A stretch of DNA of 64,000 bases from Mytilus californianus. Lineage: Eukaryota. Positions within the stretch are counted from its first letter, which is position 1. Each line of letters begins with the position of its first letter. The translations under genes and the position numbers were made by a program. The notes under the pieces are model-generated. The model was not told the DNA's origin. It made no database searches and worked only from the letters and a program-made list of their open reading frames with translations. The DNA is taken from the NCBI RefSeq assembly GCF_021869535.1, contig NW_026262675.1, positions 2,728,001 to 2,792,000 of the forward strand, written 5' to 3'. Below, one piece after another: positions 1 to 64,000 of this stretch.

Positions 1-302
1 TTTGTTTGTTGTTTTTGTTATTTTTTGTTGTTGCTGCCTTGTGTTCTCTTTTTGTTTTAGTAAAATTCTATTTCATACTTAAGAATCTACTTGGAGATTC
101 TCTCATCTAGCTAGAAGAGGAAGTGTTTCCTTTAATAAATAGGTTTCTCATGACTTCATTTAATTTTAGTTTTTAGTCTTTTCAACATTTTCAAAAAAGA
201 TAAAAACACAAGATGTTTTCAGTTAAAGAAATTCCAAATCAATATTTACAGTTTTCTCAGTGGCAAAATCTATTATCAAATCAAAACATTAATGAGATTT
301 AA

Positions 303-1446
303 AACAAAAGGCTCTCAAAAGCCTGAATCGCTCACCTGTATTTCAGAGGAGAAGATTTTTAAATGTTAGTAAACTTGATGAACAAATTGTGTAAAATTGT
401 CTTTAAAGGGCAATAACTCCTTAAGGGGTCAATTGACAATTTTGGTCATATTAACCTTTTTGTAGATCTTACTTTGCTGAACATTATTGCTGCTTACAGT
501 TTATATATATCTATAATAATATTCAAATAATAACAAAAAACTGCAAAATTTTGTTAAAACTACCAATTCGGTGGCAGCAACCCAACAATGGGTTGTTCGA
601 TTCGTCTGATAATTTCAGGGCTGATAGACCTTGACCAATTAAACAATTTTACCCTATGTCACATTTGCTCTAAAAGATTTAGTTTTTGTGATATAAGCCA
701 AAAACTGCATTTGACCCTTATGTTCTATTGTTAGCCATGGCGGCCATGTTTGTCGATGGATACAAACTGCGGATACAATTTATAAACAAGATCCGCTAAG
801 GAACATTTCGTTAAAGTTTGAAGGTAATTGGCCCAGTAGTTTCAGTGGAGAAGATTTTTAAATGTTAGCAAACTTGATGAACAAATTGTGTAAAATTGTC
901 TTTAAAGGGCAATAACTCCTTAAGGGGTCAATTGAAAATTATGGTCATATTAACTTTTTTGTAGATCTTACTTTGCTGAACATTATTGCTGCTTACAGTT
1001 TATATATAAATCTATAATAATATTCAAAATAATAACAAAAAACTGCAAAATTTTGTTAGTGGCAGCAACCCAACAATGGGTTGTTCGATTCGTCTGAAAA
1101 TTTCAGAGCTAATAGATTTTGACCAATTGAACAATTTTTCCCCATGTCAGATTTGCTCTAAAAGCTTTAGTTTTTGAGATATAAGCCAAAAACTGCATTT
1201 GACCCCTATGTTCTATTTTTAGCCATGGCGGCCATGTTTGTCGATGGATCAAAACTTCGGAAACAATTTATAAACTAGATACCCTAAGGAACATTTAGTT
1301 AAAGTTTGAAGGTATTTGGCCCAGTAGTTTCAGAGGAGAAGATTTTTGAAATAGTTTACGACGACGACGACAGAAGACGGACAACGACGGACGCCAAGTG
1401 ATGGCATAAGCTCACATGGGGCCCCGAAGGGCCCCGGTGAGCTTAA
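303..1446 (-). mobile_element. Helentron-associated non-autonomous element (HINE/DINE-like), family A, two ~490-500 bp internal units
   Basis: On - strand: T-run then AGCTCACC, GC hairpin, (GTC)n/(CGTC)n microsatellite, two tandem units (GAAGATTTTT at 351, 850, 1338), 3' GGTGAGC inverted subterminal repeat plus AGGCT...AGCCT hairpin. Inverted near-copy at 48824-50476. Confidence 0.85.
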
Positions 1447-3455
1447 AAAGAAGCAAACATGGCAGATCTTTGCTTCTGTTTAATATTTTTTGCCATTCTA
1501 TAATATACTCGAGACAATTTAGAATAGACCAGTTTCACATAAGCGACTTATCAACGCTGATCTCAAAATCCTATGCGCGTTTGGGTTTAAATCCCGCGAT
1601 AATTAACGATATCATACGTGACAGGGGGCTACATGAAATTTACTCTGATATTTAGCAACACAATAATAAATCAACTGATAATACACATCTCTCTCTCTTC
1701 ATGGTGTATGCTGGAGAATATTTAATTTTAAGATATTAATAATCGTTTATTTTATATATTCAGAATAAATAGTTTGACCGTTTATACAGAGAATAACATA
1801 AAATTAAAATAAAAAGATGTGATATGATTGCAAACAAGACAACTATCCATTAGAGCCAAATGACAGATGAAAGCAACCATATGTCACCATACAGCTCTCG
1901 ACAATGAGAAAATCCATACCGAATAGTGAGCTCTAAAAGGTCCCGACACAAAACAATTTAAACGAGAAAATAAGTTGCTGTAAAGAGTTCATAACAGTTG
2001 TGTTTATGAGTGAAATGGTTATAAAAAAGTATTAATCTTGTAATTGCTTTCTTTTGCTTACTGCGCTATGTACATTGCTGTATGTCAGTTTGATTTTTCG
2101 TGAAAAGAGAAAAATATTTTGATAAAAAGAAAACAACCTAAACATCAGAAATACATTTAATTTCAGTTCTGTTCCAGTATCAATTAGCAGTTTTTCTTAA
2201 ATATTTTTTCACATCTTCTTGTGACATGCATGTAAATGGTTACATATAGGTTTAGTGTCATAGATTCAAACTTTTGATTTTCTTTTAAACAAAAACAGGT
2301 TACTGTTATGGTGACTTTTGCGTGAAATTTATCTTCAATTTTCAAACATCAGACTATAATACAATGCATTCAATACCATTTTAATTTCTAAGCTATGTAC
2401 ATGATCGACTTCGTCTAAGCAGAGGTTCAGTGCCAGCGGCCAGAGTAATTTTCTACATATTTTCAACCTATCATTTTTCATGCCATTAAAAGTTATTGAA
2501 TATCCTGTATTTACCACGCTTTGCCATTAAATTAGACCAAATTGCTGAATGACCCCCCTCCTAAATTGTTAAAATATTCCCAGTGGCATTAACCGTACTG
2601 GCCATGATATCTCAGTGTAAATTAGGTACCAGGGTTAACACTTTAAACATCTGTTTTAGGGATGACCATTTGATTTTCAGGGGAGGGGTATTTTAGAAAA
2701 TTAATATTCTAGTTGGAGTTAAAAATGAATAATTATGACCAAGGCAGGATGAAAAAGAATAATCCGCAACACAAAATGCAGAAAATAATTGTGTACAAAA
2801 GTTGAATAAATTAATCAAATGGTCGCCCTTTTTCAGTAACTGTATGTATAGAAAAGGATACGTTTTTATCAATTGTCACCTAGTGAGATTGTACAAGGTA
2901 AAACGAGGATTCCACATGGCTAAAGTGTTAATTAACTTCTTAATTTATGACCTAATATATGAAGTGAGCCCTGCTTATTTATCTAATTTATTCTTCTTGT
3001 TAAGCGAACGACCACAGCGTGAATTTGTGACAATAAAAGGTACAATTAAAGCCAGGCGGCATATCAGATCGTATATTACTGCAACCAACAACACAGCAAT
3101 AGTCCGTTTTAAAATCTTTTAATGTGTCATTGTTAATAAAGTTGTCTCGTCAATATAATTTTTATATTTTGATTTAAATGATGCTCATGTTGCTTTGACA
3201 TGTAAACGCAAACACTTAATCAGATGATTGTTTTTTCAAGTCTGCATGGTCACATCAACCGTTAGCCCCCAGTTGATAAACTCTCGGGAATTATCGTGTG
3301 ATTTCATAGTTTGGCTAATTAGATTAGACATGCGCAGTTAAATGTGAAACTGGTGTATTTGACATATTATAGTCAAGACACCTATTTATTGTTGAGAACT
3401 GTAAGCTATCTTCTTTATGTCTTATGGTTATTTCTATTGCCCCAATAATATGAAT

Positions 3456-3755
3456 AAACAAGAATGTGTCCATAGTACAAGATGCCCTACTTGCATTATC
3501 ATTTTCTATGTTCAGTGGACCGTGATATTGGGGTCAAAACTCTAATTTGGCATTAAAATTAGAAAGATCATATCATAGGGAACATGTGTACTAAGTTTCA
3601 AGTTGATTGGACTTCAACTTCATCAAAAACTACCTTGACCAAAAACTTTAACCTGAAGGGGGACAGACGGACGGACGGATGAACGGACAAACGAAAGAAC
3701 GGACTAACAGACTAGAAATATAATGCCACTACTACTATCGTAGGTGGGGCATTAA
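3456..3755 (-). mobile_element. Short HINE/DINE-like element (family C)
   Basis: GGGGCAT subterminal motif with small hairpin at right end, (GACG/GGAC)n microsatellite 3664-3700, GTGTCC..GATGCCC end structure at left end. Confidence 0.7.
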
Positions 3756-6700
3756 GAATATGTGAGGTAAACATTATTGAGACAGGTACCAAATAACCCA
3801 AATAACCAAAGCATATTTAGAAATCAACAAGCAGTCCTCAACAAATGGCAGTTGTTAGTTTATAGCATACAAACAGTTAAGGACTACAGGAGATTTGATA
3901 TATTTGACCTGACGTTTGAAAATATGCAACAAATAATATCCTACATTTGACCTACATTTTGTATATCAAATCCTCTATAAACTGACTGTTAAAACATATT
4001 AAATAAAAATTAATTGAACTCTGTGTAAATATGACAGGGGTAAATAGTAGATCATATCAATCAATTTCAGTTATAATCAGATAGAACATTGGGTAAGCAT
4101 CATTGATCATTTAAAACTCCATTAAGATAGATCCATTGGCAAAAGTCCATTAAATAAGATTTGGTCTAGTAAGTTTACCAAATTTCAATAATAATCAAAA
4201 TACTTTTTTTTCAAAATAATATTGCTCTTTTTTGCTATTAGCCTAAAGTCCATTCAAACGAATAAACTAATACCTTAAGAATCACTCCCCAAAAATGATC
4301 TCTTCTCATTTGGAAACATTATGTTAAAAAAAATTGCAGTATGAAGCCATGATATTTTTTAACAACAATAAGTAATAAATTTTACAAAACTGCATATTTT
4401 GCATCTGAAATAACTAAAAACTGAAACGTCATTTTTTAATTCTAAAGTGGTTCAGAATATTGACAAAATGATTTGAACTTTTAATCCCTCTTCAGTTTCT
4501 GTTCTTAATGTTTGCTAAAGACTTCCTTTATTTTTTAGTAAACAATACTTTGTGCATGTATTTGAAATTATATTGTACAGTTTAAGAAGTTTAAAATAAA
4601 CCACTTTAGAACTTTATAATTCACTCCTTCTTTCCCAACCATCAGCTATGCAAAATGAAATCATTATAAAATATCCCTTAAATAGGTAAATAAAAAGCTC
4701 CCAAAGTTACGAATCCATTTTCTCTTTTATTTTGTCTTAATTTCCCATTCCTAGGTTACAGTTTCTGGATGTCAAAGTGTAAGTTATGCACAATAGATTT
4801 GTTTTGAGATATCCAAGCCTGATTTTCATCCTAGAATTCTGATTCCATTACAAATTCCAGTAATCTATTGAACTTGTCCCTCCCCTTCAAAAAGCTTTAA
4901 AAGAACGAATTCAATAGTATTACCAACCTTATATAAACCATTTATACATGTGATAGACTTCAATGCAATAAACTGTCGCAAAAGTGATATCAAATTATGT
5001 TTAAATTCTTTAAAGACTAGAAAAACAAATAAAATAAGACACTAGTACCTAGCTATTGTCGATTTAATCCAGACAATCAAGATCCAATGAAGTACTTAAA
5101 CTATACAATTATACTACAATAGGCACATTTTGCTATCTTTATAGTACTTATGATAGTCTCTTTCACCTGTTGATAAAAACAGGTAAAATCACCTTGATGA
5201 CAAAGTGCTTATTGATGATTTTAAATGAAAAAGATCCCTAAAATAGATAATTAAATACTTAAAAGTATTCTAAATTTTAAAGATAATTTTTAAATTATCA
5301 ACTTTTACTTTATAGCGAAACGTTCATATTATTTTTTATAACTAATTCCAAATGCTTTCAAAATGAGAAATATTACTTTGTGCAGTAAAGTATCAACACT
5401 ATATCTTTGTACAATGGTAATCAAATATATACTTAATTTAAATTATTGATTTTGTATCACTCTTAGCTAATAAATCCATCATCAAGATCACAGATAATTT
5501 CAAAATATTTCAAAGCAATTGGATAACAATATCACCTGAATATAGATCAATAATTCCATACAAATAAAAGTTATGAAAATGTTTTATATTGAAAATTGAG
5601 ATATCTAAGTGTTGAATATATATTATTTCATGGTGTGAATTAATAATGTATGGGCCTATTTCTATTAAAAACTTTGATTCATAGAAGCATATAAACTTAA
5701 TTTGGCAGCCATCTAGATTTTCTTTTTTGTCCGAACAATGGGTTGTCATTGAAGCTGTTTTAAATTTTATATATAACAGTTCTCTTCAATCACTCACACA
5801 TGCATTAAGAAAAATAGTTAGCTATCTTATTTCATCCCTGATCTTTTGAAATATTAACCAAATTCAATCAATTTGAGTTCCATATTTCTAAACATGCTCT
5901 TTTAGGTCCAAGGAGCTTTCTTTCGAGATTGCCGAATGTTTGTCATAGCTAAAGAATAGAATGTATGTACAAGATTTTGGTTTGGATCATTTGACTGTAA
6001 AATGAAAAACACTATATATTTCATCAATTGGTTAGGACATTTCAATTTTCATAGTTATTAATATCAACACGTTTGTGGATTAGTTTTTGAATGATTAAAC
6101 ACCCTTCCAAAACCTTTGTACTCGATCTAACATTCTTTTCTGAACTGTAAATACTCACTTCACACTTCTGAGTATATAGACAATTTTCCCTATAAGGAGT
6201 CAACTGGCAATTTCATTACTAGTTTTTTCTTGTAGATATTGTCTTGCCAATCATTTTTGCTGTGTAAAAGTTTTCAAGATAATTGCCAAAAACTCCAAAA
6301 ATCATTATCAGAGGCAAAAATTCTTATAAGGTTTTCAGAAATGATTGACTTATTTTGAAGATCTTGTCTGACTGATCTTTTTTGCTGTTTATTGTTTTTA
6401 AGATAAAAACCAACAACACCAAAAAGATTTTTATTGTTTATGGGCAATTATACCTATATTGAGTCAAACACTAATTTAAGTTTTATTTGTAGATGTTGCC
6501 ACTTTGATCACTCTTTCTTTTAAAATTTCTCTCTGTCTTTTATATGTTAAAAGATAATAGCAAAAAAAAAAAAATCGTAAAAATCGTCTGTCAAGGGCAA
6601 TAACTCCAATAGAAGGACAATTGACAATGAATAAACAGAAACATTTGTAGACAATAGCATTCTGATTGTTTCAAGGTGATGTTCTTTTTCTCTTTCTCTT

Positions 6701-9700
6701 ATAATTTTATAGATATAAACCATGAATCTATGCTCATCCCACTGTTCTATTTTTAATACAAAACATATGTAATAAATAATTTGAAGGCAAATCTGATGCC
6801 TTAACAATGCTTTTGAAAGTACAAATGTAAAGCTTAGCTAGGAAATTTTTTTTTACATATAAAATCATAAAAAATCTTGTTTATATTTTGACGATACTAA
6901 ACTACAAAGTACTGTAACTTTACATGACAAAGATTTAAAAATACTTACAATTCAGTCTCAGGACCAATTTATAATATGATTACACAAACCGTTAAATTAT
7001 TTTCCATTGGACAATAACTCTTTAACACTTTAATACGTTATAAGTTATAAATCAATAATTCTGACAGTAAATAAACTTTTATACTGATCTACACAGGTGT
7101 GTAATCAGCTGATTTCTACCTGTAACATTCAAAAGTGAAAATTTCAAATGTCATCAATAAGGTATTGTATCACAAGAGGTCTGATTGTAACCGATAATCA
7201 GTCTCACATTATAAAGTGATTGTCGATTTTTCCTCAATTCATAATTACTTGTTCAGTAATTTGTTAAATATTTTCCCAAAATAATTGGCCATAGATCGAG
7301 TTTAGAGAATCATTGTTAGAAACTTAAATACAATCCTATATGGGAAACTAAGATGTATGAGGCACTAAGTGACATTTAGTCAAATCATTTATCTATAAAC
7401 ATATAGGTGGAAAGATCAAGGTAAAATTATCTTGGAGGATACAACTATTTTATGCCTCCATAAGCACTTTACCTTCATCAGGAATGCTCAAAGCCAAATA
7501 TTTGAGAGCCAATGATGTATAAGAACTGAAAATACCTTTTAATCCATTAACTTATTAGCTGGTATCAAGACAAACCACATGAAAAAGGAGTAAACCAACT
7601 AACAATGAGAAAAAAGAATATGGGTAGATGTACAATAGACAACAATGTTATGAAATACTAAAGTATACTACATATCAAAGGAACTGTGCTTTTATTGCTT
7701 TTTTTCATCTTCAAGGCCATAAAAAATACTATTCAACACAGAAGCAGGAAACCAGGAGACAATATTTGTACACTATATAAAATATATTTGATTACAAGTT
7801 AATTGTACAAAAAGTTGCAGAATACAATCAAATAGATTGCATAAAATAATGATGGAAGCTTCCTACAAAAATGTCAGTCCTGTTTTGACAAAATCGAATT
7901 ATATTTTATGTGTTTTATAAAATATCAGGATTCTAATATGACAGAAATTGCTACACACCTTTCAACAAATTTTAAAACTATGGCAAAAATCCAAATCATA
8001 TTTGAACTTTTTTTCTGAATAAATGTTCAAATTGCCATTTGTGGTCACACTTTCAAGATTAGAGATAAAACATTCACATAAAACCTTACCTTCTTATATA
8101 TATACTGTTAGAAGAACCTGTATGATTTGTTTCCCTAATAATGTGGCTATGCAAGAATACATACTCAATAATTCTTAAAATATACAATTTTAATATATGT
8201 TCAAGTTTTATTTATTTATTTCACAAACTGAAAGATTAAGTTATGGCTGATTTGTTTACTTCTAAAGTATAAGTAAGATTTTCTAAAATAGGAAGATATA
8301 TTAAAAAATAATTGAGATAAATACATTCATTGATATCAAACCTTTATAAATAGATTAAAATATAATACATACATCATGAATCTGTAGTTGTGTCTAAATG
8401 CAATATTCTCTCTTGGAGTATTTAAATGAGTTTTGACTTGCTTAACACAAAGCCTTTCACTAATGTTAATTGCAATAAATTCTTTCATACAAACAATTGA
8501 GACAAAAGACAATAGTAAGGACATTCTATGTTAGTAAATCAGGGTAACTTTTACCAAACAATTAACTTACGGTATACTTCATTTCACACCAACAGTGATC
8601 AACGGGTCTAATTCAGCCATAGTGTACTTCAATCCAATTAGACAATCTCCAGCCGATCAAAGATTAACCATTGTCAAGATTTTTAAACTACAACGAAAAT
8701 TAGATCTAAATCTCCAAATATTTCTAACTATTAATTTATAAACATGTACCTTACCACAAGTTACGTTACGGTTATTTGTTTAATCTTTCTTAATCTGGAC
8801 TAATTGTTCAATTCTGGGGATCAATGCTACATATTTGATTGGGCAATGATTACAAGTAATAAATATTTGTATTAAATCTCTTTGATGGAATCTTGCTGTA
8901 TAAAACTGCACGGATATATATCAAGATAAAATATGCCAGGTTATTTCTATCAGAATCATTCAAATAGGTTTAAGCAAATACACCATGTAAATCAATCAAT
9001 AAAAAAGTTTTGAATTACACGTATAAATTTAACTTTTAAATTGACATACCTGTATCAACTAATTTTGAGTTTCTAATGTAGGATGCAAATTAATTGATAA
9101 AATGATCAATGGAATTAGCTACAGAAATTGTGAAAATCTTTAACAGATATATGCTTTTTGAAATAAACATAAATAAATTTGCCAGTGCCAAGTTGGAATG
9201 GTACTCCTTACTTCAAACTAAGGGATGGATGGACCTTTCATGACAAAAAAAAGTCCACAACACTCAAGACCAGATTACAAATAAATCAAAAATGAAAAAG
9301 CTTTTGTGAACAAGATCACATACTTCATGTCACCAACATAATCAAAATGGAATATTTTTACAAATCCTAGTCCCCAAAAATGGTTCCTAAGTACCAAAAT
9401 CATCATAGATTTTGAAGATTGGACTGGAAACCTTCATACAAATGAGAAGAAAATCTGATAAAAAGTGAAGGCTTTATCCTGGAAACGAAAATAAATTTAA
9501 GAAGTCTCCCTCCCACTCGTTTCAGATTTTTCTGTTCATCAAAATTCATTCAAATTTCCATGAGGATGTGACAAAATATGTAGGTGCTATCCAGCTATCA
9601 AAAATTAAGAGCAGTTGCTTTGGTACCTAAATCTATAAAAGTTTCAATGAATTCAATCACTAGTTCAAAAGGAGTGAAAATATAAAGTGTGGTAGACAAA

Positions 9701-10915
9701 GGTATAGATAAACAACTCAACAAGCAGATGGACAAAAGGATCACTATATATATAGCTTCTTCAACTTGGCTATAAGAAAATAAATTTTATCAGTGTTACA
9801 AAAGAATGAAAATCAAATACGAGTCATCCTTTTTCATAAACACAGATACTGAGATCTTAATGTCACAAGTTTAGCAATCGAGTGTAATCCTACAACCTTT
9901 TAACTGTGCATAGATTTAACTTATTCAACCCCATATTGACATTTGAAACCATCTTTTTCAGAAAGAAAATTCAAATGTAGCTGATACATTTTAATTCACT
10001 TTTTTATTTGTTTTGCGCTAAAAGTAAGTACACAAAAAATATTATAAATCTATTTAGACAATGAAATGTCTCTGTCCTAGAAAATATAAACAACTTCTGG
10101 TTAACAGATTAGACTAAAATGGGAAATCAGAAAAGTAGTCATAGTTATGCTTTGAAAACTTATTTATTTAAATTTAACGTAATTTGATTGAAATACAAAT
10201 CCTGAGTCCGTCCTTCACTTAAAAGGATCTGACAATGTTCTGCTTTACTTTCTGTTTTAAAGACCTTTCGGGATCCTCTGGTTTTGTTGTTCGTAAATTT
10301 GAAGGCTGAAAATTCATTAGCTGATGTTATAATTATAATAAGGGAAAGTAGAACAGTATGACTGCAGAGTTCTTGAAAACTGTCAGTTCTGTCTGTCCTG
10401 ATCTCAAAAACTCAGTCACATCAACCAATTTTGAGTGTAATGGTGTCCATGTTAAAGTTTGTGGTTGTTTTATTCGTATTTAGGCTTATTCGTATTTAGC
10501 ATAGCTTATAATTACAATGTATATCAATATCTGATTTAAATACATATAACATATTTAAATTCAAAAAAAAATATTACTTAAAGGAGAACAATGATACAGG
10601 GATTACATATTATAATGTAGTTTTCATTCAATACATCAGAGCAAATTAAGCAAGAAAAGCATCGAAACATCATGGTATATAAAAAATGAGGAATTGCTTT
10701 TGGTTGTTTTGTTACTTACAGTTTTTTGTAACCATATGAATGAGATTTCTGAGATCCAGGGGAGACAACTCTTGCTTATCTCCATAACACCAAGCATAGG
10801 CTTAAAACTGTAAAAAAATATATAAGAAATTCAATAAAATGGAATTAGGGACATAGGAATATATACCCAGAATGTTAAAAATGCAAGGCTTCAAAAAATA
10901 GAATAGTTCTTAAAC

Positions 10916-11061
10916 TTTTTATGCCCCTGTCGTAGCGGAGGGGGCATTAAGTTTTACCCTTGTCCCTCTGTACGTCCGTACGTATGTCCCAAAATTGGTT
11001 TCCGTTCTCTAACTTTAGTTTGCCTCGACCAAATGTTATGAAACTTATACACAATGCTTAT
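10916..11061 (+). mobile_element. Truncated 5' part of HINE family B
   Basis: TTTTTATGCCCC start, (CGTA/CGTC) microsatellite and first part of the core unit; clearly homologous to 31782-32225. Confidence 0.75.
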
Positions 11062-13436
11062 TTGTTGAGTATTTAATATTCTATAAAACCAAATCAAAAT
11101 CATAATCTGTCAACATACTTGAAACTGTTTTTACATTGAAAGTTCTTTCACCTTCCATATGAATAAAAGACGATGGTCATATGAAAATGCCCCTACCAGC
11201 TTGGGATAGAATTTTCTTTGATAATTATATTTTTTTTATTTTGGCATCGAATTAAAATAACTTATTTTAGGAAAAGTGTTCCATTACCTGATATTCAGTA
11301 CCACTATTTTAATAGTTTGCTTTTGACCCTTCAATCAATAGTATATTTATGTGAGTAAGTGGAGCTTAGCAAGATTGGTGTCTGCATCCTCATTAAACGA
11401 GTTAAAGCATTTTAGGAAAGGAATCATAATTGCAGTTCAATCCTAAATAAATACTTAAGCATTGTCATCTGCTTTAAATAAAAATGTCACATAAAGCCAG
11501 AATTCTTCTTCACTTTCATGCTATAAACTAAATAATAGAGATGTTGAGATGGGGGATGTATTAAGTTTAGTTTTGTTCATGCTGATTAAGCTTCTGTCTG
11601 AGCCCATTGTGGTCTGTTTTTAGCAATGACACAGTTTAAACTGTAAACCTCTAAATGGTTTCCTGCAGTGGATTATGTGGCATTTCAGAATACAGGAAAC
11701 AGTTCTAGTTTTTCATTGCTCAGCCTCTGCAAAATGAAAGCTCAACAATTTTGTGCTCATTATTTTGTGTGTATGGATTCAAAGAAATGTTTCACAAAGT
11801 AAAAAAAACTTGATTTTTGTTTTTTACTAAATGGTACTATATAAATCCTTGGTAAATGTAATGATGGTATATGACAATTCATGACAAGATTACACTAATC
11901 TAGTCATAAAATACTTATTTTAGTAAGATTTCGACAACTGTTACCTTGTATTTATAGCTATTTGTTTAAACCAGTGATGGGACGAATGGCGATAAGACGG
12001 TTCAACCTGTTATGTAGGGATCCACCTAAAGAAATTTTTTTCGTCATCAGTTCCAACCACATATGTTCTTCAAGCGATTATTAAATAAAGATTTACTAGT
12101 TTGTTTAACCAGATGGATGCTGGGTCATTTTACAGATTTAAACAAGATAAATTAGACAAGCCGTTACTGAGTCGTTACTGAAATATAAATATTTAGTTCA
12201 AATTGAAACAATTTTTTAAAGAAAATTTGATAAAACGAATAGAAATTGAAGAATGCCAACTGAACATGTGAGCTGTAAAATCTAGAAAATGGTCAAGAAT
12301 TATATGACTATATAAGTTTGTTTTATCCAACTTCAATAATCATGTAAGAAACCTTTTGAAAACTGGATAATTACTTTTAACTGAATCATATAAAGATTGA
12401 TTGATTATTGGTTGCTTAACATCCAGTGGCAAATATTTCATGCATGTTCAGGACGAAATCATATAAAGATAGAAAGGGCCTGTTTAAATTGTGTTATACA
12501 TGTTATAGGATATGTAGGAGACATCTTTTGAGAATACAAAAACAGTATTTTTTTCTCAAAGACTAGAAAGGTTAATAATAGCATGAAATGTATGTTCATA
12601 TGCATTTACATTCAAGGTGCAATACAAGGAAATTACTGAGAAAGAGATGTATTCTAATTTGCATTCACAAAACACAAATTATAAGCAGGTTCATGTCCCC
12701 CCTCCTACATTTATATAGATATATGACAAAGCTAGAATGCTGTGCTGTGTAAAACAACATACAATTTTGGGTACAGATGACTATCTAGGGTTTGAAAACC
12801 ACCCTCTATTCATGCATTAATCTATGGGGAAATCCCTACCCATTCTTACATTTGAAAAGAAAATTACAACCCAATCAAAATGTAAATATATATTTCCCAG
12901 CTAAAATGACATCTTATTTAGACGTTAACCACATGAAATCCATGAAATCGTTCATTTTTATTAGATAAATAGATTATGAAACAGTTTTGACAGACATCTT
13001 AACAAAAGATGAACATTAAAGAACCATGGACATATAAATGTCTACCCATTGTTATATTTGACATTCCAAAAAAAGTTACCCATACCAGCGGCACATCTTT
13101 GTATATAACTTTATATAGGAAGAGACACCCTTCCTTTATAAGTCTATAATATAGTTATTGATATTTTAACTGAAAAGGATAAACCATCTACCAGTCACCG
13201 ACATCGGTCGTTACAGCTATTTTCTTATTTTCTTTAAGAAACCCCACTACTGAAGAAGAATATAATACACCTTTAATATCGCTATTTGTTCGCCATTATT
13301 GGACATCACAAAAGTTCTCGTAAAATGTTGACGTCATCATAGAAAATGTCTGACGCCACAATGGAAAAGTGATTGTTGTATGAAGTTAATAGTTCAAGAG
13401 GCGCAGATTCTCGGGTCAAGCGGCGCAGATTACCAA

Positions 13437-13470
13437 CAGAGACATATAATACATGTATTATATGTCTCTG
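13437..13470. mobile_element. Micro-MITE copy 1 (34-bp perfect palindrome, TIR CAGAGACATAT)
   Basis: CAGAGACATATAATACATGTATTATATGTCTCTG flanked by TTACCAA at 13430-13436 and 13471-13477 (7-bp direct repeat). Confidence 0.85.
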
Positions 13471-13721
13471 TTACCAAATAGCGTCCCTGAAAACGTTATG
13501 ACAATTCTGACTATGGTGGCGGGAAGTTGGATCTTTCATTCGGTTTTTATGATGCTGCATCCATTTTTTATGTAGGCTACCACTTGAATTTGTACATGTC
13601 CTTTTGGCTACCACTTGAATTTGTCCACAGGCACAGGTCGTTTTACAACTTTAGGGACTCTAGAAGGTAGGGGACAGTAACATGAGATGTGTGTTTAAAT
13701 TTCAGTCTGAATAAATCGAGT

Positions 13722-16044
13722 GCGCCAATGTATTTGTTCGAATTGAACGTTTTTTTATATATCAGGAAATCGATTTCTTGATATAAAAAAATAAAGAATA
13801 TTTTCTGATATCAAAAATTCATTTTTTTTTATCTCAAAAATTCTCAATTTTTGATATCAGGAAATCAATTTTTTTATATCAGAAATTCGAATTTTTGATA
13901 TCAGAAAATAAGAAATAAATGAATGATGGCGCTCTGTGTGTCAATAAAAGCACCCAAACTCACCCATGAGCCCAAACATCAGGAAATATCTGAAATAATG
14001 TATCCGGTAGACCAATTGTTTTATAATGTGGAGTACCGCCACACGATATTGGTATGATGGCAAAGGGTCCCTTGTTACAAAAACAAAATGTTTATACACT
14101 TCAAGTTTTATAAAAACGATTTAGACTTCAAAGTCTCCAGAAAACTGCTATTTTTATAACAATATTTGAAGCAAAAAACATGTACACTAATCTTCAGTTT
14201 GACGAAACTTAACGAGTACTGAATTACCTCGATCCAACTAATTACGAAATTCGAGTCCCATGCACTAAAAGACAATATATTGAAGATTTTTGAAATTATT
14301 CTAAAATATAACACATCTACTTTTGCGTCGAACAATCCCAATCGGCGGAATTAGTCGACCTAAAAATTTACTAAATACTGGATTTTTTTTTACAAAGCTT
14401 GACACATCGAAACAAAATACTGATGTGTTCAAGATTTAGATACGATGGCTGGATGATATATTAAGGTTCAACTGACGTAATACACGATTTTTTCGCCTTA
14501 TATGTCTAATACAATGCATACCCCCTATAATTGTACATACCAATTTTCTCAAAATGAAGTGTAACTTTCTTTACAATCGTTTTGATACAAAGACCAACGC
14601 TTCAAAAATGAAGGTATTTTAGAAATGAAAACGCACATCAAACTACTGAAACTTTTCAATACTTCACAGAAAAAGCTCATATAAAATAAATGTATTTAAA
14701 GGATATATGCAAGGCGCGGTACATAAGAAATACTAGCAGTCTTTCAAAAAAAACGTCTGGTAAAAAGACGAAATAGACGAAGTATTTGAAAATACAAGAC
14801 ATGCATTTTTTTTTATTTGTTGTTATTGGCTTTGAACTAGCCGTCAGTAACTGAGAGTACTATCACATCTGTACTTTGTGTCTTTTTGTTGTTGTTACCC
14901 TGCCACGTCCGATCTGTGTTTTTGTTAGCTGTTTTTCTTCTTTGTATCGATCTGATGAGCTAAGCCATTTTCAACTGATTTTTATAGTTTGTTCTTACAC
15001 TATGTTGTGATGTAACACCAGTGTCCCATGTTAGGGTTTAATCCCGCCACATTCTTTATGTGTCTGTCCCAAGTCAGAAGCCTGTAGTTCAGTAATTGTC
15101 GTTGGTTCATGTCTATCATATTTGTTTTTCGTAATATGTTTTGTTATAAATTAGGCCGTTAGCTTTCTAAACTGAATTGTTTCATATTTTTCATGTCGGT
15201 GCCTTTTATAGCCGACTATACGGTATTGGGTTTTCTTATTGTTGAAGGCCGTACGGTTGCCTATAATTACTTACATCCACTACATTTAAACTTTGGTGGA
15301 TAGTTGTCTCATTGGCAATCATACCACATCTCCTTATTTTATACTAAACAGAACTAACTGACTTACTAAATTCGCAACATAAACAACGGGGAAAAAAAAA
15401 CTAAAAACAAGATTACCAAAACACTGGGGCTTTATTTCACAAAAACCTGGCTGCACAAATCTGTTTCAGAGGAAACAGGAAAAGAAACGGGAACTTACAA
15501 TTGTTGACTATTAACCTTAATTAATACGTGAGAAACACAAACACACAAAACTTCTTATGACTGATGAAGCCGAACTCTGAGATGTTCTTTCCTTAAACAC
15601 CAGACCTAACGTTAGGGCTCATGGTTGAGCTCTGATGCTTTTATTGACACACAGGAAGCAATCATTGATATTTTTCTTACTTTCTGATATCAAAATATAA
15701 TTTCTTGATATCAGGAATTCGAATTTTTGATATAAAAAAAAAATCATTTTTTGATATCAGAAAATGTATTTCTTGATATCAAATAATCGTCAGTATTAAT
15801 TGATATCAGAAAATCTATTTTTGATATCATAAAATGGATTTCTTGATATCAAAAAATGATTTTTTGATATAAAAAAATCGAATTTCTGATATCAAGAAAT
15901 AAAGATTATTTTCTGATATCAAGAAATCGAATTCCTGATATAAAAAAGGGATTTTTTGATATAAAAAAATTCACTCGATTCCTGATATCAAGAAACATTT
16001 TTTGATATCAGAAAATAAGGAATAAATAGTAAAACAGTGCCTCA
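13722..16044. mobile_element. Foldback-like element with GATATC-array arms
   Basis: GATATC-rich arrays at 13750-13915 and 15665-16010. The junction GATATCAGAAA..TGTGTGTCAATAAAAGCA..CCATGAGCCC (13900-13980) recurs inverted at 15611-15690. Outer termini match only weakly. Confidence 0.55.
14808..15345. repeat. Interspersed repeat (family ending GATAGTTGTCTCATTGGCAATCATACCACATC)
   Basis: The same terminal block occurs at ~59120-59222 and inverted at ~1808-1860; class not determined. Confidence 0.6.
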
Positions 16045-16303
16045 CACACCTGTTTATAGTGTTCGTTTTGAACATGTTTTATGTATTAGCATTCACTCAA
16101 CACGTGTATAGAATTTCGTAATCCATATTGGCATTCGAAGTCGGTGATTTGCTGACGACCGAAATCGACGAGCTTTGGATAACGGTAAACCATCGAGTTA
16201 GAGTTCGAGTTAATGTTACTTAGGATCCTCCCGCTATTTATTTAAATGCAATATATCAACATGAAAGGTAAATATCCGCATATTTTCAAATGATCATACA
16301 AGC

Positions 16304-16331
16304 CAGAGACATATGTGTATATATGTCTCTG
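16304..16331. mobile_element. Micro-MITE copy 2 (28 bp)
   Basis: CAGAGACATAT-GTGTAT-ATATGTCTCTG flanked by TACAAGC at 16297-16303 and 16332-16338. Confidence 0.85.
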
Positions 16332-16361
16332 TACAAGCAGATAAAATCGGAGAACTTGTAT

Positions 16362-16389
16362 TATAGTATAGTATAGTATAGTATAGTAT
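16362..16389. repeat. (TATAG)5 microsatellite
   Basis: Read directly. Confidence 0.9.
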
Positions 16390-16852
16390 CGTTGTTTTGT
16401 CCCTATGCCAGATTCCCCCCGTTATCCTGTGAAAAAAATCTATTGATAGTAATCTGAACGTGATTAGATTAGAAGCTTCTTTGTAACAGTAAAGTACAGG
16501 TCGGTTGGGGTTTAACAATAACACTGATTCCATTTAAGAGCTATGCCCGTTGAAAATTGGTAAACCTTCATATTTTTGTTCGTAGACTTCTATCAAAAAA
16601 TCTGGAGAAGTGTAAATATTTCATTTGATTAGTAACACTCGTGAAATAGTGTATACTTTTCTTGACTGAGTTTTCGAACTGTCAAATAATAATGTTAAGA
16701 ATAACTTAATATTGAATATTGCTTAAATTTTGGGTACAATTATTTATTCGTGCTTATAATAAAAAGTAATAAATTCTCAGTTATCCTCTCTGTAAATTGA
16801 AAATCACTTGTATTGAACTATTGATTGTTGTTCAGTTTTGTTTTCTGTTTCG

Positions 16853-16985
16853 GTTTTATAACCCGATCACGACAGTATGGAGTATTATTTCTACGGTTTG
16901 TACGTGTGTGCGTGCGTCCGTCCGTTCGTCCGTTTGTCTGTCATTCCTTCCGCTCATCCGTCCGTCCTCCCTGTATCAGATTAAG
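16853..16985 (+). repeat. HINE-like 5' fragment with (CGTC)n microsatellite
   Basis: TTTTATAACCCG start followed by GTGCGTCCGTCCGTTCGTCCG tract; rest missing. Confidence 0.45.
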
Positions 16986-17558
16986 GTTTTGATTTGAAAA
17001 AGTTAACAAATTTTGGTGTTCTTGCCATTAACATTGAATTATAACACATTGATTCCTCATTTATAAACCGTTTTCTCAACCGTTACTTCCAATACATTTA
17101 ATATCCTTTTGTCGGTCAACTGTTTGACTTACAGTATCCCTAGTATATACCCCATGCAGAGTAAACTAAAACAACTGCCGTCGGGGCAAATACCCATGTT
17201 CAAAAATCTCAATGAAGTGGAACATCAAGGCATCCATATGCTCATCTGTATATAAGATACAACATTATACAAAAGAATTATGCACTTGCAATTTACAATG
17301 CAAAATATCTTGCTATGACCAAGATATGCGTTGAAGCAAATAAAAAGGAAGTTATTCTGATAAAAAAAAAATCAAACGACATTTTGCCACTGCTTTCAGA
17401 GTCGGACAAGATGTGATTTTATTTAAAAGACATAATAAGGGAATCTCGATGAACCCGTCATCCTTTACCCTTAATAGAAGGATGAATTAATTAGTAATGT
17501 CCCGAGTGTCAAATATTACATTCATATTAGGACGAGAACATATTTATGTTATTTAAGA

Positions 17559-17667
17559 ATTGAATGCTTCTTTTTGTAAATTTATTGGGGTGTAAAAGCG
17601 TTGACCGAAGTACATTTTGTATGAACGCTTTTACAACCCTTTAAAATTACTAAAAGAAGCATTCAAT
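17559..17667. repeat. Imperfect long hairpin inside an interspersed repeat
   Basis: Arms ATTGAATGCTTCTTTT..TGTAAAAGCGTT / AACGCTTTTACA..AAAAGAAGCATTCAAT. Confidence 0.75.
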
Positions 17668-17869
17668 ACTTATAATAACACAGTTTTTTTGCTAGGATCA
17701 TGAAAATACGATTTATGTCAAGTTTTTCTTTTATTTACCTGTGCACTTTATTGTGGAAGCTCGTGTCATTATGAATGTTACATTTCATTTTGAAATGAAA
17801 GTTAATGATTTCAGAATGACGCGAGATTGCTGTTAGCCAATCAAAATACCGTATTATACTGAAACATAC

Positions 17870-18100
17870 ATGTAATGTAACTATATGAATATGAACCCCA
17901 CACAATGCTTTGTACTGAACTGACACGCTGAGTCGGATCTTTAAACTGTCAGATGGGAAACATGTCATTCTACCTGCACACATTATTCTGACTACTTGTC
18001 GACCAGTCTTTGCTCGTACTCCTAAATGCCATCTTCTTAGCGGAAACGCAGCAAATATCAATTTTGAAGTCTTTGGTTTGACACGCGCAGAGCACACCAA
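17870..18100 (-). mobile_element. tRNA-derived SINE remnant (bivalve Meta/MD-type), head truncated
   Basis: On -: GTCAAACCAAAGACTTCAAAATTGATATTTGCTGCG..CCGCTAAG..GAGCAAAGACTGG core, recognised from memory of bivalve SINEs; not database-verified. Confidence 0.55.
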
Positions 18101-18535
18101 CAGCCAAAGGGGCCATCACCACTCAAAGGAGTCTTCAATATATGCAAGATCGTTTGTAATGAAATAAACGCAGCAAAATATCCTTCATATATTTAAGTTA
18201 TCGTACAATATCTTATGTTTACATACGTTTTGAAGCTTCATTATAAGTTGAACTTGAGGTATTGCGCTATTGCTCACGAAAAGGATACCGTCGCCCGTAA
18301 CAAAGTATATTATTTGCTACGGGAATTCGTAATATGACAAAAGAGAACCATTAACGAGGTACTTTTCTTGTGTTCATGTGGTTTAATAAGTTTCTAAAGA
18401 TAGACAGGATAATCATATATGTAGATTATACTATTTCTAATAGAATCATTATAGTTGCCATCCTTTCCTATATTTAGTATTGAGGCTCATATATCCTATT
18501 CTAGTTTTAATTTTGATTCTGTTTTAATGAAACAT

Positions 18536-19084
18536 GAGGGTGGTAAAGGGGGGGGGTCTGAACACGGAAACACTTGAAATAAAAATCGCAAAAACGTTGC
18601 ACGGAAAATAAAAATCGGGAAAAACGAAGCACGAGAAATAAAATCGTAAATATTAAGGAAAAAGGTACTAGAAGTTATTACTCAACCGTCCATAGTGATC
18701 ATGCAGTCATTATTAATGGACATGAAGACCCTGCGGTCACCTTTTAGCGTCCGCTAGTTGAATTTGATTTGAAAAAATATTATTCATAGTAATTTGATGG
18801 ACTTTATTACATACCATACATATACAATAGAATTGCAAAAGTAGAATGGTAACAGTATACATCAAGTTCTGTTAGATTACACAAGTTTTACCTTTTAGTG
18901 AAATGCGGTGCAAGCACGAGAAATTAAGAGTTCCGACACGAAACACGGAACATAAATAAGGGGAAACACGAAGCACGCACATCGAACCAAACACGAGAAA
19001 ACGAGAAATAAAACGTCAAAACACGATAACAAGTAAAATAAAAAGGCCGAAAACGTTGCACGAAAATAATCCTTTACCACCCTC
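18536..19084. mobile_element. 549-bp TIR MITE
   Basis: 14-bp TIR GAGGGTGGTAAAGG / CCTTTACCACCCTC; AAACAT direct repeat at 18530-18535 and 19085-19090; many CACG(G/A)AAA subterminal motifs. Confidence 0.85.
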
Positions 19085-19244
19085 AAACATCGTTTGCGTC
19101 TCAAACTGTATTTCTAACAAGAAATTTAACCCTAGCCCCAATTAAAATTCTTACTCGAAACTTCATCATTTGGTATTGCGCGTAAAGGATGATAGTTTTA
19201 TCGAAGTTCTGGATCTGCGATTGAAATACGACCTCAAGTTAAAA

Positions 19245-19420
19245 AACTCGAATTCTACCTCGAATTTTAACTCTTACTTTAATAACTCGAACTATAGAAG
19301 TTTGATTCGAACTGTAACTCGAAACGCAACTTAAGCTCGAATTCAAAGCTTAACTCCAACTTAAGACTCGAACTTCAAATCAAACTCGAAATCTATGGTT
19401 AGCTAGAATCGAAATCGACG
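19245..19420. repeat. Degenerate short-period repeat of (A)CTCGAA
   Basis: About ten CTCGAA/TTCGAA motifs spaced ~12-25 bp apart. Confidence 0.6.
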
Positions 19421-20539
19421 GGGGCCACGCAAACAAAAATTAGTCTTACTATTCGAAATAGGGATACTAAATATGAAGTTAATATCCCTTAGTTGAGGCG
19501 ATCTTCAAGGGCTATGGCGTTTTCTTTCTGTTTGTTCTCTTTAACAGTTTGTGTCTGCTTAGAAGTTAATGTACGTTAGCTGTTTAACCAACTGACCGGT
19601 GCAGAAACTGTTTACCCATCAGGGGCACTAAAGTTTATACTGAGTTTTGTTTAAGTGTTTGTATTTTTAATGTCGTGCTGTTTTTCTGTGTAATAATCTT
19701 GTCTTATTCTTTGTCCTAAAAACTGCATTGTAATTTCACACTTTCATATCATGTCAAGTTTCAGGGTTAGAAAATTGACATGATCGTTTGTTTATGAATT
19801 AACGGTAATGTCTTAGGTTTAGAAAACAGACACATGCAAACCCGCTGTCATACAGTGCGTAATCACCAGTGACCTAATATACGTATTTTTTCTTCAAACC
19901 ATGAGTGACACGATGGGTGTCACAGGTGGAACAGGAACTGGTGACCCTTCTTATGTCCCTTAGTTCGTTCCCGGTTTAATGCTGGGTTTATAATGCTCAA
20001 TCTTTTGTTTTATAGATTATTGTTTGTCTCTTCGTCTTGAAGTGTTCGTATTTTGCTTTTGACTATGTTATTTTATATTTTCCAGCGACAAATTAATAGA
20101 ATAGAGCAAAGTGAAAGAACTTATCCTAATTAAAACGATTGCAGGTGCTGCTGGAATGTTTCTACTTAAAACATTAAAGTCGCATTTGAATCATCACTTT
20201 TGTCATAGACGATTTTGGTTGTTTTGTTTAGGTCCATCAGGTTTTTATATCGTAAATGTTTAATGTATATAAAATGGCTTCCTAAACATCTAAATTGTTT
20301 GTTTTGGTGACAAATTTTGTACGCACTTAGTTTTGTTCTATTCATTTATATTCTGCGTAAATTTGAGTTTTACTTAAATACTTTCACCAGCATCTGATGA
20401 CTGACCAAATTCGAAAATAACATATTTTGGTTCCTTACTGTTATTTTTAATAAATGTCAAATGTAATATGTGATAATAAAGTTACTTCTGAATTAAGAAA
20501 TAAAACAGAAATGATATTTGTTAAAATATAAAAAAGTGC

Positions 20540-20545
20540 TTTATT
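20540..20545 (-). terminator. Polyadenylation signal AATAAA of the minus-strand TM gene
   Basis: TTTATT on +, ~80 nt downstream of the stop codon at 20625. Confidence 0.55.
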
Positions 20546-20624
20546 GAAACCTAAGAGAGACAGAAACACAGACCTGCTGCGATACATCAAGTGACTTAAC
20601 AGAAAAACGTAGTTATAAATCTAA

Positions 20625-21295
20625 TTAGTTCCAATCTATACTCTCCCCGTCATCTTGATACGTCTCAATTACATCATCATCATCTACGCCATAGCCTGTT
20701 GTCGCAGACCTAGGGTTTGATTGCGGCTGAGATGACCTAAATGTACTTAACGGATTTGATTCTGTGTCGGGTTTAATACTTCTAGAAAAATCACTATGAT
20801 AACCAATATCATCAGCAGTGTCTTCACGATTTTGTCTGTTAATGGTGTTAATTCTTTCCCTTTGCGAACTACTGTTGTGCGAGTTCATACTTCCCATGTA
20901 ACTATCTGGTGTCTCACTGGTTGAATGTGTTCTTGCTTGGGTATTCGGTTGTACATTCTGAAACCTTCCACCAGAAAATCGTAGTTCGCTGTTTACATTT
21001 TCATTTTGATAACTCGTAGATGCTTTATTTGTGTTATCCTCCACAACCGATATTGATGTGTTCTTTTTTACATCTGTTGTGCCGGTGGATTGATGTTCTA
21101 ATGACCCTTTTCTGTCGTCGAGTTCAGGCCAGTCATTTCTTTTTGGTTGAAGATTACTCGACTTATTGTTTATATCACTGTGTGCACTGGTTATATGTGC
21201 GTTGTTATTGCTACTCTGTTTTGAAAGCTCAATTTCTTGAAATGCATTTTTTTTCTTTTTTTCCGGGGATGTAATGGATTTTCGTTGAGTATTTC
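20625..21295 (-). CDS. Terminal exon of an uncharacterised single-pass membrane protein (S/T/N-rich disordered cytoplasmic tail)
   Basis: TTTTCTATTGCAG acceptor, phase 1, 671 nt open to TAA (GNTQRKS...ESIDWN); frame continuous with exon 21644-21793; polyA signal follows. Confidence 0.75.
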
Positions 21296-21643
21296 CTGCA
21301 ATAGAAAAAACGTAAAATGGTGTGCATTTATTCAAAATATCAGGTCGTATAAAAAATATAAATTTCGTATAAACAGAATCGTCGATTTCTAACGTATTTA
21401 AAAAATCCTGCTATCCTATATTACGTATCTTTGATTGTCCAGCACTGAATGTAAAATAGACTGAACAATTATTGTCCTCATCACCATAAGTTTAAGTTGT
21501 GCCCGAGTTACCTTTTAGCCTTTTTTTGTCTTGTTTATGTTTTTGCTTTTGTTATTTTTGTTTTACACCTATAAGATACTTTTAACTTCTTTTGAGCTAT
21601 ATTGGCTATACGACTTAAGCTTGGTAGTGCCCGGATGATTTAC

Positions 21644-21793
21644 CTGCATCATTGTGGTGCACATTGGATTCCCCTGCACACAACAGCACCAACGATATCA
21701 AAATTAAAACAGACAGAATACTAATCACAACAACTGATATCGTGTTGTCGGCTATAGCATACTCATCGCCACCGACATCTACTGCTGATACTC
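21644..21793 (-). CDS. Transmembrane exon of the same gene
   Basis: ATCTTTTCTAG acceptor and GTAAAT donor, 150 nt, phase 1-1; VSAVDVGGDEYAIADNT-ISVVVISILSVLILISLVLLCA-GESNVHHNDA contains one TM helix. Upstream exons not resolved. Confidence 0.7.
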
Positions 21794-23619
21794 CTAGAAA
21801 AGATAGTCAAAATGATGAAAATTAGATTGAAGGATGTCCTAAAAGCGTATGGGTATATTAAATTTAATGTTTTAATCTTGGATTATTGGCTTTATTCTCG
21901 TGTTCAAATTGTTTATGCCTTCAGGGGTCACATGAATGGAAAAAAAAACCCACAACATTGAACAATCATCATCGTCTTCTTCTATATAGCCAACTTTGGC
22001 TGGGAAAAACATTCGTCACTAACGTTTGCCACAATCAATCGGATAGTTATAACATTTGCATAATGATATCCTTTAATAAAACACACATAAATTATGAAGA
22101 CTCTTCTACATATTTGGTCGATAGATATATATGTACTTTAAACACACAGATATAATATAAACACTCGATTATCTTGAAATATCAACATGGTAACAAGATT
22201 AAGGTACTTAAAAAAATTGATGTACGGTCATTTTTGCAGAAAGATTTCAGATTTATGTACAAAAAGGGTGAACAAACAGAAAAAGCGAAAAAGAAACGAA
22301 ATTTGCGGATTTTTGTCTGGCTTATTCAAAGTTCGATCAGTATATCACACTAATTTACTTTTGAAAGTTCTTACCAGACCCAAGCACAATAAATCCACAA
22401 AAAGCAAGTAAAAGGGTAGTTCTGTCATACATTTCCACTGGAAACCATTACTTTGTCAATATTTTGTGCATTTTAAATGACGATTGATTTTTCTCTCTAT
22501 GTTACACAACTGTACGTTAAACCATTTAAAGAATGAAGATTAAAGGCAGCCAATTCAATAGTCTATACATGTAGGTACATAAAAATGTTTAAACGGTATG
22601 TGTGGTAGGTATACACTCGTTATAACATTGATAAACAATAGTTGACTGTATATATATGGTAATACGAAATTTAAATTAGAGAGAAAATTTACCGGACTTA
22701 AATTGTGGTACATCTTCTCTGGGAAGAGGATATATCCCAAATCTTCCTTCAATAAAAGTCAAGTCTTCAACAAAAGAATTGCACAATTTATAGTGTCCGC
22801 AAAAGACATTTGTCTCGTACTTCCATCAGTTTTTATCATGAATCAATTCGGGTTTATATCAATTTTAGGATTCCGCAAAATAAACTAAAGTGATATCTAT
22901 ATATTAAGCTATAGGCACAGCCTTGTAACATGGCGAGAAATTCCAGTTGCAGTAGACGTAAAAAGGTAATAGTCAAATAACTATAAGATAAAGTCAAATA
23001 AAAGATGAACATGCACTAAAACGGGACTCGCACTAAAGCAAGTGGGTGTTGATCTTTTACAATAATACTGTTTAACACTCTCCAATCGACACAGATGTGG
23101 TGTATGTCACCTCTTCCTTTTAGATCATCATCGAAAATAACCACTTAAATTTTGTAGGTCCTGTGATGAGGAAAGCGTATTCTCGTATTTAGAGAGTAAT
23201 ACGATCAATTTCATCTCATATCAATGAACAAGTTTTAGCTTTAACTTATATGGATTCGTATAAGTAAACGGATATATATGTAAACTCAGAGTATTTTTTT
23301 ATGTAATTAAATGGTTGCTTTCCCAAAATAAAACACAAATATATTTTCCTTCCTGAAAGAATCCATGGATGAGAGTTAACATGAATAAAATGCGGTATAT
23401 ATGTCGTTTTCAAGTTATCATTTGGTAAAAATTATAATTTGTATTATATACTTTGTACAAATTGTAGTTTGTCCAAATTACTAATTGTTGAAAATTTGAC
23501 TAAAATTCACTTATAACTTGTACCATAATTTATAATATGTATTTGTTAAAAAAAATGATTGATACACAATATAGAATTTTATTTGACCACACAAAAAAAA
23601 ATAAAAAACTAGTTCTGTA

Positions 23620-24110
23620 TCATTTGTTTGAGCATGTGAGTGAAATATGGCATCGGGAATTGTACGCTGACATCTTTTGATGTCTACATTTACATTAACA
23701 AGTGCTGCATTTGAATGAAAGAGACGCCTGACCACCAGTTTTTGTAAACTTTTTAACTGCTTCAGGCAGCAAAAGTTAAAGCCCAGGAACCGCTGCTGCG
23801 AATAAACATGTGTCTTTAACAGCTTCGATTTGACTGATTTCTAGACAAATACCCTGTTTAAATTCCTACAGCTGTTCCAATGCGATACCCATAAATCCAG
23901 ATACAACAATTACGCTTAAGTTGGGTCACGATCATACTGAGGAATAGGTATGATGACATTATCCCCCACAGCAAGTTTTGATAGTTTTCGTTTTGTTTTC
24001 TTGGTAAGATATTCGGATGCAATCTGTTGGCCAGACAGCGCACGCTTCCTGGCACGTATGATCGGTGTTTTAATGCCATGCAGTGTCATCCTGGTTGTCA
24101 CTGGGACCAA
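23620..24110 (-). pseudogene. Decayed C-terminus of an integrase-type DNA transposase (KRBA2/SCAND3-like, Ginger/GIN-related)
   Basis: Across frames: RKRALSGQQIASEYL..LAVGDNVIIPIPQYDR; YRIGTAVGI; LPEAVKKFTKTGGQ..C*CKC..NSRCHISLTCSNK*. These match the recalled tail of invertebrate KRBA2-like integrases. Stops and frameshifts present. A possible HGG zinc-binding remnant (SHGGVYKTFEEM) lies near 24440-24475. Confidence 0.65.
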
Positions 24111-24911
24111 TGTCTATTGTAATATCAGAATTAACAGGCATATATGTATCAATTACATTTCCTGTCTCCGTCTGGGTATATTATTCTGATCATGGAAGTA
24201 GTATATTGTCAATATAATACTTCCATGTTAAATTCTGATTCAGTCGATTCAGTTTCTGTTTCTGTATTATCATCAGGATCATCTACTTCTCTAATTCTAA
24301 TAATGAAAAGTAAATTTCTCAATAATAAAAAAACAATACTAAGAGACAACGGGATAGCTGACACAGAACCACTAAACGGTTCCGCAACTTGCAAGGAAGC
24401 TATTGAAACATCGGGTCTTCACGGAAAGACGAAGTCATCTCCTCGAAAGTTTTGTAGACACCACCATGACTTGGCCCTTGGCGTTATGGAATATCAGACT
24501 GTATCGCAGATGTATGACTACGAATATATTGCATATGTTGTAGCACCAATTTCGTTCTCTTTTCCTCTCTTGTGACATTGCCAGATACTATTTATCATCA
24601 TATATTTGTATAACGTAGTGGCACAGGAATTTCTTATCCGGAGCACTTGAATTCATCCCTGTTTTAAAGGGGTTCGTGTTGCCCAGTATTTGATTTTCTG
24701 TGTAATGTTTTGGAATGTTGATACGTTAGTCGATCGTCTATTTTTCCTTTGGCAATGGTCATGGTGATGTTGTCTCTCTTTCACAGACTTATTTGTTTAT
24801 TGCCTCTTGGTGTATTCTTACTTTTTAGGGGCGGACAGGGACATTTATTTATATCTATCATAGGCATACTATTGATATATTAAGGTAAATAAGGTTTTTT
24901 TCAGATACAAG

Positions 24912-25012
24912 TCAATCTAATTAAAATATAGATCTCGAATTTCGTTATACTACGTTATACTACATATAACGTAGTATAACGAAATCCGAGATCTATATTT
25001 TAATTAGATTGA
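24912..25012. mobile_element. 101-bp hairpin mini-MITE
   Basis: 48-bp arms with one mismatch and a 5-nt loop; GATACAAG direct repeat at 24904-24911 and 25013-25020. Confidence 0.85.
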
Positions 25013-25358
25013 GATACAAGTGTCTGTGATATTTATATAAACGCGCGGTTGGGTTTACTGTTTCTTTTTTGGCAGCAAACTAAAAACCTCATATTCTCTT
25101 GTTCAGTTGAAAAATAATCAATAAAGTAAAATAGGATTTTTGTTGGTAAAATCCTTGTTCATGGAATATTTACACTTACCTGCTTCCCAACGGATAGCCA
25201 AAGAATGCTCGTGGTCACTTGAAACATACTCAAACTACTATGACATTACAGTCACATTCGTACCGTAAACGTTTTTTAATTGTTGCTTTAAAATGGTATA
25301 TGTGTTGCTATGTTTTGCATCTTCTGCAGCAATAAACGAAAAACAAAATTAACAAATA

Positions 25359-25676
25359 CACTGTAAAAGTCGTGCTTAGAAATTAAACACTTGTATTAAA
25401 TGTTTAGATCTAAATGTGTTTAGGATTTTGTTTAATTTCTAAACACATTTCTCAGTAAGCACATAATATCTAAACATGTCTTGAATTTAAACACTTTTAA
25501 TGTGTTAAAAAATGAAAGTGTTTAGAAATTAAACACTTTTTCTAAGCTAAACACGATTCTAAACACAATCCTAAACACATTGTACTGAGACACGTTTAGA
25601 TCTAAACATGTAAAAAAAAGTGCACAAAAGATGTGCTTAGAAATGTGTTTAGGATCTAAACACCATTTTTACAGTG
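25359..25676. mobile_element. 318-bp MITE with CACTG termini (CMC/EnSpm-type or Tc1-like)
   Basis: TIR CACTGTAAAA / TTTTACAGTG, TA on both flanks, internal (T)AAACAC/GTGTTT(A) motif array. Confidence 0.8.
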
Positions 25677-25879
25677 TAGACAGCAAACAACTTGACCAAC
25701 AATAACCACTGGGTTATATAGAGGCTTTGGAACGTTGGACTATCAATCCCCGACTTCGATACTGACATTATGGCAAGCCGTTTTACTATTTATTCGAACT
25801 TCAAGATATCTCATATAATGTATAAGATATCTTATGTAATCTAGTTTTTATAAGATATCTTATAAACTTTATAGAAGAT

Positions 25880-26043
25880 TAGAGGCGGATTTAGAGGGTT
25901 TTTCAGGGGGCCCGGCTCCCCCCCCCCCTTTGTGGGAAAAATTTGGTTGATTATATTGGGAATCACTGAAGCATGACTGGAGCGGGCCCCCTCTTAAGCA
26001 GTCAGAGGGCCCCCTCTTATGAAAATTTCTGGTTCCGCCACTG
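25880..26043. mobile_element. GC-rich MITE nested in the foldback element
   Basis: Ends TAGAGGCGGATTTAG / CTGGTTCCGCCACTG; AAGAT on both flanks. Confidence 0.7.
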
Positions 26044-26050
26044 AAGATAT

Positions 26051-26087
26051 CTGGGACTATTATCCTATGTAAGTATAATAGTCCCAG
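26051..26087. mobile_element. 37-bp palindromic micro-insertion (second type)
   Basis: 13-bp arms CTGGGACTATTAT / ATAATAGTCCCAG; flanks AAGATAT / AAAATAT (6/7 match). Confidence 0.5.
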
Positions 26088-26378
26088 AAAATATCTCATA
26101 TAGTCTATAAGATATCTTATATATGCTTTATACTTTATAAGATATCTTCTAAAGTTTATAAGATATCTTCTAAAGTTTATAAGATATCTTATAAAGTATA
26201 TAAGATATCTTATAAATATTTTTTATATAAGATATCTTATATACTTTATACTTTATAAGATATCTTCTAAAGTTTATAAGATATCTTATAAAGTTTATAA
26301 GATATCTTATAAAGTATATAAGATATCTTATATACTTTATAAGATATCTCATATTTTATAACATATCTTAAGCTTATA

Positions 26379-26416
26379 CAGAGACATATATACACATATA
26401 TGTATATATGTCTCTG
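26379..26416. mobile_element. Micro-MITE copy 3 (38 bp)
   Basis: 16-bp arms CAGAGACATATATACA, 6-nt loop; GCTTATA at 26372-26378 and 26417-26423. Confidence 0.85.
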
Positions 26417-26465
26417 GCTTATACAGAAAATTATATGATATATCTTATAAATTATATCACGAAGA

Positions 26466-26593
26466 CAGGGGCGGATCAAAAGGTGGGTTCCCAACCCTGG
26501 ATAAAAAAGGGGGGTCCAACCATATGTCCCCATTCAAAAGCATTGATCGTAAAAAAAAAGGGGGGGTCCCCCCCCCCCCTTGTTCCACCACTG
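26466..26593. mobile_element. GC-rich MITE nested in the foldback element
   Basis: Ends CAGGGGCGGATC / GTTCCACCACTG; no clean TSD. Confidence 0.6.
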
Positions 26594-26930
26594 TATAAGA
26601 TATCTTATAGAATAAATAGCAAAAGTTACGGCTTGCCATATGAAATGATTTATAACAAACCTTTCTCAAATTATCCGTTTAAAAATCTATATATGTTGCT
26701 TCTTCTTTGTAATTTGCATATTTTGACTAAAAGGTGTATTTAAGCGTTTTCGTAAACAAATTTTGTATGAAGCGTGGACCCAAAAGGCAAAGAATAAATG
26801 AAAACATGTGTTCAGAATAACAACTCCGTTTCGGACTTTTATTTGAGTTCTTGTTGATTTCATGATTAAAAAAAAAATCTATTGTTGGTAGGTGGTTGTA
26901 ACGGTATTAAGACATTCCGCCGGGCTAAAG

Positions 26931-27108
26931 ATGGCGGTGGTCGTTTGGATTTTTCTGCTAAATTTTCTTCTGTTGTCTAAATGTGCATTTTTATCACCTT
27001 TATACATCGATACAGTTATAAATGCGGTGGATAAAATGATAGAGTACTATAAGAACAATTATCAAGACCTGAATGTGGATGGATTGTTTGGTTTGAGAGT
27101 TATAGAGG
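26931..27108 (+). CDS. C16orf89: UPF0764/C16orf89 (DUF4735)-like protein, exon 1 (signal peptide)
   Basis: ATG in AAGATGG context; MAVVVWIFLLNFLLLSKCA signal peptide; DLNVDGLFGLRVIEG matches the family motif (E/D)xNxDGxxGxRV; GTTAGT donor, phase 1. Confidence 0.85.
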
Positions 27109-27464
27109 GTTAGTCAGCAGCTGCTTCGACACGATCATACATAATTTTATCTGTATATTCATTCAGATAGGACAATTTGAAACTTGCATGAATAACAATA
27201 AAGTGTATATTTTATTATGCAACACAGGAAGCTAAATATAGTTAGAGAAGTAGTTCCTAAACATAATTTACAAAAAAAGGGCAATATTATCATGAGTATG
27301 CGGTACAATGACAATGTACCCCTATTTACCGAAAACACATTAAAAACCTGAACTGAGGTGTGGATCAAATGGTTTTCAAAAAGTTGGGCCCCTAGCAAGC
27401 CATTCGTTTGGAGTGATACTTGCAAAAAATCTATGCATTTATCATACATCATGTACATGGATAT

Positions 27465-28620
27465 GAAAGAGTGGCGAAAAATACCAAAACCAAAGGGACA
27501 TTCAAACTCATTATAAGTCGAAAATGAACTGACAGCGACATGGCTAATAAAGAACAGACAACATTAGTACACAAAACACTACATCAAAAACTAAAGACTG
27601 AGCAACATAAACCCCAACAAATATAAGGGGTGATCTCGAGTGCTCTGGAAGGGTAAGCAGATCCTGCTCCACATGTGGCACCCGTTGTGTTGCTCATTTA
27701 GTGCAAACCCGGTAATAAGTCTAATTTGGTAGGTCACATTCGGAAAAGGGGACGTGATTGTAGTTATGACATTTGGAACGTATCCGTGATTATCTGTTAA
27801 ACAGATATTCCATAACGGGCGACCAACTTGTGATGATGGCGTCCTTAAAATTTGCAAATGGATGATTTTAACGTCACCACTTGTCAGGCAGGGTTGGCAA
27901 AAAAGCGGTCAATACTAGTATTGACCATGCCAGCGGTAAATACCGGGAAATACTGGCAAATACTGGTCGATTGAAATTTTGAGTGGACATTACTATAAAA
28001 ACCACTCTCTACCTGGTCAATTACTTTTAGTAATGAAATAATGAAAGTGTTAAAGTCATTTTAAATGTTCTCATTTCTAATTTTATTGTAAATTTTTAAT
28101 AAACAGTGATTTACAATGATTTATTTAGTACATAAGATAAAAATGATATCTTGATTGAAAAATGTTGTAATAATTAATTTGTCAATTCTTTATATATATC
28201 TAAAATATGCAATATCATAACTTATAAGGACTAAATTAGTAGGTAAAAGTGTTAAAAATGAATAAAACATATCAAATTCATTCATTTATATCAGCTGAAA
28301 CATGCCAAATGATAAAAGTTTAAATATATCTTACTTTTTATCATTTTTTTACTTCAATAAATGGTAAAAACCACCATGGTCAATCGACCAGTATTTGCCA
28401 GTATTGACCACTTGAGGAGTATTATCTGGGGCGGTAAATACCGGTAAATACCAGGGGCGGTATTTACCGCCCAACCTTGCCACTTGTAACTCTTGATTTA
28501 ATAGCTTCCTTGTGAGCAGCAACGTTCTATCAAGGAAATAATGATAGGAAATGCAAGCCCTGGAATATCGTATCAACTGGGAGATATATACTCCATATGC
28601 AGGCAATGAAGCTCCATAAT
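27465..28620 (-). mobile_element. Penelope-like retroelement 3' fragment (RT C-terminus) interrupted by a MITE; in intron 1
   Basis: PAYGVYISQLIRYSRACISYHYFLDRTLLLTRKLLNQE on -; homologous uninterrupted copy at 59785-60580. Confidence 0.65.
27887..28481. mobile_element. 595-bp TIR MITE nested in the PLE fragment
   Basis: TIR GGCAGGGTTGG / CCAACCTTGCC; TSD ACTTGTCA (27879-27886) / ACTTGTAA (28482-28489); inverted subterminal GGTAAATACC and AATACTGG motifs; host sequence resumes colinearly with the 60280-60310 copy. Confidence 0.85.
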
Positions 28621-29051
28621 CCGCTTCTGGATATTACCGGAACACTCTAATTTACATAGCATATAACTGCTTTTATTGATAATAAGGACTATAATTTTGA
28701 GATATATGTCACTTTCACTCTGCCATTGAAAAGTACAGTTAACTTCAGGAATTCAATTTACATGTACATGTACATGTTCATGTATGTGTCATTAATGCAA
28801 GGAAAGATATGAATTAAAATAGGTACAATGTACATGTACTGGCTATGATTAGGTTGAAAATTTAACATTAAAGAAAAATTGTTATGTTTAAGACTAACTG
28901 CTGGAATGAAATGATGGTCATGCTTGTTGGGAACTGACAGTTACATTGTTTAATATATTGGTTAATTATGTACTTTTTGCATGAATTCCAAAGGGACAAC
29001 AATCCAAAGAATAAATTATTGTTTATTTTTTATTATTGTTTATTTTGACCT

Positions 29052-30482
29052 CAGTGGCAGATCCAGCAGGGGGCATAGAGGGCGTACGCCCCCCCTTTGC
29101 TTGAACTTTTTTTTTTTTTTTTTTGTAAAATGATGAATCAGACTAGACTTCGTGAACTTTGCCATTTCCTGGTCGTGTATTTAATTTTTATGCTACAATT
29201 CTTTACTTATAAAGATATTTTTCGCTCGTATTTACTGTAATATATTATTGATTATGTCAGTCATGTGTTTCGCAACGGTGGAGTTGATCAGTACGTTTGA
29301 AACGTCACTTAGTCATTTTGAAATTCAAATTACAGTAACACATTGCTTAGGCGGAGGATGACAAGCATGACGCCTTCAAGGTGACAAAGGATTGAGCAAG
29401 AACGTATTAACTTCTATTTCATATTTTCACTCAACAGAAAGTAATACTCTATTACACTCTCATGAAAAAAAAAAGTTCCACGGCAATATTATTTACCTAC
29501 GAAAATATGTTTAACCCCACACGCCCCAGCCAATAAATTACATTGCTGAATAATGATCCCCAGTCAGTAAGCTCTAGATAAAGTCTAGAGTACGGACCAT
29601 TTGATTTGATAGGGCAGTCTGAGATATTTTAGAGAAAAAATTCTGACCCTGATTTTTGCCTTAAACAAAAATTCTAGACGTATCTGTAATGAAAACAATT
29701 ATCGTGTCCCCTTTTTTGCTATAAGAAAAAAAAAACCAACAGAGTTATTCAGTATTAAATGAACATGGTGAATAAAAAACGGGCGTAATTTTTTTTGGGG
29801 GGTGGGGGTGGTTTGCATGTAAATCCCATATCTGACCAGAATGTCTGTTTCGCCAACTGATATACTGAATACTTTTTTCAAGGCCCAACTGCAACCTACC
29901 TGCTGGGTGTGGCCTTTATGTCTCCATTTGTCGGCCGTCATTCACAACTTCGTTGTCATTTGATTTTTAGACTCATTCGTAGCCGTTGGTTGATTTGGAA
30001 CCCCTCACTCCCCTTGTTGAGTGAAACATTTCAACCAAACATTTGGATAAAAATTGCTTGTTTGTCTTTGTTCGTGTCGGTCGTATAATAAACTTCATTA
30101 AATAGCCGTATATCATGTTTACAACAAGTAATCTGTGAGGTTATGCTAACTAACCATACAACAAACGCGAATTTTCCATGTCCATCTTTACTGACAAATC
30201 CCACATCAAATATATTAGTACATAGCTTTAGATCCATTCAATCATTTTATAATAGACAACTAATGGGGAGAATGCGGCATCAGAAATGTCCAACCCAAGC
30301 TTACACTTTAACTATAATATATACATACCCCACGTTAGGAACCGTCACTAAAAATGTACATTTTACACTTATTTTATGTTTTGTAGCCCAAAAAGGTCCA
30401 AAAAAATTTTCCCCTCGCTCCACTTGGCGAATTAAACATACTACGCCCCCCCCCCTTTTCCAAAATCCTGGATCCGCCCCTG
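29052..30482. mobile_element. 1.43-kb putative non-autonomous TIR element
   Basis: Ends CAGTGGCAGATCCAG / CTGGATCCGCCCCTG; GACCT on both flanks; no recognisable transposase inside. Confidence 0.55.
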
Positions 30483-31236
30483 GACCTAATGAGAGACTTA
30501 CATGTATTAAGATCATGTAATTGTTAAAAAGCTAAGGTTGCTATTCTCTCTGGCAATGTTGATCATACACTTGTCTTTATAGTTTCATTTTTATATTAAT
30601 GGCTATCTATGAAATTAGTAGCAGATCTTTAATTGTCTCTGTTCAAATTTTCACAATTTTAAAATTTTCTGAGCAATTCAAGCTTGATTTAATTTATCTG
30701 AGGCATTGTCTGGGTTCATTTTTGCTTTTGTTGTCAATGTTTATTTTATATATAAAATGTCTAGATAAAAGTCAACGATCATTCTTACAAGGGCATTGGA
30801 TTGTTATGAAAAATGATACTGTACACAATAAATAAATTTAATGTACATGTACATCAAAAAGGTGTATTACATCACAAAATTGAAAATAGAAGTAAATTCG
30901 GATTAACAAATATTCTTCATCAGTATGAACAGCCTGATGTAAACTGGTGTCTTAATCTATGCTGATTTAAGAAATCTTGAACACACTTGTAATGCAAATT
31001 AAAAGCCAAACATCTTTTGAAGAAAATTAAAACTTCTAGCCATTTTAAAATCTTGATATTCATGCTAATTAAGTAAAGGTAGGATTGCATATTTATGCTT
31101 CCCAAATGAAACAACACATCCAGCTGTGGTTAGCACTGCACAATATACATTTTATACATGTTTTATACATGTATAATAAAAAAAGTTTTAAATGATACAA
31201 TTGTCTGCAAATATGTAATGCATTTTTATGTTTCAG

Positions 31237-31500
31237 GTCATTTAGCAGCAATAATTGTGAAAGTTGAAAATGGTACAATAAGACAAGTAAAACCTAATAT
31301 GATAGAGAAATTAAAATCTATGAAGACTGTGTCAACAAAAACCTGTGAAGATGCTCTAGATTTTGTTAGAAAGGATGATGAAGAATATTTTCAATCTATG
31401 CAGTTTCTTCTGGGTAATCCTTGGTCTTTGCATAAGGACTACAAACATTTACAATTCCAGTTACTGTGGGACCAACAAGTCTATAAAAAAAGTTCTGTAT
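31237..31500 (+). CDS. C16orf89: C16orf89-like exon 2
   Basis: TTTCAG acceptor, GTAAGT donor, 264 nt phase 1-1, GHLAAIIVKVENG...VYKKSSV. Confidence 0.85.
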
Positions 31501-31781
31501 GTAAGTATTTGTTCAAAGCTATGCATTTATTAAACTTCATGACACTATTGCACTGTTTTGAAAAATACAAAGTAATTCGTTACATAGCAACACTTACAGT
31601 ACTAACATGCATGCATGTAAATCTTTTTATACATATATATGAAAAGGTATATAATATACAAGATGGAACATATAATATTAAAAAAAAATCAGTTGATTTT
31701 AGCATAATTTTGCTATTAACATTATTTTCTTCCTTTACTATTACGATGTACATGTATAATGAATTTAAAAATTCCTAACCA

Positions 31782-32225
31782 TTTTTATGCCCCTGCCGTG
31801 GCGGAGGGGACATTAATTGTTACCCTTGTCCAACTGTACGTCTGTCTTATGTACGTTCCAAAATTAGTTTCCGTCCTCTAACTTTAGTTTGTCTCCACCT
31901 TATGTTATGAAACTTATACACAATGCTTATTACCACAACACACAGATCAAGTTCAAGTTTCGGGGGCATCACTTTTACTGTTCTAGAGTTATACCCCTTT
32001 ATAAATGGAAAATTGCTGAATTTTTCGTTTCTGTTCTGTAACTTTAGTTTGCCTCAAACCAAATGTTATGAAACTTATACACAATGCTTATTACCATAAA
32101 CACAGATCAAGTTCAAATTTGGGTGGGGTCACTTTTACAGTTCTCTAGTTATGTCCCTTTATAACGTTATATGCAAGCAGGGGTATCATCTGTGTCCCAT
32201 ATGCACGGACCCATTCTCCATTTTT
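31782..32225 (+). mobile_element. HINE family B, near-complete, two ~160-bp units, in intron 2
   Basis: TTTTTATGCCCC...GGGGTAT subterminal inverted motifs, microsatellite, repeat of AACTTTAGTTTG at ~31880 and ~32040. Confidence 0.75.
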
Positions 32226-32281
32226 CTTTTGAAATTGGATTTTTTTTTTTTTTTTTATTTTACTTGTATTATTACTTTCAG

Positions 32282-32451
32282 CTTCTTTAAATGAGAAAGA
32301 GTCAGATAAATGTATGATGGAGATAATGGGGTACCAGCCATCAAAGAAGAAGTGTGGTGTCAGTTACTTCTGTATAGAACTGATGACAAGGAAAGGGTTG
32401 ACAGGATATGGTATAACTCATCAAATGTTATGGACCATGCTATCTGAACAG
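32282..32451 (+). CDS. C16orf89: C16orf89-like exon 3
   Basis: TTTCAG / GTATTA, 170 nt; SLNEKESDKCMMEIMG..CGVSYFCIELMTRKGLTGYGITHQML matches the family motifs SDxC, C..C.LM and GY..HQ. Confidence 0.9.
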
Positions 32452-33334
32452 GTATTATATAAAATCCACAAACTTAAGGATGTACTTAGGTGAAATTAAA
32501 AAAATCTAGAACTTAAAATTGAAACTATAAGTCAGAAGAACATTAGTTAAGGAACAAAATAAGCTAAAATATTGATAGGTTATGGAACTCCTTTTTGAGA
32601 TATTTGATTTTTAAAAAATGGCAGGAAAAGCCTGACTCAGGCTTTTACCTTGTATTTAGCATTGGCATTAATAGGGTCTCAAATTGTAAGAAAAAAATTT
32701 AGAATCTGCTTAAATTTTGGTAATGACCTTTTTATGAGCTATTGAAGTCTTCTATGAAAAGAAAAGTGGGTGATATGGGGCAAAATATTTTACCCTGTAT
32801 CATAGGAAAAAACCCAAGAATTCTGAACATCTAACAAAAATTCATAAACCTCACCTGAATACATCCTTAAAAGCATTGATTTCTATGCCCTTTATAAATG
32901 TTTCTGGAGCACATACAATTTTTATTGTAGATTGAACTGTAAAAGAGAACAGCAACCAACCATAAAACTAAAAAAAAAAGCACCAAGAGGTCAAAATAAA
33001 ACTGTCATCTATAAAGATAGATGTTTATACCTTTTATTAAAACTTAAATGTACCAAAACTAGGCAAGTGCAAATTAATTAATGTTTAATAGTGTCAGTAT
33101 AGTTCTTCAATTGTTCAGCATTATTTTGATTACATTTTCTTTAGTTTTTTAAATTTGGGGAGTTGATGTCTTACAGGCAAATCTGAAATGCAGTTTAAAG
33201 AAATATAAAAAGTTCGCATAAAAAACTATCAAAACATTTTTGTGCAATATTACATTAGAAAGAGCACAAACACCTATTTTGACCATGTTTTCCTTCCAAC
33301 AAAACTATGGGGAAACTATTGATTTTTTTTACAG

Positions 33335-33506
33335 GCTGGATGTTATGAGGAACTATCTCATTTACTTGTAACAAATGGTCGAGGACAGACACATAATATA
33401 CAGTTAGAGTTCTGTACTAACAATTACCTAGAGATGATGCATATTGTTCATGGGACTCTGAAAGGTCAAATCATTCCAAGGTTTCAGGATTTATTTATGG
33501 AACAGC
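33335..33506 (+). CDS. C16orf89: C16orf89-like exon 4
   Basis: TTTTACAG / GTAAGT, 172 nt; AGC...EFCTNN...QDLFMEQ matches the family DxFME motif. Confidence 0.9.
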
Positions 33507-34261
33507 GTAAGTTGGTAATCAAAAATGATTTTCCTGATAATTTGAATTTTCATTCCTCTAATAATATTAAGTAGTAAAATGATGAATTATCTATATGACA
33601 AGATTTTACAAAGTTTATGATGGTTTCTAATGCTATGAAAGAATTATCACTAGTTCATATATTTTGAAATGAAATTGTTGTTTTGGTCTGAATTCTCTTT
33701 ATAAAGATAGATCTATAAATTATTATTGTTCAGTCTTTCGGTAAATATTCAAATACACCTACTGCATATCTTCAGTGCTGTACAGACATTTCTCTTATGA
33801 TCAGTTAAGATCTGTTCTGTCTATATCAAGGGTTTTCAAAAGCTGTTATTTATCTATGCATGAACAGTGATGGAAAACTGTTGAATTTACTGGCAGGACA
33901 ATATCTGAAAATATCGTAAAATCTTAACAAGACAACATTTTGAAAGCATGTGTTCAGGTAAAAATAGTTGTTTTAGACTAAATTTAAGTTACTAGATAAT
34001 GAATAGAAATTATCTTATACAATATAACAATAAATTGTTATGATGTCTTTTTATTTAACATAAACCTTGACCTTATGATTTCACTAGTTAACAGCTTCTG
34101 ATGTTAATTAGTAGGCCAGTTTTTTTTTATTACTTAAATTTGTAATATTAAGATGTGAATTCTAGTTATTATTTTTTTGACCATTTTAAATTTAAAAAAT
34201 GACATTCTCTTTGTTCCTCTTAGTCTTCAATTATCATTTGCTTGGTCTATGTATCTTTCAG

Positions 34262-34738
34262 AATTTGTTTGTCCAAGCCTTGGATTTTACCAGTTTTTAT
34301 CAGATGACTTTTTGGATCAGATTTTATCGTGGCAAAAAGATGTGGGTTGTTATGGTATCATGAAGAAAGTTGAACAAAAACCAGCAGGTTTAAAAAAATA
34401 TTTAGGTTCAACGAGTTATGATTATGAAGATGGCCCTGTTCATAAACTGTTAAAATTTCAAGGAAAACTTACTCAGAATATAACAAAATTTGGTAAAAAT
34501 ACTGTTAATGTGCAACCACCTGTGTTGAATTTAGCAGGAGATTTAAATACTAATAAAAATCTTGGGAATGTTCAAATGACAAACAATGTGGTCATACAGA
34601 ATGGACCAGATTTAGTGGCTAAAGGTAGTGAAAATGTTGTAAAGTCATTTTCACAACAAAACTTAGAGAAATCTGGTATTGAACAGAAATCAGTATTACC
34701 TGGACAGAGGAGGCTTCTAGCGGAAAAGGAAATGGAGA
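34262..34738 (+). CDS. C16orf89: C16orf89-like exon 5
   Basis: CTTTCAG / GTATGT, 477 nt; FVCPSLGF..LDQILSWQKDVGCYG (family ILSWQ..GC(F/Y)G), long N/K/Q-rich linker, RRLLAEKEME. Confidence 0.9.
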
Positions 34739-35400
34739 GTATGTATTTTTAAGAACTGATTAATGAATTGTTAATTGTTCCTTTTTTATAAGTTAAAGAG
34801 CTTTTTTACACAATTTTTATACACCTTAGTATATCCTCCTGCAAGTTCTTCTCTAGGGCATTTTACTGACTTCTGATTAAGTGCCTTAGACAATATTCTA
34901 TCTCATTCCTGGAACAATTTTATTTTAAAATCATTGCAATGGGTTTATCTTGCACTCGTGGCACAACTGTTTATGATACTAAATTCAAAGTGCTGTAAAT
35001 GTTCCTATAATTATACAAGTCTATGGTTAATTTGTATATTGCATTTAAAATCTGCTAGAGATGAGTAATTGCTATCTGATACATATTTATTATCTGAAAA
35101 CAGTGAGAAACAAGAACTTTTCTTCAATACAAGGAATCTATATGTATGTTTTGTTGAACTTCACAGCAGAGAACTTTAAAAAAAATCAGTATAAAGAGAA
35201 ACAATTTATCATACACTTTACTTAGTCGCCCTGAGAATGTAGAGTTTCAATAAACATAAATCATCTGTTTAACGCTTTTTTCCTTGGCAACCTCAACGAT
35301 GGATTATGATGTCATAGCATTCTCTTTCTACAGGACTGTTGCATATGTCCAACATGCTTCATACAGTAATACATATATAAGTAAAACATTTCTATTGTAG

Positions 35401-36170
35401 ATGGATGTTTGGCTCATAAAACTGCAGTAGCAGCAGGTGCTTTAATGATCTATCTACGTTACTTACTATTACCTGGACCTAAAACATTGGCAGAAAATAC
35501 CAAAGAAATGCTGCAACAAAGACATTTACTTAATATCAACGATAGTGGTGTTGATAAGTTTGATTATAAAGGAGCACAAGATGGCAATTTAGTAAAAGGA
35601 CTAGCTATGAACAACAATGTGTTAGCTGCTCAAATAAATGATAATAATAAAGATGATGATTATTATGCTGATGAGAATGATGAAAATGAAGATGAAGATG
35701 AAGAAGATGATGAAAAGGGAGGCAATAAAAATGTACAGTTTGATGATCATCAAAATGAGGAAAATGGATATGAAGGTGATTACGATGAAAATAAAAAAGA
35801 AAAAAATCTTAAGGTGAAAAACCTTGCAGACAAGGTGGAAAAAAAAGTGGTGCCAAAACCAGACGATACAGACTATACTTACTATGAAGATAAAAATAAA
35901 CATGATGATTATACAAATGATGAGTATGATGAAAAAGATGTCAATGTTGAAAAGGACAACAAAGATAGTGCAAGTGATAAAATAAAAGTCAAATTGATCA
36001 ATGAATCAAAAGCTGAAGGAGAGTATCCTCTAAGCAGTACACATTCGCCAAGTGGTGTATATCTTATTATTTCATGTACTATTTTTGTTTTGATGATATT
36101 AATGTATAGATTTTTAAAGAAGAGAAGAGTGCATATAAGATACAATTATAAATCCTTTAACAGAGTGTAA
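35401..36170 (+). CDS. C16orf89: C16orf89-like exon 6 (conserved helix, acidic stalk, TM, short tail)
   Basis: ATTGTAG acceptor; GCLAHKTAVAAGAL (family GCxxHxT); D/E-rich stalk; TM GVYLIISCTIFVLMILMY; TAA at 36168-36170. The six exons sum to 2031 nt = 676 aa + stop. Confidence 0.9.
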
Positions 36171-36595
36171 AAACTATTTACAGTTGCTTTTGTTTATGGC
36201 TTTAGTATTTCTTTTAATCATGTGACTGAAGACTATTATATTTATTTGAGATTTTATATATATATATATTATAAGTATCCATTGTTATGAAATCCCTTTT
36301 TCCAGTGCTGTTGTTGTTTTAAGCTTACTTTTTATTGATGTATGTTCAGCTGTGTAAATAATTAGAACTAGCAGCTTGTAGTATGATAGTTTGTAATTTA
36401 TATATCTGCATAAATTCAGGGGTCACCAACAGAGGCGAAGAAAGCAACTTTGTCACCCTAGGATTCCTGACTTCACTATAAAGAAGCTCCAGGGAGAAGT
36501 TTTATGTCCCCTTGTTTTTCAGTAAAATTCCCCAATATCGCACGGTGATTTTTGAAAAATTCTGATCCAAATGCAACATATCTTTAGGAATATGG

Positions 36596-38122
36596 TTTAT
36601 TGTCGAGCCTGCGACTTTTGTCGCAGAAAGCTCGACATAGGGATAGTGATCTGGCGGCGGCGGCGGCGTTAGCTAACTTCTTAAAAGCTTTATATTTTAG
36701 ATGGTGGAAGACCTGGATGCTTCATACTTTGTATATGGATGCCTCATGTTACGAAGTTTCCGTCAGTCACATGTCCAATGTCCTTGACCTCATTTTCATG
36801 GTTCAGTGACTACTTGAAAAAAAAGTTAAGATTTTTTGTAATGTTAAATTCTCTCTTATTATAAGTAATAGGATAACTATATTTGGTATGTGCGTACCTT
36901 GTAAGGTCCTCATGCCCGTTAGACAGTTTTCACTTGACCTCGACCTCATTTCATGGATCAGTGAACAAGGTTAAGTTTTCGTGGTCAAGTCCATATCTCA
37001 GATACTATAAGCAATAGGTCTAGTATATTCGGTGTATGGAAGGACTGTAAGGTGTACATGTCCAACTGGCAGGTGTCATCTGACCTTGACCTCATTTTCA
37101 TGGTTCAGTGGTTATAGTTAAGTTTTTGTGTTTTGGTCTGTTTTTCTTATACTGTATGCAATAGGTCTACTATATTTGGTGTATGGAAGGATTGTAAGGT
37201 GTACATGTATAGCTGGCAGGTGTCATCTGACCTTGACCTCATTTTCATGGTTCAGTGGTTATAGTTGAGTTTTTGTGTTTTGGTCTGTTTTTCTTATACT
37301 GTATGCAATAGGTCTACTATATTTGGTGTATGGAAGGATTGTAAGGTGTACATGTATAGCTGGCAGGTGTCATCTGACCTTGACCTCATTTTCATGGTTC
37401 AGTGGTTATAGTTGAGTTTTTGTGTTTTGGTCTGTTTTTCTTATACTGTATGCAATAGGTCTACAATATTTGGTGTATGGAAGGATTGTAAGGTGTACAT
37501 GTCTAGCGGGCAGGTGTCATCTGACCTTGACCTCATTTTCATGGTTCAGTGGTTATAGTTGAGTTTTTGTGTTTTGGTCTGTTTTTCTTATACTGTATGC
37601 AATAGGTCTACAATATTTGGTGTATGGAATGATTGTAAGGTGTACATGTCTAGCGGGCAGGTGTCATCTGACCTTGACCTCATTTTCATGGTTCAGTGGT
37701 CAAAGTTAAGTTTTTGAGTTTTGGTCTTTTTTTCTAATACTGCATGTAATAGGTCTACTATATTTGGTGTATGGAATGATTGTAAGGTGTACATGTCTAG
37801 CTGGCAGGTGTCATCTGACCTTGACCTCATTTTCATGGTTCAGTGGTCAGTGTTAAGTTTTTGTGTTTTGGTCTGTTTTTCTTAAACTATAAGCAAAAGG
37901 TCAACCATATTTTTGTATGGAAGAATTATTAGCTGTACATGCCTGCCTAGCATGGTTCATCTGACCTTGACCTCATTTTCATGGTTCATTGGTCAATGTT
38001 TAGTTTACTTGGTTAATGTTAAGTTTATGTGACAGTTGTAATAAAGCTTTATATTTAGGACTATCAACATAATATCAATGATTAGTAAAGAAGGCGAGAC
38101 ATTTCAGCGTGTGCACTCTTGT
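36596..38122 (+). mobile_element. HINE family D with ~9 tandem 147-bp units
   Basis: 5' GTCGAGC hairpin and (GGC)n; GGTGTATGG at 37031, 37178, 37325, 37472, 37619, 37766 (period 147); 3' GGCGAGAC and GTGTGCAC hairpin. Confidence 0.85.
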
Positions 38123-41100
38123 ATTAAAATTGAGAATGGAAATGGGGAATGTGTCAAAGAGACAACAACCCGACCAAAGAGTATAAAACAGCCCAAGGCC
38201 ACCAATGGGTCTTTACATGTTAGTTGGTAAAGAAAGTAAATAAAGACTTACAGAAATAAAAACAAGGAAAAAGGATTGAGGAATGCGTTTAAACATATAT
38301 ATTGAAAAAACACCACACACATAGGGAATTTTTTATTCTTGCTATTTCAACCTCCTTTAAAGTAGGTGTTCAAGGCAACCTTTGGACATACAATCCATAT
38401 CACTTTCATATCTATTTGAACTAGTTTTACTTACATTATTGACTTACAAATATATATTTCTTACTTCCAATTATTGTCCAGCATCCAGTATGACCAATTT
38501 TTCCAATTTATATCAGCAAAGGTCTTGATCCTTTAAAAGATGTTTAGATTATCAATTATATCTGGTGATGTTGTCTTCCACTGTGAAGCATAGCTTTTCA
38601 TCTCTGGTACCCATACTGAGTTTGAATTAGCATATTTGTCAGTCACACAGCTGAAGTTTTCTTAATGCTTCTACCTTTGTGATTTGTCAAAATAAGCAAA
38701 TGCTATTGAAATTTGTTTCTAGAGTTGTTTTTATTTACATTGTTAATAAAAAATATAAACGATAAGCCATGGTTTAATTACTTTACACACATAACATACA
38801 ATGTATGTTTTATATGAATATATCTTTGTATGTTTATCTTTCATTAGTGTTTAGCAATCTTTTAATTTTCAAGCCATATTTTAGACATTATTTTAACTGA
38901 CGTTTTCTCTTATAATTACACACATACTACTTTTGTCATTGTATCCATTAAAATTGAGATCAAATTCACTGCCAGAAGAGAAAAAGTAGAAAAATAAATC
39001 TTCAGAATCCCATCCTTCTATGTCGTTTTTACATGGTCAAAAACATAAGTATGCAATGGGCCTTGAAGTTTATTAAAACAATTATGTATTGCATGTTCAC
39101 AATTCTTAAAAATTGTTCACTAATATTTTGTTAGAGGTAAAAAAAATGAAGGATTTAATGTAAAAAGCAGTATATAGTAGTGTAGTAGACTTGGACTCAC
39201 ATTTAAGTGTGTTGCTCTCTCTGACGTGTGATGGTATGAAGTATAGTGCTGGGTGCACTGAAGTACAGTTGAAATATTTAGTATTACCGCTAGAACCATT
39301 GTATTTGCATGTCAAATTTTATATTTTGTCTCCTTTGTACCTTTATTCATTGTTTTATAGCATAACATTTGTTGTTTCATTTTGAAGTTAACTATTTAAA
39401 GCTATGCTACAGTTTGTTTGTGCGAACACTTTTATGAGATGTATTACTATAAACATGTAAAAAATTTCATTACTCTATTGGTCTGTTTGACATTTTGTGT
39501 GAAATAGGAATAGATGAATCAATATTTTTAGATTACATGTTTTGGTTCAAATTGATGTCTATTTCTTATTTTAAATGAAGGAGACATTTTAATAGAAATA
39601 GTATGAAAACATAAATTTGACATTTTTATAATCAAGTCACAGTAAGACTCTTCAACAAGTCATTATAGCTATGTGTTGTATTATAAATTACTGTAGGTCT
39701 TTATCCTGTAAGGGTATATTAGTTGTCAGTGTCTTTAATTGGAAAATACTAAAAAAAATTAATCCAGCAGACAGGGTTAGTTGATATAAATTGCCTAGAG
39801 TAGGCAAAATAATTAAAATAATAAATCCAGGGGACAGGGTAAGATAAGATCAAAGAGAAAATAGATTGAGTCAGGAACCAACACAAAAATACAAAAGCAA
39901 GGCCCTAATAAATTATAACAGATTTTAGATTAATGAATGTGATTTTATAATTGTTCAGTTGTTGTGCTTTATAAAACCAGTGGTAAATATAATTTAAGTA
40001 TTCTGGTAAAGCATTAAAAATAAATTGTCCTCTCTGAAAAAATGGAAAATAAATTTTTTTTTAAATTTCAAGTGTAATATGAAAGAAATACAGAATGTTG
40101 GATACAGACTAGAAGTTAAGCTTTTTAAAGCAGACCCCACTCAATTTTGTCTTTTAAGATAAAAACTTCAACAACTTATTTAAGAACAACTTTCAACATA
40201 GGAAGATGTGTATACATAGCATAATTTGATTGGATAGCTTTGCATTTATAATAAACTGTGTGGTTTTTATGTTGCCACTATCATTATCAGTGCTCTGCAT
40301 TTTTCGAATAATATTTTGTTTATGTAATTGCTTAAAGCATTATCTATTAATATTCTTTTTTTCTCATTTTGAAAAGTTTTTTTATGTACAAAAAGATGAT
40401 TGCATGCTTTACTGAAATATGAATGTCAACATAACAGATAAGTAAAGATGTACCATCTAGCATCTGCAAAAGTACCATGGAATAGGTCATTATAATTCAA
40501 AGTGATCAGTGTCCATATTATTCTACAAATCCTGTAAATTATTCCTGTAGTGATACCTTTTAAGCAGATAGGCAGCAATGCATGTAATCGTTTTCAAATG
40601 TTAATGTTTTAGACATTGCCATGACATGTTATTTACTCCACTCTAGTCAACATAAGTATGTATTAAATTATTGAGCAAAGCATATATTTATTATCAGCAA
40701 TAATGAGACATTTGTATTAGGACTATCTATTGTATTTTATATGATGCACCTGCCATTTAGCTGAAGCATATGGTGTGGTAAGGGCCTCATTTGGCCTAAT
40801 TTAACACTGAAATCATCTTTTTACTTTGTTAAGATTTCATTTATGTCTTTTTTACAGTTAAGATTATGCAAAACAAAAACTAAACCAGGTAATAAGGTAA
40901 TAAGTTATCAATGTGGTCACTATAGATGTAGCATTGATGGCATAGAAAATATGCTCCTTAGCAATTTTGGTGAAAATGCACAGATTTTGGTCTATTTTTC
41001 AAATGATTTGGAATCTGAAAATTTTGAGTGCATGTTAGAACAAATGAAATACTTAGATACAGAATTTTCAATATGGACAACACCTTTGTTAAATATGTAC

Positions 41101-41963
41101 CCAGATTTAGCACATTACATTTTGACCTAACACATTGTCTTTGTTAGTTCGATGGTTATGGTGAAAATTATCATGTCAGATTTTGTTAATAGTTTTGTTT
41201 GATAAATCTGTTAACTTTTCTAAACTTGTTAATTTACAATTTTTTTTACAGTGCTGCTGCTGTATCTGCTATCAGATGAGAAATTATTCTTGTGATCATA
41301 TAAACAGACTTGTCACATATATTTCTCATTTTTTGTTATTACACCTTTTTTTCCTTTTTGTTATTACACATTTTTTTCCCTTTTTGTTATTACACATTTT
41401 TTCATTATTATGTTTATTCACTGCTTGTGAATTAAAAACTGCAGCATTATGTGTTATTATCACACAGATTTATTAATTGAAAGTTACAAAAGATTCTTAT
41501 CATATTCTTACTATCATTATGTTTTCATCTGTCAGAACTGCAGGCTGCTTTTTGGCAAAAAAATTCAAAGCCACTAAGGGACATTTTAATGCCATTATTA
41601 TAGCTCATTTTAGCGCTGAACGAATTCAATCACTGGTATTTTGGAAACCCATTTTTAGCAAACTTGACCCAGTTGCACTTATGAATTAATAACAAAATTT
41701 ATATTGGATTACCTTAAAAATTCTTTCAATTTTTATTTCAAACTGGTTCAAATTGAAGAATATGTTTGATGAAGAAACCAAGAAAAAATTGTATCGTCCC
41801 TTATGTAAATCTATACTGTTATCACATTAATAAAAGAAAAAGCATGCTAGATGTTCAGTAAAGATGCTTATATTTGAACTGCAAATGAATCTGCTGATAT
41901 TTACAGTTTTGAAAAGGATGGAAACCAAGTAGATGAATGATTTTATTGAAAAAGATACTTTTC

Positions 41964-42067
41964 AAACTCATTTTAATATTGTGCTGTTTAAACTCATTTT
42001 AATATTGTGCTGTTTAAACTCATTTTAATATTGTTCTGTTTAAACTCATTTTAATATTGTGCTGTTT
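41964..42067. repeat. Minisatellite, 4 x 26 bp
   Basis: AAACTCATTTTAATATTGTGCTGTTT at 41964, 41990, 42016, 42042. Confidence 0.9.
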
Positions 42068-42370
42068 TGACATTAAAATCTATCATTATACTAGAGTTTT
42101 ATGTAATATATAAGTGAAAACGGATAACATTTCTGCAGCTGAAATGGGCTCTGATAATTTGAATTTTGATTTTTTGGCCAAAATAAGATAAAAATCTGGT
42201 GCTAAAATGGGTTCCAACTTTGGCTCCTAAACGTTGGATATTTTTGCTCAGATGTCTTATTTATTTTTTTAAATGTCCTACAACATTCAGAACTCATTAT
42301 CATTGTGTTAACATCAATTAAACCACATTCTTGCATGTTTTTTTTTATTTAATATGTATAACTTGCCAAC

Positions 42371-43443
42371 TTTTTATACGACCGCAAAAAATTTTGCGAT
42401 CGTATATTGGTATCATGTCATCAGCGTCGTCGTTGTCAGCGTTGTCCGAAGACATTTCGTTTCCGGACAATAACTTTAGTAAATGTAAATAGAAATCTAT
42501 GAAATTTAAACACAAGGTTTATAACCACAAAAGGAAGGTTGGGATTGATTTTGGGGGTTATAGTCCTAACAGTTTAGGAATTAGGGGCCAAAAAGAGGCC
42601 CAAATAAGCATTTTTCTAGTTTCCAGACAATAACTTGTGGAACGGTGTATGGATCTCTCTGAAATTATACCACAAGTTTCCATACTACAAAGGGATGGTT
42701 AGGATTTGCTTTGGGGGGTTATGGCTCAAACCATTTAGAAAAAAAAGGGGAAAACAAGGGTTTCCTGGTTAATGGACATTTAAAAAAGTACAATGTTATG
42801 TTTGGATTACCTCCCTTACACTGCTTTTAAATTATGTATAAAGAAATGTTGTATTGTCTTGAGTTGATTAGCTGTCAATTTATTTTTTGAAGTTACTATT
42901 TAAATATGCTGATTGAGGAATATTAATTTTAGCCATGATTATGTATGTCATTTTCTATTTTAAGACTTTTATGATGTATTTAAATGGGTAATTTTGGTTG
43001 CAAACTCCATTGGAAATTTGAATTGAGACTATGACCATATCTTAAGGGAATGATTTTTTTTGGGGAAAAAAGGTGGGGGGAGGGGGGGTAAAAAAGAAAT
43101 TGTGAGGGAGGGGCAATTTTTTCTCATTTCAGATCAGATTTCAGAAATTAAAAAGAAAATTTCTTCAAATATTTTTTTTTTGGGGGGGGGGGGGGTGTTC
43201 AATTTGCAACAGCATAGTGTATTGCACAAAAGCAAAAAAATTAATATAAATTCAAATCATATAACCAATTCTAAGTTCTTTGACTACAGTTATTCTGTGT
43301 CAGAAACCTATTATGTGTCAAATGTTTAATAACAATCCAAATTCAGACCTGTATCAAGCGCGAATATTGTGTCCATTTTTGCCCCAACTGTTCAGGGTTG
43401 GACCTCTGCAGTCTAATCCAGCTGCGATCAGCGAAGCAATTTA
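42371..43443 (+). mobile_element. HINE-like element family F
   Basis: TTTTTATACGACCGCAAAAAATTTTGCGATCGTATA hairpin start, (GTC)n tract, internal TTTCC(G/A)GACAATAACT repeat, degenerate 3' end. Confidence 0.65.
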
Positions 43444-44756
43444 TTTATGTTGATATTACAATACATTTAGGAGAAACTTACTGACTGTGCCGAAAGTTTG
43501 ACCTTGGAAATCCATTTCATATGAGGGCTGATATATTTAAACCTACATGCCATCAAGCAGGGAACTTAGTATGAAGATTTATTGATATGGAATCCCAAGT
43601 TTTCAGGGTGAGGTTTGCTCTTTTCTTATCTCATTTTTACTGCGATAATGGCTTTTAAAGTTCTGTATTAAAACTCCTTTAAAACAATGGGATATTATTT
43701 GTTGCATGAATTATGCATGTATTTATAACCTATATCATTAAATACCAAGCTTTTTCCTTGCTAAGAAAAGTGCTCAACTATCACATCCCATTCCCACCTG
43801 TATTTTATGTCCTTTATCACATTATTTTGTATCACTTTCCTTTTAGAACCACAAGACATGTTGTATCAACATGTTTGCTACTCAGTTTGATTTAGCATCT
43901 CATTTTAAAAAATCATTTATTAGTACTGTATTATTGTATTAATTATTTTTATAGGGATAAATAATGAGGTTGAGGGAGAAAAGGATCAAAGACCTGACCT
44001 ATTTATTTATAGAAATCTTTTCCTGTTTATTTTACATAATAATCTTTTCCTATTTTATTGGATATTGTTAATAGAGAAGTTTTAGTTGGGTTTTCAAAAA
44101 GAAAAAAAATGTGGGATTTTCTCAGTAAAGAAATTATTCTGGGTTGTTATAAACGGAGTTATACCACTATTGTTTTCCCCTTTTAGTCTTTGTTAAATTG
44201 GCATTTTCTAAAAATTGTGTAGAATTTTTTTTAAATAAAGGAATACTTGGCATGAATAAATATCCTGTCCAATACTACAGTGAAAACTTCACATAACATT
44301 TCATTGCATTAAATCAGCAATTCCAAATAAACTGATAATTTTTAGAATGCTGGGAGAATTTTTGAGAGGCAAATGATTCATTAAAACTAATAAATACCTT
44401 GTTAGGAATAAAAAAAATTTAATAACTCTGAGTCTCGTAAAAGTCATTTTGCAAGATTTGAATAACTAACTGCATCATAAATTTGTTGAGATAAATATAA
44501 AATATTAAATCATTTCAGGGTTGGAGTTATAATAATAATAATCAGCATAATGTCAATCGTGGTCCACAAGGACAAGTCAATTATCTGATCAAATTTTATT
44601 TTATAAATACCAGTGTTGCAGTGGTAGACATTAAATTAATTTTCATATTTCCTTCTCATCATGGTCTAAGTTTGTTGTATATATGATAAAAATCAACAAT
44701 CAATCCAATCAAAACATGAAAATATGGTATCACAACTATCTGTTTATATTTTTCAT

Positions 44757-45727
44757 TATTAGCTCACCTGGCCCAAAGGGAAAGTGAGCTTTTCTCATCA
44801 CTTGGCGTCCGTCGTCCGTCGTTAGCCTTTTTCAAAAATCTTCTCCTCTGAAACCACTGGGCCAAATTTAACCAAACTTGGCCACAATCATCATTAGGGT
44901 ATCTAGTTTAAAAATGTGTCCGATGACCACGCCAACCAACCAAGATGGTGGCCATGGCTAAAAATAGAACATAGGGGTAAAATGTAGATTTTAGCTTATA
45001 TCTCTGAAACCAAAGCATTTAGAGTAAATCTGACGTAGGGTTAAACTGATTGTCAGGTCAAGATCTATCTGCCCCGAAATTTTCAGACAAATCTGACAAC
45101 CTGTTGTTGGGTTGCTGCCCCTGAATTGGTAATTTTAAGGAAATTTTGCAGTTTTTGGTTATTATCTTGAATATTATTATAGATAGAGATAAACTGTAAA
45201 CAGCAATAATGTTCAACAAAGTAAGATCTACAAATAAGTCATCGTGACCAAAATTGTCAGTCGACCCCTTTAGGAGTTATTGCCCTTTATAGTCAATTTT
45301 AACAATTTTTCGTTAATTTTTGTAATCTTTTACAAAAATCTTCTTCTCTGAAACTACTGAGACAAATTTAACCATACTTGGCCATAATCATTATTAGGGT
45401 ATCTAGTTTAAAAAATTTGTCCGATGACCCCGCCTTCCAACCATCTTGGCCGACTTGGTTAAACGTAGAACATAGGGGTAAAATGCAGTTTTTGGTTTAT
45501 ATCTCTGAAACTAAAGCATTTAGAGCAAATCTGACAGGTGGCAAAAATGTTCATCAGATTTAGATTTATCTGCCCTGAAATTTTTACAGAATCTGACAAC
45601 CTGTTGTTGGGTTGCTGCCCCTGAGTTAGTAATTTTACTATTAATTATGATTTTAACCTTATTTTACATGATTTCCAAAGCATCAGTAAATACAGGTGAG
45701 CGACACAGGCTCTTGAGAGCCTCTAGT
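44757..45727 (+). mobile_element. HINE family A subfamily, ~1.6 units
   Basis: TTAGCTCACC start, (CGTC)n, ~500-bp unit homologous to 303-1446, 3' ACAGGTGAGCGACACAGGCTCTTGAGAGCCT. Confidence 0.85.
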
Positions 45728-47489
45728 TTATTTTATATAATGTGCTGAATGGTTAAAAGAAACTTTTAAGCATGCTATGTTTTTACTGTCTTGTTTGATA
45801 TTTTAGATCTTTACTGAATATTATTTTTTACAAAAGGAAATTACAATAATTGATTACAATTTGTATTATTTTCTAGCTCCTAACAGTTTTAAATATTCTT
45901 CAGGGATTTGAACAATTTCTTTACACATATATCTCATATCCAACTTGTTTTATAGCAAGTAATTATAACATTGATATTTCGTACGGTAGCAATACTCTAC
46001 TTAATTTAGAGCAACCAAGACTTGCCATTTTCATTATGTTTGAATAACATTTTTATTCATATGTAATTTCATGTTCAAGATCCATTTCATGACATTTTTT
46101 TAGCAATACATTGCTGTTACTATCCAAATCAAATCTGACCTCATATGGGTAGATCAGATTTATGTTTGTTTTATCTTAATTGAACATGTTATAAGATGTT
46201 TCTGGTCTTGATAATATTATTTTCTGGTAAGACATTTTTGAATACATTTGGTAATTTTGCTTGGTTGTATTTTTTTGCACTGCCATGAAAGTGTAAGGAC
46301 TCGTATTTGTACATCCACCTAGGTGAAGCCCTTACATTTTAATAGCACTCACCTACAGGACCAAAATTCAAAAAATGTATGTCCACAACACACATCAATT
46401 TCTGACTTTATGGTAGGTGTATTGTTTTATTTAAGAAAATTTCAGTATCATCAGTCCAACAAAGCCTCAAATATTTATATCATACACAGTTTTTAGACAG
46501 TTTTCCTTCTTTTAAATTTTGCATTGTTTTTAGTATTGTGAATAGTATAATACGATGGATAGTTTTCATAGTTTAAAATTAAATATGGAATATTGTATAA
46601 TAAAAGTTGCTAAAACATTATTTGATTATTGTAATTAAAGGAAATAGAAAACAAAAACTTTAGAAATTGCAGATTTAAAAGGGGAAAAGGGGGTGTTGTT
46701 GTAAAAGTTTTTTATTTTTCTGTTTTTGTAAATGTAATAAGCGGGCAAAATATGTGATTAAGATCTGTTACTTTGTGATATTTGTTATTAATAGTGATCT
46801 ACGAAAATTAATGTAGTTGTTTTCCTACTGTTAATTCTGAACTATTTTACTTTGGTGCTCATTATGCAGATGAAATTAAGTTATACACTTACATTGTTTT
46901 GTAAACATTTTATTAATAAATTTTTTTTCAATGTGTTATTTCAGAAAAGAAATTGATGCATGTCCATAAACATATGAAAAAGTAATAGTGTACTGTAGAT
47001 TTTATACAATTAAATTTTAGTCAGTGTTGAAAACTTTTATGTTTCTTTATATATGTATTTATTGAAAACAAAATGGAAATAAAACAAGTACAGAAAATAA
47101 AACATAGTAGTCATTTTTGTGTATGCCAACATCTACTGTAAATTCAAAAATAATACGTGGAATTTATTTTTGCAAAACCTTGACCTCTGACAAAAAGGCT
47201 TAATCTAAATAATGCGATTGCAAAAATTTTATTAAGGAAAATAATTACTACTGAAATTATGAGTGCAAGTTTTTATTATTGCAGAACTGATACTGTTGCA
47301 TTTTTCACAATAATAAAAACATAGCAATAATTTCTGAATTTACGGTTTTATATTTAATTAGAAGACATTCTTTATGCTATTGCTTCTTTGACTTCCACTT
47401 AACACTTGCACTGATTTATCAGTGATTTACTCAGTTATTATGAATTATTTGTCAACTTTATATGCATTGCAAGGTTTACATCTCTGTCA

Positions 47490-47945
47490 AACAGGGTTCG
47501 TCTGACCCATACCTCCTTTCAATAATCATTAATCAAGGTTAAATTTCTGTCTCAGATACTATAATCAATAGTTAGTTATATTTTGTGTATGGAATGATTG
47601 CAAGGTGTATTTGTCTGGTAGGGTTCATTTGACCTTGACCTCATTTTAATGGATCATTGGTTAATGATAAGTTTTCGTAGTTGGATCCTTTCTCTGTTAC
47701 TATAATCAATAGGTCAGCTGTATTTGGTGTATGGATTGATTGTAAGGTTCATATGTCTGTATGGCAGGTATCATCTGACCTTTACTTCATTTTATGGGTC
47801 ATTGGTCAATGATAATTTTTCGTGGTTTGGTCCTTTCTCAGGTACTATAACCTACAGGTCAACTATATTTGGTGTATGGAATGATTATTAGGTCTGCATG
47901 TGCATCTGGTAAAGTTCATTTGACCTAGTCCTCACTTTATAGTCT
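47490..47945 (+). repeat. Degenerate ~146-bp units related to HINE family D
   Basis: About three units with TGACCTTGACCTCATTTT / TATTTGGTGTATGGAATGATT motifs. Confidence 0.7.
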
Positions 47946-48269
47946 GTTTGTCAAGTTTTTAAAAAACACAGAACTACAAATAAGAGCTTCATGAAATTTG
48001 TTATCGGGCTTCATTTGAACTTGCTATAATGACCATGTATTAAATTTTCATTGCATTTTTCTGGGTACTACAAATAACAGCTTCCTGAAATTTGTTACAA
48101 GGCATCATGTGAACATGCGAGACAGTGTAATGTTTTTCCGATTCATCGCTCTTCAACTTCCAATTCACCTAATACTTAAAGCTTGGATATCATTCTTGAA
48201 TGAGCAATATCTCGCAATTCTACTTGTTAAGATAGAGAATACCACATATACAGTTAAGACTGCTGAGAT

Positions 48270-48460
48270 CTAAACTTTATGACAATATAGAGGATTTCAA
48301 GTTCCCGATTGTGAACATTCCATTTCAATGTATCAGCATTCTAGCTGCACCTGCATATGGAGTATTTGTATTATAGTTGGTATGATATCCCAGGGCTAAC
48401 GTTTACTATCCCGATTTCCTCATTAAAGGGCTGCTGCATACAAAAAAAAACTATTACGCT
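48270..48460 (+). mobile_element. Degraded Penelope-like RT C-terminal fragment
   Basis: KLYDNIEDFKFPIVNIPF..AAPAYGVF.. with stops; same motif family as 28349-28606 and 60278-60475. Confidence 0.55.
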
Positions 48461-48823
48461 ACCTAATGGTTTAGTTGAAGTCATCTCGTTGAAGGTATAC
48501 GGTATATATGAAATATCTGTGCTTTAGATGACCATTGCTTAGTTCCACTTGTTTCAGCAACAATCCAATCCTCTTTGTCTCGATTAAATCAGCACCTTTG
48601 TGATTTATCATCAAATTTTTACTAACCATGAGCATCATGATAGGTGTTATTAGTGAATCAGGAATTTCTGTCCTTGAGCACACGAGTTTAACCCCGGTTT
48701 TAAATGGAGTTTGTGTTGCTCAATCTTAATTTTTTGTGTATTGGTTTGTGAACAGTTGTTTGTATATTTGTGTTCCTTTCTTTTGACTAATTATTTTTTA
48801 TTGCCCCCTTGGTATCTTCTCTC

Positions 48824-50476
48824 TTTTTAGCTCACCGGGGCCCGAAGGACCCCATGTGAGCTTATGCCATCACTTGGCGTCCGTCGTCTGTCGTCGTCGT
48901 CTGTTGTCGTCTGTCGTCGTAAACTATTTCAAAAATCTTCTCCTCTGAAACTACTGGGCCAAATACCTTCAAACTTTAACTAAATGTTCCTTAGGGTATC
49001 TAGTTTATAAATTGTATCCGAAGTTTTGATCTATCGATAAACATGGCCGCCATGGCTAAAAATAGAACATAGGGGTCAAATGCAGTTTTTGGCTTATATC
49101 TCAAAAACTAAAGCTTTTAGAGCAAATCTGATATGGGGTAAAATTGTTCAATTGGTCAAGATCTATCAGCTCTGAAATTTTCAGACGAATCGAACAACCC
49201 ATTGTTGGGTTGCTGCCACCGAATTGGTAGTTTTAACAAAATTTTGCAGTTTTTTCTTATTATTTTGAATATTATTATAGATATATATAAACTGTAAGCC
49301 GCAATAATGTTTAGCAAAGTAAGATCTACAAAAAAGTTAATATGACCATAATTGTCAATTGAGCTCTTAAGGAATTATTGCCCTTTAAAGACAATTTTAC
49401 ACAATTTGTTCATCAAGTTTGCTAACATTTAAAAATCTTCTCCTCTGAAACTACTGGGCCAATTACCTTGAAACTTAAATTAATGTTCCTTAGGGTATCT
49501 TGTTTATAACTTGTATCCGAAGTTTGTATCAATAGACAAACATGGCCGCCATGGCTAAAAATAGAACATAAGTGTCAAATGCAGTATTTGGCTTATATCT
49601 CAAAAACTAAAGCTTTTAGAGCAAATGTGACGGGGTAAAATTGTTTAATTGGTCAAGATCTATCGGCCCTGAAATTTCAGACGAATCGAACAACCCATTG
49701 TTGGGTTCCTACCACCGAATTGGTAATTTTAACAAAATTTTGCAGTTTTTTGTTATTATTTTGAATATTATTATAGATATATATAAACTGTAAGCAGCAA
49801 TAATGTTTAGCAAAGTAAGATCTACAAAAAAGTTAATATGACCATAATTGTCAATTGAGCTCTTAAGGAATTATTGCCCTTTAAAGACAATTTTACACAA
49901 TTTGTTCATCAAGTTTGCTAACATTTAAAAATCTTCTCCTCTGAAACTACTGGGCCAATTACCTTGAAACTTAAATTAATGTTCCTTAGGGTATCTTGTT
50001 TATAACTTGTATCCGAAGTTTGTATCAATAGACAAACATGGCCGCCATGGCTAAAAATAGAACATAAGTGTCAAATGCAGTATTTGGCTTATATCTCAAA
50101 AACTAAAGCTTTTAGAGCAAATGTGACGGGGTAAAATTGTTTAATTGGTCAAGATCTATCGGCCCTGAAATTTCAGACGAATCGAACAACCCATTGTTGG
50201 GTTCCTACCACCGAATTGGTAATTTTAACAAAATTTTGCAGTTTTTTGTTATTATTTTGAATATTATTATAGATATATATAAACTGTAAGCAGCAATAAT
50301 GTTTAGCAAAGTAAGATCTACAAAAAAGTTAATATGACCATAATTGTCAATTGACCCCTTAAGGAGTTATTGCCCTTTAAAGACAATTTTACACAATTTG
50401 TTCATCAAGTTTGCTAACATTTAAAAATCTTCTCCGAAATACAGGTGAGCGATTCAGGCTCTTGAGAGCCTCTTGT
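48824..50476 (+). mobile_element. HINE family A, three 496-500 bp units
   Basis: Same termini as 303-1446, inverted; unit anchors TCCTCTGAAA at 48941, 49441, 49937 and truncated at 50433. Confidence 0.9.
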
Positions 50477-50555
50477 TTACAATTAAATTCATAATAATTA
50501 ATTTATGAATTTATGTAATTTATGCTGCCTTTATGTATAACAAACAGCAGATTTG

Positions 50556-51545
50556 TTTTTGTCTCACCTTGACGGAGTCAAAAAGCGAGACATAGGTATG
50601 ATTTTGCCGGCGTCTGCGTCGGCAGCGTCAACAACGTATTAGTTTGTGATAAGTTTATGGGGAACCACTAGTGGTAGGTCAATGATATATGATATGCAGT
50701 TGTATAAGCATTGACACAACTCATTTCCATGGAGATTATTTGGCCCTGCCCCTTCAATCATGGTCCATTGACTTTGAAACTTTTGCTTAGTTTACATGTA
50801 TTAGTTTGTGATTAGGTCAGTTTATGGGGAACCACTAGTGGTAGGTCAATGATATTTGGTATGCAGTTGTATAAGCATTAGCATATCTCATTTCCATGGA
50901 GATTATTTGGCTCTGCCCCCTCATTCATGGTCTATTGACTGAAACTTTTGCTTAGTTTACATGTATTAGTTTGTGATTAGGTCAGTTTAAGGGGAATCAT
51001 TAGTGGGAGGCCAATGTCAATTGGTATGCAGTTGTGTAAGCATTAGCACATCTCATTTCCATGGAGAATACGTAGCCCCGCCCCTTCAGTCATGGTATAT
51101 TGACTTTGAAACTTTTGCTTAGTTTACATGCATTAGTTTGTGATTAGATAAGTTTAAGATGAACCACTAATGTTAAGTCAATGATATTTGGTATTCAAAT
51201 TTATTGGCATTTGCAAGTCTCGTTTCCATGGAGATTATATAGCCCCACCCCCTCATCATGGTTTATTGACTTTGATACTTTGACATAGTTTACAAGTTAA
51301 TGCTTGTGTTTAGGTTTGTTTAAAGGGAACGACTTATGATAAGGCAATGGTAATTGGTATGCAGTTGTATTAGCATTGGCACATCTCATTTCCATGGAGA
51401 TTGTTTAACCATGTGCCTTCAGTCATGGTTCATTGACTTTGAATACTTGCATAACTTACATGTTAAAGTATTGCTATTTTAATTTCAACATTTGCATTAT
51501 CAGAATTACAAAAAGACGAGACATATCTCTGTGTTAACAGTTTAT
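50556..51545 (+). mobile_element. HINE family E with ~5 units of ~165 bp
   Basis: TTTTTGTCTCAC start, GCGTC tract, (T/C)ATTAGTTTGTGAT at 50637, 50799, 50964, 51131; 3' GACGAGACA. Confidence 0.8.
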
Positions 51546-51662
51546 TAAATATGTGATACTGTTTTACCATAGATTATCATGTCGATACACAAGGTCTTTT
51601 TCCATTGGAGTTTCTCAGGTTTTGTTTTTCATCTTAATTTGTATATTCTGATTTACGAGATT

Positions 51663-51982
51663 TAAATATCAGTAAACTACTCATGCCTCTAATTCAGATA
51701 TAGTTTAAGTACTGTTTCCTCTATCTAAATATCGGTAAACTAGTGTTGCCTCCAATATAAATATCGGTAAAATAATGTTGGCTCCATTATAAATATCGGT
51801 AAACTAGTGTTGCCTCCAATATAAATATCGGTAAAATAGTGTTGGCTCCATTATAAATATCGGTAAACTAGTGTTGCCTCCAATATAAGTATCGGTAAAC
51901 TAGTGTTGCCTCCAATATAAATATCGGTAAAGTAGTGATGCATCTAATTTTTATTCCAGCAAACTTGTATCGCCTCTAATTT
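51663..51982. repeat. 32-bp minisatellite (~10 units, 7 well conserved)
   Basis: AAATATCGGTAAACTAGTGTTGCCTCCAATAT-type units start at 51727, 51759, 51791, 51823, 51855, 51887, 51919; degenerate flanking units. Confidence 0.9.
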
Positions 51983-53541
51983 ACCCTAGTTATCTGACAG
52001 ATGATAAAAAATATGTATGACATAACATTCCACGAAACTGGTATTAAGCAGCCTTTTTCGTATGTATAGAAAGCAAACATATATATTTCCTGAAAATTTA
52101 CAAGTATACCGAAAGGTATTTAAAATTGATATTTTACCACAATTTCCCTACACAAAAAGAAAAAAAAATATATTCCATAATTTTAAACTTTGCATTCTAT
52201 ATATACATTCGGAGTCCTAAAAATGAACTGTTGGTATAAAAATCGCAAAACCAAATCTGCAACAACTACAATGAACAAAATTAACACAAAGGACACAAAC
52301 CCTCCAGGGGATAATTTAAACACCACTCTCACATTCATACCTGTAATATGGATAGAAGTTCAGTATTAAATGTTTAATTGAGGGATGCTTACTTCCTTTT
52401 TTTTGACATCAGTAATTACTTTATCAGTTGACAATGCAAGTATCGGAAATAGACTAAATGCTTTTTTTTGTAGTTCAATTATCCAAGCACATAACATTGG
52501 GCCAGGGGCATTTTAAGGCTGACACAAGAACATTACAAAGGAGATTCATATTGTGAAGAACTTTGTAGTATTATCGTTAATGTGTGTGGATTTTCACGTT
52601 CTACAGTTTAAAAAATATCAAAATTTAACACTAAACTAAAGCGAATGGGGAATTGATATTCCCTTTTTTAGTCTTACACAATGAGCCTAAGAATACACTG
52701 AGGTAATCATTGTATTTTAAATTGTAGTAAGCTCATACTGTTTGTAGCCAGTGATCACAGGCGCTTAGAGAATTGGCCCCTTTTTTCTATATATTCTTCT
52801 TACTAATAAGTGGGCTTCATATGACTGCTGTTATTGTAAAATCGTATGATATGGATAAGAGCAAGAAGGCATTAGATAAGTGAAAATAGATTAAATTATT
52901 AAGGAATATTTATTACAATAAATTAAAGCACTTAAAATATACAGAAAAGGGGGGGTCTATTCTCTAAAATCTGTATCATTGATATTTGAATTGCATATTG
53001 ATAACTGATTTATAATTCAGTTTACAAACATTTACAACTTGGCATATTTAATCTATAGAAATCTGAAACAAATATCACTAATTTTTGCAACTTTTATCAA
53101 AAAACGATAGACCAATTAAGTTAAATGTAATAACCTTTTTTTTGTCTGTTTCCATCAGATTATGAATTAATCCGCTTTTAACATTTGTTTCCAACTGTTC
53201 AGAAATAAATGAATTCAGAACGATCATGTTAACAATGCATGTGATCAAACTTATTACGTTATATGACAGTTACAAGTCTATACATCATTTTATGCTTTGC
53301 GAGAATTATTTGACAACAAGCACATTCACCCTCATTTGCGTCCTATTACACTTCTTTTTTTTGTGTATTGCTAATCCTTTTCGTTATCTTAAAGTGTTGT
53401 CAATCCTGTCTGCATGATCTTTCTATCACTTTTAAGAGACAAAAATTTTAATCGTCCATCATTATAAAACTCAGAAGAAGTATATGCTCCCTTTTTTCTC
53501 CTCTTCGAGGGCGTATGCAAAGTACATTCCTCTTTGAAACC

Positions 53542-53550
53542 TATATATAG
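53542..53550 (+). promoter_or_regulatory. Candidate TATA box for first exon 1A
   Basis: TATATATAG ~40 nt upstream of ATG 53585; motif alone is weak evidence in AT-rich DNA. Confidence 0.3.
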
Positions 53551-53584
53551 CAAAGCCGCAAATGTCGCCACGTTGACAAGAAAC

Positions 53585-53795
53585 ATGGATGGATGTGGAA
53601 AATCATTGATACTTTTAGTTCTGTCATGTTTTACTTTATGTTGCTCTTTAGTTCTTTTTATTATTGGAATTTTTACGGTCTCGTGGATGAAAACGTCCGG
53701 AGTTGGGACCTCGTATGATTATGGACTGTTCAAGGAGAGGGATTGTGATCGCGACAAATGTACATACACGACATGGTCAGAGTTAATGAACGAGG
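53585..53795 (+). CDS. Claudin/PMP22/EMP-family tetraspan, first exon 1A (TM1+ECL1)
   Basis: MDGCGKSLILLVLSCFTLCCSLVLFIIGIFTVSW..YGLF..C....C (W-GL(W/F)-C-C signature); GTAAGA donor, 211 nt, phase 1, compatible with exon 61753. Confidence 0.75.
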
Positions 53796-56009
53796 GTAAG
53801 ACTGTAGTGAAACATCGACCATTCAGATTTTGTGGGAGCATGTTTTTTTTAATAAATTGTTTTATTCTAAATTTCTTGAAAAAATAGTTTGTTTCCATTT
53901 GAATTGAGCGAAAAAAATTAACTCGACATTAGTTTTCATTTTAAAATGCGTGTGCCTAGCTGTATCTTATTGATAAACACAGTTTGCTTTTGAATTAAGT
54001 CGAAACAAAATTGTCTCGAAAAAAATATACCACTCCCCCGACCCTACAAAAGATGGATGGTCGGTGCTTTAAGATCTTGTGTTAACATTCAGTCAAATAA
54101 AATGTTTATGCGTTTAGACAAGGCACTTTTGGGTTGAATGCGTGACAGCGTTTAAGACTTGCTATAGTATTTATTTTGTAAGTTATATCAACAGATTAAG
54201 TCCATCGAGCTATAGCTTTCTGTAACTGATCATTCAATTTCCTCAATGCAGTATTGTTAATACTGATTTGCTTGTACCTACTTTTTCAATGATTACATAA
54301 ATTCTTGTTATTCCATTGATGAAAAGGTTGAAGAAGTGATCGAGTACTTGGAAAACTATTTTAATAAACCTGACGCATGTTTATCTATCTGTCCCATTTC
54401 AAGAATCTCGTCAGAGGTTGTCTTTATTTATATCTTAGTGGAATTTTATGTCATTTAGGAGTTTATTGTGATAGCAGATCTTTGGTAATCTCTGTTTAAT
54501 TGATAATAAACCTGTATAGGCAGTTTGGTAAAGATCATGTTTAATATGAGTTTGATCAAGATGTTATATATTTTGTGTTTTTGCTTGCTGTTTAACGAAG
54601 ATTTACATCGTTTCTCCCTTTTTGATGATAGTGCATTTACTTCATAGATTTTAATGTTCATATGTAAATAAATCATCGTATTAAGAATTAATAATTTGTT
54701 GCACTATAATTTAGCAACTGTTGTGATTTGAATAAATAATTTGACCTCAGATCCTGCGAAAATACTGAAACTAGTTATTCATCGGCGGCTAAATGAACTC
54801 AAAAAAATAAGATGGTCGTTGACTGCCACTTATATTCTGAATAATTTTAACCCGGATTTGTTTTTTTCTCAATCGATTTATGAATTTCGAATAGCGGTAT
54901 ACTACTGTTGCCTTTATTTACAGCTTGTTGAGACTTATTCGTTTGCTTATTATTCAATCATTCCCCCGACCGCATACTAGCTCCTACCTGATTGTTAACT
55001 AATATGACAAATTTATAAATTATATTCTAAAGATGGACATACTGATACACAAGGTATAATATGGTATATTGTATTGTACCACCTTTTCATGTTTATACAA
55101 TTGTATGATTTGATTTGAAGTATGGTTCGAAATATTTATTTCCCATGTTAATTTTTAATAAACCTTTCTAAAATTGTCCGTTTATAAATTTTGATACTAG
55201 TATTATAAAGAAACTAAGTTTCAACTCCCTCAGGCAAAGTTGATCTTAGATTGATTTGGCTATTTTTTAAGTCCTTTTTTGGTTATATAGTTCTTCAAAT
55301 GTTTAGGTTCTTATATACATCCTTGGCTTTCAAATATTCGGCTTTGGGCGTTCTTGATAAAGTAAATCCAGAAAAGCGCTTTGGACGTATGAAATTTATA
55401 ACGTGTTGTTACTTCTTTTTTGAAACTTCTGAATTGAATTTTTTATTTAGATTTGTTTAATTGATATATGGGTACTGATTCTAAAATATTAATTTGTCTG
55501 CACAAACAGGCGTTGACTGCACAAACAGTATGACATTTATTTTACTGTTGTTGTTTACACTCAACATGCTCAACATTTAGTTATTATGAGCAATTAACGC
55601 CTCAGATAAAAAAAAAAGATTTGACACTACGATACATATTATATAACAGCATGGCCATCGATCATTCTTAAAACAAGAATAGAAGTTCAAAATGTCTTAT
55701 CATTACAATCTGGGTGTGTAGTGAAAGTTTTATAGCATTCAGTCATGTATCATCGGCCAACTTCGCATTTCAAATCAGTTAAGTAACCGTAGCATATTAT
55801 ATGCTATTTGACATAGACGTATTATAATTTACTAGAAAAAGTTGCATGTTTTTGGTAATTAAACCGAACAAACAATATTAAGTGAGCAGTGATTCTTACA
55901 TACAATTAAAAGTAGTTTGATGGACAATAAAGGTTAATCAGTGAATTATATAGATATAGTGTTGATAAATATATGGTAATAAGGACACATAAGAAACAAT
56001 GCCTCCCTT

Positions 56010-56230
56010 TTTGTTCACCCGACCCTATGGGATAGCGGAGCTATTGCCATCACTTGGCGTCTATCGTCGTCATAAAGTTTCCTTTTAAAATCTTCTCTGA
56101 AATTAATGAAACAATTTGAACCTAACAAACTTAAACTGAATTATCCTTATGGTATCTAGAATAGACTTTGTGGGTTTTTTTTTCTCTCTGTCAATCGACC
56201 AACATGGCCGCCATGACTTAAATGAAACAT
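56010..56230 (+). mobile_element. Truncated HINE family A-like 5' fragment
   Basis: GCCATCACTTGGCGTC, (CGT)n, AAAATCTTCTCTGAA, AACATGGCCGCCATG. Confidence 0.6.
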
Positions 56231-56769
56231 AAGGATAAAATGCATCTATTGGTTAATATAGTCAGAACCAACTGACAGAAGTAAACATTTTAAGATCTCT
56301 CGTCTTCCCTTTCCCCAATATTATCAGGACAAAAACACATGTAAGGAGTCGTCAAATATTTTGGAAATAAAATCATTTTCTAGCATTGCTGATCATTTTT
56401 CCTGTTTACAGTCTCTATCTAACTAGTATAGTTTTCGAGGCAATAGGCAACAATCGAAAATTAAGCAAACTTGTAATTTACGGTAAAATAACTCCTAAAA
56501 TGAATCATCTAATGGGTTCGGTTATACATATATATGCAATTTGTAGATCTTGTATTACTGATAAATTATTATCATTAAAAAAAAACTCGTATAAGGAGTC
56601 ATCCAATGATTTTGGTCATATTCCCAATTTATGGATCGTCTGTATTGCTGATCAATATTGCTGTTTACTAGTTTCCTGCTATATGTTTTATTTTTCGATA
56701 TAAAAGGCAATACATAAAAATTAGTCACATATAGTCATATAAGGGTTATAACTATTATAAGGAGTCATC

Positions 56770-57122
56770 TGATAATTTTGCTAGAAATGGTTAGTATTAC
56801 AATAAGTAGATCTTATTATTTTGACCGCTGTCGGATTCTCTATTAAAAGTGGTTCTAAAAATATTTGACTAAAAATGTATTTTACCCTTATGTTTTGGCC
56901 ATGATGACTATGTTGGTTGATTGACAGAAAATGAACCACAAAATTTATACTGGATACCCTAATGATCATTCGGGTTAACTTTGGTTGTTATTTGCCCAGT
57001 ACTTTCAGAGAAGATTTTAAAAAATAGATCAAGACGATGACAACGGACGATGGACGACGACGACGTACGGACGCCAAGTAATGACAATAGCTCATCTGGC
57101 AAATATGGCCATGTGAACTATA
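56770..57122 (-). mobile_element. Truncated HINE family A-like fragment, opposite orientation
   Basis: GACGACGACG..GGACGCCAAGTAATGACAATAGCTCA at right end, unit fragment leftwards. Confidence 0.6.
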
Positions 57123-58602
57123 AAGGAGACATATCTGCTCCTTTTTATTTACAAAAGCAATTTTTTTTATCAACGATTTTTATTATCAATCGTTTACTTT
57201 TGATTGTATGGAAGAATCACTGCTCATTAAATAATGTCCAGTTTAATTGCCAAAAAACAAGCAACTTTTGCTGATAACTGATAATACGTCTATTTGTCAA
57301 TGATGATATAATATATGTTACTGTAACTGATCGGATTTGAATTGGACAGTTTGTCGATGACACATGACTGAATGCAATAAAACGTCCACTACATCACCCA
57401 GATTGTAATCATTAAAAAATTTGCGCTCCTATGTTTTGTAATGATAATATACGCCCATGCTGGGATCTAATATTAATCTCATTGCCAAATTTTTTTCTTA
57501 TCTAAGATATCTTAATTGTTCTTTCTATCTAAAAATGTTCACTATAATTAACAACTGTAAATAAATGTCTGTCAATGCCTATTTGTGCAGATAAATTTAC
57601 ATTTGATAATCTATACTCATATTTTAATTAAACAAAGCAAATACATCAAACCATATCATGAAATAATGCCATGGTATACTCATATAACCGTACCGTACCG
57701 TATCATAATGCCATTCATGTATACTACACGATGGTATTCGTAACATACCGTCATACAATACCACATACCATCTTTTACAGTATGCCATTTTACTACGGAC
57801 AAGAAAACCATTGAATCAATTTCATTCAAACAAACTTATGGAGTTTTAAAGTAAATTAATGTTAATATCCTTACTAAAACATTCCATCAATAATATACTT
57901 CACAATATTTAATCATACTATTGTATACCATACCATACCGGATAGTACTATTCTTACATACCATGTACGAGTACCATACCACATTACCATACTGTACCAT
58001 GTTTTACAGTATGCCCTTGAGGTGTAATATGCATTATCTTCAAAACAAATTAAGTTCCAAGTTAAATGGGGGAAATACAAAACGTTTAATAACTTATCCT
58101 CCTAACAATACCATAGAATTGTGCATAACGTAAATATACACTCAAACAGTGTTGACACGCAAGTGCTGTTTTTCAATTATACAAATTGTTTTTTTGATAC
58201 ATAGTAATAAAAAAAGTTTTCTTATTGAAATAAGATTCACCTGTCTTGAACTTGTAGCAATCACCTGTAAATTGCTTCAATTGTTATCTTAGTAAGCACT
58301 TCAAAACGATGTGTAAACATATGTACGTGTTATCAGCCAGTAATAATTAATTAATTGGACATACAAAGCTATCCCCATTGTTGTTAAGAGATATCTTGTC
58401 TAAAAACATTTTATTCAATTTTCATTCATTGTTTTATTCAAAAGTAATTTATTAAACAGATAAAAACATCTTAGCTGATCGTTGTTATGGTAATTGGTTG
58501 TTACTGCAGATCTTTATTTTTAGGTTGCGCATCTATAGATAGGAGAAAAGTATGCAATTCATTTAGTTGTTATGATGCTATTTTCTGTCTATTTTGTTTA
58601 AT

Positions 58603-58608
58603 TATAAA
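58603..58608 (+). promoter_or_regulatory. Candidate TATA box for first exon 1B
   Basis: TATAAA ~75 nt upstream of ATG 58680. Confidence 0.35.
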
Positions 58609-58679
58609 CAATCCGTTAACTTTCGTTGGCCAAAGAACTCTCGAAAGAACTAAAGAGCATTTATAAATCTTCTGACAAA

Positions 58680-58941
58680 ATGGTGGTTGCGAAAAGATGG
58701 AAAGAAGCTTCTGCTTATATAATTATTTCCTTGTTTTGCATGGCTGTATCTGTTGTGCTTTTTCTGGTTGGGTTTTCATCAGCAGTATGGGTTAAAAAGA
58801 CATACGAAGATAAAGGAATAAGAATGTATGGACTTTGGAAATATACAAGATATTATCCATGGGTTAAATCCACTGAGGAATATAGACTTAGTGGAATGCT
58901 TCTGAGCAGTGATGAAACACCTTTGTCGGCAACGACTACAG
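58680..58941 (+). CDS. Claudin/PMP22/EMP-family tetraspan, first exon 1B (TM1+ECL1)
   Basis: MVVAKRWKEASAYIIISLFCMAVSVVLFLVGFSSAVW..YGLW..; GTATGT donor, 262 nt, phase 1. Confidence 0.8.
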
Positions 58942-59784
58942 GTATGTAAGGACCCAAAACAATAATCTACTTAACCCCTTGTTCTAAATGATATGTCGTC
59001 ATCTTCTTAATCGATTTATTCTAATAACGATTACTTGGCTAAATGCTTAAACTTTGTTCACTCTCCCGGTGATAAAAGGTTTTAATGTTTTTCTAATCTT
59101 CATTGGTTTTGCTCATTGTTGAAGGCCGAACGGTGGACTATAGTTTCTTACAGCCATGTCCTTTGGTCTCGGTGGATAGATAGTTGTCTTATTAGCAATC
59201 ATACCACATCACTTATTTTTATATAAACAATGCTACATGCAGTGTTTGTCGGTAACATGTCCTGCAGCTTAACTGTTTGTACAAGCTTGTCGTAATTCAT
59301 TTGAGTGATTTTGACTGGAAATGTAATCGATCGTCGAACAAGAAATCATTTTCCTATTTTTCGTGCGTTCATAACACACCTTAAAACGTTGTTCCTGAGA
59401 TATATTTCAAAGAAAGTTTACAATAACATGTAGAATATTATTTAATAAATTATTTCTTTAATAAGTAGCATCTAAATGGAATGGATCAAATTTTTCCTTT
59501 ATGGGTATGTGTAAATATGGGCAAACTTCCTTGAGCGTTTAATTGAGACACTTTTTTATTCAATTTCTTCTGCTTTTTTTTTATGATATTCACAATTTTG
59601 GCAATGTGTGAATGGCCATGTAGTAAATAAAGAGGCGATGAGGCTTTTATATTACTTTTAAAGTCCCTGGTTTGAGCTGTGCAGTTATAGGACCGAAATA
59701 ATACTTCACTACATTATAGCAATTTTATTTACTAGTATTGGTTTATAGTTGATACTTGATGTAAAGAGTTAGAGAAAGAAAGAG

Positions 59785-60580
59785 AGGTGAAGGATACCAA
59801 AGGGACATTCAAACTCATAGGTCGAAAATAAACTGCCACGGCTAAAAAAGAAAAAGACAAACAGACAAACAACAGTAGTGTACACAAAACAACATAGAAA
59901 ACCAAAGACTGAGCAACACGAACCCCACCAAAAACTGGGGGGATCTCAGGTGCTCAGGAAGAGTAAGCAGAGCCTGCTCCATATGTGGCACCCGTCGTGT
60001 TGCTCATGTTTTCCTCTTATATTTGATGCGTTTCTCTCAGTTTTAGTTTGTAACCCGGATTTGTTTTTTCTGTATCGATTTATGAGTTTCGAACAGCGGT
60101 ATACTACTGTTGCCTTTATTCATGTAAGTATATGTCTAATTCGGTATAGGTCATATTCGGGGGAAGGGGACGAGATCGTAGTTACGACAATTGGAACATA
60201 TCCGTCGTCATCTGTGAAACAGATATTCAATAACGGTCAACCAACTCGTGATGGCGTCCGTAAAATTTTCAAAGGGATTATTTCAACTTCATCGCTTGGA
60301 ACTCTTGGTTTAAAAGCTTCCTTGTGAGCAGCAACCCTCTATCAAGGAAATCATGATAGGAAACACAAGCCCTGGAATATCGGATCAACTGGGAGATATA
60401 TACTCCGTAAGCAGGCGCTGCTGGAGTGTTGCTATATAGAAATTGAAATTTCATAATTGGGAAAGTTGAAATCATCTATTTTGTCGTACAATTCTGTTTT
60501 CAACCGACCCTCATTGTCAATTTCTAGATGTTTGTCAAGATATGGGGCAGACTTAATTAACTGTATCTGTTGTATCCTTA
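59785..60580 (-). mobile_element. Penelope-like retroelement 3' fragment in intron 1
   Basis: STFPIMKFQFLYSNTPAAPAYGVYISQLIRYSRACVSYHDFLDRGLLLTRKLLNQEF on -; a ~110-bp second repeat is inserted at ~60010-60120. Confidence 0.65.
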
Positions 60581-61752
60581 AAATAATTGCGCTAATCTGA
60601 ATCGTACCGTCCCTCTTATACTTTACTTCTTCTCATTTCTTCACTGTTAAAACAGTCAGTTACGCAAATAGTGTTCTGATGATGTCCAAACTAATATTGC
60701 TTTTGTAATATTTTGACTGAGTGTGAATTCACATGGCGGATGAAGCATGCATAGCCAGGAGACGCTTACCTTGTTGACGCACCATGCAGGTCAGTTAATG
60801 CGATTCCCTCAATTTTTATTCTTTGCCTTGATTTGTCTCTTTTTAAATTTGAATATCGGTAAACTACTGTCGATTTAACATTAATATATTCATTAGTACA
60901 TTTCACATTACATTTTATTCATTTCAGTGGTATGCGTCAGATGACTTTATTAACTTTAAAGGATTGAAAATCGTTTTGCAATAGCCCATCTCATCCAACG
61001 AATTGATAATTATGCATTCATAAAGACAAACGGAATAACTGTTTACAGATTGATAGTTAAATTAATATGTACATACACAAGTATGTACATTTACCATAAC
61101 TCTTTCTTTAAAGTGATTTATAGTTACCTAAAAACATTAAAACCAGTCTTTAATTTTGTGGATGTGGTCCCAAAACATAATACATTTCGAAATTCTACAA
61201 GACCGCAGACATGCATTAAAAAGACAGGCGGAATAACTGCATAGATCGAAATTGTCATATTTAATATTGTCAGATTAAAAATTGTAAAAATAAAAGATAT
61301 ATACCACAAGACTGACTCTTTTTTTTTTTAAAGTTGTACAATCTAGTTTTATTTTAACACAACCAATATTAATTTTTTCATCCCAATGGTCTTGGTTCCA
61401 AAATTATGAATTTCAGATGATCTTAATACATTTTGATTCTTCCACTTAAATCAGTCTGAATTACTAGAAGGATTATACAATGAAGCAGTCGCTTAGAACA
61501 ATTTAATTCTTGTCATCACAAACTATTTTTCAAACTAGTTCCAAACAACAAAACAAGATCTAGAGTTGACTAGGGTGTCCATTGGAAAAGAACGCAAAAT
61601 GTCAACTTTATTGAATACCATAAGAGTAATATTGAGGCACTTTACAGAATCAACCTTTCCATTTTTCACCAGTCTTATTTTTTAAACAAATACTTAAAAT
61701 TTCTCCGAGTATCGACATGTTGATCTATTTTTTTCAAAATCATATCTTTCAG

Positions 61753-61899
61753 ATTGGTATAGAGCAACACAGGCAATGGAATGTCTTGGATTGATTTGTC
61801 TAGTTTTGGCTTTACTGATCCTGTTATTGTACTTCTGTGTACCATCATGTAAAGTACGGAAGGCACTCTATGGAATGATTTTCTTCACATTTTTAGCAG
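61753..61899 (+). CDS. Claudin/PMP22-family exon 2 (TM2, start of TM3)
   Basis: CTTTCAG / GTAATT, 147 nt phase 1-1; DWYRATQAMECLGLICLVLALLILLLY.. carries the family WxxAxQA motif. Confidence 0.9.
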
Positions 61900-62292
61900 G
61901 TAATTGCAATTATTTCTCTTCGTTTTACTCTTATTAATAATATTAAGATATTCATACATTTGGTATTTTTTTTAGTAATTAATATTCTGAAACATAGCAG
62001 GGTATGATTATGCAGTTCTGATTTTTCCTGATCCAAGCATGTTTTCACTTTCACTAAATCATTGCAATTTTAAACAATGAATAGAAACATTCACCAAAGC
62101 ATTAGCTTGTTTCAAGTCAAAACGAAAAATCTACTCAGAAACATAAATTTTTTTTACCGATATTCAACAGATAGTATTAAAACTTTACATTGTTTTTTCT
62201 TCTTCTTCATGGAACATGATATTTACTTTTTAAAGAAAAGAAACAACTGTAGGCACTTTTTTAGAATACTGTTTACCAAGTTAATATGAAAT

Positions 62293-62430
62293 GCCTGTAC
62301 CAAGTCAGGAATATGTTAGTTGTTTTCCATTCGTTTATTGTGTTTGAGCTTTAGATTTTGCCATTTGATAAGGAACTGTCCGTTTTGAATTTTTCTTGGA
62401 TCTCGGTAATTTTTGTTATTTTACTTTTTA
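62293..62430. repeat. Interspersed repeat, copy upstream of terminal exon
   Basis: Roughly 80% (by eye) reverse-complement match to 63205-63380. Confidence 0.7.
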
Positions 62431-62465
62431 TTGTAATGATCCTTATTTTTTTGTCTTTTTTTCAG

Positions 62466-62611
62466 TAATTTTCATTGTGATTGGAATTGCCATTTTCGGT
62501 TCGAAGTTCGACGAAAAAGGATTTGACGTCGGATGGTCCATGGGATTAGCGATTGCTGCAGCATTGTTAGCTTTTATCTCAGGAATTTTACAAATTTTAG
62601 AGATGACATAA
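62466..62611 (+). CDS. Claudin/PMP22-family exon 3 (TM3 end, ECL2, TM4)
   Basis: TTTTCAG acceptor, 146 nt to TAA; VIFIVIGIAIF..GWSMGLAIAAALLAFISGIL has the family GWS motif. 1B+2+3 = 184 aa; 1A+2+3 = 167 aa. Confidence 0.9.
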
Positions 62612-63204
62612 TATTGTATATATATATATGTGTGTGTGTATGAGTGTTTCATGTCGTATAATCATTATAAATTGTTGTATGTTTCACTGTTTTGAATTGT
62701 TACATATGTTTTGGTGTCAACAGTTTCCACTTACTACATGTTAAAACCATTGTTGTCGTTAGATTATTAATTGTTATATTTGCTTACAATGAATATACTT
62801 GTCGTTACATATCATCTCGTTTATTATGAATGCTGTGCAAAATATTTTTTTCCATTTTTTTGTTTCCTACAGTTTCAACGACTGTCAATCCAAGATATTT
62901 TACAATTGTTGGGTTTAAGAGTTCATGGTGAAAGGAAATTAAAAAAGGCGATTCGTACGCAGCAAAGTATGTTATTTTCATTTTCTAGCATTGGGTCAAG
63001 ATACCACTGCTGCATGGTGGACTTAATTCAAACCTCCCGAGTGTTTCATAAACTCAGTACTTAGGCAGTGCTTCGGGCGCAACAAATTTATAAAGTGAAA
63101 TTTTACTTTGAGATTTTGACTAGGCATTGTTAAAAACAAACCTTGTTTCATCAACCCAGGTACTCAGGTACTCGTCAATTTAAGATTATAAGTAAAGATC
63201 ACTT

Positions 63205-63380
63205 AATATTCCACCAGAAAAAAATGTGTTTCAGAATTACTTAATTGTTATTTACATGGCTGAAAAAGTAAAATCACAAAAATACCGAACACCGAGGAAA
63301 ATTCAAAACGGAAAGTCCCTAATCAAATGTCAAAACCAAAAGCTCAAACACATTAAACGAATTGATAACAACTGTCATAT
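63205..63380. repeat. Interspersed repeat, inverted copy downstream of terminal exon
   Basis: Reverse complement of 62293-62430. Confidence 0.7.
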
Positions 63381-64000
63381 GTGAATGTGATTAAGCATTA
63401 ACACAAACCACTTTGTTCATACATTTGTTATATAAGGAAGCAATCGTTTATTACTTGCATCTTCATACGTTTGTTTTACTTATATCTTAAATATATAACA
63501 ATCTACAAGAGTTGTGACTACACATTTGCATGTAAAAAAAGTTAGTAATCAAGGATACCAGGCTTATAATTTGCTACGTCAGACGCGTGTTTTATCTACA
63601 TAAGACTCAACATGCAGTGGTGCTCGAATCAAACAGTTGGAAGTCCAAATCAAATTCAAGGTATAACACAAACTGACACCGTTGGAAAAGTTTTGATCAA
63701 GTCACGTATGTTTCAGTCCAGCATCGGAAGTTTTGTTTTATAAACATATATGTTGTTGTTAACAAATGAATAGGTTGATAAAACTTAACACTTGGTGCAG
63801 ACATGTATGTTAAGCAGTCACTATGGAGTCATGAAACATTGTCATATTTGACCAACAATCATGATAAAAGTTAAATGTTTTGGTAAAGTGAAATTAACCC
63901 AAAGACTCGTCCTAAAGACAAGTTTGTATAAGATATCTCAAATATCCTTTTGGTTGAGGCTGTGTTATGGCTTTTATATAAATATTAATGACAAATTATA

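What the first reader, a model, noticed from the sequence alone, without database searches (positions are those of the whole stretch)
13430..26423. Family of 28-38 bp palindromic micro-transposons, each with its own perfect 7-bp TSD
Seen: three copies (13437-13470, 16304-16331, 26379-26416) consist only of an 11-16 bp TIR starting CAGAGACATAT around a short AT spacer. Each is flanked by a different perfect 7-bp direct repeat (TTACCAA, TACAAGC, GCTTATA), and two targets share GCTTRTA when oriented. Two copies sit inside other repeats, so an empty site can be inferred. Known: MITEs are usually well over 50 bp, and 7-bp TSDs with CA- termini are features of some P-superfamily elements such as Galileo. 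Inference: either these are among the smallest mobilised DNA units, or they are scars left when a larger element collapsed by recombination between inner TA tracts.
Basis: partly seen in the sequence, partly recalled or inferred. Interest (0 to 1): 0.78.

Follow-up and report, generated by a model that had tools for sequence, protein, structure and literature searches.

The report
Transposon excision scars in mussel DNA
Three tiny palindromes in this mussel DNA are most likely scars left where a cut-and-paste jumping gene once sat and then cut itself out, and their constant 17-letter arms show how that gene's enzyme cuts DNA.

Summary
There are three palindromes of 34, 28 and 38 bp starting CAGAGACATAT, each between a different perfect 7-bp direct repeat. 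I found nine more copies of the family: eight in AT-rich marine metagenome contigs and one in Mytilus galloprovincialis. Nine of the twelve have perfect 7-bp duplications. None of 231 chance matches in prokaryotic or viral DNA does.

The "micro-transposon" reading is not supported. All twelve copies differ at the centre. The arms come in two end variants that differ by a 1-nt indel, and both stop at exactly 17 nt. Junctions are direct or hold 2-6 nt of filler. This is the anatomy of Drosophila P-element excision scars: both target duplications, up to 17 nt of each inverted repeat left by the 17-nt staggered cut, and end-joining filler.

Most likely (0.65) these are donor-site scars of a P-superfamily-like element. 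Copy 2 seems absent from two other individuals, so activity looks recent.

The main gap is that I found no long parent element with these ends in about 109 kb of Mytilus DNA.

The scan found the same thing before on other DNA of this genome (s1-287925, s1-333294). It is a new member of a known kind, of moderate interest.

The parts
13430..13436 (.). left copy of 7-bp target-site duplication TTACCAA of c1
13437..13470 (.). c1: 34-bp perfect palindrome, made of two 17-nt arms of end variant T1 (CAGAGACATATAATACA) joined directly
   Evidence: Contigs of three individuals include its right junction (table 8).
13471..13477 (.). right copy of TTACCAA
16297..16303 (.). left copy of 7-bp target-site duplication TACAAGC of c2
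16304..16331 (.). c2: 28 bp, an 11-nt left arm joined directly to a 17-nt right arm of end variant T2 (CAGAGACATATATACAC)
   Evidence: Contigs of X1, X4 and the related species X7 stop matching exactly at 16303, so the site is probably empty there.
16332..16338 (.). right copy of TACAAGC
26372..26378 (.). left copy of 7-bp target-site duplication GCTTATA of c3
26379..26416 (.). c3: 38 bp, a 17-nt T2 left arm, 4-5 nt of AT filler that repeats the adjacent arm, and a 16-17-nt right arm
26417..26423 (.). right copy of GCTTATA

Best explanation
These are donor-site excision scars (footprints) of a cut-and-paste DNA transposon of P-superfamily type, not mobile units.

Proposed sequence of events:
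1. A long element with ends CAGAGACATATA... inserted and made a 7-bp target duplication. The duplication is shown; the long element is inferred.
2. Its transposase later cut it out. It cut the 3' strand at the element/target boundary and the 5' strand 17 nt inside each end. Each flank therefore kept its duplication copy plus a 17-nt 3' tail of the inverted repeat. This step is inferred from the arm lengths.
3. Host end joining then joined the two tails, sometimes after nibbling a few nt or adding a few filler nt. The junction anatomy is shown; the pathway is inferred.

The product is duplication + up to 17 nt + 0-6 nt + up to 17 nt + duplication. It cannot move again.
For: 1. Real target duplications. 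3 of 3 window copies have them. So do 5 of 8 family copies in AT-rich metagenome contigs, plus one cut by a contig end but consistent. One Mytilus galloprovincialis copy (L262:14001-14043, CTAAAAC) has one too. Controls gave 0 of 231.

2. A ruler at 17 nt. Two end variants, T1 and T2, differ by a 1-nt indel at position 13. Even so, both end exactly 17 nt from the outer end. 11 of 24 arms match T1 or T2 over all 17 nt. Beyond 17 nt the letters differ between copies and simply follow the other arm or filler.

3. Independent origins. All 12 copies differ at the junction. Lengths are 22, 28, 30, 31, 32, 32, 32, 33, 34, 36, 38 and 43 bp. Five are direct joins of one full 17-nt arm to an arm of 11-17 nt. 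Others carry short AT-rich fillers or fillers that copy the arm (TA, ATATA, ATCTCT).

4. The same anatomy as experimental Drosophila P{wa} excision junctions. Those have an 8-bp duplication, up to 17 nt of each inverted repeat, then microhomology, a blunt join or a short templated insert (tables in PMC2895639). The 17-nt stagger is a distinguishing feature of P transposase (PMC7776569; PMC10983969).

5. 7-bp duplications occur in P-superfamily members such as Galileo (PMC4168063). P-type DDE sequences were among the 17 superfamilies that a survey reports from bivalves (PMC10294476).

6. Recent activity. c2 is probably absent from two other individuals and from a related species, while c1 is present in three individuals.
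Against: - No long element with these ends was found in the 64-kb window or in 45 kb of M. galloprovincialis and M. trossulus DNA, against four scars in the same DNA. Parents must therefore be rarer than scars, or gone.
- No transposase was tested, so 'P-superfamily' rests on the duplication length and the inferred cut.
- Read depth implies hundreds of copies with the very same 34-bp form. Depth is about 5,300 against about 7 for single-copy DNA in run X1. That could also come from amplification.
- A direct 17+17 join of non-complementary 3' tails is rare among the fly junctions.
- The sample is twelve copies, and the search pattern required 11-nt arms.
- The empty state of c2 is inferred from where contigs stop matching, not from their letters.
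Confidence: 0.65

Rival explanations
1. In-situ collapse without excision. A long element stayed at the site and lost its interior. This could happen by abortive gap repair (copying stops early from both ends and the ends are joined), by hairpin or palindrome instability of a foldback-type element, or by recombination between the TA tracts of the two inverted repeats. The last is the first reader's second option.
For: Both duplication copies and both ends are kept, as in internally deleted elements. The arms contain self-complementary TA tracts that could pair. One metagenome copy (L017, 11+11) is joined inside that tract. The fly literature describes incomplete synthesis followed by end joining. 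A 101-bp palindrome with an 8-bp direct repeat at 24912-25012 shows that ends-only remnants of other families exist here.
Against: Breakpoints from aborted synthesis or hairpin loss should scatter and often exceed 17 nt. Here no arm extends consistently beyond 17 nt, in two end variants offset by an indel. Most junctions lie outside the TA tract and show no microhomology.
Confidence: 0.15
2. True micro-MITEs. The 22-43 bp palindromes are themselves excised and reinserted by a transposase, each jump making a new 7-bp duplication.
For: Perfect duplications at every window copy. High copy number in two mussel species. Probable presence/absence polymorphism at c2. No long parent seen in about 109 kb.
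Against: A transposing family should show many near-identical copies, yet twelve of twelve copies differ at the centre. The units are far shorter than duplex DNA can bend to pair its two ends (my own knowledge). In Drosophila P the transposase binding sites lie inside the element, beyond the 31-bp inverted repeat, so a 34-bp unit would lack them (PMC7776569). With a 17-nt stagger a 17+17 unit would come out as two unpaired 17-mers (inference).
Confidence: 0.06
3. Chance palindromes or assembly artefacts.
For: The genome is AT-rich (31-36% G+C) and full of low-complexity repeats. Two metagenome copies lack duplications.
Against: Three perfect 7-bp flanking repeats have a joint chance of about 1e-13 (my estimate). 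Controls gave 0 of 231. Independent contigs of three individuals contain the c1 junction. The two copies without duplications sit in short, low-coverage metagenome contigs, where a repeated palindrome of about 32 bp can cause chimeric joins (inference).
Confidence: 0.01

Closest known systems
Drosophila P-element excision footprints (P{wa} end-joining junctions; PMC2895639)
   Same: Both target-duplication copies are kept. Up to 17 nt of each inverted repeat is kept. Junctions are direct joins or carry short, often templated, AT-rich inserts, and they vary between independent events.
   Different: The duplication is 7 bp, not 8. The end sequence is different. These are natural fossils in a bivalve, at hundreds to thousands of copies, rather than laboratory events. 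A direct 17+17 join seems common here but is rare in flies, where joins at AT/TA microhomology near the tips dominate.
Galileo and 1360 (P superfamily, Drosophila)
   Same: 7-bp target duplications and CA...TG ends.
   Different: Galileo has very long, internally repetitive inverted repeats and a GTANTAC target. No palindromic target motif was detectable here with 9 sites. No transposase has been linked.
MITEs (miniature inverted-repeat transposable elements)
   Same: Inverted ends, target duplications, high copy number, no coding capacity.
   Different: MITEs have internal sequence, are usually over 50 bp and form families of near-uniform length. These have no interior, are 22-43 bp and differ at every junction sampled.
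Tc1/mariner and Sleeping Beauty footprints
   Same: Scars that keep the duplication plus a few terminal nucleotides of each end, because the 5' cut is staggered.
   Different: Those retain only 2-3 nt per end, flanked by TA. Here it is 17 nt per end, flanked by 7 bp.
hAT elements
   Same: Ends beginning CAGAG are typical of many hAT elements (my own knowledge).
   Different: hAT makes 8-bp duplications. It excises through hairpins on the flanks, so its footprints carry no element ends. Both features disagree with what is seen.

Membership tests
P-superfamily transposon (as the parent of the scars) | 7-8 bp target-site duplication | tested here: met
   Exactly 7 bp in 9 of 9 copies that have a duplication. 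Galileo also makes 7 bp.
P-superfamily transposon (as the parent of the scars) | 5' strand cleaved 17 nt inside the inverted repeat | tested here: met
   Indirect. Arms stop at exactly 17 nt in two end variants offset by an indel; 11 of 24 arms are full-length and none is consistently longer. The reference value comes from PMC7776569.
P-superfamily transposon (as the parent of the scars) | Autonomous member encoding a THAP domain plus an RNase H-like domain with a GTP-binding insertion | not testable with these tools
   No long element with these ends in the window, L262 or L263. No transposase domain in any window ORF of 90 aa or more. The mussel genome could not be searched as a whole.
P-type excision footprint | Both duplication copies flank up to 17 nt of each end plus a short junction insert or a direct join | tested here: met
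   Arm and filler table compared with the published junction tables.
P-type excision footprint | The same site once held the full element | not testable with these tools
   This needs allelic or orthologous long copies. The orthologous regions of M. galloprovincialis and M. trossulus lack this DNA altogether. The single read-laying run showed only present versus probably empty.
MITE | Inverted ends and a target duplication | tested here: met
MITE | Family of copies with shared internal sequence and near-uniform length | tested here: not met
   No internal sequence. Twelve copies give twelve different junctions, 22-43 bp. Read depth does show many identical 34-mers, so recurrent identical products exist.
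hAT | 8-bp target duplication, and footprints without element ends | tested here: not met
   The duplication is 7 bp. The scars keep 11-17 nt of each end.
Tc1/mariner | TA target duplication | tested here: not met
   The 7-bp duplications are of varied sequence.

The most novel reading that the evidence does not exclude
The scars may themselves be substrates, spreading by ends-only, semi-conservative transposition.

A 17-nt staggered cut of a 17+17 palindrome would leave the two non-transferred 17-mers on the donor flanks, and these rejoin into the same scar. The two transferred 17-mers would be held together only by the transposase. They integrate 7 bp apart elsewhere, are filled in and are blunt-joined into a new 17+17 palindrome.

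This would be a copy-making route for units of about 34 bp. It would explain three things: the dominance of the exact 17+17 form, the excess of palindromes over long parents, and the arm limit of 17 nt.
Probability: 0.06. Interest if true: 0.85.

Novelty: new member of a known kind. Interest (0 to 1): 0.5.

Why it matters
If the scars are what they seem, the unusual 17-nt staggered cut has until now been mapped only for the Drosophila P transposase. It would also be used by a transposase in a mollusc, so it would be an old property of the superfamily.

The cut could then be read straight from genome sequence, without biochemistry.

Thousands of such scars would also be a natural record of two things in a non-model animal. 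One is how often and where this element jumped, including local hopping. The other is how mussel germ cells join broken ends.

They would also give polymorphic markers of recent transposon activity.

For annotation, such 36-52 bp units should not be counted as a MITE family.

Tried and rejected
- **Long parents in the window.** I looked for CAGAG...CTCTG pairs up to 8 kb apart. I also scanned for any 12-nt inverted ends with 5-9 bp duplications up to 15 kb apart. Only the three palindromes carried these ends. Searches for T1 and T2 with 3 mismatches gave only chance hits.
- **Public collections.** The metagenome scan gave the useful extra copies. The prokaryote-genome and viral scans gave only chance matches, which I used as the control. 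Two viral scans with the 17-mers gave 6 stray hits that I did not examine.
- **Orthologous sites.** I anchored on the 236-aa ORF at 20625-21335 and fetched the M. galloprovincialis and M. trossulus loci. The DNA holding c1-c3 has no counterpart there: window 10.8-20.5 kb corresponds to about 2.6 kb. No empty or long allele could be read.
- **Route to a mussel P-type transposase.** No ORF of 90 aa or more in the window, and none of the locus ORFs tested, has a transposase domain. I had no tool-given P transposase sequence to start from, and I did not type one from memory.
- **Palindromic target motif.** 20 of 63 symmetric positions were complementary, which is about chance. A GCT/AGC half-site at one end of 3 of my 10 duplications is suggestive only.
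- **Literature search for the end string.** It returned only unrelated papers.
- **Rfam on 10-30 kb.** Nothing.
Full report
**Observation**

- c1 (13437-13470) is a perfect 34-bp palindrome between two copies of TTACCAA.
- c2 (16304-16331, 28 bp) lies between two copies of TACAAGC.
- c3 (26379-26416, 38 bp) lies between two copies of GCTTATA.

The flanking repeat is exactly 7 bp. The 11-mer CAGAGACATAT occurs exactly only in these six arms of the 64-kb window. With one mismatch allowed there are 7 matches against 1.28 expected, and no shuffle reached 7.

As a control I collected 231 chance matches of CAGAGACA..TGTCTCTG in prokaryotic and viral contigs. None has a perfect 7-bp flanking repeat. 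The duplications are therefore real insertion signatures.

**Organism and setting**

Earlier notes of this scan call the genome the California mussel. In agreement, the 236-aa ORF at 20625-21335 is 84-85% identical to proteins of Mytilus galloprovincialis and M. trossulus.

The three copies lie in AT-rich non-coding DNA upstream and downstream of that gene. No ORF of 90 aa or more in the window has a transposase domain. Rfam finds nothing in 10-30 kb.

**More copies**

One scan of metagenome contigs with the gapped pattern gave 24 loci.
- The GC-rich ones are unrelated hairpins without duplications.
- The AT-rich ones (30-42% G+C) carry the same family. L011 shares other repeats with the window.
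- L001, L014 (first copy), L017, L021 and L024 have perfect 7-bp duplications.
- L011 is cut by the contig end but agrees for its 4 readable bases.
- L004 and the second L014 copy have no duplication. They sit in short, low-coverage contigs, where a repeated palindrome can cause chimeric joins (inference).

The M. galloprovincialis locus fetched as an orthologue holds a further 43-bp copy between two CTAAAAC (L262:14001-14043).

In total there are twelve copies. Nine have perfect duplications.

**Anatomy**

The arms come in two variants.
- T1 is CAGAGACATATAATACA.
- T2 is CAGAGACATATATACAC.

They differ by one extra A at position 13. Despite that offset, both stop exactly 17 nt from the outer end. 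Eleven of 24 arms match T1 or T2 over all 17 nt. Past position 17 the letters differ from copy to copy and are simply the other arm or filler.

If the arms descended from one master palindrome, the variant with the extra base should be 18 nt long. A ruler that measures 17 nt from the end explains both variants.

The twelve copies have twelve different junctions and lengths of 22-43 bp.
- Five are direct joins of one full arm to an arm of 11-17 nt: c1 17+17, c2 11+17, L001 14+17, L004 15+17, L024 17+15.
- Others hold 2-6 nt of filler that is AT-rich or repeats the arm: TA, ATATA in c3, ATCTCT in L262.

**Comparison with known chemistry**

P transposase cuts the 5' strand 17 nt inside the inverted repeat. 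This is described as unusual among cut-and-paste enzymes (PMC7776569; PMC10983969). Both the excised element and the donor flanks are left with 17-nt 3' tails.

The published tables of P{wa} donor-site junctions show the 8-bp duplication, up to 17 nt of each repeat, then a microhomology, a blunt join or a short templated insert, and the duplication again (PMC2895639). The mussel palindromes have this anatomy with a 7-bp duplication.

Seven-bp duplications occur in the P superfamily, for example in Galileo (PMC4168063). A survey that included P among its 17 DDE superfamilies reports that bivalves have at least one element of each (PMC10294476).

hAT, whose ends often begin CAGAG (my own knowledge), is excluded on two counts: its 8-bp duplication, and footprints that carry no element ends.

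**Reads (contigs of four public runs laid on 12500-17500)**

Depth at the centre of c1, compared with neighbouring single-copy contigs:

| Run group | Depth at c1 centre | Single-copy depth |
|---|---|---|
| Three runs of the same species | about 5,300, 42,700 and 4,200 | about 7, 33-46 and 5-6 |
| One run of a related species | about 96,600 | about 19-44 |

So c1-like palindromes number several hundred to about a thousand per genome here, and more in the relative.

The listed variants sit at the junction between the two arms:
- plus AT exactly between the two 17-nt arms: 18-23% in this species and 6% in the relative;
- minus 4 nt: about 3% and 21%.

c1's right junction is present in all three individuals, whose contigs start at 13444 or 13447.

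For c2, contigs of two other individuals and of the relative stop matching exactly at 16303, the last base of the left duplication. In the two individuals the same contig resumes at 16402 with 53 letters between instead of 98. The 45 missing letters are most simply the palindrome plus one duplication (35) and two TATAG units (10). The TATAG array is only 28 bp long, so it cannot account for 45.

I could not see the letters themselves, so 'empty site' is an inference. If it is right, c2 arose within this species and still segregates.

**Why not mobile units**

- A transposing family should show many near-identical copies. The pattern-based sample shows none.
- The units lack any interior. In Drosophila P the transposase binding sites lie beyond the 31-bp repeat.
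- With a 17-nt stagger, a 17+17 unit would be released as two unpaired 17-mers (inference).

**Why not simple collapse**

- Aborted repair synthesis or hairpin loss should give scattered arm lengths, many above 17 nt.
- Most junctions lie outside the TA tract and have no microhomology.

**Weak points**

- I found no long element with these ends in the window or in 45 kb of other Mytilus DNA, against four scars. Parents must be rarer than scars, which is possible if few elements jumped many times. Otherwise the palindromes spread in some other way.
- The many identical 34-mers, and the apparent dominance of a direct 17+17 join that is rare in flies, leave room for the ends-only, semi-conservative route described under the novel case.
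- The transposase is unidentified.
- The orthologous loci of M. galloprovincialis and M. trossulus lack the DNA that holds c1-c3, so they give no allelic series.
- A palindromic target motif was not detectable with nine sites.

**Earlier notes of this scan**

Earlier notes describe the same objects on other pieces of this genome.
- s1-287925 is a 17+17 palindrome between two gcttaag. It was followed up and read as an excision scar.
- s1-333294 describes four CAGAGACATATA palindromes with 7-bp duplications.
- s1-312207 mentions a P-like 4.9-kb element in this genome.

I could not inspect any of them, and they are not independent evidence.

**Verdict**

- The 'micro-transposon' reading is not supported.
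- The most likely explanation (0.65) is donor-site scars of a P-superfamily-like element cut with a 17-nt stagger and repaired by end joining.
- This is a new member of a known kind, of moderate interest.

Noticed in passing
window 24912-25012: A 101-bp near-perfect palindrome with arms of about 48 nt and ends TCAATCTAATTA...TAATTAGATTGA, flanked by a perfect 8-bp direct repeat GATACAAG. It is an ends-only remnant or foldback-type MITE of a different family. The 8-bp repeat suggests hAT.
   Followed up: partly
window 18536-19084: A 549-bp element with perfect 12-nt inverted ends GAGGGTGGTAAA and a 6-bp duplication AAACAT. It looks like the GAGGG...CCCTC MITE family noted elsewhere in this genome (s1-274933).
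   Followed up: no
window 14671-15505: A hyper-abundant repeat. Summed contig depth is 10^5 to 10^6 against about 7 for single-copy DNA, in both mussel species. There are many 'goes back' joints around 15290-15340, which suggests tandem or satellite-like organisation.
   Followed up: no
window 13335-13436: The left flank of c1 is itself a high-copy repeat (bin depth about 35,000 in X1), while the right flank is single-copy. c1 therefore sits at the edge of another repeated element. That repeat has no second copy in the window.
   Followed up: partly
window 10800-20470 versus L262:12453-15084: The intergenic DNA that holds c1 and c2 is 9.7 kb here but about 2.6 kb in M. galloprovincialis. The gap in M. 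trossulus (L263) is also only about 3 kb. This is a large lineage-specific or presence/absence block, yet contigs of a related species match parts of it at about 95%.
   Followed up: partly
window 20477-21335 (minus strand): A conserved Ser/Asn-rich ORF. It is the main exon of an uncharacterised 295-aa Mytilus protein (LOC134712136 in M. trossulus), 84-85% identical across species, with no Pfam family. It lies next to a DUF4735 gene, as in the other species.
   Followed up: partly
L010:1186-1330 (metagenome contig Ga0268261_10191089): A tandem array of a 20-bp unit that is itself a 10+10 palindrome, CAGAGACATATATGTCTCTG. The contig has 43% G+C and is probably from an unrelated organism. Its relation to the mussel family is unknown.
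   Followed up: no
window 16297-16338, 26372-26423; L024:972-1017: Three of ten duplications carry GCT at one end or AGC at the other (GCTTATA, TACAAGC, ATACAGC), as does the gcttaag of note s1-287925. This may be a half-site of a GCTNAGC-like target preference. It is a post hoc observation on a small sample.
   Followed up: partly
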